Below are positions 1-64,000 of a stretch of DNA of 64,000 bases, in pieces; position 1 is the stretch's first letter, and every line of letters begins with the position of its first letter. Source of the stretch: Callorhinchus milii (taxonomy: Eukaryota); the NCBI RefSeq assembly GCF_018977255.1, contig NW_024704744.1, forward strand, positions 71,548,001 to 71,612,000, written 5' to 3'. The notes beneath the pieces are model-generated. The model ran no database searches. It was not told the origin of the DNA and saw only the letters and a list, made by a program, of their open reading frames with translations. The position numbers and the translations under genes are program-made.

Positions 1-606
1 TCTATTCACTGTAAGGTCTATTTATGCTGGTTTTCTTTGTTAGTGTGAAAATCTCAATGTTACATGGCAAACAACACTTAGGCATGCGTACTGGAGCCTG
101 TCTGACTGATCTACTTGGTTTTGGTATCCGCACCAGTTTAGTATAAATGTAGGCATTTTTGTACATTAACACCTTGGGATTCCCCAGCGCCTTGGAGTGT
201 ACTCCCCACGTGAAAGGTGCCATACAAAGTTGTTTGGGAAACCTTGCTGGCAAAAAGTGGGTGTTGTGTTTGCCCTGCACTTGCCTGAATACCTGTGAAA
301 CACTTTGAGACATTTCAATGTGATGAAATGCTTTCGTTAAAAAACAAAAGTATTCTTCACATCCTGTGAATTCAACTCGTCGCTGCGAATGAGATTTGTG
401 GGTGACTGAAATAAATCCTGTTTCTTGCTCCAACACTATTGCTTAAAGGACACTCACTATTTGATACATTTTCATTATGGAGAGCCTAGGATCTGTCTAT
501 TAGAATATTGCTTTTTTTATTCACTAAGAAGATCGTTTAATTGCTGTATGATTTTTTTGTATCTCTGTCCAGTTAAAGTGTAACATGTCTTTTGCCTTTC
601 TCCTAG

Positions 607-664
607 ATGTGTGAGGATTCCGATCTGAAGTCTTTTCTGACATACAAAACATTTTCTGGAAAAT
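607..664 (+). CDS. HNRNPLL: hnRNP L-like protein, internal coding exon in RRM4 (MCEDSDLKSFLTYKTFSGK); gene starts upstream of the window
   Basis: Acceptor tttctcctAG before 607 and donor GTAAGT at 665; phase 1 joins in frame to 1472. Aligns with hnRNP L/LL RRM4 (..KVFSGK / ..FIKYKVF). Paralog name rests on adjacency to ATL2. Confidence 0.85.
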
Positions 665-1471
665 GTAAGTAATGCGATGACGGTGAACAAACTGATTCAA
701 AAGTGCTTTCAAAATCTTTAAGTTGTGATGAAACTAAGTTGTTAACTTGCTTATCTACTATGGTTAAAAGAAAAAAAAGGGAAAATATCATTTATGCCAG
801 CTGTCTGACTTGTGGAAACCCATTATAATGCTTGAGAATATCCAACCCAGACAGTTCCACATATGTATACAACTTGCACATTGTGTGCTTATTTAAGATC
901 TGTTATCATTCAATCAATGGCAAGTAGAAGTTAAAAGAAGTTTTTGTTGGGATATTGTAGTAGAAATTAAAATATCAAACTTGCCGATTCATTTATAAGT
1001 CATAGTAAATGGCACTTTGAAGTCGCTGGATCCTGCAAATTCTGAGATTGTGTGGTCACAGTCTATGGGACATGAAGGGTGTAGCTAGAACTTTAGGAGT
1101 GTAGAGTATGGAAGTATAGCCCAGCACTCAATGATCTGTAATGCTTCTGGTTCACTTGAATACATCAAACAGAATTTTCATTTGTTTTAGAGATTATTAA
1201 ATTTCCTTTGATCTGATTTTTGAATAGGTAGAAAACTGGACTCCAGATGGAGAAATAAACACTTTGTGGGCTAAGATTATCAGTTTGGATTGAAGTTTCT
1301 CTAAGACTGCTGTATAAAACCAATATAATATGATCGGTTTGAAATGAAATGCAGGTGATTCAGTGCTGAAATGATTGAGTTGACACCTGATTGAGCTTCT
1401 CTCAGAGAATATTTTTCCTTTTCCTGAGCGTGTAGATGATCTAATTTTTTAATGTTCTGTTCCCTTTTTAG

Positions 1472-1567
1472 CTGACCGGAGTTTATCGGGCTTGTTGGAA
1501 TGGCAGTCGAAAGATGAAGCTGTGGAGGCGCTGGCCATGCTGAATCACTACCAGATAAAAAATCCAA
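1472..1567 (+). CDS. HNRNPLL: hnRNP L-like protein, penultimate coding exon (SDRSLSGLLEWQSKDEAVEALAMLNHYQIKNP)
   Basis: Acceptor ctttttAG, donor GTAAGT at 1568; contains the diagnostic SGLLEW...LNHYQ motif of hnRNP L/LL RRM4. Confidence 0.93.
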
Positions 1568-1849
1568 GTAAGTGATAAAAATTACAGCTGGAATTCCTGA
1601 AGCAGACTGGAAAATATGGCTCAATAAATTTTTATTTCCATTAAATTGTTATCCACAGCCAGTCACATATTTCATAAAGCTACACTTGGGATGGGATTTG
1701 TATTCTTGATGAAGATCAAGATGTCTTGTTTTCAAACTGAAATGATCTGAAGTCGCCAAGAGGAATGGTTTTAACTCAGCACAACCTCCATCATTACGGT
1801 CGAGCATGTGTGATTGATGATGTTACTCTTTGCAGATTTATCATCGTGG

Positions 1850-2090
1850 TCACTTAGTAGTACTGTGGCCTCTGGATCAAAGTGATGGGCAAAAGGCTAG
1901 GCCGATAGTCTAGGCTAACATTCCAGGGCAGTGCTATGGCAGCACTGGATTGAGTCTTCACATGAAATGTTAAATTGAGGCCCCATCTGCCTTTTTTCAG
2001 TGGGATGTGAAAGATCCCACAACACTGTTTGAAAAGAGAAGCAAGTTTCTCCAGGTTAAATTGGTCAGTCATCTCATGGCTGATTTGGTG
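1850..2090 (+). mobile_element. Old Deu-domain SINE (SacSINE1/AmnSINE1-like) fragment in the last HNRNPLL intron
   Basis: tctaggctaacattcc...gttaaattgaggccccatctgcc...gtgaaagatcccacaacactgtttgaaaagag resembles the DeuSINE body; related copies occur throughout the window. Confidence 0.65.
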
Positions 2091-2193
2091 CCTGTATGCA
2101 TTGGAGTAGCACCATGTAGACTGAGCTCAGAGCAAATTAATTCTTGAAAACTGTTTAAAGGTTTATGCTTAAAGGAACCATTTTTCTTTTCAG

Positions 2194-2249
2194 GTGGTCC
2201 GTATCCCTACACCTTGAAGCTCTGTTTTTCATCCATCTCCCATGTATGA
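2194..2249 (+). CDS. HNRNPLL: hnRNP L-like protein, last coding exon (SGPYPYTLKLCFSSISHV*)
   Basis: Acceptor ttttcttttcAG; PYTLKLCFS is the conserved C-terminal motif; TGA at 2247-2249. Confidence 0.95.
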
Positions 2250-2930
2250 AGATGGGCTGAAGTGTGAACATGAGAATTTGGCAATGTACACCTGCAGGCA
2301 ACCTTACACTTGACACTTGCAATTACAAAGCGAAAATTGTCCTATCCGTTTTGAATGGTGTTGTATCACTTTATACCTGCTAAGTGGAAATAAAATCCTT
2401 TTTCTTCAGTTTAACTTGTAACTTTTTTTTCAAAACTGTATCGGAATAATATAAAGTAGACATTAAACTACCATAAATTAAGTGCTGCTTGGTTTATTAG
2501 GCAATCAAACTTGTTTTGGTCCTTTATGTCCGTGTTTAAGACCTTAATATGTCGATACGTAAAAGCTTAAATGTTTATGCAAGTGACCTTGTGAATTAGA
2601 ACTATGCAAGTGATGAAGAAATATCTACTTGTGGTGTACTTTTACGTGTTGATGGCACTTTTGCTATTTTTCTCCCTGTGAGTTAAAACTGTAGGACTGT
2701 TATTCTTTGGGAAACGTAGTTTGTGATGGTTTGTTTGGTTTCTTGCTATAAACTACGCACATTTTTGTGATCCTAGAGTTCTGTGTATTGCTGAAACTGA
2801 AGTGCCAAAATTGATAGTGATTTTAAACACTATGCCTGAACTTGGTATTTGTAATGGGCTTGTTGCCACGTGTTAACTCCTGCTGTGGTTAAGTAGTTCA
2901 TTAAACATTTAAAAGATATATCTGCAGATT
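2250..2930 (+). other. HNRNPLL: HNRNPLL 3' UTR with candidate poly(A) signals (AATAAA 2389-2394, ATTAAA 2462-2467, ATTAAA 2900-2905)
   Basis: Repeat-free, U-rich sequence after the stop codon; hexamers read directly. Which signal is used is unknown. Confidence 0.55.
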
Positions 2931-3289
2931 TTGTCGCTTCATTAACCTAGTTTATAAAGCCTGAATGGTCGTCTATGAGAAAAAGACAGCCATACTTGTC
3001 TTGTTCTGTTGGTTCTTTCCCTGTTCTCACCACAGTGAGGAGTTGCTGTGAAGGGAATTGCATGTTAGCAAAGCATTCTGAGCATCTTACTAATGGACTG
3101 TTGAATGATCAAGATATCCAAAAACTTGTGACTGTGATGCTCACACAGTTGAATAGACTGTCAATGCTGACTGTTAAGGCTCGCTTGGGTGAGGTACTAA
3201 AGCTCACACTGGAACAGCGTTGAGCATTCAGCTTGGTTATAGCATGGGTAAGCACAGAGAACCTCCCTTTGGTGCATCAATGTATGTCA

Positions 3290-3445
3290 ACCTTGCTCTG
3301 TCGTCTGAGTCAGAAGGTTGTGGGTTCAAGCTCTATGTTGGGACTTGGGAACTTGGATAGTCTAAGGTGACATTCCAATACGGTGGGGTTTCTGTGCTGC
3401 ACTGTTGGAAGTGCAATACTTTAGATGAGACATTAAACTAAGGTA
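3290..3445 (+). mobile_element. Deu-domain SINE fragment
   Basis: ctgagtcagaaggttgtgggttcaag...gctgcactgttggaagtgc...agatgagacattaaac. Confidence 0.65.
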
Positions 3446-3904
3446 ACCACAATCCTTGTCCTGAACCCATTGAAATCCACACATTTAAAAATGAAAGGTG
3501 ACAAAATGCAACTGATTTTGTTGACTTCTCAGCAGTATTCAGACTGGCTTTGCTTTATCAGTAGCAAGAATGTCAAATTCTGCCTGGAGTTTCGCTGATG
3601 CACATTAAGTTCCAGACATCAAATGAGTTTTCAATCAAATGGAAAAAAAATCTAGATAAATCTGAAGGTTAATCAGTGAGCCACAAAAATCACCTCTTCA
3701 AACCCCATCAAAGGAAGTTTGATTCCACTTGGCTGAAAACGTTTGTCACAGTGAAGAGAGTTTATAGTCTAGGCTGACACTCATTTCCTTGCCATGCTGA
3801 AGGAACCCTGCAATGTCACGAGTGATAAGAGTCATCTGCCTTTTAAGATGGATGTTAAAATTCCCTGTGCTATTTGAAAAGTGAACAGTTTTGGTAATAT
3901 GACA

Positions 3905-4320
3905 GCGCTCCCTATCCTTCAGAGGATCCAGTTCAAGATCCTGGTCCTCACCTATAAAGCCCTCCATGACCTTGCCCCACCCTACCTCTGCGACTCCTAA
4001 CCCCATACTTACCCACCCGCTCTCTCCGCTCAGCCGGCTCTGGCCTGCTCCACATCCTCCGCCCACCATTGGCGGGAGAGTCTTCAGCCACTCTGACCCC
4101 AACCTCTGGAATTCCATCCCCCCCATCACTCCACCTCACCCCCCCTTAGCCTCCTTCAAGTCCTACCTCAAAACCCTCCTCTTCGACCATGCCATCGGTC
4201 AATCCCCTTCCCCTCCCCTCCCTTCTCCCTCCCTGACACCAGCTCGGGTCTGAAATCCTGCACACTGTCCAGCACCTTGGGATGTGAAAGGCGCTATACA
4301 AATGTAATCTTGTTGCTATA
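3905..4320 (+). mobile_element. L2 LINE 3' fragment
   Basis: Encodes the L2 ORF2 C-terminus (TIGGRVFSHSDPNLWNSIP...SFKSYLKTLLF), followed by the 3' tail gtgaaaggcgctatacaaatg. Confidence 0.85.
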
Positions 4321-4374
4321 TCAATTCAAGGATTATTGTTACCAGTCTCTCCACCCATCTCTGTACAATCACGT

Positions 4375-4660
4375 GCCGCATTCTTCAGGACTCTATCCTT
4401 GGTCCTCTTCATATCCCAATGTTCCCACTCAGTGACATTATCCACAGTCAGTGAGTGGGTTCACTTCCATATGTATGTGAATGCCATCCAACTCTTTCTG
4501 CCTCCACTCTTGATTCCAGGACCATTGCTGTTCTGACCGATTGCATGTTAGACATCAAGTTCCAGTTGAGCTCCAACTTTCTTCAGCTGATCGTTGATGA
4601 GATGGAGGCTTTCCTGCTTGGCTCCTGTCAGCTCCTTCTCATCTCAGGTGCTGATTGCAC
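4375..4660 (+). mobile_element. Decayed L2 reverse-transcriptase fragment
   Basis: FHMYVNAIQL is a decayed [10 protein letters not shown]; [21 protein letters not shown] matches the copy at about 32300. Confidence 0.75.
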
Positions 4661-5934
4661 CAACCTGCATCAACACTCCTCATTCTCCCCCCACCCCCTC
4701 CACCTGAGCCAGTGCAAAACCTTGTTTGATTCCCACTGCCTTTCTGCCCCCCTCAGCTTTTCTCCCACCTCTGAAACATTGTCATTTATTATCTCAGCCT
4801 TTATAAGAGAAATCACTATGTTCTTACTGTGCATGAGTTAGATTTTCCATTTTTCTGTGGTTACCAGTGATGTATCAAAGGCAAGGATTATTATCTTTCA
4901 GAACAGGGCGTTCAGTTGTGAAACTATAACAACAATTTATGTTTATATAGCGCCTGCCTTTCATGGTCAAAAGATGATCTCAAAAGCATTTCACACTTTA
5001 AATTGGAGCCTCAGCTGGGGAGTGAGGTGGGAGTTGGCTGACTACGTCCTGAAAACAGGACGCTTGGCTGAGAGATCAAAACACAGATAAGGCGACCTCA
5101 TAGCATTACGTTTTAAGAATAAAATGCTAATATTGAGTTCAGCACAGCAATGCTGATGTCTTCAAAATACAGAGTTCGGAGACCTGATCAGACGTGGTAA
5201 GCCATTGTTGGCTTGACCAGACTGTCTACCATAAAACCGATCAGACACAGATCAGCTGCAATTAAAGTAAAATGTCTTTCAAGGAATAATTGGTTCAGAT
5301 TATTCTTAATCCTATTAAAACTGCAAATCGCTTAGCGACAATGATTGCTCCAATTCACGAATACGTAATGCTACAGCACAATGGAAGTTTGCTTGGTTCA
5401 GTTGCTATATACTCAATGTGCCTGATTTATTTTTTAAGCGTAATTAAGATGTGTTAGCGTCGTGCTTTATTAGAGGATTTGCTTGTTGTCTAAAACAGAG
5501 GCCCTGTTTAATCTCTTTAATGCAGGTGCTCTAATTTGGGTGTAAAATGAGTACAGTAATCTATTTTCCCAGTTTTCTGGATCTTGCTTTTCATTTTCAA
5601 ATTATCTGAACTATAAACCTTTACCTAAGGATCAGTCTTGGTACATATAAAAACCAGAATAGCCTTGAACCTATTACTAAATTCTTTAGAGGAAATAAAA
5701 TCCATATGGCAAATTGCTATTAATACGCTGGTTTGAAGCAGCTGAAAATTGCACACTTGTGTTTATCTGTGTGTGTGTGTGCACGCACAACAGTGTTTGC
5801 AAGCTTGATAGGCACTTAGGGGCATCCTCCCGATGTGAAAGGTGCTATAGAAATACTGTGTACAAATGTTAATTGTTGTTGTTGACAAATATACTCCTAA
5901 TCAGATTTTTTTTCTTGTTAAATAACTCGCTTTG

Positions 5935-6795
5935 ACTATAATGTGAACTATCCCCCAAAAGGCTGTGGATGCTGGATCCATTCACATTTTCAAGATGGAG
6001 TTAGATAAATAGTTATTAGGTCAGGGTATTAAGGGATACGAGGCAAGGACGGGTAACTGGACTTACCTTCCTCCCCCACATCTGGTCCCTCACCAGCACC
6101 GCCTTCTTCCACCTCTGACGCATCGCCTGTCTCTGCCAATACCTCTCTCCGAAAGACGCTGAAACCCTAGTCCATGCCTTTGTCACCTTTCGGCTGGACT
6201 ATTCTAACGCCCTCCTCGCCGGTCTTCCATTCACTACTATCCATAAAATCCAGATCATTCAAAACTCTGCCGCCTGCATTCTCACCCGCACCAAACACCA
6301 CTCCCCGATTACCCCAGTCCTTGCCAGATACAATACCCTTGTATTCAAATCCCTCCACTCCTCTGCACCCCCCTACCTCTCTGACTTCTCTCCTCAAAAC
6401 AGTACCCGTTGCCTTCGTTCCTCCGGGTCTGGCCTCCGCCTCATCCCCCGAGTCCGCCACTCCACCCTCGGCGGCCGTACCTTCAGCCACGATGCCCCGA
6501 GGCTCTGGAATTCCCTTCATCACTCTCTTTGCCTCGCCCCCTCTCTCCCTATTTTCAGGTCCCTGCTGAAGACCTTTCTCTTCGAACGCCCTTTGGTCAC
6601 CTTCCTCCCCATCCCCCTGGCTCGACCCCGGGATACGTTACTGTGAAGTGCTCTGAGACGTCGTCCGGGATGGAGGGTGCTATATAAATCCAAGTTGTTG
6701 TTGTTAACTTGAGGTATTGATCAGCCAAGATCTTATATAATGGTGGATCAGGCTCGAGGGACTGAATAGCCTGCTCCTGTTTCTATGTCTATGTA
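5935..6795 (+). mobile_element. CR1 LINE 3' end (5935-6062 and 6707-6795) interrupted by an L2 3' fragment (6063-6706)
   Basis: CR1 tail (ggctgtggatgct...ttttcaagatggagttagata; gatcagcc...gaatagcctgctcctgtttctatg) is split by L2 sequence ending gctatataaatccaagttgttgttg. Confidence 0.8.
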
Positions 6796-7309
6796 TCCCC
6801 CCTGAAGCAGAAATGTACAATCAGATTCTCACATAGCAACTAGATCATATCAATTTCAAAGGCTAAGGCTGTAATGTAAAACCATGTCATCTGGAACAAT
6901 TTGATAGCCTGCATGTTGTGTCTCTCTCTAACTGAATGCATGTGACTGATCTGGGTTCCAGAAACATGTCTCATAATATGGATTTAGATAACGGATAGAA
7001 TTCTGTTTAAAATCAAGCGCGCCATGGGTGAAGGCCATGCCAGGTAAAGCTCCCACGACCAATTTCCGGGCACCAGTTGGGAACAGGGCAATTGGCCTTT
7101 GCATAGTTGAGCTTGGGAAAGGGTTGGGAGGGGGGGTGGGAATTGTGCGTAGCTATATCAACCAATGTCTCCTGTGTGTTTGTGATGTTGGGTAACATGT
7201 TAAAACAACATCACAACTTCCATTGATATAGCACCCTTCATGCAGGGTAGCATCTTGGAGCACTTCAAACGTGGATATGATGCCCTCCACAGCCTGCTCT
7301 TGCCTGGAG

Positions 7310-7482
7310 AGCAGCCATGTGGTTGAGGAGAAAGAGGGGTTACCAATACTTGGACTCAACAAAGAGTCAAAACCCATGATCCCACCAATGTGCAGGGATC
7401 CTTACTGGAAGTTTGCATGTATGGACATCAGGTAAGCACAGAATCAGGCTCAGCTGCGATTACTCACTCTAATAACCTGCAA
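7310..7482 (+). mobile_element. LF-SINE-like fragment
   Basis: ctggaagtttgcatgtatggacatcaggtaagcacagaatcaggctcagctgcgat resembles the LF-SINE central region as I recall it. Confidence 0.5.
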
Positions 7483-7488
7483 AAATAA

Positions 7489-7693
7489 TAATCCCTCCAA
7501 AACCAAAACAATAATAAATTGGTCATTTTCAATCTACGACTGTTTGTGGGACATTGCTGTGCGCAATTGGCTGCCGCGTTCGCCCACAAATATACAGTCA
7601 ATTCACTTTACAGTGTGTTCTGCGAAGCGCTTTGGAACGTCCTCCCGACGTGAAAAGCGCTACATCAAATGCAAGGATTAGTATTATTATTAT
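7489..7693 (+). mobile_element. Young tRNA-derived SINE, 5'-truncated
   Basis: Near-identical to the 3' part of the full copy at 12473-12791; (ATT)n tail. Confidence 0.85.
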
Positions 7694-7963
7694 TTTAAAC
7701 ACTGCTACAATCATCTACATTATGAATGGCATCAAGTGTTACAATTCCATATTGTTGATTTTCCCCCAACTATTGAATCCATGTTATAAGAGAATAATCG
7801 TCAATCTGTTGCTGCACTAATCAATCGAGCAACCAATTTTATTTTAATTTTAAGGGTGGGTTTCTAGCCCACTTTTAATGGCGCTTTCCTCCCCACCAAC
7901 GTGTTCCCAGACCCTCTGTTAATGCTGCTGTTCCACTGCCAGGTACAAGCTGGTACTGCAAGA

Positions 7964-7980
7964 TGCCACCAGGTGGCACC
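7964..7980. promoter_or_regulatory. CTCF-binding motif (palindromic TGCCACC-A-GGTGGCA)
   Basis: GCCACCAGGTGGCAC fits the CTCF core CCASYAGRKGGCR; lies in non-repetitive DNA between two genes. Confidence 0.6.
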
Positions 7981-9414
7981 GTTGCTGCTGTGTTGCCTGC
8001 GGGTCACAGTTGGAGGAGGTTGGTTGGTATTGTAGGACAGACAGTATGATGAGTAAGTGCTGTACCATTGTCAGAGTGCGTCACGAGAACTTGGATCCTG
8101 CAGCTTTAATGTTTTATGCAACAAATCACAGAGAACCAGCAACAACAAAAGCAGAACAGTGCTTTAAACCGCCTTTTTTGTGCCTTTTGCAAGAACTCTG
8201 CCTTTTGAGTAGCGGCCGGTTTTAAAGTGGGAGAGCCTGCCGTGCTGTTAGTCCAGGTTGTCAGTGTATTAGTATAAATGTTTAGGAAAATAAAGGTACT
8301 CTGGTTACCACAAAAACCCGTGCGTGACTTTTCATGATTTCTACGATGATTTCCACGACGTTTGGCATTTTTGAAATGTCTAATCATTCTTTCTCAAAAA
8401 AAAATTGAGAAAGCAAATTAAAAAATCCAGTTAATTTTACTCCTGAAAATAATAATAATCCTTGCATTTGATATAGTGCCTTATTGGATCATTGAGACTC
8501 TCAAAGAAATTCGCAGAATATACAGTGAAGTGAAATAACTGTTTATTTTGTGGACAAAATAACAAAAAAGGAAGGAGTGGATGCATCTGCACTTAGCCTT
8601 GAGAATTTCAGATGAAATTTCGACCCTCTAAGTACAATCATCACTATGAAGCACTTTGAGACATTTTAGAGTCATACAAAAATTCAAGTTCTTTATTCTT
8701 AATGTGCACTTATTATTGCTGACAGCAAAACACATTTTGGCAAGGGAGCAACTTTGCTGAGTAATTGCACTTGATTGTCACAGATACACAGGATAATGTA
8801 AATGATACAGCTCTACTATAAATCAGTAGAACATTGGACTGCAGATGAAACACACCACGTAGTGCTCCATGCGAGTCCTCATTCCTTTTATACCTTTGAT
8901 AAAGAAGCATGGTATATGCTCATGTACAGAGAAAGGTCCAAGGACGTGTCTGGCAGTAACATGAGGTCATTCCAATGCTTGTTAATCTCCAAAAGCTTTG
9001 CTCAGATCATAGATTTAATAGCAATGTTTAAAAGTAACCCAGATTACAAGTGTTTGCTGAACAGTTGGCTCAGTGAAATATGCTGCTCCCTGTGTCGATG
9101 CTACTGAGGAGACACTATCTCTAGGAAGATGTGAGGCTGAGTAGTTATTCTGAAGTTCTGCTACTTTACCTTTGGGAGTTGGGGAGAATTTGACCTTAAA
9201 CATGTGGTAGTGCAGATCATGATGGTCTGTGGTAAGGGATCTATCCTTAGCATTAGATAATAAACTGGGTTCTGTCTCCATGTTCAGGGGGACATTAAAG
9301 ATCCCTTGACACCTTGAAAAGAGAAGGCTCGAGGGGCCAAAACTGTATCAAACTCTACAAGAGGTCGATGGTAAAAATAACACAAACATGAGTCCAAAGA
9401 TTTCTCTGTGATTG

Positions 9415-9768
9415 CTCCATAGCTTACAGATACCCTGCGACTTCCTAATCCCCTACCAACCTGCCCACTCCCTCCACTCAGCGGGCTCCGGCCTGCTTTA
9501 TGTCCCTTGTGTCGCTGGTCCCACCATTCACGGGGGGGCCTTCAGCCACTCTGCCCCCATCCTCTGGAACTCCATCCTGCAGTCCCTCTGCCTTGCATTC
9601 TTCAAGACCCTCCTCTTCGGCCGAGCCTTCGATCACCGTCCTTCACCCCCTGCCCTACACCCTCCCCAATGGACCTTCAGCTCAGGTCCGAAACATTTAT
9701 TATCCAGCGCCTTCGGATGTTCTCCCGACGTGAAAGGCGCTATACAAATGTCATTTTGTTGTTGTTGC
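9415..9768 (+). mobile_element. L2 LINE 3' fragment
   Basis: PYQPAHSLHS...AFSHSAPILWNS...FKTLLF, then tail ctcccgacgtgaaaggcgctatacaaatg(ttg)n. Confidence 0.85.
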
Positions 9769-10370
9769 TTTATAGCCTACTGATTGCTCTTTGCTGACAA
9801 AAAAACAGTCGCTACACTTTACGGTGAAAGATAGTACTGAAAACACTTGAGGCTTTTCATTGAGCTGATTCAGGAACCTTTATTTACTTTTAAATGACTA
9901 TAAGTTGGACATTTATGAAATCCAGATGTGATCCCACTATTTTTATAAAAAATATTGTTTTTAATTAAAGCCAATTTAAAATCTTAGTTTAAATAAATGG
10001 CAATCCTCCCACTTTGCAAACACTATATATTTAGTCACGTCCTGACTGACCATCACTTATAAGCAGTTTGCACTCTGTAAGAGAAGGCCCCCCCATGCTT
10101 ATTGTTGCTCTGCGCAGTTGCTCTATTACTTGTACAATATTTTTTAGCCTATCTTTTCAATTTGTTTCTGTACACTCCCTGTTCTTCTTGCTCACTACAT
10201 AAATCACAGCAGTGTGACTGCTGGCGTGGTAACTCACTCACTGATTGATCAGTCCAGTTAAATACGCATTGAACTGTGAAAACAGTCTGACCCAGAGGTT
10301 TGACATAAACCTTCATCTTATTCCATTAAAAACAAGTCACGTCAGAAACAAAACAAAAAAAGGTTACCTG

Positions 10371-10385
10371 AGTTACCTGGTAACT
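10371..10385. promoter_or_regulatory. RFX X-box (AGTTACC-T-GGTAACT) upstream of the STUM/SPEC3-like gene
   Basis: Perfect palindrome matching GTNRCC-N(0-3)-RGYAAC, about 200 bp 5' of the first in-frame ATG; extra half-site GGTTACC at 10362. Confidence 0.55.
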
Positions 10386-10580
10386 TTGTTTGATGCAAAG
10401 GGCTGCCAGGATCAGATCTCTGTGGATCAGGTGAAAAAATCAGCAGTAAAAAGATTTGATTCCACTTTTCATTTGATGTTATTAATTACATAAGATTCAA
10501 ATTAGATGCATGCTTTTGAGCAGAAAACACGGCATCGAATCGACTAGCTAAAAGTGCATTGGACCACAGTGAAGGCCTCA

Positions 10581-10914
10581 ATGTTGTTTCAAGGAAGCAC
10601 CCAAGATGAGAACATGAATCAGAAGTGTCCCACTCTGGTCATATCCCAGGTCCCAGATGATCTCTCTGACGGCAGGCATACCCCAGAGCTGCCGTCTGTC
10701 ACTCACCTCAATGTCAGGAGACCCTCCCTCATGGATTCTCTGAGCAGTCTGGTGGCAGTGGCTCAGGAAGGCTTCCGAAAAGACCAGGAGGATTGGAAAA
10801 AACATTCCGATGTACTGCATAGGAAGCCTACGAAGATGACTGGAGCCATTCCCCACATGAGCACCTCGTTGGCTGTTATTTGCCTGGTCCTGAATATCCT
10901 AGCTCCTGGCACAG
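10581..10914 (+). CDS. STUM/SPEC3-family membrane protein, coding exon 1 (start at ATG 10581 or ATG 10614)
   Basis: Open frame ending ...TGAIPHMSTSLAVICLVLNILAPGT(G), matching the STUM motif [24 protein letters not shown]; donor CAG|GTAAAC at 10915, phase 1. Confidence 0.85.
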
Positions 10915-11039
10915 GTAAACATGTATTTAAGATTCATCTACAAAGTTGTTTTAGCTGAAGGTTTAACCCTCTCTCTAGCTATTATTTAGAAAAACTTGAA
11001 TTTTTATGATATCCATGATGTTGAAATACCTCAAAATGC

Positions 11040-11395
11040 TCAATAATAAGATTGCATGCATTTCAAATAGCACTTATAACAAGTCTGAAAGTGCTTTACC
11101 GTAGTTACTGTTAAGTGTAATGACTGTATTTGTAAACAAATGTGGCAGTATGAGACATAAAACCAGGAAGGAGGTGAATGGCCGATATATTTTGGAAGGG
11201 CATTTCTCAGTAGTAAGTGAGCAGCAGTTGTGATTGTAAGTAAACAAGGCAGCTGTTTTTGTGAGCAAAGTTCCACAAACAGCCAGGAGGCATATAACGC
11301 ATTTATCTGGAGGATTGTTGGCCAGGACTCCAGGAGAAACAACTGTCATTTCAAATACTGTACAGTAATGTTAAGGGATCTTTGACATTCCACCA
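11040..11395 (-). mobile_element. Deu-domain SINE remnants
   Basis: Reverse of gtggaatgtcaaagatccc...tctcctggagtcctggccaacaatcctccagataaa...ggctgtttgtgg. Confidence 0.6.
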
Positions 11396-11413
11396 TTATT
11401 TCGAATCACTTAC

Positions 11414-11617
11414 AATAATCCCTCCAAAATAAAACAATAATAAATTGGTCATTTTAAATCCACGACTGTTTGTGGGACACTGCTGTGTGCAATTGGCTGC
11501 CGCGTTTCGCCCACAAATATACAGTCAATTCACTTTACAGTCTATTCTGTGACGCGCTTTGAGACGTCTAGAAGACGTGAAAAGCGCTATATCAAATGCA
11601 AGGATTATTATTATTAT
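11414..11617 (+). mobile_element. Young tRNA-derived SINE, 5'-truncated
   Basis: gactgtttgtgggacactgctgtgtgcaattggctgccgcg...gagacgtctagaagacgtgaaaagcgctatatcaaatgcaagg(att)n. Confidence 0.85.
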
Positions 11618-12472
11618 AAGCAAATGCAAGGATCATTATGAAAGAGCAATACAGGTTTGTACCGGGTGTCCTGGCAAACAACCCTCCAGAAAACATACAA
11701 AAAGAATAGTATTGTATGATCGAGCAATGAGAGCAGGCCCCATTCTGGCTGGTTCCTATAGCATTAAGGGCATCCACTATATAGCCGACTGAGAACATTT
11801 TGTGGTGCAACAAAAGAATTCAAATGCAAGCAAAACCACAGAACAGATCACAGCAATACTGTATCTACAGTGGCCTGTTCCTGTCCTCCCAGTGTTTCTG
11901 CTGTAGTATAGCCACACATCCGATCCCCCAGATAAAACTAGTCAATCACTTTGTGGCTGTTTGTGGGATACTGCTGTGTGCAAATTTGCTGCTGTGTTTG
12001 CCTAAAATACAACTTTACAGTAACTCCAGTGAAGTGCACTGAGATGTTTTGATGGCATGGTAAGGTGTTATATAAAATACAAGGATTGTTATTATTAATC
12101 AAGTCAATTGCAATGTTTCCTTTGAAACTAGAAAATGTGGCAAATACAAATCAGAATGCATCCAGCATCTAACTAGTTTTGATACTGGATACAGTAAACT
12201 GCCTTTCTCTTTCAACTGACCTGCTGCTGGGCATTCGCAGCAATTTCAAGAATAGACAGAACATAAATAAAGAACCTAGACAGTACAATACTGATTATTA
12301 AACTCATTTGGGGATTCAAATGAAAGTTATCAATCCTCATAGCTTTGCTGCCTTGGTTTATGAGATTAATTGAGCCACTCGGTGAGATTATATTTCCTCT
12401 ATATCCATTGTTCAGTGTCCAGCAATGCGTCTGTAAAGTGTTCTGAGACTTTATTTTACCTGAAGTGCACTA

Positions 12473-12791
12473 ATAATAATAATAATAATCCTTGCATTTG
12501 ATATAGCGCTTTTCACGTCGGGAGGACGTCCCAAAGCGCTTTACAGAATATACTGTAAAGTGAGTTGACTGTATATTTGTGGGCGAACGCGGCAGCCAAT
12601 TGCGCACAGCAATGTCCCACAAACAGTCATAGATTGAAAATGACCAATTTAATTATTGTTTTTGGTTTTGGAGGGATTATTATTAGGCGTGTGGAGTAAG
12701 GAAACTTGCCCAAGGTTTCGCCCTGCCTGGAATTGAACTCAGGTCTCTCGCTTGCAAAGCGAGTGCTCTAACCACTGAGCTACAGGACTCC
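12473..12791 (-). mobile_element. Full-length young tRNA(Ala-like)-headed SINE with 6-bp TSD gcacta
   Basis: Reverse strand starts ggagtcctgtagctcagtggttagagcactcgctttgcaagcgagagacctgagttcaattcc (pol III A/B boxes) and ends in (ATT)n; gcacta at 12467-12472 and 12792-12797. Confidence 0.9.
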
Positions 12792-13834
12792 GCACTACAT
12801 AAATACAAGTTGCATACAAGTTAAGTACTGTCTTTATGTGCATATTTTTAATGGATCAATGTCTTTATATAATCCTTAAATAATTTTCTATATTATAATA
12901 ATCCTTGCATTTGATATAACGCCTTATCCCATCTTTGCGACATCTCAAAGCGGTTCACAGAATATACTGTGAAGTGAATTGACTGTATATGGATTGGAAA
13001 CATCATTTATACAATCCCCAAGTTGTAAGTACCTGAATCCTAGCAGCCTTGGTATAAGTTTGTCCCAATATCTCATTTAAATGTTCCTTAATCCTGTCTT
13101 TGTGCATCTTTTTATTAAGACCTGTATATGATTCAGTGGTGCCCTCTTCTGTTGTGTATAGCAATGAAAGTACTGCAATTTCAGGTAAAGTCCAGTGCTG
13201 CTGCTCATACTCACCATGGCGATGGCTATTGTTGACTGTCTGTTCATACCCACAAATTGTTTTGTTTTGCCTGAGTTAACAGCAGGTAGGAACATTGCGG
13301 GAGTGGTTTCACCACATAATTTTACCCAACATCTTATCTGAGTCATGTGGAGGCTGCATCTGCCTTGTGATTCTGCTAGACATTAAGGGACACTCCCTCC
13401 CCCACTGCTATTTCAAAAAAACATGGAATCTTTCTCTCTGTTATCCTGGGTTAGATTCCCCTCCGCATCCAAATTCACCCTCAAATGAATTGGCTCCTCG
13501 TCTCATTGTTGGTTTGCAGGTTGTTGCTTGTGCAAATTAGCTGCCGGATTTGCCTGAGTAACAATACTCACTTTGTTTCTAATTAATCTCATTCTGTAAA
13601 ACGATGTTTCTTTCATGGTGCTGTAGAAGTGTAAGCTGTTGCCTAAGGCCAAAACTGCTGCCTTGTGTGTATAATCCTGAACCAAATAGAAAAATGCTAG
13701 CAATTGGCATGTGATAGAGTCCACCAGAAAACATAAATCTCAATTTAAAAAAAGTGTATTTTCTCTCAGAGTCCTTCAGATGAAGTTTTCTTTAGGCAAT
13801 TATCTGATGACAGTACTAATTGTTATTCAGCTGT

Positions 13835-14245
13835 CAGGGGGCATGCTATTGGTATCACCAATTTGTTGTAAATACCCTAAACCAGAAGGTTGTGATTTCA
13901 AGCCTCATGTTATGATGTTGAACTCACAGTCTAGGCTGACACTTCAGTGTAGCACTGGGGAGAATTTCATTGCCATACCTGCTGCTCTTCAGATGAGATG
14001 TTGAACCAAAGTTCAAGTGATAAGGATCCCATGGCACTATTTGAAAGGAGAAGGGAGTTTTTTCCGATATCTCGGCCAACGATCTCCCAGATCAAATTGG
14101 TTGCTCACTTCAAGGATATTTCTGAGACAACACTGTGCACAAACTGGCTGCCACATTCACCTACAAAATACACAGTCGCTACATTTTACAATAAATCCTA
14201 TGACACACTTTGAGTCCTCACAACATGAAAGGCAAGGATTATTAT
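13835..14245 (+). mobile_element. Near-complete old Deu-domain SINE
   Basis: agaaggttgtgatttcaag...gtctaggctgacacttcagtg...ggatcccatggcactatttgaaagg...aaactggctgccacattcacctacaaa. Confidence 0.7.
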
Positions 14246-14649
14246 TTTTATTTATTTAGAGCATTTAACATAAAACGTTGGTAAATTGCATCACCGTAAC
14301 ATGTTGTAAAGTAAATTATGGGCATGATAATTTCACAGTGATTTTCACCATAGGCCAAAAATGAATGGATAATGAAAATTGATTTTCAAAATATATTGTA
14401 GATTAAAGAAGTATAACATAATTCACTGAGAAACAGTGATTAAATAATCTCCATTATAATGATGGTGTTCAATTTCGCATACTTGTGTTTCTCTTGAATG
14501 TAATAAAGGATTAATAAAATATGTTTTGGGACCAACAGTTAAGTCTAGTGATTTGTCAAATGAAATACAAAGCGATTAAAATCAAGTGAGTAAAATATTA
14601 TCCTGTAATCCTTTCTCGTTTAAAAAAATCCATTACATTTTGGCAATAT

Positions 14650-15045
14650 AATCCTTGCATTTGATAAAACGTCTTTAATATCAAAAGGGTTTTACAGGAG
14701 ATTGTAAAATGTGGTCACTGTATATTGATAGGCTATTCTATAACTCAATTCTGTAACCATTGAGTACAGCAATGCCCCACAACCATTAAGTGAACAAATA
14801 ATTTTACCTGGAGGATTGTTGGCCAGGACATTGTCTTTTCTCTTTCTCTTTTCAAATAATGTCATAGGATCTTTGACATCTAACTGAAGATAGATAGAAC
14901 CTCTGTTTAACACCTCATCCAAAAGACAGAGAACTTCCAACAATACAACTTTCTCCCAGCATTGCACTGAAGTGACTATGGAGTCAAAATGGATGAACCC
15001 ACAACCTTCTGACTCATAGGCAAGAGAGATAGCAATTGAACCTGG
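14650..15045 (-). mobile_element. Near-complete old Deu-domain SINE
   Basis: Reverse complement of the same consensus (gaacccacaaccttctgactc at about 15000). Confidence 0.7.
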
Positions 15046-15194
15046 TTGATGTGCTGTTTAAAACATAAAACACGTTTTTGGATGTCCTTCAACAAACGGC
15101 ATTTATATAGCACTCTTCATGCAGATAGCATCTCGGAGCACTACACGATGGCCAGGTTACACACCAAGAAGGGAGAAGGGGAAGGGGGAAGTGA

Positions 15195-15645
15195 GGGGTG
15201 GAGGGACTGGACTATGAGGAGCGATTAAGTAAACTGGGCATGTTCACACTGGACAAGAGAAGGTTGAGAGGTGATATGATTGCAGTTTTTGAGATTCTAA
15301 AGGATCTGAATAATGCAGACCATGATAAGCTGCTTTATCTTGTGCAGAACGGGAGAACCAGAGGACATGGCTTGCGATTGAAGGGGGTCAATTCAAAACA
15401 AATCCGTGGAAACACTATTTCAGTGAGGAAGTAGTAAATGTATGGAACAGGCTCCCTACAGGGACAATGGAAGCAGAAAGTGTTGATACTTTCAAAAGCA
15501 AATTAGATAGATTTCATTTATGAAATAGTATCTTGGGATACAGTATATAGTTTGGGACATGACATATGCAAGCGACTGCCAGAATGGTGGAAGACCAACT
15601 GGATAGACCTGGTCTTCTCTCATCTAGCAATTCTTATGTTCTTAT
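15195..15645 (+). mobile_element. CR1 LINE 3' fragment
   Basis: YEERLSKLGMFTLDKRRLRGDMIAVFEIL...RTRGHGLRL is the typical CR1 ORF2 C-terminus. Confidence 0.88.
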
Positions 15646-16038
15646 GACCATAGAGATCAAAGATATGAGTCTTGAGGTGGCATTTAAAGATAGATAAAGT
15701 AGTGGTAGTGGCATAGCCAGTGAGTGGATGAGCCACGTAGACTCAGACGTAAATTTACTAACTGAGCCATTGGGGGAGCTTCAAGTTTATTTTGTTGTCC
15801 TTTCTATATTTGTTCAGTTCTCGGTGGGGGATGGGTGGCTGAGTGGTGGTGAAAAGCTGAGTAGCAGTCTGTCACTCTGCCCTGCACCTGTTGCTCTTGC
15901 TGAGTATTTCTGTAACTGACAGCTCAGTGCTACCACTGGGAACACTCCATATCAGGCACCTGAGATCTCAATGAACGTCAACAGATTTCAGTGAAAGAAA
16001 TACACAATAGAAAAGAGCACTGGAAATGAAGAGAATAG

Positions 16039-16260
16039 CCCTGCGTACATTATTATCCCTGTGTACATTACTGCCTCTGTGTATAATGCTGTCCCTGGGT
16101 ACAGTATTCCTCCTGTGTACATTACTGCCTCTGTGCAGTAATATCCCTGTGTAACTATTATCCCTATGCACATTATATACTACTGCTGCCATGTATGGCA
16201 GTGCCTCTGAGTAGCTCTGTACAATCCTGCTCCCATATGCGGCAGCGCCCTTGTGTGCCT
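16039..16260. repeat. Degenerate minisatellite, about 18-bp unit (tgtgtacattactgcctc-like)
   Basis: tgtgtacattactgcctctgtg occurs twice exactly, with many diverged units around it. Confidence 0.65.
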
Positions 16261-16557
16261 GATCCCTCCGCACACCCTCTCTGTCTCTCTGACTATTTTA
16301 TGTAGACATAAAGGGAGTTTCTCCTGGTGTCCTGCCAAACAATCCTCCAGCTAAACTTGGTCATTCACTACATGGCCGTTTGTGGAACATTGCTGCACCC
16401 AAATTGGCTGCCGCCTTCACCTACAAATACAGCCATTACACTTTACAATGTGAAGCCCTTCGAGACGTTCAACAATAATGATAAGGCACTTTATCAACTG
16501 GAAGGATTATTATTGTTTAATAAATATTGATTAACAGAGCTGTGCGGAATCTTTCAG

Positions 16558-16755
16558 GTACTGTTCTGTCTGGGTTCTCACTTCTGTGCTGCTCAGAGCC
16601 TCGGACCCTCCCCAGCCACAAGAGCAGTGACGAAACCCTGGCTTTGGTTTGCCTAAATGTTTGGGTGGGCATCGCTCAGCTCTTCACTGTGCCCTTTCTA
16701 CTGGTGGGTTGGCTCTGGAGCATAACCTGGGGAGTGATGATGGTCAACCTATCGT
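16558..16755 (+). CDS. STUM/SPEC3-family membrane protein, coding exon 2
   Basis: Acceptor tctttcAG, donor GTAAGT at 16756, phase 1/1, 198 nt. GTVLSGFSLLCC...VCLNVWVGIAQLFTVPFLLVGWLWSITWGVMMV matches the family motif Q..T....VGW.WSI.WG. Confidence 0.9.
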
Positions 16756-17059
16756 GTAAGTACTTTCCCCACAAAGACAATTCAGATCAAGGTTTAATTT
16801 GCATAAGTTTTAACGGGATTCCTAAATAATCCCTTTAGAGTTCCGGTCCACCTGTGCATTCTTTGCTCTGGAAGTAGAACATGTCAGAGCTGAGTGACTT
16901 CCAATTTCTGGAAAGAGTCTCCAGTTACATGGCTCGGAATCTATCTCAATTAACTTGGTCTCTTTCACGTAAGTTGAATGTCTCGAAGAGTTTCACAAAC
17001 ACTATAGGGATTACTGAGCAGATAGTGAAAGGTGTGAGTGGTTGATCAATCGCATAACT

Positions 17060-17132
17060 GGGCTTTGTGAACCGATGCAGACCCGATGGGCTGAATGGCT
17101 CCCTTCTGCACTGTAGATTTCTACGTTTCTAT
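17060..17132 (+). mobile_element. CR1-type 3' tail
   Basis: gcagacccgatgggctgaatggctcccttctgcactgtagatttctacgtttctat. Confidence 0.7.
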
Positions 17133-17467
17133 AATTCTTTATCAAGGAATTACAGGTATGAAATAGTGCACCTTAAGCCAATTGACAAGAGATCCTTCTT
17201 TGGGGGGAAAGTTCTGAAACTCCGACTTAATTTGTAAGCCTTAATTTCTTAAAAAGAACTGCAGTAAACCATCCTGCAAAATAAGAATAAGTTTAAGAAT
17301 TTGTCTAAATTCTGCACATACTTTTAATGTTCGACAATGGTCTTAAGGCTAAGACCCTGAGCCACTTTGTGTCGCTGTGTAAAAAAAACTCACCAAGCCA
17401 GTTTGCTTTTGATAAAGCTGCTCTAAAATCATTTGCAAATCCTGTTTTTTCTTTCTCCTTGCTGCAG

Positions 17468-17565
17468 GTGAACGGAAGAGCCCTGCCAAACCTCAAACCA
17501 CCATCGCTGGAATGAAAAGCCCAGTCGTGTTCCTGCCTTCCTGGATGAGTGACCCTGTAAAATAA
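17468..17565 (+). CDS. STUM/SPEC3-family membrane protein, probable last coding exon (CERKSPAKPQTTIAGMKSPVVFLPSWMSDPVK*)
   Basis: Strong acceptor ttttttctttctccttgctgcAG about 710 nt after exon 2; the phase-1 frame stays open to TAA at 17563-17565. No homology support for this tail. Confidence 0.6.
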
Positions 17566-18659
17566 GATCAATTTGAACTTTTGACCTGTTCAGGTCAGTC
17601 CTCCATCATAAATTATCCCATGTTAATACTTCACAGCTTGGACTCATTGCACTGGAACAGTACGACTGATCACAGACAAATGGACATTTTAAGCGATGGC
17701 ATTTTTCTTAGGAGGAAAAGTATCTTTTAGAATATTAGGCATCTTCCATGTTGTCAAATGTTGCATTAGATATCTATAGGTGAAATATGTATCCATATTG
17801 CTTTGAATTTAATGATATTGCTATTATTTTGAATGGATAATTTTGTTTTCTAGTTTTCTTACAAATTGTTTGTCACTTATTTCTTTCTCAATGTGATGCT
17901 TTGACAAGGCAGCCAAATAGGTGACAGCCCTAATGTTACCATTAGGGAGTCATTCAGACTCATCAAACAGTGGACCTAGTACTGAATCACAAGGTAGAAA
18001 TGCTCCTTAGGATATTGTTATGTATACCCATTCCAATTCTCATTCCATTCAATTGCAATAAGAACATAAAGTCCAAATCAGGAAAAGATTATTTGGTCCA
18101 ATGAGCTTGCTGACTATACAGTTTATATGAAACCTACCCTGTTGTGGATTTCAATCCACCCACTCTATCTTCTGGGGAAACTCCAGAGATTTCCTAAATC
18201 CAGGTTAATCATCAATAGCAACTAGAACTTACATAGCACTCTTTACACACATTAGCATTTTGATACTCTTTGCAAAGACAGTGTAGCAGGGTAAGGAAGG
18301 AGAGAATGTTTGAAGATGTTGACTAAAAGGAGCAAGAAGAAACAATCTTATAAGAAGGAATTAAGTAGAAGCACCTAAATATTCTTCCTGGGGTGGGATA
18401 AGGAGATAAGGATTGGGACTGAGTTGGTACCAATGTGACACCAGGCAATGAAAATGAGCTGATCCTCTGGGGCAATATGTGTGGATCTTGAATCAGGTAG
18501 GTCCACAGTATTCCAAAGCAATGTTGGTGAACGACCAAGCAGCCTGGCTTGCTAACATAACATAGAGGTGCAAATCAGTCACTAGAACAGAGGTAGGGAT
18601 TCTTCCCACTTGACTCTTGTTAACCCTGCAGCCAAAATTCTAATGATTTCCTGTGTGGT

Positions 18660-19030
18660 TCACAGCCCCTACCGACCTGCCCGTACCCTCCGTTCCTCTG
18701 GCTCCGGTCTGCTCCACATCCCCTGCCCCAACCGCCCTACTATCGGTGGTCGGGCCTTCAGCCTCTCAGCCCCCAGGCTCTGGAACTCTATCCCCCAGTG
18801 CCTTCGCCGCCTCCTCCCTTTCCTCCTTCAAAGCCGGTCCTGAGACCTTTCTCTTTGACCGTACCTTCAGCTCCCCTCTCGACTCTCTACCCCCTCCTCG
18901 CTCCCTCCCTTCCCTTCCCTCATCCTGACCATTTCCCCCCGGCTCGGGTCCTGACCCAATTGTACAGTGCCTTGGGACGTCCTCCCGACGTGAAAGGCGC
19001 TCTATAAATGGAATCTTGTTGTTGTTGTTT
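18660..19030 (+). mobile_element. L2 LINE 3' fragment
   Basis: PYRPARTLRSS...GGRAFSLSAPRLWNSIP, then tail gggacgtcctcccgacgtgaaaggcgctc...(gtt)n. Confidence 0.88.
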
Positions 19031-19194
19031 AATTGAGCTGAATTTAGCAACACTCAGTTCCCTGCATGCTTTTTAGGTCAACGTAATGTCACTATTCATT
19101 ACTGAACTGAACCGCCACACACACTATACATCCCCATAACATAGGAATCAGTGTCTGATTGAACATTTGTCAGCCGTGCGTCAACTTTGCTCGT

Positions 19195-19600
19195 AGAACT
19201 CTCGCCTCTGAGGGGTTCAACGCACCACGTCTGGCCTTGCAACTCATATAGTCTGAGCTGACACAACGGTGCAATACTGGGGGGGATGCAGCATTGTTGG
19301 AGGTGCCATCCTTCAGATAAAACATTAAACTGCGGCTCCGTCTGCCTGTTCGGGTGGACATTTAAGGTATCCCATGGTACTTTTTGAAAAGAGAAAGAAG
19401 TATCTCTCGGTGGCCTGGTCAACAAATAAAATCACTTCATGGCTACTTGTGGGACATTGCTTTGCAGAAATATTGGCTGTCCTATTCACCCACAACTCCA
19501 CCCCCACCCCAAAAAGAAACATACACAGAGCCACTGCACTTTACAGTATATCCTGTGAAGTGCCTTGGGACATCTTTCCAAGTAAAAGATGGTATACCAA
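19195..19600 (+). mobile_element. Old Deu-domain SINE
   Basis: gcagcattgttggaggtgccatccttcagataaaacattaaac...gtggacatttaaggtatcccatggtac. Confidence 0.7.
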
Positions 19601-20029
19601 CCATCCCCATATCCTGCAGTACTACACAAATGAAATCAGGGCTATAATCTCAACACAGAGCAGCAGGAGGAACTGTAGGTAATGTATTGCACAGTGGACA
19701 GCGGGCAGTTCAAAGCTATTTTTTTAAAAAAGGAAAAATATCCTTATTAACAAGTGTGAATTGTCCATTTTAAAAAGTGGGATCAAACGAGCTTTGTTGC
19801 AATTTTCACAAGCCACGCCCATTTTTCCTAACCCTGCCACGGAATCCAGAAATCCAGCCACGACATGTTCATTCACGATGGAATTTATGTTTAAAGCTGC
19901 AACAAGTTAGCATAACACAGAGAGTGAATGCCTCTCATTGCCGATTCCCACGGAAAGCAAAGATCCATTCCATGTTTAGTCACAGCTTGTTTCACCTATT
20001 TTCGTATGCATAGATCTTTATTTAAGATA

Positions 20030-20325
20030 AAATAGATATTGTTGTTACAGATCCCCTGCCCTGAATTTGCTGATCCCAGTTCAGCAGCCTCAGGTGTCCT
20101 ACAATTTGTACTCAAGGGCCCTCACAGGAGGGATAAAAGCAGCCATGGTTCCCTGCTGATGGTGGAAAAGCCATGGTTGAAGTACAGAATCAGATTCGGC
20201 CAAAATGCCTACCAGGGCAATAGCTTGTCAGCATTCCCTATCCACGTAAAGAATGGCTAATAGAGGGTGTTTAGCACCTACAGAATTCTACCCAGCAAGG
20301 AGGCGAGGAGACAAAATTGAGGGAG
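20030..20325 (+). mobile_element. LF-SINE-like element
   Basis: gtacagaatcagattcggcc...gtaaagaatggcta...ctacccagcaaggaggcgaggagacaaaattg resembles the LF-SINE 3' end. Confidence 0.5.
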
Positions 20326-21999
20326 GTGGAAATTCACACTTAAACTGAGTGCCTATCAATCGTAATAACTGGCACTGTATTCCACCTCCTCGCCTCAATT
20401 GCCACAGTAGGAACTCCACACCCAGTTGCTTCTGCTGATCCAAACCAATGCGTTTGACCTGTACTCTTGCTACTAGTGCTCTTGTAGAAACTTGCCAAGG
20501 CAGAGTCAATGGGAATTGTTTTTTTTTACAGAACAGCTAAAAGCAGGACAAGCAGATTTTCATTCTCCAGTATTGCACAGACTATAATCAGCTGCAGTTT
20601 CCTGCTTAATCGTCTGTTATCCTAAATAACTGAAAACATTTTGAGCGTTGTGATATTTTAGCAGTGAGATTCAGATGCCTGACATAGGCTTTGAACAACC
20701 CTATATTCAAACTCAGAGACACACAACAATGAGAAAAAACAATATTCATTGTAAATTAATTTGCTGAAACAATCTGTGCCAAGGCACTATAATAATGGTA
20801 ACCTGGTCTTTGTGAGATGAGATCAAATTTTATTTATTTGAATACATTTTTTAGTTTGCCTTAATACAAACACTTAAAATTCTTTACAAATGAGTGGCTG
20901 CAATGTCTTGGGTATTTTATTAGTTAATATTTCATTTGTTTTTGGAAATGGTCTGAATAATTTAAAACTGGTTCAACGGGCAATGGACTTCACATGGTTA
21001 CATGCTTCAGCATATGGCAGCGCCAGAGACTGGAAATCTTTGGGACATAGTTACCCAAATATTGTTTCCAAATTCAGCTTTTTGTACTTCTAACATAGCT
21101 TAAGCTGGGGAGAATCAGTAAGACTCTGGTTGGTAGTTCAAATATATACATAACACCATAAGACTACATACTTACGATGCACATGTGTATATGCCATTAA
21201 GCCTGTTCCTTTGATTTCGGTATTACATTAATAATGGATTAGCCCCTTCCCAGTGCTCTGTACCTACTGCACTAATCTCTGTATCTAGACAGTGAGTCAT
21301 TGTTTGCATAATTAAAAAAAAGCATACTGGTGAACATTGGGAATTAAACCATTTTCTCATATACATTGCCAAGATTGGGACTGGCTTATTTCTTACAGTG
21401 ACATTTTACGTAACGTGGGCTGGCTCAACTATTATTGGCAGTTGTCATACTTTCAGTGTTAGTACTATAATAAACCATTTCTCAATTCCCTAGGCCCTCA
21501 TCCGCTCCTGTATAACCTCCAATGTTGTTCCCATTAAGATACTACTCTTGTGCAGACATGCTCTAACATCCTACAATTCAAATTTTATTTTTCAATGGAG
21601 GTCTCACCAGTGATGTATAGAAGGTAATAAAAATGATTTTAATTTTAGAGTTAAATTCTGTCTGGATACAACCAATCCTGTCCCCAAGCCTTGGCTCTTG
21701 CTAACCTGCGCCTATGACTTTCCGGAATTAGGAAAGCAGGAGGCGTCCCTCCAGGGAGAGAGTGCGTATTCCATTCCAACAATGTATCTCTGAAATTTCC
21801 ATGTGTAGGTGGGATACAAGGAATTCTCAGTTTGGTTTGAATACTCTTAAGCACGGTGATGGGTGTCCCTATGTATCAGACACCAAGCTGACCAAATTAA
21901 AACTAACATAAAAACACAGGGAATCAGGAAAAAGCCATTAAAGCCATCAAGCCTGTCCCTCCAATTTATTACATTTTGTCAGAAAAAAAATAAATTCTT

Positions 22000-22350
22000 G
22001 CATTTTATATGGTACCTTCTCATATTGTCCAAATGTCCTAAAGCATTTTTGTAGGATTTACCATAAACTATAGTGAATGTATATTTGTAAGCAAACACAG
22101 CAGAGATTGTTGGCTGGCACATCAGAATAAATTCCCTTCTCCTTTTAAATAGTGTTATGGGATCTTTAACATCCACTGAATAAGTAGATGTTACCTAGAT
22201 TTCACATCGCATTTGAAGGACAATGCCTCCAACAATGAAGCAATTCCCCAGGGCTGCATTTCAGTGCCAACCTAGATTTTGAGTTCAAAGTCCTGATGCG
22301 GGTCTTAAATCTGTAACCTTCTGGCCTAGAGGTGAGAGTGTTACTAAATA
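22000..22350 (-). mobile_element. Old Deu-domain SINE
   Basis: Reverse of cagtggatgttaaagatcccataacactatttaaaagg... Confidence 0.65.
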
Positions 22351-23096
22351 AACCCTATGTCTTCTTGTCACAGGATCAATCAGCGTTTTAAATGAACCCT
22401 GCACCCTCAATCTTAACCACCCTTTATAACCAGGCTGGTCGCTAATAACACTATGGTTTCTATTCCGCAATTGCATTTTGCTCTTAACCTATGTCCTCTG
22501 ATTCTACTGTCGAGGTGCATCTTAATGTAGTGATCTGGGTTTATTTGATCTAGTCCCTAGAGGAAGGGGGGAAAAAATTGCATGATCTGACTACAGCTGA
22601 AATTTATCTTATCCTCTTATCAACTTGACATGTTGCACAGTGCGCCTTGACCTTTTATATAGTTTACCCAATTAAAAAAAAATCCTGGCTTCTCTCCCAA
22701 GCCCCGAGTGCTGTTATGAGCTGGATTTGTCAGAGGAGCAAAGTGGAGGAGCAAAGTGAGATTTTCTTCACGTGAGAGAGAGAGAAATAGAAGGGTATGG
22801 GAGGGAGTAAAGGATTGAGTGAAGGTTCATGTGACCTATAAACACCATTTAGTTGGGTTGAATGGTTATATTTTCTTTGTAGCTCTTTGTAAGGTGGCCT
22901 TTTCACCCTGCTGACATTGATATGGAGCACAACATGAGGGAAAGTAAAAACGGGACAAAATAAAATGACACAAGTTGGGATACAAACTTATAAAACATAT
23001 CACACAATATTTAACCGATCAGATAAAGGAATCAGGCAGAAATGACTGTCACTCTTATTTTGGAAAAATACTGGTCAGCAACACCCCAAATAAAAT

Positions 23097-23210
23097 TAAA
23101 TGCAAAATACTGCAGATCTGCTGGAAATCTGAAACAAAAACAGAAGACGCTGGGAACACTCAGCAGGTCTCAGCACCAGGTCTGGGTATTCCCAGCAACT
23201 TCTGTTTTTG
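23097..23210. mobile_element. Short Penelope-derived inverted-repeat fragment
   Basis: gcaaaatactgcagat..ctggaaatctgaaacaaaaacagaag...ctgggaac / ttcccagcaacttctgtttttg; same family as 52991-53230. Confidence 0.7.
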
Positions 23211-24194
23211 CCCCAAATAAAATTGTTCATTCGCTTTATTGCTGTTTGTTGGACATTGCTCAACTCAAATTGGCTGCCACATTCGCCCACAAAATATACA
23301 GTCACTACGGTTTACAGCATTAACCTGTGAAGTGCTTTGGGACCTCCTCCTGACATAAAAGGCACAATACCAAATGGAAATATTATTATTTCCATTTTGT
23401 CCACATTCAAATATTTTTGTTATTTCGAGTTTAACATGACAAACACTCACGGATGTGTTTACATACTGTGCACGGTTTTGTTTTGGAAATATGCCATTTT
23501 CTCACTCTAGACAAAGCAGGGGAGCTTCAGGGATGTGTTGGACGTCAGCAGCATTGGAAACAACCAGCTGATCTACCAGTACAGCACCAATTCCATTGCA
23601 TGAGCCCTGGTCCCTGCTAGAAGCGGCGCTGCCAATAGAGAGAGCACCTCTTGGTACCACTTTTCAGCTTCAAAAGAGATTGAAGGCCATATGGATAGGG
23701 AGAGGATTGAATACCAGCCAAAATGCATGTGCCTCCCTTAAAAAAAGACCATGGTTGCAAGATCTTGAAGGAGGTGTGAGAACCTGTGATGATATAAAAC
23801 CATAAAGTGTGGATGAACTGGACTCTGGTTTGCACAATGACATATATTAAAGCTTATGTGTAAGAGGTGTCACAGAAAAGCAAGCTAGACTTAAAGAACT
23901 CCAGCTTGTGTGAAGCATTGGATTTCCACTCGGAAGAATTCAGTGCACCACGCAGCTTTGTGGAACTGACTCGGATCCTAGCTGTTCTCACTGTTAGTAT
24001 CACTGGCCTTGTTGCAGAAATACAATCTGCCATGCATCTTGCTGATATAAAAAGGGACTGGAATATATCCAGTTGGAAGCATTGTATTGGCTGGTTCGAG
24101 GGATGGCTTGGAATTTGTGCTGCGAGATTTAAGAAACATTTGGCATCTCAATCACCAAGCAAGAAAAAAGGCCTTATTTTTATAGCCCCTCATT

Positions 24195-25350
24195 ACAACA
24201 ACAAAAAAATTACATTTGTAAATCGGCTTTCATGTAGGGAGGACATCCCAAGGCACTGAACAGTTGGGGATCAGGACCTGAGCGTGGGGGGCAGGGTTGG
24301 GATGAGGGAGGGCAGAGAGGTAGGAGGGCAGCTAAAGGCATGGTCGAAAAGGAGGGTCATGGGTTGTGTCTTGAAGGATGCAAGAGAGGGAGCGAGGCGA
24401 AGGGATTGTGAGATACAGTTCCAAAGGGTGGGGGCAGAGAGGCTGAAAGCCCGGCCACCAATGGCAGGGTTGGTCGGGCGGGAGACATGGAGCAGGCGGA
24501 GCCTGTGAATGGAGAAAGCGGACAGGTTTGTTAAGGAGGTCAGCAGGTCAGAGAGGTAGGAAGGGACAAGGCCGTGGAGGGCCTTGAAAGTGAAGACGAG
24601 GATTTTGAATTCTAGTCGGGCAAGAGTGGGGTGATTGGGTCACGGAGCCTGGTGCGAGAGAGGACACGGGATGCAGAGTTCTGGATGATCTGCAGCTTGT
24701 GGAGGGAAGAGTTGCGGAGGCCGCCAAGGAGGGAGTTTCCGTAGTTGAGCCTTGAGGTGATGAATGCGTATATGATGGTTTCGGCAGCCTGAGGGGTGAG
24801 GCAGTGGAGGAGTTAGGCACTGTTGTGGAGGTGGGGGAAGGCAGAGTGGGTCATGGCATGGATATGGGGGAGAAAGGACAGTTGAGGGTCGAACAAGATA
24901 CCTAGGATCCTGACTGGCTTGGTGAGGTGGAGATTGCATCTGTGGATGCTGTTGCTGCCAGTGTCTGAGTTGCTGAGGCGCTGGCGTGAGCCAATCAGGA
25001 GCACCTCGGTCTTGTTGACATTCAGCTGTATAAAGTTGGTTCTCATCCAGGACTTGATATCTGACAGACAGTCTGTCTATCTGATGTCAGTTGTCCTGGG
25101 ATCGAGGATGGAGGCAGAGAGATAGAGTTGGGTGTCATCCGTGTACATGTGGAAGTCGACCATGCCATTGGTCCCCTCCCTTCTCCTCCCTGACCCCAGC
25201 TCGGGTCTGAAATGCTGTACACTGTCCAGCGCCTTGGGACGTCCTCCCGATGTGAAAGGCGCTATACAAATATAATCTTGTTGCTGTTGACCCCATGTCT
25301 GCAGATGATGTCACCAAGGGGGAGCATGTACAGGTTGAAGAGGAGGGGAG
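24195..25350 (-). mobile_element. L2 LINE 3' fragment of about 1 kb, with an opposite-strand L2 tail inserted at 25162-25285
   Basis: Minus-strand frames NFIQLNVNKTEVLLIG...LGILFDPQLSF and FHVHG (decayed HMYADD); insert flanked by gtcgacc / gttgacc. Confidence 0.85.
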
Positions 25351-25359
25351 CAGGATTTG

Positions 25360-25990
25360 CTTTATGTGGAGTGACTGTGCATTTGTGGGCAAATGCGGCA
25401 GTCAATTTATGCCCAGCAATGTCACACAAACAGCCATGAAGTGAGTGACTAATTTAATTTGGCGGATTATTGGCCAGGACACCGGGAGAAACTCCCTCCT
25501 TGTTTTAAATAATGCTATGGCATCTTTAACATCCACTTGAACTGGCAGACAGACCTTAGTTTAAGGTCTCATATGAAGGCCGGCAGCTCCAACAATGCAA
25601 CACACCCCCAGCGCTGTATTGGAGTGTCATCTTAGACTGTGAGTTCAAGTCCTGAGTAGGGGCTTGAACCAACAACCTTCTGACCCAGAAGTGAGAGTGC
25701 TACCACTGAGCCAGGCTGACACAATTTTGTGTGCTGAAAGAGCCCCACAAGCAACTGTGGGGTGAATGACTGATTCATCTGGAGCAGCTATCCTTCTCTT
25801 TTTGAATTGTTGGGATGGGATCTTTAATGTCCACCTGAGGATAAGCAGACAGGACCTCAATTTAACGTCTCAATGGAAGAATGTCAACTCCAGCAATATA
25901 GTGCTTCCCCAATACTGCAGGGGAATTTCAGCCAAGACTATGAGCTCAAAATCCCATTGAAGCAGAATGACCGCTGCCAAGCTGCTCAGC
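25360..25990 (-). mobile_element. Two adjacent Deu-domain SINE copies (25360-25720 and 25785-25990)
   Basis: Reverse strand cagcctggctcagtggtagcactctcacttctgggtcagaaggttgttggttcaagcc (tRNA-like head) followed by the Deu body. Confidence 0.7.
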
Positions 25991-28589
25991 TGCTCAGCAA
26001 AATCTTATGCAATCTTACTTCTGACCTGCTTAGAAGGGACGGGAACTCTCTATTCCAGAGTCCCTGTCGCTTAAAAGGAGGTCACAAGTAAGATTGTGGT
26101 GATAACAAATCTATGTCACACAGCATTTGAAGCATAAACAGATGTCATTGGCCTTCTAATGGGACAGTAGAGGGGTTATTGCCCTTGAGGTAGAGGCTAC
26201 AGTCAGTGTGACTGGTTGATTTGCCAGTCCGAGTACACAAACTCTCACTGTAGAATTGTGTGCATCTGCTTCCCACGCAAAGCAGTCATCTCATAATTGA
26301 TTATCTCCTGGGTGAAGTGGAGAGGTAAACTAGGTCTCGTTGAAGCTCAGCTGCCTCCCTGTTGGTGTGCTTGGCAACGGAATGTCAGAATCAAGTCAAC
26401 CCTCTGTGGTGGGTTTGGTAGTTCAGTTCCTGAGCCAGGCAGGACCACAGTATTCCAGGGTTTCCGCGTGTGTCAGACACCCGGCTGACCAAAACATGAC
26501 TCAAAACACACAAGTATTGTGGACAGAAACAATTGAGAAAGGTGGAAAAAGGTGACCTGGGCCTCATGGGTAGACATGGTGAACACAACACTATCATCAC
26601 AGACAATCACTCGTGTCAAATAAACAGTTTCACTAAATATTCAGCTTAAATCAAATTATTGTTAATAATAATAATACGTACATTTGATATAATATCTTTC
26701 AGGAGGATGTCTCAAAGATATACTATAAATTATAATGGCTGTATTTTGTAGGCAAATACAGCAGGCAATTAGTACACAGCAATGTCCCACAAACAGCAAT
26801 GAAGTGATGACTAATTTGACTAATGACATGAAGTCAATGACCAATTTTATTTGGAGTTTGTTAGCCAGGATCCTGGGAGAAACACCAGGTTAGAATTCAA
26901 TCAAAGAAACAATCCAGTACACATACCAGCCCTACAGCGGGGTTGATTTGACCACAAAACATTACTGATATGCATTAAAACTAATTTAGGGAGGAATGCA
27001 AAAATAAAGTGCTAACTTTACATAGAAAATTTCTACGGAGTTTTAATCTTTTAATCTTTTTTAAAAAATATTAGGGTGATAGTCTAACTGGGTCTAAATT
27101 TCCTCTATGTAACATTTTAACATGTCCAGGTGTCAGCCTATCCCCGACTCTCTCACTCCTGCACAATCCCTATCCCTGTCTCTCTCACTCCTACACAGTC
27201 TTCGTTTCTCTCCAAAACAATCCCCAGCTAACAGTTCCCATCTGTAGACTCCACACTTTTTTTAAAAAAAGAATTTTGCCTTTAAAAGTCAGGTTGTGAA
27301 TTATATACAGAATATACCTGTCTTCACTTCACTTCAAATGCAAGATATGGGTTAACTTGTTTGTTTTGTAAGATTTCTGACCTTTGTATTTGTAATGCAG
27401 AGGTGGGAAAGGTTCAGAGATATTAATTTAACACGGGTAGACCAAGGGCTTTACAGCAGTCTAAAACACTAAATTGAATCTTTCTTTCCATTTACCCACA
27501 TCAAATAGATAACTGGAAGAGGGCTAGATGGGCCCATGGGTTTTTATTCATTCTCTGAGCCTTTCACTACTCCGCAGAGCTGATGATGACATGGACAGAG
27601 AATAAAAGCAGAGCACAACCTACTTCACCACATAATTCACACTATCGATCCTTATGCAGCCTCTGAGTAAAATTGTCTAATTGGTACCATGCTTTAGACA
27701 GTTTTATGATATTCGGTGGATCAACTAGGAACTGGCTTTAAATTATCCAGTACTTTTAAACGACTCATTCTTAGTAGTCTGCACTGGATTCATACTCAAT
27801 ATGAATATGTAAGTCAAATGTTCTTATCGAATATTTCAATTTACCATCCACTCCAGGGGCTATAGCTTTGTACTCTTATGAGGAGTTTTGATTTTTGCTC
27901 TTTATCATTTAGCATCAGATCTTCGAAAATCAGCCTTACCAACACTAGGCCATAGGACAGAAAACATGTCGGGAGTAAAAAAGCTGTAAAGGATTTTTGG
28001 TAATCAAATGATTAATGCAAATTGACAGTGTTTCTGGTTTCTAGAACTATGGAGTGAGAAGGTTAGAAAATAGGTCAAGAGGTGGCAAATGAATGAACAT
28101 TTAAGCCAAAATTTCCCATATCTTTCTGACAGCATAATTATGCACCCACACACAATACTAAAATGCTAATTCATCCCTACAGCTTGCTAAATCGTCAGTG
28201 AGAAGGCATTGCTTTCATCAGAAACCGATATACGTGAAAGAAAGAGAGATAGTGGAAGTAAAAGATGAAGACTGGTTAATAAACGACATCATATTCAATT
28301 TAAATCTATACATATATATATTTCCATATGGCTAGTCTCACTGCAGAGCGAAACCTTTTAATAGAATCAAAACTCTGATCTTGGGAAAATTATTTTTATC
28401 CATAGCTGGTCTCTGTATCCCTCAAGTGCTACAGCAGATAGTTTTTATCGTGACCTCTATTCCTTAAGTGCCTGGCAGCAGATGTTTCTGAGTCTGTCAC
28501 TGCCATGTGCTAACAGCACCAATTAGTAACCCTTTAGCAACTGACAAGTGATGACTTCTCTCTGTTTCCCCAGGTCCCTCATCTCTTTT

Positions 28590-28880
28590 GCTAATTCTTG
28601 CCAGGCTACCCCAACCTGCAGACACCAGCAGCCCTCTGGTACCTTGCCCAAGTGGCTATTCTTTATAGGTGAGTCCAGTGACTATTCAGCTATGAGGATG
28701 GTATCACATCCAAGTCTCATCAGCTCTCACCCAATTTATGCTTTACAGCAAGGTGAGAGGGCGGGTTCACTGAATAAAGATTGATGCTCATAAAGCGAGA
28801 CACTGCTAGCCCAGGGACTCTGAAAAGAATCATTCAACCTCAAGTCTTGCCTGAGATCAGTGCAATTACAGAATGAGATG
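28590..28880 (-). mobile_element. LF-SINE-like element
   Basis: Reverse strand aagaatagccacttgggcaaggtaccagagggctgctgg resembles the LF-SINE 3' region. Confidence 0.55.
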
Positions 28881-30481
28881 TCAGAGAGTATAAGTTATGT
28901 TTTAGGTGTATAGGGGTATGTGAGGTGGAGGGGGGGCAACAATATTCTTCTGAGTTAGGAAAAACAATATAATACAAATTTACTTATATATAGCATCTTT
29001 CATGTCGGGAGGATTTTCCAAAGCTCTTAACAATACTGGTTGAGCATCCGAACTGGGGGTGGGAGTCTCGGGAAGTGGGAAAGATGACCAAAAGTACAGT
29101 CAAAGAGGAAGGTTTTGAAATGGACTTTGAATGAGGGGAGGGTGAGAGCGAGTCCGAGGGTCTCCGGGATGGAGTTTCAGAGACCGGGAGCAGAAAAGGT
29201 GAAAGGCCACCTATCGATCGTGACATGAAGCAGGTGAGCAAGCTGCCCTTTGGATGAGATGTTCAACTGAGGGTCTTTCTGCCTGTTCAGTGGATGTTAA
29301 AGATCCCATGGCATTCATCAAAAAGAGAGGGGAGCTTCTCCTGGTATTCTGCCAACAATCCTCAAAATAATATTGGTCATCCACTTCATGGCTGGGTCAT
29401 TGCTGCATGCAAATTGACTGCTGAGTTCCCCCTTTGTACTTCTCTTTTGTTGCTCTCAAACTCTCCTTCCCTTCTTCCTACCCATCTTCTAAACTAACTT
29501 ATTCTTTCACAGGATCTCAGACTATGGAACTCCTTCCCTCTCTCTTTCAGTCTTCCCTTCCTCCGATTACATAATCTTTCAGAAACATGACACCAACTAC
29601 TTTATCTTGATTTATCTCACCCGCTTTCCCACCACTAATGCAAAGATTGCATCCACCAACTGACTACAGTTCTTACTGAAATAGAAGCAGTGTGTTATTA
29701 CACTTACTAACTAAATGGGAGCTTCCAATAAGGAGCAAAGGTTCAGTTCTTCCTACGGTAAATCTAACATGGGGAAAGTTCTCCTTATGCTGTCAATTTT
29801 GTTATTTTTTAAAGAAGAAATAAAAAAGTAGGCAAAGTTTGCACATTAACATCTGTTATACAGTTGTGGTGGACGAATGAGGTGCCATATGAGATTCAAT
29901 GCTTGCTCTGACGTACTGTAACTCACTCCCATGAGGTCAGTGCAGGCCTCTGCATGGTGGCAAGTATCGTTAATACTTCACATGTTGGTGTCGTGATATT
30001 TTGATTGGAGTAATATAACATCACTGCGACTGAGGATCAGTGAGCAGGATATTGCTCTCCTTCAATCAAATGCAGTTAGGTATCTTGTTTCAGTAAGAGT
30101 TAAGAGTGCAGGTCATAAAAAGAACACTCTCCTAGTCTGAATTATGATGTTTTATTTCACGTTCATTTAAAATTCATCAGCTCCTGGATGTTATTTATAG
30201 ATGCCTCAAGTTATTTTAGGGTCACAATGGAGCTTCCCACTACAGTGGGTAGCACACGTCACTGAGATTGAAGATCAACTGGGTTTAGGGATTCATCTGT
30301 CCCTGTCCTTTATAGATCACCTCCTTAAGTTGACACTTTAGAGGCTTCCCCTTGGTCCTAATATCTGCCCATCACACATACATACAGAACAATAGATTAA
30401 AACCTACTGCTTCTTTATGTTTCTGTTCATGTGGATATTCATTTTATATTGGATCTGTTCAAATAAATAATAATAATAATT

Positions 30482-30745
30482 GTGGAGTCCTGTAGCTCAG
30501 TGGTTAGAGCACTCGCCTCGCAAGCAAGAGACCTGGGTTTGATTCCCGGAAGAGAGAAATGTTGGACAAAGTTACTTACTCCACACCAGTCTGTTTACCT
30601 AAGAGTAAGTAGGAACCCGGTTGTTAGTCTATTTGCAGATCACTTTTCCGGGGGTAATAAGTCCTTCAAAAAAAATAATAATAAACTGGTCACTTCAATC
30701 ACGATTGTTTATGTGACACTGCTGTGTGCAATTGACTGCTGTTGC
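30482..30745 (+). mobile_element. tRNA-headed SINE, long variant, 3'-truncated
   Basis: gtggagtcctgtagctcagtggttagagcactcgcctcgcaagcaagagacctgggtttgattccc. Confidence 0.85.
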
Positions 30746-30749
30746 ATAG

Positions 30750-30980
30750 AATGAAACTGAGACATATTGATCTGGAAGGTCTCAGGCTCGATCCTTACAC
30801 AGAAATCTGAGTAGCAGTAGGGGCTTCAGGACCCTTGGGCTCGAAAGAGATACATCAGGTTTCCTATACCAGATCACCATGCAGTCACCCTACTGTAAAA
30901 TGTATGTATCAACATGGAATGAAGACATGATTAGGCTAAGCCATGAAGTCCCCATAGTAAGATAAAATGCTGACTCTCAC
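30750..30980 (+). mobile_element. LF-SINE-like fragment
   Basis: gaaggtctcaggctcgatcc...gatcaccatgcagtcaccctactgtaaaatgtatgtatcaacatggaatgaagacatg. Confidence 0.45.
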
Positions 30981-31357
30981 TGGACTTGCAGGTGAAAATA
31001 GACACTTGAGTAAGCGACTTGGGTGCACAGCATCTGTGGAACTATGCTTCTGTTTTTTGGATGAGATGTTAAACCGAGGTCCTTTCTTCCTGTTAAGATA
31101 GACATAACAGATCCCATGGAACTATTCGAAAAGAGAAGGGTGTTTTCTACCAGTGTCTTAGCCAACAATACCCCAGATAAAATTGATCACTCACTATATG
31201 GCTGTTTGTGGGACATTGCTGTGTGCAATTGGCTGCTGCATTTCGCCCACAAAACACAAAGTCAAAAAACACTTTACACTAAATCCTGTGAAGCGCTTTG
31301 AAATGTCTCAATGGTGTGAGAGGATGCTATGTTATGTGCAAGGATTATTATTATTAT

Positions 31358-33250
31358 ACTTCAGTATAATGTATGTCGTTCCACCCTCGCCTCCACTAAT
31401 TCGTCGTTCTACTCCAAGACAATCTTGGAGCCAAGGACAACCCCAGGTTCCACTTCTCCATCACTAACCAGCTCCTCCTTCCACCCACTCGTGCCTCGCG
31501 CATCCTCACCTCCAATGCCAACTGTGAGGCAATGCTGGACTTCCTTGAATCCAAAGTCGAAGGGATCCACTCAGCTGCCTTCCATCTACCACCATCTACC
31601 CCTCCCATACTGGCCCCTACCCATCCCTCCTTCCGCACCTTTGAACCTGTCTCCAACGCCTCTTTCACCACCACTATAACCCGCATGAAGCAGACCACCT
31701 GCTCCCTCGACCCCATCTCTACCCCTCTTCTTACCTCCCAGCTCCACCTCCTTGACCCTCTCTCACAGACATCATTCCCACCCCTTTAAAAATGGCTGTT
31801 ATCACTCATATCCTTAAAAAACCCTCCCTGGACCCATTCCTGCTCTTAAACTATCATGCCATTTCTAACCTCCCTTTGTTCTCCAAGGTCTTGGAATGAG
31901 TTGTTGCTTCCCAGCTTCGCTCCTTCCTCTACCGCCACTCCCTTCACAAGCCCCTCCGAACGGGTTTCCGTGCCGCCCACAGCACAGAAACAGCTCTGGT
32001 CAAAGTGATAAATGACATTCTGTCCATCTGCTACCAGGGCTCCCTCTGCCTCCCCGTCCTCTTTGACCTCTCTGCTGCCATCAGCACCATTGCCCACTTT
32101 ATCCTCATCCACCAACTCTCCTCTCACCTCAACTTTTACAGTTCTGTCCTTGAATGGTTCAGATTGTACCTCTCACACCACCTCCACTTCATCTCCACAA
32201 ACAGTTTCTCCTTTAGCCCCCACGCTATCCCAGGGCTTTGTTCTTGGTCCCCTCCTCTTCAATATCTATATGCTCCCTCTTGGTGACATCATCCGGAGAC
32301 GTGGGGTCAACTTCCACATGTATGCGGATGACACCCAACTCTACCTCTCTGCCTCCACCCTTGACTCCAGGACCACTGCTATCCTGACAGAATGGCTGTC
32401 AGACATTAAGTCCTGGATGAGAGTTAATTTTCTTCAGTTAAACGTCACCAAGACCGAGGCTCTCCTGATTAGCTCCCGTCAGCGCCTCTGGCGTTGACAG
32501 CATCATCATCCATGTTACACATTCCATCTTACTAAGCCAGTCGGGAATCTTGGCATCTTGTTTGACCCTCAACTATCATTTCTACCCCACATCCATGCCA
32601 TGACCCCCTCTGCCTTCCCCCACCTCAGCAACATTGCTTGGCTCCACCACTGTCTCACACCACAGGCCGCCAAAACCCTCAAACACACCTTCATTACATC
32701 GAGGCTCGACTATGCAAACTTCTTGCTTATCGGCCTCCCCAACTCCTCCCTCCTGTGTCCTCTCCCGCACTAGGCTCCGTGACCCTATCACCCCCATCTC
32801 GCCTGACTCCACTGGCTCCCCATCACTCAGAGGATACAGTTCAAGATCCTGGTCCTCACTTTCAAAGCCCTCCATGGTTTTGCTCCCCACTACCTCCACG
32901 ACTTCCTAACCCCCTATCATCCTGCCCGCTCCCTCCGCTCAGTGTGCTCTAGCTTGCTTCACGTCCCCCACCTTGCCCGCCCCACTATTGGCGGGCAGCC
33001 CTTTGCCATTCACACCCTCTGGAACTCCATCACACAGTCCCTCCGCCTCGCCCCCTCCCTTGCCTCCTTAAAGACCCATCTTAAGACCTTCCTCTTTGAC
33101 TGTGCATTTGATCAACCTCCTTGCCCCCCTGCCCTCTACCCTCCCCGATCCCGACCCCCAGCTCGGGTCCGAGACCCTAATCATCTAGGCTTTGGGACGT
33201 CCTCCCGATGTGAAAGGTTCTGTACAAATGTAAATTTGCTGTTGTTGTTC
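31358..33250 (+). mobile_element. L2 LINE, about 1.9 kb 5'-truncated copy with disrupted reverse transcriptase
   Basis: RT motifs across shifting frames: [75 protein letters not shown]; stops and frameshifts; L2 tail. Confidence 0.93.
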
Positions 33251-34116
33251 AGTATGAGTCAATACTTTCAGGAGAGCAAATGAGAGGGAAAAAAGATTTA
33301 ACTGCTAGGTTTGTAATTTATAGTGGGATTTCACGTTGTTATATGAAAGTGAGTTGTGGTTTTGAGAAAGGAATGCTTGTATTTCCTGTGCTGTGTCTGG
33401 TATCTCCCTGGTACTTGTTGCAGCTAATCAGCTGTTGCTCACCATTATGCTGAACGCGCACTTCTTCCACATTACACATCACGCAGCTGTGTGTGAGAAA
33501 GGTCAGCTTGTGCCTGAACATATGTATTTCACCAAGGAAAGACGGCTTCGGCATTACACTCATTAGGCATAAGGGAAACCTCTGGAAGATTATTTTTACC
33601 TTATTTTTCTCCTCCCATTTTCTCCTCTCCTCCTTTCCAAAAGTATTAGTCTCCTTTTTCCTTCTCATTGCGATGCACATATTCGCTGCTGCATTTCCCC
33701 TCACAAATATGCAGTCACTACATTTTACAGTAAACTCTGTGAAGTGCTTTGAGATGTCCAAACCGTGAAGCATACAAAAATGGCGCTATATAGACACAAG
33801 TTGTTATTTTAGTCATATAAATACAAGTTGTTATTTTAGCACTATATCAAGGCACTGAATTAATGCATGGATTATTATAGAACCACAGAAATTTACACCA
33901 TAGAGAACAACCATTTTGCCCATTATGGCTAATGCTAAGACCCCATTGTGCTCAGTTAAACCTTTGCAATTATTATTGCACTGAGTAAAGTGCTGAAGTC
34001 CTGAATCAGGAACTGATCGCCCGACATTCAGTGGGAACCTGACCATGAGGCATTCCAAGGGATGAAATAGTTAAGCGTTCTACTTTAATTACCGGTGAAG
34101 AGTCACAACTGAAACA

Positions 34117-34700
34117 TAATAATAATAATAATCCTTGCATTTGATATAGCGCTTTTCACGTCTTCCAGACGTCTCAAAGCGCTTCATAGAATATGCTGTA
34201 AAGTGAATTGACCGTATATTTGTGGGCAAAACATAAACACGTCTTTCTCTTTCAGATATTGTTGGACCTAATGTACTTTTCGCTTTTTACCTCTGTGAAT
34301 ATTGTGTCCTTTGCATTACCTACTTTTGAAGTTAAAGGAGGAATGAAAGCTTGGAAGTACCTTTTATCGTTGCAATGTCTCAAAGCGCTTCATAGAATAT
34401 ACTGTAAAGTGAATTGACTGTGCATTTTGTGGACAAAACGCAGCAACCAATTACACAGGGCAGCGTTCCACAAACATTCATGGATTGAATCACCAAATTA
34501 TTATTATTATTATTTTTAAAGGGATTATTACCCAGAAAAACAACCCGCAATCGATTAACAACCAGGTTCCTATTACTTGCTAAATAAATGGAGACATATG
34601 GAGTAAGGAAACCTGCCTTAGGTTTCGTCCTGCCTGGGAATCAAACCCGGGTCTTCTCACCTGTGAGGTGAGCGCGCTAACCACTATGCTAACGGGACCC
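34117..34700 (-). mobile_element. tRNA-derived SINE tail (34117-34230) and a long-variant SINE (34375-34700)
   Basis: (AAT)n-ccttgcatttgatatagcgc...; head reverse gggaatcaaacccgggtc...ctaaccactatgcta. Confidence 0.8.
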
Positions 34701-35479
34701 TATGCTCATATTACACAGACTTGTAAGCACCAACTTCTGTAAATTTTCCCAAAACAAATTGAGAATAATACATGCTCACCATCAAATACGAATGAACAAA
34801 AGAAAAAGTCGCCATTTTCATATCTGTTTGAAAAGATGAAATTGTGTGTGAGATTTACACAGATTTGGATTTATTAAGTTTAAAGTGTAATGAATGTATT
34901 CAAGCATATTCCTGTACTTTAAACACTGTAAATATTAATTAAAATAAATATTACATTTATATTTAAATATTAATATTAATTAAAATACAGTACATTAAAA
35001 ACAAATATGTATTGATTTTACCAAGTGCCATTTTCTGGAAGTAAAAAAAGAGAGGAGTTAGTTTTAGCGGGATTCAGTGTTTGAGCGACAGTTAAGTTGG
35101 TTAACTGCAGCTGTTCGCTGAACAGAGAATTAAACCAATAAAGTAGTATAGTCAGCACACGGAAATGTGCCGGTCTTTTGGATAATCTTTTTTAATGAGC
35201 CACTTTTTTCTTTGCGTCTCATGTGTATGAGAAGCTGTCAGCCCCTGAACTTGTGGCTGTCTCATCACATTCTTGGAGCTGTACTTGTATCTTCTGACAG
35301 CTTGAGGGTCACGACAAGCTTTTGAACCTAACATGGTAACTCAAACCTCTTCTTCATTTCAGTGAGGACTGGTGAACTGTTATTTTCCCTGTGTAATTTT
35401 TTACCTTGTAGTTTCCATCTAGGTAGAAAGATTTACAACTTAATAGTCACTCATTAAGTTCGGAATCAGGGCATTTCTT

Positions 35480-35690
35480 CCACCAGTCCATGCCAGGGTT
35501 TCTACTCCCTATCAATCTCCATCCTTTCCTTCCTCCCTCCCATACCCTTGTATTCTCCTTTCCCTCATGTGAAAGTCTAACTTCCTTTTGAATGCATCTA
35601 TACCATCTGATTCAACGACCACTTCAGGCAGTGAGTTCCATAATCTCGCTATTCTGTGGTGGAAGTAAATTCTCTTTACATTTGCATGAC
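35480..35690 (-). mobile_element. CR1 LINE 3' fragment
   Basis: YFHHRIARLWNSLPEVVVESDGIDAFKRKLD. Confidence 0.8.
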
Positions 35691-36529
35691 TGCATGCACT
35701 GTACCAGACATATAATGTACCATTATGCAAATATACCAATCATGCATTGTATCGATCATACATTGATTGTAGCAGTTATGCATTGTGCCAGTCAGTCAGG
35801 ACATCAAGTATGGACAAAAAACAAGGCTAACAGAAAGGTGTTTCATTCTCTTTAAATGGTGGTGTACATATGGTTACGATGACATTTAGATTCAGTACAT
35901 GTTGTGTGTGCTCCAATATCATACCACACCCAGACCAGCCTTCACAGTGAAGGTGCGTCATACCAAATATCTGGGTGTAGTCCCAGATGGTTGTTACTAA
36001 TTGAAGTCTGTCTGTAATTAGAAATGAGGTCAGTAATCATATTGAATATAGAAAATGTAAAATTAGATTTTAATTATAAAAAATCAAGATGCTATGTGCT
36101 GGGTCTTTAATATTTTTAGCAGAGGAGGTTATTACCAGGTTTTATTTGGTTTTCCTTTTGTTGGTGCATCTTGTGGTTAATTTGTTTCCCTGCAAATATT
36201 TACTTCCTCTAGTGCTATGGAATTAGAATAAAAACTATAGGGTGAATTGCACACACAAGCCGTCCTTTCCCGTCTCCTATTTGGTTTTAATCTACCTTAG
36301 CCTTGTGGGGTAGAAACCTACTCTCTCTGCTACCTGTAAATGCCATTATGGTCTGCAAGTTTGCATTTCCCACGTTAAACAAACCCATATCATATTAAGT
36401 TACAAGTAATTAATACATAAGTTAAAAGCAATTGGTTGAGGTTGAGCTGAGTAAAATAAACCGACTTATGTTATTCCATGAGAAATCCCAGGATCTTCCA
36501 TATGAACCAAGTGATGTAATATAATAATA

Positions 36530-36905
36530 ATAGCATAATACTATCCTTGCATTTGATATAGCACTTATCACGTCATTGAGATGTCTCAAACCACTTCACA
36601 GAATATATTGTAAAATGAATTGACTATATTTGTGGGCAAAATGCGCCAACCAATTGTGCCCAGCAGTGTCCCACAAACAGTCGCGGATTGAGTGTCCAAA
36701 TTATTATCTTTTTTGAAGGGATTATTATCCCTGGGGAGTGATCCACCAATCGACTATCAACTTTACCATCAACCATCCTTTACTTACTGCTAAATAAACA
36801 GAGGTGTGTGGAGTAAAGGAACTTGCATAAAGTTTCGTCCTGCCCAGGAATCAAACCTGGGTCCTCTCACTTGCGAGGGGAGTGCTCTATCCAATATGCT
36901 ACAGA
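36530..36905 (-). mobile_element. tRNA-headed SINE, long variant
   Basis: Whole tail-to-head consensus on the minus strand. Confidence 0.85.
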
Positions 36906-37828
36906 ACAGTTATTGAATTGGAGCAATATTGCACCTTGAGTGGTCAGTGAAACTTGCAAAGAAATTAAAGATAATACCAGGAGGGAAAATAATCTCCTCA
37001 TTAGAAATGACAGGGTACAGAAAGTAGAGATCTATGTACAGCATTCACTCAGCATACTCACTGACGTATACAATGCCGTAATTGCCTTCAATAATTGTCA
37101 CTATGCTCCCTGTAGCTGTGAAATAACATTAATCATGTATATTTATAATATACTAGGAGTTGCTTCCGATTATTTCACTGGTGTCTGATATTCCTGGATG
37201 TTCTCCAGCCTTCAGGAAGTCATAGGTACCCTGTTCATGAAGTTTTACACATTCATCCACGGGAGCCATATGGGAATGATTTTATGCAACAGCAGGGTTT
37301 CTCTGAGATTATCTGTGTTATGAAGGCTCACACATGCATAGAGACTTGTACTCCTAGCAATAATGGGCAAACAATTCTCCAGATAATCTAGATTAATCAA
37401 GTAACTCAAGGTTGGTTGTGGAATCTTGCTGTTTGCCTACAATGTTCACCTACAAATACACAGTCACTTCACTTGAAAGCACACCTGTGAGGTGTTTTGA
37501 GACATTTTGGTATTATAGGCATCATAACAAATGCAAGGATTATTATTGTTACTATGTAATGCAACCAATTTGGCTTTCATCAAATGCCTTAAAACTTCTC
37601 AAAATACACAGAATGGAATGCATGTAATAATCCTGTTTCTATAGATGCAAGTTGGGGAAACTATATAAAAGATATGAAAAACAGGGTAGGGTGTTTTCCT
37701 TTGATATTTATTTTCTCATTTCTGCTCTCCTCCTCTACTGAAAACATTGGCTTTTACTGCAAGAGTATTCTATGGGACCGTTTGTCCTTCATTGTCTCAC
37801 CCAAGTGGACATTTTATGTGCAAACTCA

Positions 37829-38150
37829 AATAATAATAATAATAATAATAATCCTTGCATTTGATATGGTGCTTTTCACGTTTTCTAGACGTCTCAAGGC
37901 GCTTCACAGAATGTACTGTAAAGTAATTGACAGTATGTGTGTGGGCAAAACGCGACAGCCAATTGTACTCAGCAGTGTCCCACAAACCATCTTGGATTGA
38001 AGTGACCAATTTTATTATTGTTTTTTTCTTGAGGGATTATTATCAGGCGTGTGGAGTAAGGAAACTTGCCCAAGGTTTCGTCCTGCCGGGAATCAAACCC
38101 AGGTCTCTCGCTTGTGAGGAGAGTGCTCTAACCACTGGGCCACAGGATTT
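37829..38150 (-). mobile_element. tRNA-headed SINE, short variant, full length
   Basis: (AAT)n tail through to gtgctctaaccactgggccacaggattt. Confidence 0.88.
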
Positions 38151-38152
38151 CA

Positions 38153-38385
38153 CATGGTGAGTGCTGGCCAGTTATTTAATTGCGGAGGATATCACAGCTT
38201 TTTCCCAGCACCCACACATACACATTCCAGCAGAGATGAGTGGGAAGTCTAGCCAATTGTGCAAGGCTGACTGCTGCCCTGGCTGAGATGAGGTAGGTCA
38301 GCACCAACTGAGAATTGAACTTGCAATTTGATCTCTATGACTTGGTACTACATCAAATGCTGCCTCTACCATCTGTGCCATTAAA
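38153..38385 (-). mobile_element. LF-SINE-like element
   Basis: Reverse strand atggcacagatggtagaggcagc...ctcagccagggcagcag...ctgctggaatgtgtatgtgtggg. Confidence 0.5.
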
Positions 38386-38639
38386 GGAGGCAATCGAAAT
38401 TTGTATTTGACAAATGATTGTTTTCTATTTAGTGCGCTTATCCTGTTACGTCCATGTATTCCTTCTTAACATGTGAAAAGTTGGGTACGTTTGTGGTTCT
38501 TATATAACAGGTGGTAGGATGAATAATAGATGGCAAATGTAACTATCAATTTCACATTGAGAGTTCCGCTAACTGGCAGATAGTGGTCAAAATTCTGAAA
38601 ATGTGACGCTATATAGATTTGGGGTAGTGTGGGTGATTA

Positions 38640-39420
38640 TTGTATCTTGGAAAGACTGCTAGATAGATTTATTAGGATGTTACCAGGGATGAGTAGATAC
38701 AGCTATAAAAAAGATTGGACAGGTTGGAACTTTCATCTCTGGAGATGAGATGATTGAGAAGGGACCTGATGGAGGTGTTTAAAATTACAAAAGGTAGACA
38801 TTAATAACAAAATGCTGAACTGCACACAGATCCACTTTTGATAAGGTAGACATTAATAACAACAACTTCCATTTATAGAGGGCCCTCCACGCGGGTCAGC
38901 ATCTCGGAGTGATTAATGAGCTGTTTCCACTGTTGCCAAGTCCAAAATGAGGGGGTATGACAACAGCAACTTGCAATTATAAAGGTTCCTTCACGCGGGG
39001 TAGCTAGGAACAACAGGCAATAGTGCTCACGTACCTAGTTGCCTTTCACCCTGTACATGAGCTGCCTTAGGAAGTTTGTAGTTTCCATCAAGGTGTAAAG
39101 ATCAGTCAATACTTGATGGTGACAATGTAAATAAATTGGGAACAAATTTCAAAAACAGTGTATTGCGAAAGACTGATGATCATCAGTATGAAGATACAGT
39201 AAAGATTTTAACATTGGGATATACCTGAGAGGGTAGTGGAAGCCAATTCAATAACAACTTTTAAGAGAGAAGTAGATGGGTATTTGGGGAGGACAGGATT
39301 GCAGGGCTATGGAGATAAAGCGGGCCAGTGGGATTGAGTTGGATTGCTCTTTTAGGAGCCAGCGCAGACCCGGTGGGCCGAATGGCCTCTTTCTGTGCTG
39401 TGTGATTCTATGATTCTAAA
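38640..39420 (+). mobile_element. Fragmented CR1 LINE 3' region with nested L2 tails
   Basis: ggatgttaccagggatgag...gagaagggacctgatggaggtgtttaaaatt; tail gcagacccggtgggccgaatggcctctttctgtgctg...(ttctatga). Confidence 0.8.
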
Positions 39421-40066
39421 TGATATTTTACTGCTACCTTTATCCTAATACTGATCTATAAATAGTGCAAGACATATAATGGAATCATTACAGATAGATC
39501 CTACAAAATTGCAATTTTACTCTAAAAAAAACTATATATAAACCATTTTTGCATGAAATCCTTTCATTTGGTGTAAATATCAGCAATAATGTATTACAGA
39601 ATCACTCAAGCATTCAAGCAGCTGATAGAACGATAGTAAGGGCATTTGGGAAGTAATTGCATAAAGGGGCATAGATAAAGAGTGGAGAAATAAGATTAAA
39701 AATTATCAAGAGTTGTCATGACCTAATAAATTGAAGCAGTAGATTTCATGGACCTAATGATTATTACTGTAACTATGTTTCTAGTTTAAAAATTAGAAAT
39801 ATACAACAGATGGATCGGCACTGACCTGAAAGAGAATGATGGGTTCTACCAAGGTGTCATCCTGACCTAACAAGTGGAACTGTGTGCAGTTCAGCATTTT
39901 GCAGTTTTACTTTAGATTCATGTGTTTCCTTTTTATCTCTATATTTTACTGACCTTTCATTTTCAAAATAATGTACTGTATTTTAAAAAAGTACTATAAA
40001 ACTAAGGCAGATGGATTAATTTGCCAAGAAAATATAGTCACAACACTTTTCAGCATATTCTATGAG

Positions 40067-40432
40067 TGGAGTCCTGTAGCATAGTGGTTAGGGCACTTCC
40101 CTTGCAAGAGAGAGGACCTGGATTTGATTCTTGGACAGGGTGAAATGTTGCACATGTTTCATTACTCCACACGCTTGTTTACCTAGCAGCATGTAGGAAC
40201 CTGGTTGTTAGTCAGTTGGCGGGTCGCTTTTTCAGAGGTAATAATCCCGTCAAAAATAATGTGGTCACTTAATCCATGACTGTTTGTGGGACACTGCTGT
40301 GTGCAATTGGCCTCCGCATTTCACTCAAAAAACATAGTCAATTAACTTTACCATATATTCTGTGAAGTGCTTTGAGACGTCTTAGAAGACATGATAAAGT
40401 GCCATATCAAATGCGAGGATTATTATATTATT
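40067..40432 (+). mobile_element. tRNA-headed SINE, long variant, full length
   Basis: gtggagtcctgtagcatagtggttagggcac... through to atcaaatgcgaggattattat. Confidence 0.88.
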
Positions 40433-40529
40433 ATAAAGGGCTTTTGAGACATCCTTCCAACGTGAAAGGTGCTATTTATCTGTTGCAAGAATTATTATTA
40501 TTAATGGAAATACCTGTGGCATCACTATT

Positions 40530-40890
40530 CCATCTGACTAGAAGGCTATATGTTTGAATCCCAGTGTATGTAAGTAAACTGATCTGAGCTGGGGCAGCAG
40601 TTTAGGTGCTACAACTGGCCTCAGAAACAGTGGATTAAGAAGGAAGGAAATAAGCACACTTCCCGTTCCTGATTGCTATCCAGAGCTTCCCGTGAGAAGG
40701 TAAGATTGTAGGAATGTGGAGTGAGGACAATCAGCTGTGATACCACCACCCTCCCCCCCACTTCTGTTGAATAGGCTGGCAACACCTGTTGTCAAGGCTT
40801 CCACCTGAATAACGTGCTGGAAGCAGCTGGCACCTGAGGAAATCCTCCTCGACCAAGAGACCGCATCTTCAGATGAAGGGAGAGCAAAGG
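40530..40890 (+). mobile_element. LF-SINE-like element
   Basis: tgagctggggcagcagtttaggtgctacaactggcctcag...ggagtgaggacaatcagctgtgatacc...gttgaataggctggcaacac. Confidence 0.55.
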
Positions 40891-41260
40891 ATGACTGTAT
40901 ATTAAGCACAGAGATTAAGAGAAGCTATGCATTAATCATCCACCCGGTGCTGGGTGGATTTCACTGCAACATTTTTCTCCTCTCAGCTGCTTTGCCAATT
41001 GCAACAAAGTGGATGATTCTCACCTGGTTTGTCTGATTCTCCTGCTAATCTAAGCTGTTACAGTGAACAGTCATATTTGTGAGGTAACAGGTAATATTAT
41101 ACTTCCCATTACATGGATGAGCCTTTGCAAGCCCTTGTTGGAAACTCAGGAGATCATGCTGCTTTTAGTCAGTACTGTATATTATTTCCAACACTGATAA
41201 TATTGTATTCATTTCAGATCATCTTGACCTGAAATTAAAACAATGTCACTGGGGTTGGAA

Positions 41261-41541
41261 GTGGAGTCCTGCAGCTCAGTGGTTAGATTCCCGGCAGGGC
41301 AAAACCTTGGGCAAGTTTTCTTACTCCACCCGCCTGATAATAATCCCTCAAGAAATACAAACAATAATAAATTATTCACTTCAATCCATGACTGTTTGTG
41401 GGACGCTGCTGTGCGCAATTGGCTGCCGCGTTTCGCCCACAAATATACAGTTAATTCACTTTACAGTATATTCTGTGAAGCGCTTTGAGACGTCTAGAAG
41501 ACGTGAAAAGCACTATATCAAATGCAAGGATTATTATTATT
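41261..41541 (+). mobile_element. tRNA-headed SINE, short variant with a deletion in the tRNA head
   Basis: gtggagtcctgcagctcagtggttag|attcccggcagggc; body near-identical to other young copies. Confidence 0.88.
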
Positions 41542-44070
41542 AAGTACTGAATCAATTGAAAAAAGCAATGATTTAATTAGGTTAAAAGATTCAGAAAAGG
41601 AGCTATTAAAAATGAAGCATTATCTGCCAACCACACCCCACTTGACAGCTGAACAAAGTTCATTGCTATGTTGTTAGACTGTGAAGATGCCAACTTAGTG
41701 TACTGAGCAAAGCAAATTCAATCAAATGGAAACATTTTGACACTACCAATGTCACTGCAGGAACACAATGTTTTAAGATAGTGTTGCACAATATAGAAGT
41801 GTAGCTATTTGGGAGTAATGATGCCGTGTACTCCAGAGATTCAGATGATTTGAATCTATAAGTGCAAAGTTTGAGCAGCACAAACCCTAGGTTTACATTA
41901 AAGCTTTTGGTTAATTCTCTGCCATCGTTGATAAATGTATGTCGCATATCAATTCTTTAATGGCTAGATGGAAGTGACCTGCTCCTAAGCTTCAACCAGT
42001 GCCCTGAACTAACTGCTATTTGGTACACAAGATCTGTATGCAGAGTGACTCCTTGGGGAGTGCTTATACTTCACAACATGCAAGGATTATTATTATTATA
42101 ACATTACTGCAGAAATTGATAACTGATCAAGTGCAGATCATAGGTGAGATGTCGCATCTTACAACACCAGGTACAGTGTGAGTTTTGTTTTTTAAGTGTC
42201 CTATGACAAGAATCCTCCAGAAAACAAATGGCTGCGTTCAAATTGGTTGCTGTATTCACCTATAAATACAGGGTCACTAACTTTACAGAAACTTTGTGAA
42301 GTGTTTTGAGATTTTTAAATATTACAGGTGCTGTGTCAAATCCAAGAATCTTTTTTTATTTTATGACAACATGCAATGTACCAACTCTCACTTTTATAAC
42401 ACATAATATCCAGTGATCACTTTCGAATCCCTCGATGGCCTCGCCCCACTTTAATAATAATAATTCTTGCATTTGATATTGCGCCATATCATATCTTTGA
42501 GACATCTCAAAGCACTTCACAGAATATACTGTAGTGTAAAGTGAATTGACTGTATATTTAATGTCCTACAGTTGTGGAATGAATGACTAAATGAAAAAAA
42601 ATTTGGAAGGGATTATTACCCTCGGAAAAGTGATCCGCCAATCTACTAACAACCGGGTTCCCATCGTGTGTATTTTGTGGGTGAACACAGCAGCCAAATT
42701 GTGCACAATGATACCCTGATAATAATAAGAAATACGTTTATAATAATAATCAATAATAAGCCCCAGAAATAATCCAGAGGACTGATGGTCAAGATACCCA
42801 GAGAAACTCTTTTTTCTTTTCAAAGAGGGTTATGAATAATAGATATAAAACCAAGATTAATGCTTGGGTTGTTCCTGGGTCCTTAATTAGTAGAAAACTG
42901 AGCTGCATTTCACTCCAATCTCCAACATCTTGTTATGTCCAGTAGAAAACTGATAAACAAAACTTATTTCTTCTGCTTCAGGAAATGATAAAGGAAATCA
43001 GATACAATTCTTGACTCAACGGAATTGAAATGATTCTGTTAGAAACCCTGTAGCTACATGCCTGCAGAAAAGTATTGACTGCTGTTTATGGTGAAGTAAG
43101 ACAGAAGGGAGCTCTGCCAATTTGAATAGGGCATTGCCATATTCTCTAGGAGCATAAAATAGGTCATTGGTATTGTTGTAACATAGACTCTTTTCAGGCC
43201 TCAGGAAATTAAATAAGGATAAGAAAAACCAAAACAGCACAGAGACAAAACATTTCTAAAAGGCAGCAATGATCCCGTCCTCAAACAGTGTCATAATACA
43301 AGGGGACATTGATTTTGTAATAAGCATTGCAAACTTTGGCTTGTGCCCTGCCCCAAATGATTCCAATTATAGAATATACAACGGCAGTATAAGACTAAAG
43401 CGCGCACTAATTTGTCTTTCATTTAAACTTTAATTTTTCTCAGATAAAGGGCATTTAGAATTAGCAACTTGAATAGATCTCTTGTTCAGAAATGTCCACT
43501 GCAACAAAAAATTGCAATATGAATAACATTACTGTTCTGTTATTTTTTAAAAACATTCAATATTTATTTTGCAACTGTTTCAGTTGTGTCCACATGATGG
43601 CCAAGATGACTATCCAGTGATATTACCATGCGATCATATTTGAGCTATACGCGCTTGGAAAGAGATACATACATTTTTGCAACTATAGAGTAATTATTAT
43701 CTAGTCATTTGCAGCCATTTAAAAAGATAAATTGGTGGGTGGTAAATTGACCTATTTATGAACAGTGCATAAATCATAAATCACAATACTATATTACTTA
43801 GCACCTTTAAGTAATGAATTAGAATGTTTAACACCTCTAAAATGAATTTGTTTTATCATAATATTTTATAAATCTTATTATCCCCTTGAGTCCATTTTCT
43901 GACTGCTCACTGCGCTTGCTTCTCGTTGCTGTGGAAACATAAACTGAGTCACTATCAACATTTGAGAGGGCTGGAGAATGTAACATTTGCATATGGAACA
44001 TAACTACATGAAAGTTTGATTAAATGCGTACTTCTTTCTCACTCATGTATTAAATTACGGTCCTAACTCA

Positions 44071-44352
44071 TAATAATAATAAACCTTGCATTTGATATAG
44101 CGCCTTATCACGTCTTCTAGACGTCTCAACGTTTGTGAGCGAATTTGTGAGCAAAACGCGACAGCCAGTTACGCACAGCAGTGTCCACAAACAGTCGTGA
44201 ATTGAAGTGACCAATTTATTATTTTTTTTCTTGAGGGATTATTATCAGGCTTGTGGAGTAAGGAAACTCGCCCATGTTTCACTCTGCCGGGAATCGAACC
44301 CAGGTCTCTCGCTTGCAAAGCGAGTGCTCTAACCACTGAGCTACAGGACTCC
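44071..44352 (-). mobile_element. tRNA-headed SINE, short variant
   Basis: gggaatcgaacccaggtctctcgcttgcaaagcgagtgctctaaccactgagctacaggactcc. Confidence 0.88.
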
Positions 44353-44764
44353 CAAACTTGTTCTCCCCGCTCACCCTGGCTCTGTTTTTGTTTGGTGGGA
44401 TGAAATTAGATAGATTATTTGTTGAATTTAGTTTTGTCTAAGGCCATCAGGACAATCTTCAATTTGCACTGCCTTTCCCTCCTTCTCCCACTCACTCTTC
44501 AGTCTCTTAACTCAAAGTTCAGAAGCAAAACATTCCAAACTCCAGAAACAAACACAATCACAGGTAACGGCACAATACTTTGCGTAGCTCAGACCTAATG
44601 GACAATAGACAAATAGTGAAGTACTTTGCTAACCTCGTACTCAGTGAAAGAGTGAAGAATGATAATAATGGTGAAATACACACTTTTTGGATAACCTATA
44701 AAGTGCTTTGAGAAGTCCTGATGTGAAAGGTGCTACATCAATGCAAAGATTATTATTGTATTGG

Positions 44765-45037
44765 TGGAGTCCTGTAGCTCAGTGGTTGGAGCACTTGCCT
44801 TGCAAGTGAGAGACCTGGGTTCGATTCCCGGTAGGGCAAAAAGTTGGGCAAGTTTCCTTTCTCCACACACCTCTGTTTACCGAGCAGTAAGTAGGAACCC
44901 GGCGGATCGATTTCTGGGGGATAATAATTCCTTCAAAAAAAAGGGTCACTTCACTCCACGACTGTTTGTGGGACAATGCTGTGCGCAATGGGCAAATAGC
45001 GTGATAAGGCGCTGTATCAAATGCAAGGATTATTATC
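44765..45037 (+). mobile_element. tRNA-headed SINE, long variant with internal deletion
   Basis: gtggagtcctgtagctcagtggttggagcacttgccttgcaagtgagagacctgggttcgattccc. Confidence 0.88.
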
Positions 45038-45162
45038 GCGCTGTCGGAGGAAGGCGAATTGGGGAGATCATGAGGATGGGACAAAAAAAAGGAGCCACAT
45101 GAATAACATTACTGTCCCTTTGTTTTTTTAAAAAAAAACATTCAACATCTGTTCTGCAGAGT

Positions 45163-45490
45163 AATGATCATAAGGATGGAGGAGGAGGAGAAGGAGAAGG
45201 AGGAGTGGGGTTGGGGCAGATGAATGATCATGAGGATGGAGGAGGAGGAGGAGAAGGAGGAGTGGGGTTGGGGCAGATGAATGATCATGAGGATGGAGGA
45301 GGAGGAGGAGGAGAAGGAGGAGTGGGGTTGGGGCAGATGAATGATCATGAGGATGGAGGAGGAGGAGAAGGAGGAGTGGGGTTGGGGCAGATGAATGATC
45401 ATGAGGATGGAGGAGGAGGAGAAGGAGGAGTGGGGTTGGGGCAGATGAATGATCCTGAGGATGGAGGGAGAGGTGGGTGGGGTTGGGCGG
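45163..45490. repeat. G-rich minisatellite, 5 units plus 1 degenerate unit of about 54-60 bp
   Basis: Unit ATGAATGATCATGAGGAT(GGA)4-6GAAGGAGGAGTGGGGTTGGGGCAG read directly. Confidence 0.92.
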
Positions 45491-45598
45491 TGAGAGCGGT
45501 ACAGAGGAGGGCGCTAGGACCCGGCGGGGCGACTCCGATAAAGCCGCGGCTGCCTGTCAGGCCGTGACGTCAGCGAGCCTCCCGACGCGCAGTCTAAG

Positions 45599-45665
45599 AT
45601 GGCGGCGGAGAGCGAGGCGCGAGCGGCACGGCCCCGGTCCCAACCGCGCACCCAACCCAGCTCAG
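45599..45665 (+). CDS. ATL2: Atlastin-2 coding exon 1 (MAAESEARAARPRSQPRTQPSS-G)
   Basis: Strong Kozak aagATGG in the CpG island; donor CAG|GTAACA in phase 1, in frame with the exon at 60168. Confidence 0.72.
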
Positions 45666-45794
45666 GTAACAGCACTCACCCCGGGGGGGGCACCACCGGC
45701 CCGGCTCGGCACGGCACGGCACATGGGCCGGACCCGGGGAGAAGAGCAGGCGGGCCGCCCTCCAGCTCGCTGCCCTCCTCCCCTTCCCACCTGT

Positions 45795-45817
45795 CTCTCT
45801 CTCTCTCTCTCTCTCTC
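45795..45817. repeat. (CT)n microsatellite
   Basis: Read directly. Confidence 0.9.
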
Positions 45818-45955
45818 CTGAAGGCGGGTAAAAGTTTTGCGAGTCGGGCTCCGTCTGCGCGGCCGCCGGCAGTTTGAATGGCGCCGCGCAGTTTGGGGGA
45901 GCGCTCCGGGAAAGGGAGGCGGTGGGGGGCAGCAACTCAGCTGAGGAGAGGGTGG

Positions 45956-45991
45956 GAAGAAGAAGAAGAAGAAGAAGAAGAGGAGGAGGAG
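45956..45991. repeat. (GAA)8(GAG)4 microsatellite
   Basis: Read directly. Confidence 0.9.
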
Positions 45992-48627
45992 GACGGTACG
46001 TCTTGAGGAGCAAACGGGGAGGCCGTGTGTCTGTCTGTTGAGGGGTTGGGGGCGGGCGGCGAATGCCGTTGAATCCGAGGAGCAGCGGCTGACAGTCGGC
46101 GTGTCCGCCGCCGAGTGGAGGGGGCAGAGAGCCAAAGCGGCCTGTGAACCAGGCTCAGGCTCTGGTGCTGGAGAGGGTGGGTGGGTACGGAGAGTGAGCA
46201 GCTGCACGTCCAAGGCCCCTCAATCCGCGGCGCTGAGTGAGTGAGGGAGTGAGGGAGGGAGGGAGGCAGACGCTGGCCCCTCGGGCCCGGGGTAACCGTT
46301 TTCCGTTACGGCTCCGAGGATTTGAATCATAACGGGGGCGGAGTGGCGGGTACGGAAAGCCGCGGGTGACAGACCAGACCAGCCCGAACGCCCTTTCCCC
46401 CCTCTCCCCCCCCCCTTCCCCTCACGCCCTCCGAAACGGGCGCCCGCAGCTGATCCAGCGGCGGAGGCTGGGCATGTGGTGACATTAATAACCAGCCTTG
46501 CATTCGCTACAGCGCCTTATCACGTCGCCGAGACGCCTCGAAACGCTTCAAACTCCGGGTCATTTATGTAACGTACGTGTGCGTAGTGTGTATATTTGTG
46601 GTGTGTAGCATACACATACACATACATATCCTGTGTGTTGAGTAAAACGTCCATAATCGTGTATGTATAGCATTTGTATATGCAGTGTTCGTGGCTTCGT
46701 CTTTTTCTCGTCTTTTCTTTTTTTTTAAAAAAAAACACACCACCTACTTTCACACTTTGAAACCACACACTGGTTCTGGTTCACGGGTGGTTTTCTGAGT
46801 ATAAATTAAAATGTCTGACCTCAGGGTGATTATGTTTGTTGTGTGGCCGTGCGTAACCGCCGTGCGCTCCAGCCGCTTCACCAACCCCCCCCCCGCCCCC
46901 CCCCACTGTGAACTCTTTATTTTCATTGAGTCTTCATTGAAGAAAGTGGAAACGGCAAATGCTTTCTTGTATTTAAAAAAAAATCCAGCCGTTGGGCGCG
47001 AAGCTTTGGCACTTAGGAGCAAGTCCATTTATTTAATGGGATTCATTAGAACAGCCTCGTAAGAGGATCTTCATTAAATCGCTTCGGGAGATCATTGCAA
47101 ACTGGCAGAACTGGAAAGGCGAACTTATTAAAAAAAACTGCCGTTTTGTCGAGGAGAATCCGCTTCTCGGCTCAAGTCCGGGTCATTTACTGTTAATTCT
47201 TCACTTGGCTGAAGCTTTGCTGCTTTTTGATGTGCTTATGTAACCGCGAGAGCGTGACTGAGGCTGCAGACGCAGAGTCCGTCCAGGCTGTGTGATGTTT
47301 GAGGAGGGGGAAGATGGAGCAGAACGAGTTTGAGAAAACGGGAACACTAACAAGTAATATAATGGGTGTTTTTTTTGGTTGGGGGATGGGGGGGGGGGGG
47401 TGAGGGAGAGGGGGCAAAAGAATGTGATCGGAGTGGTCCTGTGAATTTCCCGGAGTAGCTATTTAGGAGCTGCTTCTGGGAATGTCTAGGTCATTTCATG
47501 CAAGTTTATATCTATTGCAGACTTGGGTTTAACAATGTTACATTGCTAATTAGTGTTTGAATTAAGTCAGTATAAATGATCAAGTCACTTGAATAGAATG
47601 ATTTTTGTATTTTTAGTAGAGCAAGATATAAAATTCCTGCTGTGGTATCTTTGGTTTCGCAGCTTTTGGGTGCTTTGGCTGCAGATCACTGAAGTTTCGT
47701 GCAAGTGATCTGAAACGCCTGTTTTCTCATTTAATATCTTAGTGAGGAGGAACTAAGAATAAACCCCTTGTTAATGGGTTCAGAATTCTTGTCTACATGT
47801 GAGTAGTGCATTTGTGTAGTTGAATAATTTTGTAAATAATTTTGTGCAAAATTCTAAGTTACAGCCAAGGCTGTAGAAATTCAATTAATAAAATTCAATA
47901 TTTTTACATTTAATGTAGGTTGCCCTTGATGTTTTGTGTTCTAAACTTTAAAGTGCGTGCATGGCCTCTTTCATTTAGTGGGCTCATTTGGTCCAACAGT
48001 ATTCAAAGTACAGGGATGCACATAGTTATAATGTGTCACTGCCAGTTTAAAAGTAATGTTAAGGCTGTGTGATAATTACTTTTTAACCTGGTATCTGTTC
48101 TGAAGTAAATCATTATATTAGTTATCTTATCTAGTTCCTATTTATTAAAGAAAAACCTAATACCGAGGTGCATTTCAGATCAGTTCACAGTGTAAGAAAA
48201 TCTTGCTTTTTTGCTGTCAAAAAAATATTTTTTTTGGCAGCTGTGTATCTTGACTGTTATCAGACATGTGGGCTTGTTCTGAGCAGTATGCGATGTGACA
48301 GAAGTCATGATGATGCCCTCTGAAAACCTATCACTGTGCTTAAGTGTCCAACCCAAACACTGAGATTTCTGTATGTCTGTGGAAATTTCCGTTTTGGTGT
48401 GGCGTGTGAATTATTTCCCAAATGAACATACTCATTTACCTAATCATAGACAGTTCAGGTGCAAGAACAGCTTTTATGATGCTTCTCCAGGGGGCTGTTG
48501 TTTTGAGCTGTGCTCTTACCTGAGTTGTTAGTGATTTATCATAATTTTCAGTGATTTGGAGTAATAAGTTGTAACTGCAGAGTGCTGTGCTGTATGCCCT
48601 TTGCACTTTACACTGTGCACTGTGACC

Positions 48628-48807
48628 AAAATAATTTGGTCATTCAATCTACGACTGTTTGTGCAACACTGCTGTGTGGAATTAGCTGCCGTGTTTCGTC
48701 CACAAAATATACAGTCATTTCACTTTACAGTATATTCTGTGAAGCGCTTTGAGACGTCTTGAATATGTGATAAAGCGCTAAATCAAATGCAAGGATTATT
48801 ATTATTA
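48628..48807 (+). mobile_element. tRNA-derived SINE 3' part
   Basis: Same tail consensus as the other young copies. Confidence 0.8.
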
Positions 48808-49579
48808 TATAGTGCCCATCTTGGAGCGCTTGAGAGGTGTGGGTTGTTGAGAGTTGAAGCTTTGATATGAGTGTGCCCAATCATAACCCTTGCATTTGAT
48901 ATAGTGCCTTGTCACATCATAAAGCGATTCACGGTAAAGTTCAGTGACTGTGTACTTTTTAGACACATCCACAGAAATGTCCCACGAACAGCTATGAAGT
49001 GAACGATTAATTTTATCTGGGGATTGTTGGCCAGGACACTGGGAAAAATTCCCTTTTGTGAATGGTGTAATGGAATCTTTAATAGTGTTCACCTGAACAG
49101 GCAGGTGGCACTTCAGTTTAACCTCGGTATTCGCACAAGTATTAATTGGAGTGAAAGCCTGGACTGAGTTCAAAGTTCTGACAAAACTTTCTGAGAGGAT
49201 GTGAAGAGGGAATGCTACAATCTGAGCCAGGCTGACACTGGCATTGGTGTATTGTTGGAACTTTTAACGCGTACCATCACGAACACTCACAAGCTTCTTG
49301 CTATGTGTCCAGTTGGGTTCACCCAAGCCATCAGAATTTTGGCTTGCAGAATTTATGGGATCAGAAGAATCGCCCCTGCCAGTGACTGGTACAAGTGCTG
49401 CTAATAAGCTAAGGCTGTTGGTTCCTCATCAACACGCCTTGGAGTACTGTGCTCCTGCACTGTCTCGGGTATCGGACTAATTACAAAGCCGTAGAGGATT
49501 GGCAAAATTCAATCTTTCATTGCATGACACTTTAGTGCCAATACTTTGCCTCTTCTTCCCCACCCTGAGATTAGTTGGG

Positions 49580-49960
49580 TGTCAGCCTAGCTCATTTGGT
49601 ATGACTCGTCTCTGAGTTAGAAGTTTGTGCGTTCAAGCCCTGTTTGGGGCCTTTGAACTCAGTGTAGGCTGACCGTCCAATATACAACAATAACTTGCAT
49701 TCATAGAACACTTTTCACGTGGGGTAGTGTCTAGGAGCGCTTGATCCGGAGGTGGGGTGGTGCTGGGTGGGTGCTGTGTCGAAGGTTCTGTCCTTCGGAT
49801 CCAACGTTAAACCAGGGTGCTGTCTATTCAGATGGATATGATAGATCCTATGACACTATCCAAAAAAAACAGGTGTTTCCACCAGTGACCTGGCCAGCAA
49901 TTCCCCAGATAAAATCAGTCAATTGTTTCATGGCTGCTTGTGGAACATTGCTGTATGCAG
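49580..49960 (+). mobile_element. Old Deu-domain SINE with a nested L2 tail
   Basis: tcagcctagctcatttggtatgactcgtctctgagttagaag...cgttaaaccagggtgctgtct...agatcctatgacactat. Confidence 0.6.
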
Positions 49961-50399
49961 AATTTTTCTCTTTGACCATATCTATGGTCACATGCATCTT
50001 TCCCCCACTGCTGTCCATTCTACACAGTGTCTGTCTTGCACCATTTCTGTAAAGTGCTCTGAGATATTGCTCTATGTTAATTAAGCGTGCTATGCAAATA
50101 CAACTTTGTTGACCTGGTGCCCACAACAGTCAGTGGAGGAAAAGCAATTGGAAACTGACTGGTTCCTAATGATGAAAGGAAGTTACAACCTTGATGTGTT
50201 TTCCAAATTTTTTTTTTGCAGAGGAGGTAAATAAAAATACTTGCATTTGATTTAGCGCCTTATCACGTCATCGATGTCTCAAAGCGCTTTGCAGGACACA
50301 CTGTAAAGTGGATTGACTGTATTTTGTGGGCGTATTATGGCAGCTAGTTTGCACTGAACATGTGTGGGGAAAAATGAAATGAACCCAGATCAACACCAA

Positions 50400-50750
50400 C
50401 AACTTGCAAGGTAGGTAGCGTCTCAGAGTGCTTAGCAGTGGCCAAACCTGACTCCGAGGAGTGTAAGGTGGCCGTAAGCACGGTCGAAGAGGAAAGTTTT
50501 CATACGGGACTTAGAAGACTTAAAGAGGGGAGAGAGGGGGCAAGTTTGAGGGATTGAGGGGGAGTGTTCTAGAGTTTTGAGACGTAGTGACTGAAACACA
50601 ACCTCCGATGGTGGGGCGGAGGGTGCGAGGGACGAGTAGGAGGCCGGTACCAGTCGAGCAGAGGCCACGGGTGGTGGATTGGGGAGTGAGGAAGTAAGGA
50701 GGTGCCAGGGAGTTAATGGATTTGAACACGATCAGTAGGTAAGTCCACTG
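50400..50750 (-). mobile_element. L2 LINE 3' fragment
   Basis: LLIVFKSINSLAPPY...MKTFLFDRAY. Confidence 0.75.
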
Positions 50751-52990
50751 AAGCACATTTTACTTTTTTTTATTGAAGGTCATTTCAAAATTTATTTTGC
50801 AAGATTAAGCAAGGCTGAAATAACTACATAACTTATGTGTATGAGTCCTTGCGTTGAAATTAAGTTTGCAATAAAGATTAATCCTCATTTTCCAGGTGAG
50901 AGCAGGTGACCTACTCACAGACCTCTGCTATTGTGTGAAATGGATATACAGTATGTGGTCTTTTTCTGTCTCCTGCTCTATGCCTCACACCCTCTTGGAG
51001 AAATATTTCACCTGTTCAATAGCTCAGTAGTGTGACAGGCTCCACAGGTATAGATCCACATTATTGCTGTGCAACCTTGTTGATAACGGTGACCACGACC
51101 AACTTGGGATGTGATTCTTCACCTCTTCTCTTCTGTTGTTAGATGTTGCCAGAGCTTGGATTCAGTGCTGTTCTCATCTCTGCAGAGTGAATGGCAAGAA
51201 TAGGTTTATTCTCACAGCACAGAAAGCAAAATGACTCAAATAATATTATTGGACTTACAGCTCTAGTCTTACTCTGGTTGCTGTTCCTTCTTCCCACACT
51301 CGATTGTGGTTTACCCAAAATGTTAACTTGTTTTTCTTTCGGTGGCTCAACATATAGTATTCAATTTCAAGTTTCTGTTGCCCCATTTTTCGAACCCATT
51401 CCCAGTGCTTTTATTAATTTCTTTCTTCATTTGTTTTTGTAACTTGATTGCCTGTCTAACTATTAAAGAGACCAGTCACTAATTCAGGTCTGAATTTTCA
51501 TATCCAAAATGTTAACTCTTTCGTTTACAAACTGATTGATGTCAAACATTTCTGTTTATTTTGTACTTTTTAGTGCACATATGCAAATTGTTAATTATCC
51601 TGAAGTGAGAAATTGCATTTTTTTTAGTATTCAACAGGCATCTTAATATTAAAATTTTGTGAGCCTGATTGATTTATGCTTTATCCCTATTGAGTGTGAC
51701 GTTGGATCATTGAGTTGTGGCAGTAGTACACTACTAAAATTACACGTTTGTCATTTGTACTTCAATTTATGGTATGAAATGTTGTGATTGAGCTTTGTAT
51801 ATGCATTTGAGGATAGACTGATTGGCTTGTATTGTATGCAGTGTACATCCACCCTGTCTCATACTGCATTCTTAATGGAATTAGATTGGGAAAAGGGCAG
51901 AAAATGCTAAAAGTTTGGATATCATGTGAATCCTAATGTATATTAGGACTTGCAGGAGGAAAGCGTGGTGGAAAAAAAAGGGAATTTATAAGCCTTTCTG
52001 ACTATTGTCTGCTGGTGTCTTGCGCTATCTTTGTTAATCCATAATAATCTTCAACAAAATAACTGCTTATAGGTGTTGAAATGTAATATTTATTACAACA
52101 AAAACCCTTTAGAGGTCATGCTTCAGTCCTAGCCATAAGATTGTACTCCTGCAGGCCAGAGGCTTAGAACTGTTAATTTTTAAAACTTTGTGCGGTTCTA
52201 CCAGATTATTTTATGCTGTTGTGCACAAGGCTCTGTTCATAATGAGCATGTTTTCTAGATAGTACCATATTTGTGCTTGAAACTATGGTAATCTGGTCTT
52301 GGCTTTTTCAAATCTGCAGGTGGATTTAGTGTAATTTCCCCAATTTATATAAGTGATCCAGTGTTTTTTTTAAAATATGCAAACACGTGAAAATTTTAAC
52401 GCATCTTAAAGCTTAATATTTAGAGTCAAACAGCCGGTTAGAAATACAATATACAGGAGGAACAGCAAATTAGAAATAATATTTCTGTTATAACTTTATC
52501 TCTTTCCCCAGATCATATCACGTTGTGTTTTGGAAAACAATGTTATGTAATATAGCTTGGCTTTTTCAATTCCTGTCACTTAGGTAATCAAATCCAAAGT
52601 GCAGTATGACGTATCTTGCAACCTGAAATGGTGATCGTGGAACAGTTCTAGCAAAATTTATAAAAGTCACAATTTGTTTTGTTTCTGTTTGTACTGGATT
52701 AGATGTTACAAGCCCTATTCAGAAAATAAAGAACAGAATGAGCTGTTTACTGATACATGTAATGAATGTGTTTAAAGAGCCTCAACCTACTCAAAAATGG
52801 AAGGGGATTAAAAGTTACTGGGCAGGTATCTTACCGGTGGTTTTGAGAGACTGATAGATTAGTTTATTTGTTCAACACGATTCCCCCCCCCCCCCCATGG
52901 GTTTTACGTCATGGTAACACTGAATTGAACCCTAATTTTATTTTATTGTGCGATAGTTGATCAAAGGATTAGCAATAGCTGAGTTTTTAG

Positions 52991-53230
52991 CAAAACGCAA
53001 AATACTGCAGATGCTGGAAATCTGAAACAAAAACAGAAGTTGCTGGGAACACTCAGCAGGTCAGGCAGCATCTATGGAGAAAGAAAAGTGAGTTCACGTT
53101 TCGGGTCTACAACCCTTTGTCAGAACAGATTCTGATGAAGGGTTGTGGTGAAGGGTCGAGGACCTGAAACATTGACTCATTTCCTTTCTCCATAGATGCT
53201 GCCTGACCTGCTGAGTGTTCCCAGTGACTT
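52991..53230. mobile_element. Penelope-derived inverted-repeat element with hammerhead-like cores and 12-bp TSD
   Basis: Arms 53034-53125 and 53130-53233 are reverse complements; ctgagtttttag flanks at 52979-52990 and 53231-53242; CTGATGA at 53132 and GAAAC at 53166. Confidence 0.75.
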
Positions 53231-54794
53231 CTGAGTTTTTAGTTGTTGCCTTTTGTCTATATTCTAGAGTCAGCTCTCATTAGGGTTAAATGTCTGGATG
53301 ATATTGACCCTGTTTTATCTTAGTTTCAAAATAAAATTACTTCAGATTAATGGTCTACAAATCCCTGGTTTAGGAAAGTATGTAATGAATAAGAAATCTC
53401 TAGAAAGATCTTGAAATGTGGGTTAATGATTTTTAGTTCCTCCGAGTAACTGAATGAAGGGGAATTGGATTTTCACAAGTTAACTTGTTATTCATACAAA
53501 AATAATGGAATTTTTATACTCTTGTGCTTTTTTAAATATATCAGTAAAAGGCAAATGTCCATTCTGCAGCAGCTCGAACAGAACTGAACAAAGCTTGGGT
53601 GATCATAACTTTGATTTCTGAAACCAATTTTTAGTGACATTCATGACCCAATACTGAATTTATATTTCTACCATGCCTTTCATGTCAGGAAGAATTCCCA
53701 AAGTACTGAAATATCCTTGCATTGTAACCCCATGAGCAAGTGATTCGGCCGGATCACCTCTCCCACCCGGTGGTGAGCCCAGTCTGAGCCTCTTAGACAT
53801 ATCATGCTTCTTGAGCAAACTTTATCAAACTTTACCATTTCTAACTTCAGTTTGGCTGATTTTGCTTTTCCTTCAATGGGACTAGCTGCTGCTGCCAGAG
53901 TTTATACTTTCTGATGTTTAGAAGGTTCTTCTGGAGGGGATTTTCCAACCTGGCAATATAATGTTGATGTAGGGGAACCCTACCCTGCAGGAAACAATTG
54001 GACAGTAAAAAGGATTAAAAAAAAGAGTAAAAATTTAGTTATTAGCAAGGATTTGGAAGAATTTGCTTCTGTAGCAAGGGGTAAATGGAGAGAAGATTTA
54101 GAGAAAGGTGTGATTTTGGCCTCTGGGGTGGAGTGGAATTCTTTCAAAGGGTGGAGCTGCTGAGATTTGTAAACATCAGATTTCATAATTGTTTTTTGTG
54201 CTTTGAGCTTTGCATCCTGTTGGTTATGCTTGTTGTGCGTGGAAATGGTACTTTGATACAAAAGCTGTTTTTTAACCTTTGTGTTTGATTTTAGTTTTGC
54301 TGATTTTTATTTTCCAATTTCACTTCTGTTTTCAGGAAGTTTTCAGTTTCGGGTTACAATTCCTGTTCATTCCTAATTTACAGATTTTTTTTGTCTCTTT
54401 GGTCTTTCTAATCATTCAAAATGCTATTAATTTCTGAATTTGCCACAACTTGTCAAAAACAATTGTTATGAGGAGTACATGATGTTATGTTGCCAGGTAA
54501 TGCCACATTCCCTGTTGGACTGGTAGGTAAAGCAGTTCTACACTTTGCTTTCAGCTAATTGATTGAAATGCATCACTTAAGATGGGTGCCTCATAGTCCT
54601 AACCTAAATACATGAATTACCACTGTCGGCATTCCACTTAAGTAAATCGACTGGTTTAGAACAGAAGCTAATGAAAGCTTGAATTATAATACTGTACTGC
54701 CAGTATTTTTGAAGGAATTAATTTTGAAATAATGTGGTTCAGTTCACTTAGTTTTGTGTCAAAGTTTGTCCTGCAGCAAATCTAGTATGATAAC

Positions 54795-55285
54795 ATCAAC
54801 AACTTGGATTTATATAGCGCCCTCCACGCCGGACGGTGTCTCAGAGCGCTTCACAGTAACGGATCCCGGGGCCGAGCCAGAGGGAGTGGGAGGAAGGTGA
54901 CCAAAGGCGCGGTTGAAAAGAAAGGTCTTCAGGCCTGAAAATAGGAAGAGAGGGGCAAGGCCAAGGGAGTGAGGAAGGGAGTTCCAGAGCCTTGGGGTAT
55001 AGTGGCTGAAGGCACGGTTACCGAGAGTGGAGTGGAGGACTCGGGGGATAAGGAGGAGGCCAGAAGGCAATGGGCACTATTTTGAGGAGAGAGGTGGTCA
55101 GAGAGGTAGGGGGGTGCAGAGCAGTGGAGGGATTTGAATACAAGGGTGAATATCTTGAAGTCGATCCTCTCTGGGACAGGCAGCCAGTGCCGTGTGGCAA
55201 GGACTGGGGTAATCGGGGAGCGGAGGTTGGTGCGGGTGAGAATGCGGGTGGCAGAGTTTTGAATAATCTGGATTTTATGGATGAT
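54795..55285 (-). mobile_element. L2 LINE 3' fragment (same subfamily as 6063-6706)
   Basis: GNRAFSHYTPRLWNSLP...LKTFLFNRAF; tail reverse ggagggcgctatataaatccaagttgttg. Confidence 0.85.
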
Positions 55286-57074
55286 CTCTCCAGAATGTTA
55301 ACAATTTTTAAAATGTTGTTTTCTAGTATCAGATTGCTCTAGTTTTAATACCAGTTGTCTGACTTTGCTGCCTGGAGAAAGAATGGGAGAAGATCGGATA
55401 CCATTGTGGAGACTTCTAATAGATGAGCTGCTGTTGGTCTCCAGAATTCAGTTGCCACTTTCAAACCAATACTTGCTGTGAGCCTTTCTAGAGTACTTAG
55501 CTATAACATGGCAATAGTCAGTAGTGTGGGAGAGCAGCATTATGAAATGAAGCACATTTTTCAAGGAATCCTAGGGTATGGCAAGTATCACCAGCACTCT
55601 GCAGAAGATGGTTCATTTGAATTTCTTTTTTTCAATAGATTTATCAATTTACCACTTGAAATTTAAGGATTAGAAGGAATTGAGAAACTGTGCTATTCTG
55701 CTTGAAATTCCAAATTTGACTCGTTCTGGAAACAATGAATAAACTGGCCATAATTTTAATTTGGTGGCTGCCACCAGGTTTGACGTCCCATTAATTTAGG
55801 AAGTATCAAACAGTTTACTTATAACTGGCTAGAGTGTAAATATTATTCTCAACAAAGGGAACCATTTTTATAAAATGTACTTAATTTTACTTGTTTTCAG
55901 ATTGATGTTCTGTTCGAATTATTTTAATTTGGGACTAGGGAAGATATGATGCGGAAGTGAATTTGACTCATGTTGCTCTGCTACTGACTGCATCGTTGAT
56001 TCCCAAAATCTTAGCTCCTCTCTATAGATGACCAGTACTGCAAAATTACCAGATTTTCCTGCGTCTGCCAAGACCCAACTCCTTCAGTCTTATTGCTCAT
56101 TATCACTGCAAACGGGAGGTTATCAAACAACTTTATAGTTTGAAGAATTTGCTTGTAAAAGCTACTTTGCTTACGTATATGTAGCAAACCAAAAGGAACT
56201 GGTAATCAAATTAAACTTGTCCAAGAAAATACCAGACTATTATGGGACAGTTGGCAGGGTGTAATTTGTCATTTCAGCAAGTCTGGAGCAGTACTTATTA
56301 AGGCTCGTAGAATATGTTAAGGTTTCTGATCAATACAAACTAGACTATTTATCTCTCTTTAAAAGAACAAGGATTGTGAGGATTAACCACCTCCTAGTTA
56401 TTGAAATGCTATTATAAATGCTTACAAATGATTACATTCTCTTTACCCATCCTAGATTTATAGTGTCCTTGGATCGAAGGTGAAAGTAACACTAAAATAA
56501 CACTTAAAAAAAAAAGTTGTATTGGAGAAATAGCTAACGTTTTGTTTCTGGCTACAGGTGATACAAACTTTCAACATGTTTTCTCTGGATTGGAAGAGCC
56601 GCAGGGAGCAATCTTGGAGGAATTAGAAAGACTGAGAGATAAACCTCCAGATATAGGTTGCAGCATGGATGGTAATTAATGTAGAAACTTTGAGGGAAAA
56701 CTGAACAACCTAGCCTCAAAAGATTTTGTTTAAATTTCAGTTTGTACTAACCGTTCCTGTTTGAAATTTATTTAGTTTCAATACTCAAAGCATGCAGAGC
56801 ACCAGTGCATTAACTAATCTTGAGTGATCTAAAATCCTCTGACACAAGCACATATTTTTTCAAAAAAGCTTTTTGTGTTGTTGAGGTAATAATAATATTA
56901 ATAATCCTTGTGGAGGTAATGCAAGTTAATCGAAATTAAACCTAATGCTGTATCTCATTTAAAGATGAAATTACTGTCCCGCAACACATGGGAGCAGTGC
57001 CCACAGAATCTGCATCTGAAGGGTTGCTGTACAGTCTTTGGATTTGTGAAAATCTGAAGAAGTGGAGATCTGTG

Positions 57075-57585
57075 TGCCATTCTGGTCACCATACTATAGG
57101 AAGGATATTGTAGCATTGGAGAGAGAGTGAAAAGTAGATGTAGAATACTTAGAATAACCAGGGTTAAGTGGATACAGCTATCAAGGATTGGACAGATTGG
57201 AACGCAATTGAGATAAAATACCTGAGAGGGGACCTGATAGAGGTGTTTACAATTGTGAAAGGTTTAGTTAAAGTGGAGGTTCATAAGCTGTTTTAACTTG
57301 TTGATGATCTCTGAAACCAGGGGACATAAAAATGATAGCCGGTATCCGATCTTAAAGGGAGTTTGGGAGGAATTTCTTTATAAGAATGTGGAGCTGTCAG
57401 CCAGAATCTGTGGTTGAAGCAAAAAGCATCAAAGTATTTAAGAGAAACATGATACGTGGGGGTGAAGGGAACAAGGAGGGGGGCTGGGAGATTAGGAGGG
57501 TGGGGTCTCATGTGAAGTTCAAACACCAGCATAGAATAGTTGGGCTAAATGGTCCTTTCCCAGAAATGTTCTATTTTCACCTATA
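57075..57585 (+). mobile_element. CR1 LINE 3' fragment
   Basis: ttctggtcaccatactataggaaggat...ctgagaggggacctgatagaggtgtttac...gttgggctaaatggtcct. Confidence 0.8.
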
Positions 57586-59389
57586 AGTACACAATCGCTA
57601 CCCTTCACAATAAAATCCTGTGAGCTGATTTGCGACATCTCGTCAACATGGTAAAGCACTGTATTAAATGTAAGGATTATTTAATTTTATGAATTAGTCT
57701 GAAAAAGAGCTGAGGCTCGGGTTTAAGACCATATACTCCGCAATTCTGATCCCTATGTCTCTTTTTAAATTAGATTTGTGTTACCCTTGTTATTAGCATT
57801 AGTCCAAAGCATCCAACTGCCTATTATTTAATATGTATTCAGTTTCGCAAAGAAATGATACCATGAGGCTTGTAGGAGAATTGTAATGAAAATAGAAGGT
57901 TCCATTCTAGGTATGGTAAGGGTAAAGTGAGTTTTACTCTTAACTTTTATTTTATGGTATTCTGATCCAGAAGTCCTTTCTTAAGAAACGCAGGACTGTT
58001 AGCATTGGTATCAACATTTAAAGCAGACAATTCTCAAGAACTAATTGATGCAGGTGGTAAGAGATTGTGAAATGCTAATCTGTTAATAGCTTTTTAAGTG
58101 GAGAATTCTGTTTATTTGTGGGCGTAGCTTAAAAACATGCATACTTAACAGAAAATAATAGTCCTGAAAGGGTAACATCTATTGTGCTGTGTCAATGACA
58201 CAACTTGTCTTAAACGTTTTGTGCTATAATTGTCCATAATACATTTTAATGATCAAAAGTAGTTTTAAAAAAGACTTAAAAAACTAGATGTTCATGGTAT
58301 CATGGTGTGTGAGGTTTGACACTTGTCTTTCATAGGTGAGTGTAATCAAACTTATGCTAAGTATAGAATCTCTTGATCAGTTTATCAACTAGGACAACCT
58401 AGTTTTCTGTTCTGTTTATTTATTGTGGGGATCCGTATCTCTTTCCATTGGTTCCTGGTAATGTGGATAAATTGGCAAAAGCGGAGAATAATCTGTAATC
58501 TTGGAAATCTGAAATAAAAGCCGAGCACGACTCTGAAAAGATGAGCTGTGACACTATTAAATGATGATCAACCTAGAAATAATGTTTCTCGCCCCCTTTC
58601 TATTTTTGGAAAGCAAAGGACAGAGTCTAAGTCTAATTCAGGTGCTTCTCGTGACCTTGGGAGTCTGCCTGTGACAAATTACCTTCCACCTTTGTTCTGA
58701 TATCTTGGACGCATGAGTATCAAAGTTGAGATGTTCACTCACATTAGAACTTTATGGGTAATTTCTGCTCGACAGGTAATTGTAGTTGAAGCTGCAGATG
58801 TACATTTGCTCTTGTTTTTTGTGCACAATTCTATTATCAATTTTGACTAGCAGAACTCACATATCACTGACACCAGGTCAAGCATGTGAACATCTAGATA
58901 TTGATATTTGCATGAATGATTATAGTTTCTGTTTTCTCTTTATATACTCGTGCACCCATGGAAAATGCTATTGTGTAACAAGATTTTAACCACCTGCTAT
59001 TTTCTGCATACTTTGACATGTTCTTTATTGTAATGTTTTACTATATTTGTTAACACATTTTCACACCACAGTGTGAGACTATCTGCCACTACTGCCTGTA
59101 TTACTAAATCTGTAATTAACCTCTATCCAGCTCTTCCTATATCCTTTAACTGCCTGGGTGTTTCGAGTTCCCTTTATACGTGAATTCACAAATGTTAAAC
59201 TGTGGGTCTATGGGTGCTTAAGTGAATGTTTCTCACATTTTCTGTACCCCTTGCTAATTCTGTCATCTAGTCCATTTAATTTGATTTGTTTTCTTAAGTG
59301 TCTTAAACTTGGTACATTGTCTAATGAGTAAAGGGGTAGCACAATACCAAGTCTTGCAGAGTCAGAGAGGCATTTAGGGATTCTAATAT

Positions 59390-59670
59390 TGTCTTTAAAT
59401 CAAGGAAAGAGAAAAATCGAGTTCTTATCCCTGATTACTTTGCAGTGACCCTATTTGAGAAGTCATTGACATCACGTGAGGGTGGCATCATTCTTGGCTG
59501 AACAAAATGTTTTTTCTCGAATAAATTGCCACGGCTTTAAATAAATGATTTCCACTCATAAACAGTCTTCAATCATTTATTGTATAAGCTTGCACATGAA
59601 AAATATCTATTTTAGCGAATAGTGGCTATGTATCCCAGTGAGTCTGCATTTTTAGGAGAGGAGGAAAAAA
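59390..59670 (+). mobile_element. LF-SINE-like element
   Basis: ctgattactttgcagtgacccta...gcttgcacatgaaaaata...tatcccagtgagtctgcatttttaggagaggaggaaaaaa. Confidence 0.5.
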
Positions 59671-60167
59671 TTGATGGAGGAAAAAATTGATGGGTATGTA
59701 CAATTAACATCTCTGAGCTACCAAGGTAGGAGTCATATGTGGCCAATATTTTGGTTGCCATGTCATTTGGAACCACTGTTCATTGGTCTATGGATTTATA
59801 TGCATTGTGAAGCACATTTATGCTTCACTCCTTCCTGAGTTTTGTTTGGAACCAGAGCTTAAAGAGCAACTAGAACATATGGAAAATTTAGAAGGTTGTT
59901 GCACAATATTTATGGTACCACAATAAAGTGTTTTACATTTGTGATTACCTACCTACCTACAAATTGAACGGGCCTTTAATTTTAATCCACTAGCAAAGCA
60001 TCTTCAGTGGAAACGTTTCAGGGTCTTCCAAGAAGATTTTGAGATAGATGTGCACTGGTAAGATTGCAATATTCGCTGATGTGGTGTTAGTGATAAATCT
60101 AGAAATTGGCCTAGAAGTTAGTGTTTTTTTAAACAAAAACCTAATTTTTGGTTTAATTTAAAAACAG

Positions 60168-60415
60168 GTGACTTTGGTATCCAGGATGTTCAAATGAATT
60201 CAGACGACGTACCTATGAAAGAAGCTAGGCCAGTGCAAGTAGTGTTGGCTCATGAAGATGACCATCATTTTGATCTGGATGAAGAGGCCCTTGAGCGGAT
60301 TCTATTGCAAGAACACATTCGGGACTTGAATGTTGTGGTTGTTTCTGTGGCTGGAGCATTTCGTAAAGGCAAATCATTTCTCTTGGACTTCATGCTGAGA
60401 TACATGTACAATCAG
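60168..60415 (+). CDS. ATL2: Atlastin-2 coding exon 2 (start of the GTPase domain with the P-loop); gene continues beyond the window
   Basis: [82 protein letters not shown]; [23 protein letters not shown] is ATL2-typical; acceptor aaacAG, donor CAG|GTAAGC. Confidence 0.96.
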
Positions 60416-60669
60416 GTAAGCAACAATGTTAATGCTTTATATAATGCTTCTCATAATTGAACAAAATATCACTTATACTAATCTTAACGTTAAGGTGGTT
60501 TAAATTACAAATTTGGGTGATAAAGATATGGTTATAAATTCCATAGCTGCATCTAGAACATTTGTTAACAGAGAAAATAACCATTAGCTGATACCAATTT
60601 TTCAATCTCTTGATTAATCCTGATCCTGAATTGTACTTGGAAGGCATTTTCAAAATCACATATTATGGG

Positions 60670-60945
60670 CGCACACTTAGTCTCGGCTGACACTCCAGTG
60701 CATTGGTGGGAGTACTCTGCAGTGTTGGAGATGCTGTCTTTCAGATCCCATGGTACGATAGAATTTCTCCCGGTATCCTGGTGAATAAACCCTCAGATAA
60801 AATTGGTCATTCACTTGATGGCGGTTTGTGTGTGCAAATTTACTGCTGTTTGTCTACCAAATAGATCAATAAACTTTACAGTAAATTGTGTAAAGTGCTT
60901 TACGGTATTGCAACATCCTCCAGATGTGAAAGGCACACAAATTAT
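60670..60945 (+). mobile_element. Old Deu-domain SINE
   Basis: gtctcggctgacactccagtg...gcagtgttggagatgctgtctttcagat...aattggtcattcacttgatggcggtttgtg. Confidence 0.65.
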
Positions 60946-63603
60946 TGCTCATGCTTTCTGTTTGCATTTCAACACATTTGTGTGTGAATTTAAATTCTAC
61001 CACAGCAGCCTGCTTCTCTTTCAGACAGTTTGTGGATTCAAAGCTAAGGATTGTCATTTACTTCATTTTGGGAGTTTCATATGTTCTTCACTAATTCAGA
61101 ATTGAGTATTTTTAAACTCACATTTGACATTTTTCATACAAGTTCCTGCCGTAAAGCGTTAAACCTGGTGGTTTTCCTTGTTTTTTTAACCTGTATTCTT
61201 TTTGAATTTAAGCTATCCAGCCAAGGTTTTATTTTAATTTTGCAGGAAATTTACTTCATAATTTTACTAAACATGAGACCTTGAGAGGAAATGCTAAGAA
61301 TAGCCTGAAATAACAAGAAAAAACAGTATTTGAAATAGTTTTCTTTCATTATCTCTACTTCATCAGAGGTGAAACAGAATTGGCACACAATGAGCTGTGA
61401 TCTGCACTTTTGGGCTTTGGGTTGTTTTCCAGAGTTTACTGGAAGAAAATGTGCTGAAACACCAAATATAGTTTTTTTTCCCCATAATAGCGGTTGTTTT
61501 TGTAGCAATGGTTTGGGTGTACCGTATTTAGGATAGTTAATTGCTGTACCATGCAGAATTGTTCTTTTCTAATAGAAATAGTCACTTGAAAACTGTACAG
61601 TACAGCCTTGTACTTAAAACTACATTTACTGAGTTCCAATGACTTCCCATTTCTGCCAGCTCAAACTCAGCATTGTAGCCAGAATAATGAAGAAGAGTAA
61701 AAGTTGTGATAGTTTAAGACTATTTAGTGTGTAATTGGGTAATTGGGCTCCAATGAAGGACATGACTGGGTTGAATCTTAGTCTCAAATCTTGCAGGGTT
61801 TACTGCAACAATAATACACTGTAATACACAGGGATGCAATAGCCAGCATTATTTAAAAAGTACAGCAACACCCACAGCTGGTAGACATTCTTGGTCCACA
61901 TCACATTTCTTTTTGACAGCCCACGAAAAAATCGTTGATGTCAAGTTTTCTTTTTTCTCTTGCTCATTGCATGCGAGTGATCCAGAAACGGCGCATTTAT
62001 GTTTTATTATGCTTTCTGTTGATGGAATTGTTGGCAATTTTTCAAGGATCTTGGAATTTGTTCCATTGGCCTGCCTGGTGCAGACCCAAGATAATGGGTT
62101 GATTATAATTTTTTTGCAACCCAATGTTGATTGTTAGTGTTGCTAACCGACAAGGTGGGCAAGGAGTACTGTCATGCACAGAACAAGCAAATGCACTAAA
62201 ACCCCGGCTTGAGTGCCGAAAAATGCCAGTCCCGGCATTGTAATTGTTTGAATCCCACAAGCAGAAGATGGTCAAAGTGGATCATCCTGGCTATTGAAGG
62301 CCAGCAAGCATGATGAGGCAGGTGTGGCTAGGAGAATGAGTTTGTCTGTTTCAGCCCCGGTCTGGCTAGGTATGAATTCTGGATATCCAGAGCGTTTACT
62401 GTAATACAAGATTGAATATCACTATTCTTGGTTACTAGTTTTGAAGATAAATTAAATTGCTGTGTGTTGGCACTGTTAATCTTGTCCTTCCAGAAAGTCA
62501 ATCCTCCTTTCTTTGTGTTGCAGCATGAAGTTTTCTTAAATCCAGTGTCTTGACCACAGCCACCCTTCCTGATGAGCATTTTCAGCTGTTGATTATGCTC
62601 CTGTAGAAAAGCTTTTCACAACTCTGAAATTATGATCCCATGTTCTGCTGTCTTTAATCTTAAAGCAGTTTATTTGCTTGTTTTCTTGGTTAAAAGGGTT
62701 ATCAATATAAGTGATTAAAGACATTGGTTTCCATTAGGAAACTGTCTTCCAGAGTGTTCGGATTAATACAAATGTACTGTACATCTGTTCTATCCCTTTG
62801 TGAAGACAGTTATCACTACAACTCTAAAAATGTGTGTATATATATATATATATAACAGGTGTACGTACCTTCATGGCTTTAAGAGAGCTTAGCTTGTTCG
62901 TTGTTTAATAGTTTGTGTAAGAAATCAATCAACTATGTACTACATGTAAAAGCTACAGCAGTTGATGGATAATATTTTACTTGTGTGCCCAGCTGTTAGG
63001 TTCAAGTAAATCCTAACATCAGATTCCCAAGCATTACATTTCTCTAAGAAAGTTAATCCGATGAATTGAGCCCTAATGCCAAGCTTTAACTTTTACCATG
63101 TCAAGATGTGTGATTTTTGTGGTGAAATTGAATCTGTCCATCTCCCTGGTACCTGCAAAATTCCTATTGTAAGTAGTGTATGAAGCTAGTTGTACTGGGC
63201 CTGCTAGTATTAATCTAATCTGTCTTGCTTTATACTGAGTGAAATTGAAGGTAGAAATTAGAAAGGCTTTGGTAGACTATTCAAAAAGCTAATGTGGACT
63301 ATTTGCCCCCTATTGCCCTATAAACAAAATTCAGGGAAAGTGTAGTAATTTCCTTGATTAAATTCTTGGATACCAAGGAAATCTGTAACAGAACTTTTAT
63401 GAAGCTCATAAACTTGTAAAATATTTGATTCCTCCAGTGCTGCTCAAAATAGATAAACCGGTCCACTTCCTTTGAAGGAATTAATTGTTATTTGACAACA
63501 ACAGTCTGTTTTGAAGGTTGACTGCCTAAAATTGGATAAAATCTTACAAATGAGCATGGTTTAGAATTACTCCAAATTGTAGTCAATCTATAGATAATCT
63601 AGT

Positions 63604-63760
63604 ACACAAAAACAGAGGGCTGGGAAAATTCAGCAGGTCGGGCAGCACCTATGGAGAAAGGAAAGTGAGTCAATGTTTCAGGTCCACGACCCTTCGTCAG
63701 AACTTCTCTCTTGCTCTCTTTGTTTCAGATTTCCAGCATCTGCAGTATTTTGTGTTTTGT
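63604..63760. mobile_element. Penelope-derived fragment with a hammerhead-like core on the minus strand
   Basis: Minus strand reads aagttCTGACGAagggtcgtggacctGAAACattgactc; same family as 52991-53230. Confidence 0.7.
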
Positions 63761-64000
63761 ATAGATAATGTAGTATTTGATTAGTAACAATTTTCAACAT
63801 TGATTGGGAGTTTTGACCAATATTACATCAAATCCTTTCCCACCTTGAATAATGCAATCCACCTGCTACTCTGTAACTCATCTACTTAATTAGTCCAGTT
63901 CTTGAAGATAGATTTCCTCAATACATTTTGCTTTTGAAAGCTTCTTTCCCTTTGAATAATGTGAATCATAGGGGACCCACAATGGCTCTTTTTAGAAATC

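What the first reader, a model, noticed from the sequence alone, without database searches (positions are those of the whole stretch)
10581..17565. Hidden three-exon STUM/SPEC3-family gene between HNRNPLL and ATL2
Two separate ORF-track fragments splice together with canonical GT-AG, phase-1 junctions (10581/10614-10914, 16558-16755, 17468-17565) into an uninterrupted 209/198-aa protein. It carries the family signatures AIPxM...AVICLxLN...PGxGT..S and QLFT..FLLVGWxWSIxWGxxMV. Established: Drosophila stum is needed for joint-angle proprioception, and mammals have one short STUM (C1orf95) at another locus. From memory, the QLFTVPFLLVGWLWSITWG segment is closer to invertebrate stum/SPEC3 proteins than to vertebrate STUM (IQILTAIVMVGWIMSIFWG), and I know of no such gene between mammalian HNRNPLL and ATL2. 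Inference: an ancient second family member kept in cartilaginous fishes and lost in mammals, a candidate mechanosensory or ciliary component.
Basis: partly seen in the sequence, partly recalled or inferred. Interest (0 to 1): 0.85.

Follow-up and report, generated by a model that had tools for sequence, protein, structure and literature searches.

The report
Annotated shark Stum/SPEC3-family membrane gene
The three-exon gene is real and intact, but it is already in the public elephant-shark annotation as "protein stum homolog", and whether it is a second copy lost in mammals could not be tested here.

Summary
Exons 10581/10614-10914, 16558-16755 and 17468-17565 have GT-AG borders and phase-1 junctions. 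Pfam Spec3 (PF15795) runs across junction 1: exon 1 covers profile positions 2-24 and exon 2 covers 26-85, E 7.5e-20.

The gene is not hidden. A public NCBI protein, "protein stum homolog [Callorhinchus milii]" (P0001, 159 aa), is exactly this splice product read from the third ATG, 10731. Shark orthologues start at the position of the ATG at 10614, so the 198-aa form is the likely one.

Orthologues are annotated in four elasmobranchs, sturgeons, an eel and the frog Ascaphus. The 10 jawed-vertebrate rows form one group in the tree, UFBoot 94 / SH-aLRT 62. So the gene is not confined to cartilaginous fishes.

Contigs from two of four probable RNA runs cover exon 1. One leaves the genome at the predicted donor.

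No search returned a canonical mammalian or teleost STUM. "Second paralogue lost in mammals" against "relocated STUM orthologue" stays open; I lean about 0.6 to the paralogue. The scan's earlier notes hold no stum or SPEC3 finding. Interest is low to moderate.

The parts
10614..10914 (+). Coding exon 1, read from the favoured start ATG 10614. An upstream in-frame ATG lies at 10581 and the public model starts at ATG 10731. The exon encodes a poorly conserved N-terminal tail and the first hydrophobic block (AIPHM...LNILAPGT). It ends in phase 1.
   Evidence: Searches give the sequence and translation. Pfam Spec3 covers profile 2-24 at residues 89-111. BLASTP to bamboo-shark P0003 aligns window residue 11 to P0003 residue 2 and runs to the exon end: 42% identity, E 3e-28. 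There is an A at -3 for ATG 10614 and a T at -3 for ATG 10581. Contigs of runs X1 and X2 cover 10605-10911.
10915..16557 (+). Intron 1, 5643 nt, GT...AG. It is full of interspersed repeats, including a tRNA-like SINE at 12718-12789 on the - strand.
   Evidence: Searches show the borders. Rfam tRNA scores 53.5 bits. Repeat-driven depths reach about 8.5e5 in the bins from 11405 to 13004.
16558..16755 (+). Coding exon 2, the core of the Spec3 domain. It holds the second half of block 1 and the second hydrophobic block (QLFTVPFLLVGWLWSITWGVMMV). It is phase 1 at both ends.
   Evidence: Searches give the sequence and translation. Pfam Spec3 scores E 7.5e-20 over profile 26-85. phmmer against 1.84 billion representatives gave 299 hits at E<=0.001, with 82% identity to two shark proteins.
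16756..17467 (+). Intron 2, 712 nt, GT...AG.
   Evidence: One search shows the borders. The junction is the same as in public protein P0001.
17468..17565 (+). Coding exon 3, the C-terminal tail (ERKSPAKPQ...VVFLPSWMSDPVK), with stop TAA at 17563-17565.
   Evidence: Searches give the sequence and translation. It aligns end to end with the last 31 residues of bamboo-shark P0003: 42% identity, E 4e-8.
1453..2246 (+). Context: the last two coding exons of the upstream hnRNP-L-family gene (...LLEWQSKDEAVEALAMLNHYQIKNP... and ...GPYPYTLKLCFSSISHV, then a stop).
Evidence: Stop-to-stop frames, recognised by eye from recalled hnRNP L / LL C-termini. Pfam found no hit in these short pieces.
60194..60460 (+). 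Context: an early coding exon of the downstream atlastin-family gene, with the P-loop GAFRKGKS.
   Evidence: ORF. Pfam GBP, E 2.1e-13, profile 1-43. Assigning it to ATL2 rather than ATL1 or ATL3 is recalled, not tested.

Best explanation
This is an intact, transcribed, already annotated gene of the elephant shark Callorhinchus milii. It encodes a small membrane protein of the Stum/SPEC3 family (Pfam PF15795). It has three coding exons on the + strand and lies between an hnRNP-L-family gene and an atlastin gene. The protein is most likely 198 aa, starting at ATG 10614. It has a weakly conserved cytosolic-type N-terminal tail, then two long hydrophobic blocks, at residues 43-73 and 89-124 of the 159-aa public form. 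The blocks are built around an invariant N..I..P..G kink and an invariant Q-L-x-T-V...G-W-x-W-S-x-x-W-G face. A short C-terminal tail follows. The gene is under purifying selection across jawed vertebrates: chimaera, sharks, skate, sturgeons, eel and a basal frog. Its function is inferred, not shown. By analogy with fly stum (needed for mechanical sensing in proprioceptive neurons; recalled) and sea-urchin SPEC3 (ciliated ectoderm; Pfam's own description), it probably sits in the membrane of ciliated or mechanosensory cells. There it would act as a small structural or adaptor subunit, not as a channel or an enzyme. Its relation to mammalian STUM was not testable. I lean about 0.6 to a separate paralogue and about 0.3 to the relocated orthologue.
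For: Splice sites, phases and ORF. Pfam Spec3 continuous across junction 1. Public NCBI protein P0001 is identical to the splice product from ATG 10731. Exon-wise conservation with bamboo-shark P0003 runs from the start position to the stop. Orthologues are 56-64% identical in four elasmobranchs, 45-50% in sturgeons, 43% in eel and 39% in Ascaphus over the full length, with 26 invariant columns. The 10 jawed-vertebrate rows form one side of a branch, UFBoot 94 / SH-aLRT 62. Transcription: in X1 a 360-nt contig covers 10605-10736 and runs 228 nt past the start of the laid stretch. A 436-nt contig covers 10707-10911 and then has 231 letters that do not lie on the intron. In X2 a 200-nt contig covers 10707-10906. 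Exon contigs have depth 16-32, against 3-5 for unique intron contigs in X1. Two hydrophobic blocks. Helices at 45-57, 61-72 and 85-130 in a low-confidence model.
Against: The runs are only guessed to be RNA, and they are contigs, not reads. The 10914/16558 joint row was not among the 15 of 351 joints shown. Junction 2 was outside the laid stretch. Two of the four runs (X3, X4) have no depth on exon 1. The AlphaFold model is poor (mean pLDDT 55.7, pTM 0.26), so the topology is tentative. No functional datum exists for this gene or its orthologues in the papers searched. The functional analogy rests on distant relatives: 44% identity to an insect stum and 39% to a sea-urchin SPEC3-like cluster in exon 2.
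Confidence: 0.85

Rival explanations
1. The gene is a separate, ancient vertebrate paralogue of STUM, linked to the hnRNP-L-like and atlastin genes. It is kept in chondrichthyans, sturgeons, eel and a basal frog, and it was lost in amniotes, including mammals.
For: All 156 domain segments were read. Names were looked up for 30 of the 150 listed HMMER representatives, and named further jawed-vertebrate hits. None of the named ones is a mammal, bird, reptile or derived teleost. Only the chondrichthyan, sturgeon, eel and Ascaphus sequences carry the jawed-vertebrate signature. Invertebrate members at 56-61% identity outrank anything that could be a canonical STUM. NCBI's names waver between 'stum homolog', 'stum-like' and 'SPEC3-like' for evident orthologues, as expected if none of the reference proteins is clearly closest. 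Echinoderms and tunicates already have more than one family type, so old paralogy exists in the family. The window's neighbours are not those recalled for human STUM.
Against: No canonical STUM sequence was in hand, so there is no tree, no reciprocal search and no proof that any genome has both genes. No second Spec3 protein of C. milii or of any other chondrichthyan appeared. Representatives are 50% clusters, so amniote members could hide inside the frog's cluster. 120 of the 150 listed hits were not looked up by name.
Confidence: 0.58
2. The gene is the plain one-to-one orthologue of mammalian STUM. It sits in its ancestral place next to the hnRNP-L-like and atlastin genes. In the lineage to mammals the gene was moved by rearrangement and its sequence evolved fast.
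For: NCBI names the C. milii, Heptranchias, Scyliorhinus, one sturgeon and the Ascaphus proteins 'protein stum homolog'. No other Spec3 protein of these species was found. From recall only: human 1q42 (STUM) and 2p22 (HNRNPLL, ATL2) belong to the same member of a fourfold paralogous set and lie together on chicken chromosome 3. A move within one ancestral chromosome is therefore plausible.
Against: An orthologue would have to be less like the shark gene than choanoflagellate and cnidarian members are, because the last listed hit is at E 3.5e-6. Meanwhile the shark, sturgeon, eel and frog copies stay at 50-82% in exon 2. Eel, bamboo shark, white shark and one sturgeon copy are named 'SPEC3-like', not stum.
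Confidence: 0.3
3. It is a chance ORF pair, a pseudogene or a retro-copy, with no function.
For: None beyond the absence of depth on exon 1 in two of four runs.
Against: Pfam E 7.5e-20. The frame is intact over three exons with canonical sites. Introns are present, so it is not a retro-copy. The start and stop positions are conserved with a shark that diverged early. 26 columns are invariant across 11 vertebrate proteins. Contigs of higher depth lie on exon 1 than on the intron.
Confidence: 0.02

Closest known systems
NCBI protein 'protein stum homolog [Callorhinchus milii]' (P0001, 159 aa)
   Same: It is 100% identical to the window's three-exon product from ATG 10731 to the stop, with the same two junctions.
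   Different: The public model starts 39 codons after ATG 10614. Shark and skate orthologues (P0002-P0005) begin at the position of 10614, with MN(K/Q)xCPxL. An X1 contig covers that ATG. The public N-terminus is therefore probably too short.
Chondrichthyan, sturgeon, eel and Ascaphus proteins named 'SPEC3-like', 'stum homolog' or 'stum-like' (P0002-P0010, P0027, P0030)
   Same: Same domain and same tails. Exon 2 is 82% identical in sharks, 65-68% in sturgeon, 50% in eel and 54% in frog. They form one group in the tree, UFBoot 94 / SH-aLRT 62.
   Different: The N-terminal tails differ in length and sequence.
Drosophila stum and insect relatives (represented here by the stick-insect proteins P0151/P0158, 'protein stum')
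   Same: Same Spec3 domain and same invariant G-W-x-W-S-x-x-W-G.
   Different: Exon 2 identity is 44%. The insects form a separate, well-supported clade with the GWGWSIWWG motif. From recall, the fly protein is far longer and has the domain at its C-terminus. The proprioception phenotype is known only for the fly gene (recalled).
Sea-urchin SPEC3 (represented here by the cluster of P0121, which holds 'protein SPEC3-like [Lytechinus variegatus]')
   Same: Same Pfam family, a similar size of about 190 aa, and the same two-block layout.
   Different: Exon 2 identity is 39%. The N-terminal tail is rich in proline and glutamine. It does not group with the jawed-vertebrate clade with any support.
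Human and mouse STUM (C1orf95)
   Same: Same family, by Pfam's and NCBI's naming.
   Different: Nothing could be compared, because no sequence of it was returned by any search. Its length (141 aa), its locus (1q42) and its motif are recalled only.

Membership tests
Stum/SPEC3 family (Pfam PF15795 Spec3) | Match to the Pfam Spec3 profile above the curated cut-off of 27 bits | tested here: met
   Exon 2 alone scores 71.7 bits, E 7.5e-20, over profile 26-85 of 85. Exon 1 adds profile 2-24 at 22.8 bits, which is below the cut-off on its own. The precomputed Pfam entry for P0001 is PF15795.
Stum/SPEC3 family (Pfam PF15795 Spec3) | Two hydrophobic blocks carrying the conserved N..I..P-G-x-G-T and Q..T...G-W-x-W-S-x-x-W-G motifs | tested here: met
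   The invariant columns include N55, I56, P59, G62, Q102, L103, T105, V106, G112, W113, W115, S116, W119 and G120 in 11 vertebrate proteins. G112, W113, W115, S116 and W119 stay invariant when six invertebrate or unnamed members are added. Hydropathy peaks lie at 43-73 and 89-124.
Jawed-vertebrate orthogroup annotated as 'SPEC3-like' or 'stum homolog' (sharks, skate, sturgeon, eel, Ascaphus) | Groups with these proteins to the exclusion of invertebrate members | tested here: met
   The 10 rows form one side of a branch, UFBoot 94 / SH-aLRT 62, and do so in 94% of 200 bootstrap trees. The tree has 87 rows and 88 columns. Support is moderate and not starred.
Jawed-vertebrate orthogroup annotated as 'SPEC3-like' or 'stum homolog' (sharks, skate, sturgeon, eel, Ascaphus) | Same genomic neighbours (hnRNP-L-like upstream, atlastin downstream) in the other species | not testable with these tools
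The other locus tools hold no vertebrate genomes.
Canonical vertebrate STUM (human C1orf95) orthogroup | Reciprocal best match or tree grouping with mammalian, avian and teleost STUM | not testable with these tools
   No canonical STUM sequence came back (150 of 299 hits listed) or 30. Sequence from memory may not be used.
Canonical vertebrate STUM (human C1orf95) orthogroup | Shared neighbours with human STUM | tested here: inconclusive
   The window shows an hnRNP-L-type gene upstream and an atlastin gene downstream. The window has no other recognisable gene beyond repeats and a reverse-transcriptase ORF. The human neighbours of STUM are recalled only, so the mismatch is a lead, not a test.
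Lamprey Spec3 protein (P0068, Lampetra) as pro-orthologue | Groups with the jawed-vertebrate clade | tested here: not met
   It joins them in 0 of 200 bootstrap trees. Its end branch is 0.98, and its model carries a 16-residue insert at the exon 1/2 boundary. The placement is unsafe either way.

The most novel reading that the evidence does not exclude
Jawed vertebrates began with two Stum/SPEC3 genes. This one is the slowly evolving, invertebrate-like copy, linked to HNRNPLL-ATL2. It survives in chimaeras, sharks, skates, sturgeons, eels and a basal frog, and it was lost in amniotes. Mammals would then keep only the fast-evolving STUM. The ancestral mechanosensory or ciliary role of the family in vertebrates could be studied better in this copy, in a skate or a sturgeon, than in mouse Stum.
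Probability: 0.5. Interest if true: 0.4.

Novelty: already known. Interest (0 to 1): 0.25.

Why it matters
The gene itself is in the public annotation, so its existence is not news. Three things remain. First, a small correction: the public protein probably lacks 39 N-terminal residues. Second, an open evolutionary question: is this a second Stum/SPEC3 gene that amniotes lost? If so, it joins the many ancient genes that cartilaginous and early ray-finned fishes keep and mammals lack. It would also be a cleaner handle on the vertebrate role of a family whose only functional data come from fly proprioception and sea-urchin ciliated ectoderm. Third, no paper in the library searched mentions these 'SPEC3-like' vertebrate genes (0 papers), so their expression and function are unstudied.

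Tried and rejected
I did not try it again.

2. Reaching canonical STUM.
- The single-protein word search with P0001 gave 9 hits among 34 candidates, all of the shark and sturgeon type.
- The profile search with the 17-sequence alignment A2 scored only the 8000 candidates sharing most words and gave 24 hits. It found no canonical STUM. It did not even return P0027, P0030 or P0068, which were in the query alignment. That search was swamped, and its blank means nothing.
- The HMMER job listed 150 of 299 hits. The rest cannot be seen.

3. The protein atlas showed only three named rows, from arthropod, nematode and arthropod clusters. It gave no ids, so it was no help for orthology.

4. Names. 30 of the 150 representatives were looked up. 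9 of the 30 carried no name at all (P0012, P0087, P0092, P0120, P0124, P0150, P0106, P0125, P0112).

5. Structure. The AlphaFold model of P0001 built from alignment A1 was poor (pLDDT 55.7). I therefore ran no fold search, since matches would be meaningless. The profile search of PDB sequences gave 0 hits at E<=10.

6. Reads. The one read-laying run was flooded by repeat-derived contigs. Only 15 of 351 joints and 24 of 1360 loose ends were shown, so the 10914/16558 joint could not be read directly. I infer it from where the 436-nt contig leaves the genome. It leaves at 10911, which is where a leftmost-placed joint would fall, because CAG precedes both the donor and exon 2. Junction 2 and the 3' end lay outside the 6000 letters allowed.

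7. Papers.
- One search listed 4 papers, none on evolution of the family.
- One search was badly designed: 'stumb' matched 'stumble', giving 16,580 papers.
- ('SPEC3-like') found 0 papers.
- One search listed 2 papers, and I saw only the listings.
- I opened no paper and asked for no supplements. The supplements of the elephant-shark genome paper (recalled) might list this gene among genes absent from mammals.

8. The search of earlier findings by words ('stum SPEC3'; 'ITPKB PSEN2 PARP1') met no finding.

9. A regex count of exon-2-only fragments was too crude to use beyond one figure: 53 of 156 proteins match only from profile position 16-30 onwards.

10. Readings rejected. Chance ORF, pseudogene and retro-copy are all rejected (see the rival explanations). 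The lamprey P0068 as a clear orthologue is also rejected.

Full report
**What is in the sequence.**
- On the + strand an ORF opens after an in-frame TAG at 10545-10547. It holds ATGs at 10581, 10614 and 10731.
- It runs to G 10914, followed by GTAAAC.
- The next coding piece starts after TTTCAG at 16558 and ends at T 16755, followed by GTAAGT.
- The last piece starts after TGCAG at 17468 and ends with TAA at 17563-17565.
- The lengths, 334 nt and 198 nt, make both junctions phase 1.
- The three pieces translate without stops. They give 209 aa from 10581, 198 aa from 10614 and 159 aa from 10731.
- I kept the pieces apart in all searches and never joined them.

**Is it more than chance?**
- Pfam Spec3 (PF15795) matches exon 2 at E 7.5e-20 (71.7 bits, cut-off 27) over profile positions 26-85 of 85.
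- It matches the last 23 residues of exon 1 at E 1.3e-4 over positions 2-24.
- The only profile position between the two matches is the codon split by intron 1.
- Exon 3 has no Pfam match. It aligns end to end with the last 31 residues of a bamboo-shark protein, down to the terminal lysine before the stop.

**It is not hidden.**
- A search with the exon-1 ORF returned 2 proteins among 11 candidates.
- The first is 'protein stum homolog [Callorhinchus milii]' (P0001, 159 aa, 100% identical). This also names the organism.
- Its sequence is letter for letter the three-exon product from ATG 10731, with the junctions ...APGT-G-TVLSG... and ...MVNLS-C-ERKSP....
- The gene is therefore already in NCBI's annotation.

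**The start codon.**
- Four elasmobranch orthologues begin MN(K/Q)xCPxL or MSINKRCPTF.
- BLASTP of exon 1 against P0003 starts at window residue 11, next to the methionine of ATG 10614, and at P0003 residue 2.
- ATG 10614 has an A at -3, while ATG 10581 has a T at -3.
- The 11 codons from 10581 have no counterpart in the orthologues.
- I favour the 198-aa form. The public 159-aa form looks N-terminally short.

**Transcription.**
- The run search gave 13 runs of the same organism, all kept as contigs. None is on record as RNA; six holders are guessed to be RNA.
- I laid four of them on 10605-16604.
- In X1 a 360-nt contig (depth 16.4) ends at 10736 and extends 228 letters beyond the start of the stretch. 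If it is RNA, it includes ATG 10614.
- Also in X1, a 436-nt contig (depth 32) lies on 10707-10911 with its first 205 letters. Its other 231 letters do not lie on the intron.
- CAG precedes both the donor (10912-10914) and exon 2 (16555-16557). A joint written at its leftmost place would therefore be 10911 to 16555, which is exactly where the contig leaves.
- The joint row itself was not among the 15 of 351 shown, so this step is an inference.
- In X2 a 200-nt contig covers 10707-10906.
- Unique intron contigs in X1 have depth 3-5.
- X3 and X4 have no depth on exon 1.
- This fits a spliced RNA made in some samples only.
- Junction 2 was outside the 6000 letters allowed.

**Relatives.**
- With P0001 as query, 9 proteins among 34 candidates passed. 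They come from Chiloscyllium, Heptranchias, Scyliorhinus, Leucoraja, Carcharodon and two Acipenser species. Their names are 'SPEC3-like', 'stum homolog', 'stum-like' or hypothetical.
- phmmer with exon 2 against 1.84 billion representatives gave 299 hits at E<=0.001 and 60 at E<=1e-10. The best 150 are listed.
- Name look-ups for 30 of these showed further vertebrates: eel (P0027, 'SPEC3-like'), the frog Ascaphus truei (P0030, 'stum homolog') and Lampetra (P0068, unnamed).
- The other named hits are invertebrates or a choanoflagellate: limpet, snail, crinoid, brittle star, sea urchins, tunicates, stick insects, a water bug, a hookworm, a sea anemone, an oyster and a choanoflagellate.
- Nine of the 30 had no name.
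- Exon 2 identity is 82% to sharks, 65-68% to sturgeon, 54% to frog and 50% to eel.
- It is 58% to the limpet, 56% to the crinoid, 44% to an insect stum and 39% to the sea-urchin SPEC3-like cluster.

**Tree.**
- I used 87 full-length domains and 88 columns. Two near-identical cluster mates, P0156 and P0157, were dropped, as were all rows that did not span the domain.
- The 10 jawed-vertebrate rows form one side of a branch, with UFBoot 94 / SH-aLRT 62.
- The lamprey row joins them in 0 of 200 bootstrap trees. It sits on a long branch, and its model has a 16-residue insert at the exon 1/2 boundary.
- Deep branches are unresolved.
- The gene is therefore a conserved jawed-vertebrate gene, not one confined to cartilaginous fishes.

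**What could not be tested.**
- No mammalian, avian or teleost STUM came back. One search was swamped: 8000 candidates were scored and 24 hit.
- So there is no tree against STUM, no check for a second Spec3 gene in this genome and no synteny elsewhere.
- Hints for paralogy: no amniote appears among the named hits, and none appears among the sequences with the jawed-vertebrate signature. NCBI's names waver. Invertebrate members outrank any possible STUM.
- Hints for orthology: NCBI's name for this very protein, and no second chondrichthyan Spec3 protein in any call. From recall only, 1q42 and 2p22 once lay on one chromosome.
- I put paralogy at about 0.6.

**The protein.**
- Alignment of 11 vertebrate proteins gives 26 invariant columns. 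They cluster in AIP, C-L-x-L-N-I-x-x-P-x-x-G and L-x-C-x-N-x-x-V-G-x-x-Q-L-x-T-V-x-F-L-x-x-G-W-x-W-S-x-x-W-G.
- Hydropathy shows two blocks, at residues 43-73 and 89-124 of P0001.
- The AlphaFold model is poor (pLDDT 55.7). It shows helices at 45-57, 61-72 and 85-130.
- No solved structure matches by sequence.
- The likely role is a small membrane subunit in ciliated or mechanosensory cells. This is inferred from fly stum (recalled) and from Pfam's description of Spec3. Nothing here shows it.

**Surroundings.**
- Upstream on the + strand lie the last two exons of an hnRNP-L-type gene, at 1453-1572 and 2148-2246 (by eye).
- Downstream on the + strand lies an atlastin exon at 60194-60460 (Pfam GBP, E 2.1e-13).
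- A GC-rich island at 45250-46500 precedes it.
- Between them are repeats and a reverse-transcriptase ORF.

**Verdict.**
- The gene is real, conserved and already annotated.
- The evolutionary claim is plausible but untested.
- The literature searched is silent on it.
- The scan's earlier notes hold nothing on stum or SPEC3.

Noticed in passing
window 10707-10736: Contigs over exon 1 break at the same place in two runs. X1 record 1 ends at 10736. X1 record 2 and X2 record 9 both start at 10707. Depth doubles from 16.4 to 32. There is no AG before 10707 and no GT after 10736. It could be a heterozygous site at 10706 or a second path joining here. The public protein starts at ATG 10731, 24 nt further on.
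   Followed up: no
window 12718-12789 (-), and bins 11405-13004: A tRNA-like element lies in intron 1 (Rfam tRNA, 53.5 bits). It sits inside a repeat whose copies recur through the window. This explains contig depths of up to about 8.5e5 in the probable RNA runs.
   Followed up: partly
window 45156-46500: A minisatellite with a 54/117-nt unit, 5.5 copies and 92% matches lies at 45156-45467. It abuts a GC-rich island of 65-68% GC at 45250-46500. This is about 14 kb upstream of the atlastin exon, so it may be that gene's promoter and first exon.
   Followed up: partly
P0002 (Heptranchias perlo isoform X2), against window 10914/16558 and 16755: This isoform lacks two residues (GT) at junction 1. 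It also carries an extra KYFPC at junction 2. The window also reads C-K-Y-F-P if translation runs on past the donor at 16755. This suggests tandem alternative splice sites in the family.
   Followed up: no
P0068/P0156 (Lampetra): The lamprey model has a 16-residue insert exactly where intron 1 lies in the window gene. It is probably a read-through of a short intron. The row sits on a long branch and does not join the jawed vertebrates.
   Followed up: partly
hits, read: 53 of 156 family proteins match only from profile position 16-30 onwards. Many of them start with a few unrelated residues just before G-T-x-x-S-G and end near L-S/A-G. They look like exon-2-only ORFs from genomic or short contigs. 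This suggests that both intron positions are old and widely shared in animals.
   Followed up: partly
window 32012-32494 (+): An ORF with a reverse-transcriptase domain (Pfam RVT_1, E 3.4e-13). It is part of a retroelement between the Spec3 gene and the atlastin gene.
   Followed up: no
window 1453-1572 and 2148-2246 (+): The terminal coding exons of the hnRNP-L-type gene end with ...GPYPYTLKLCFSSISHV. By recall this tail mixes features of hnRNP L and hnRNP LL. Calling the gene HNRNPLL needs a proper comparison.
   Followed up: no
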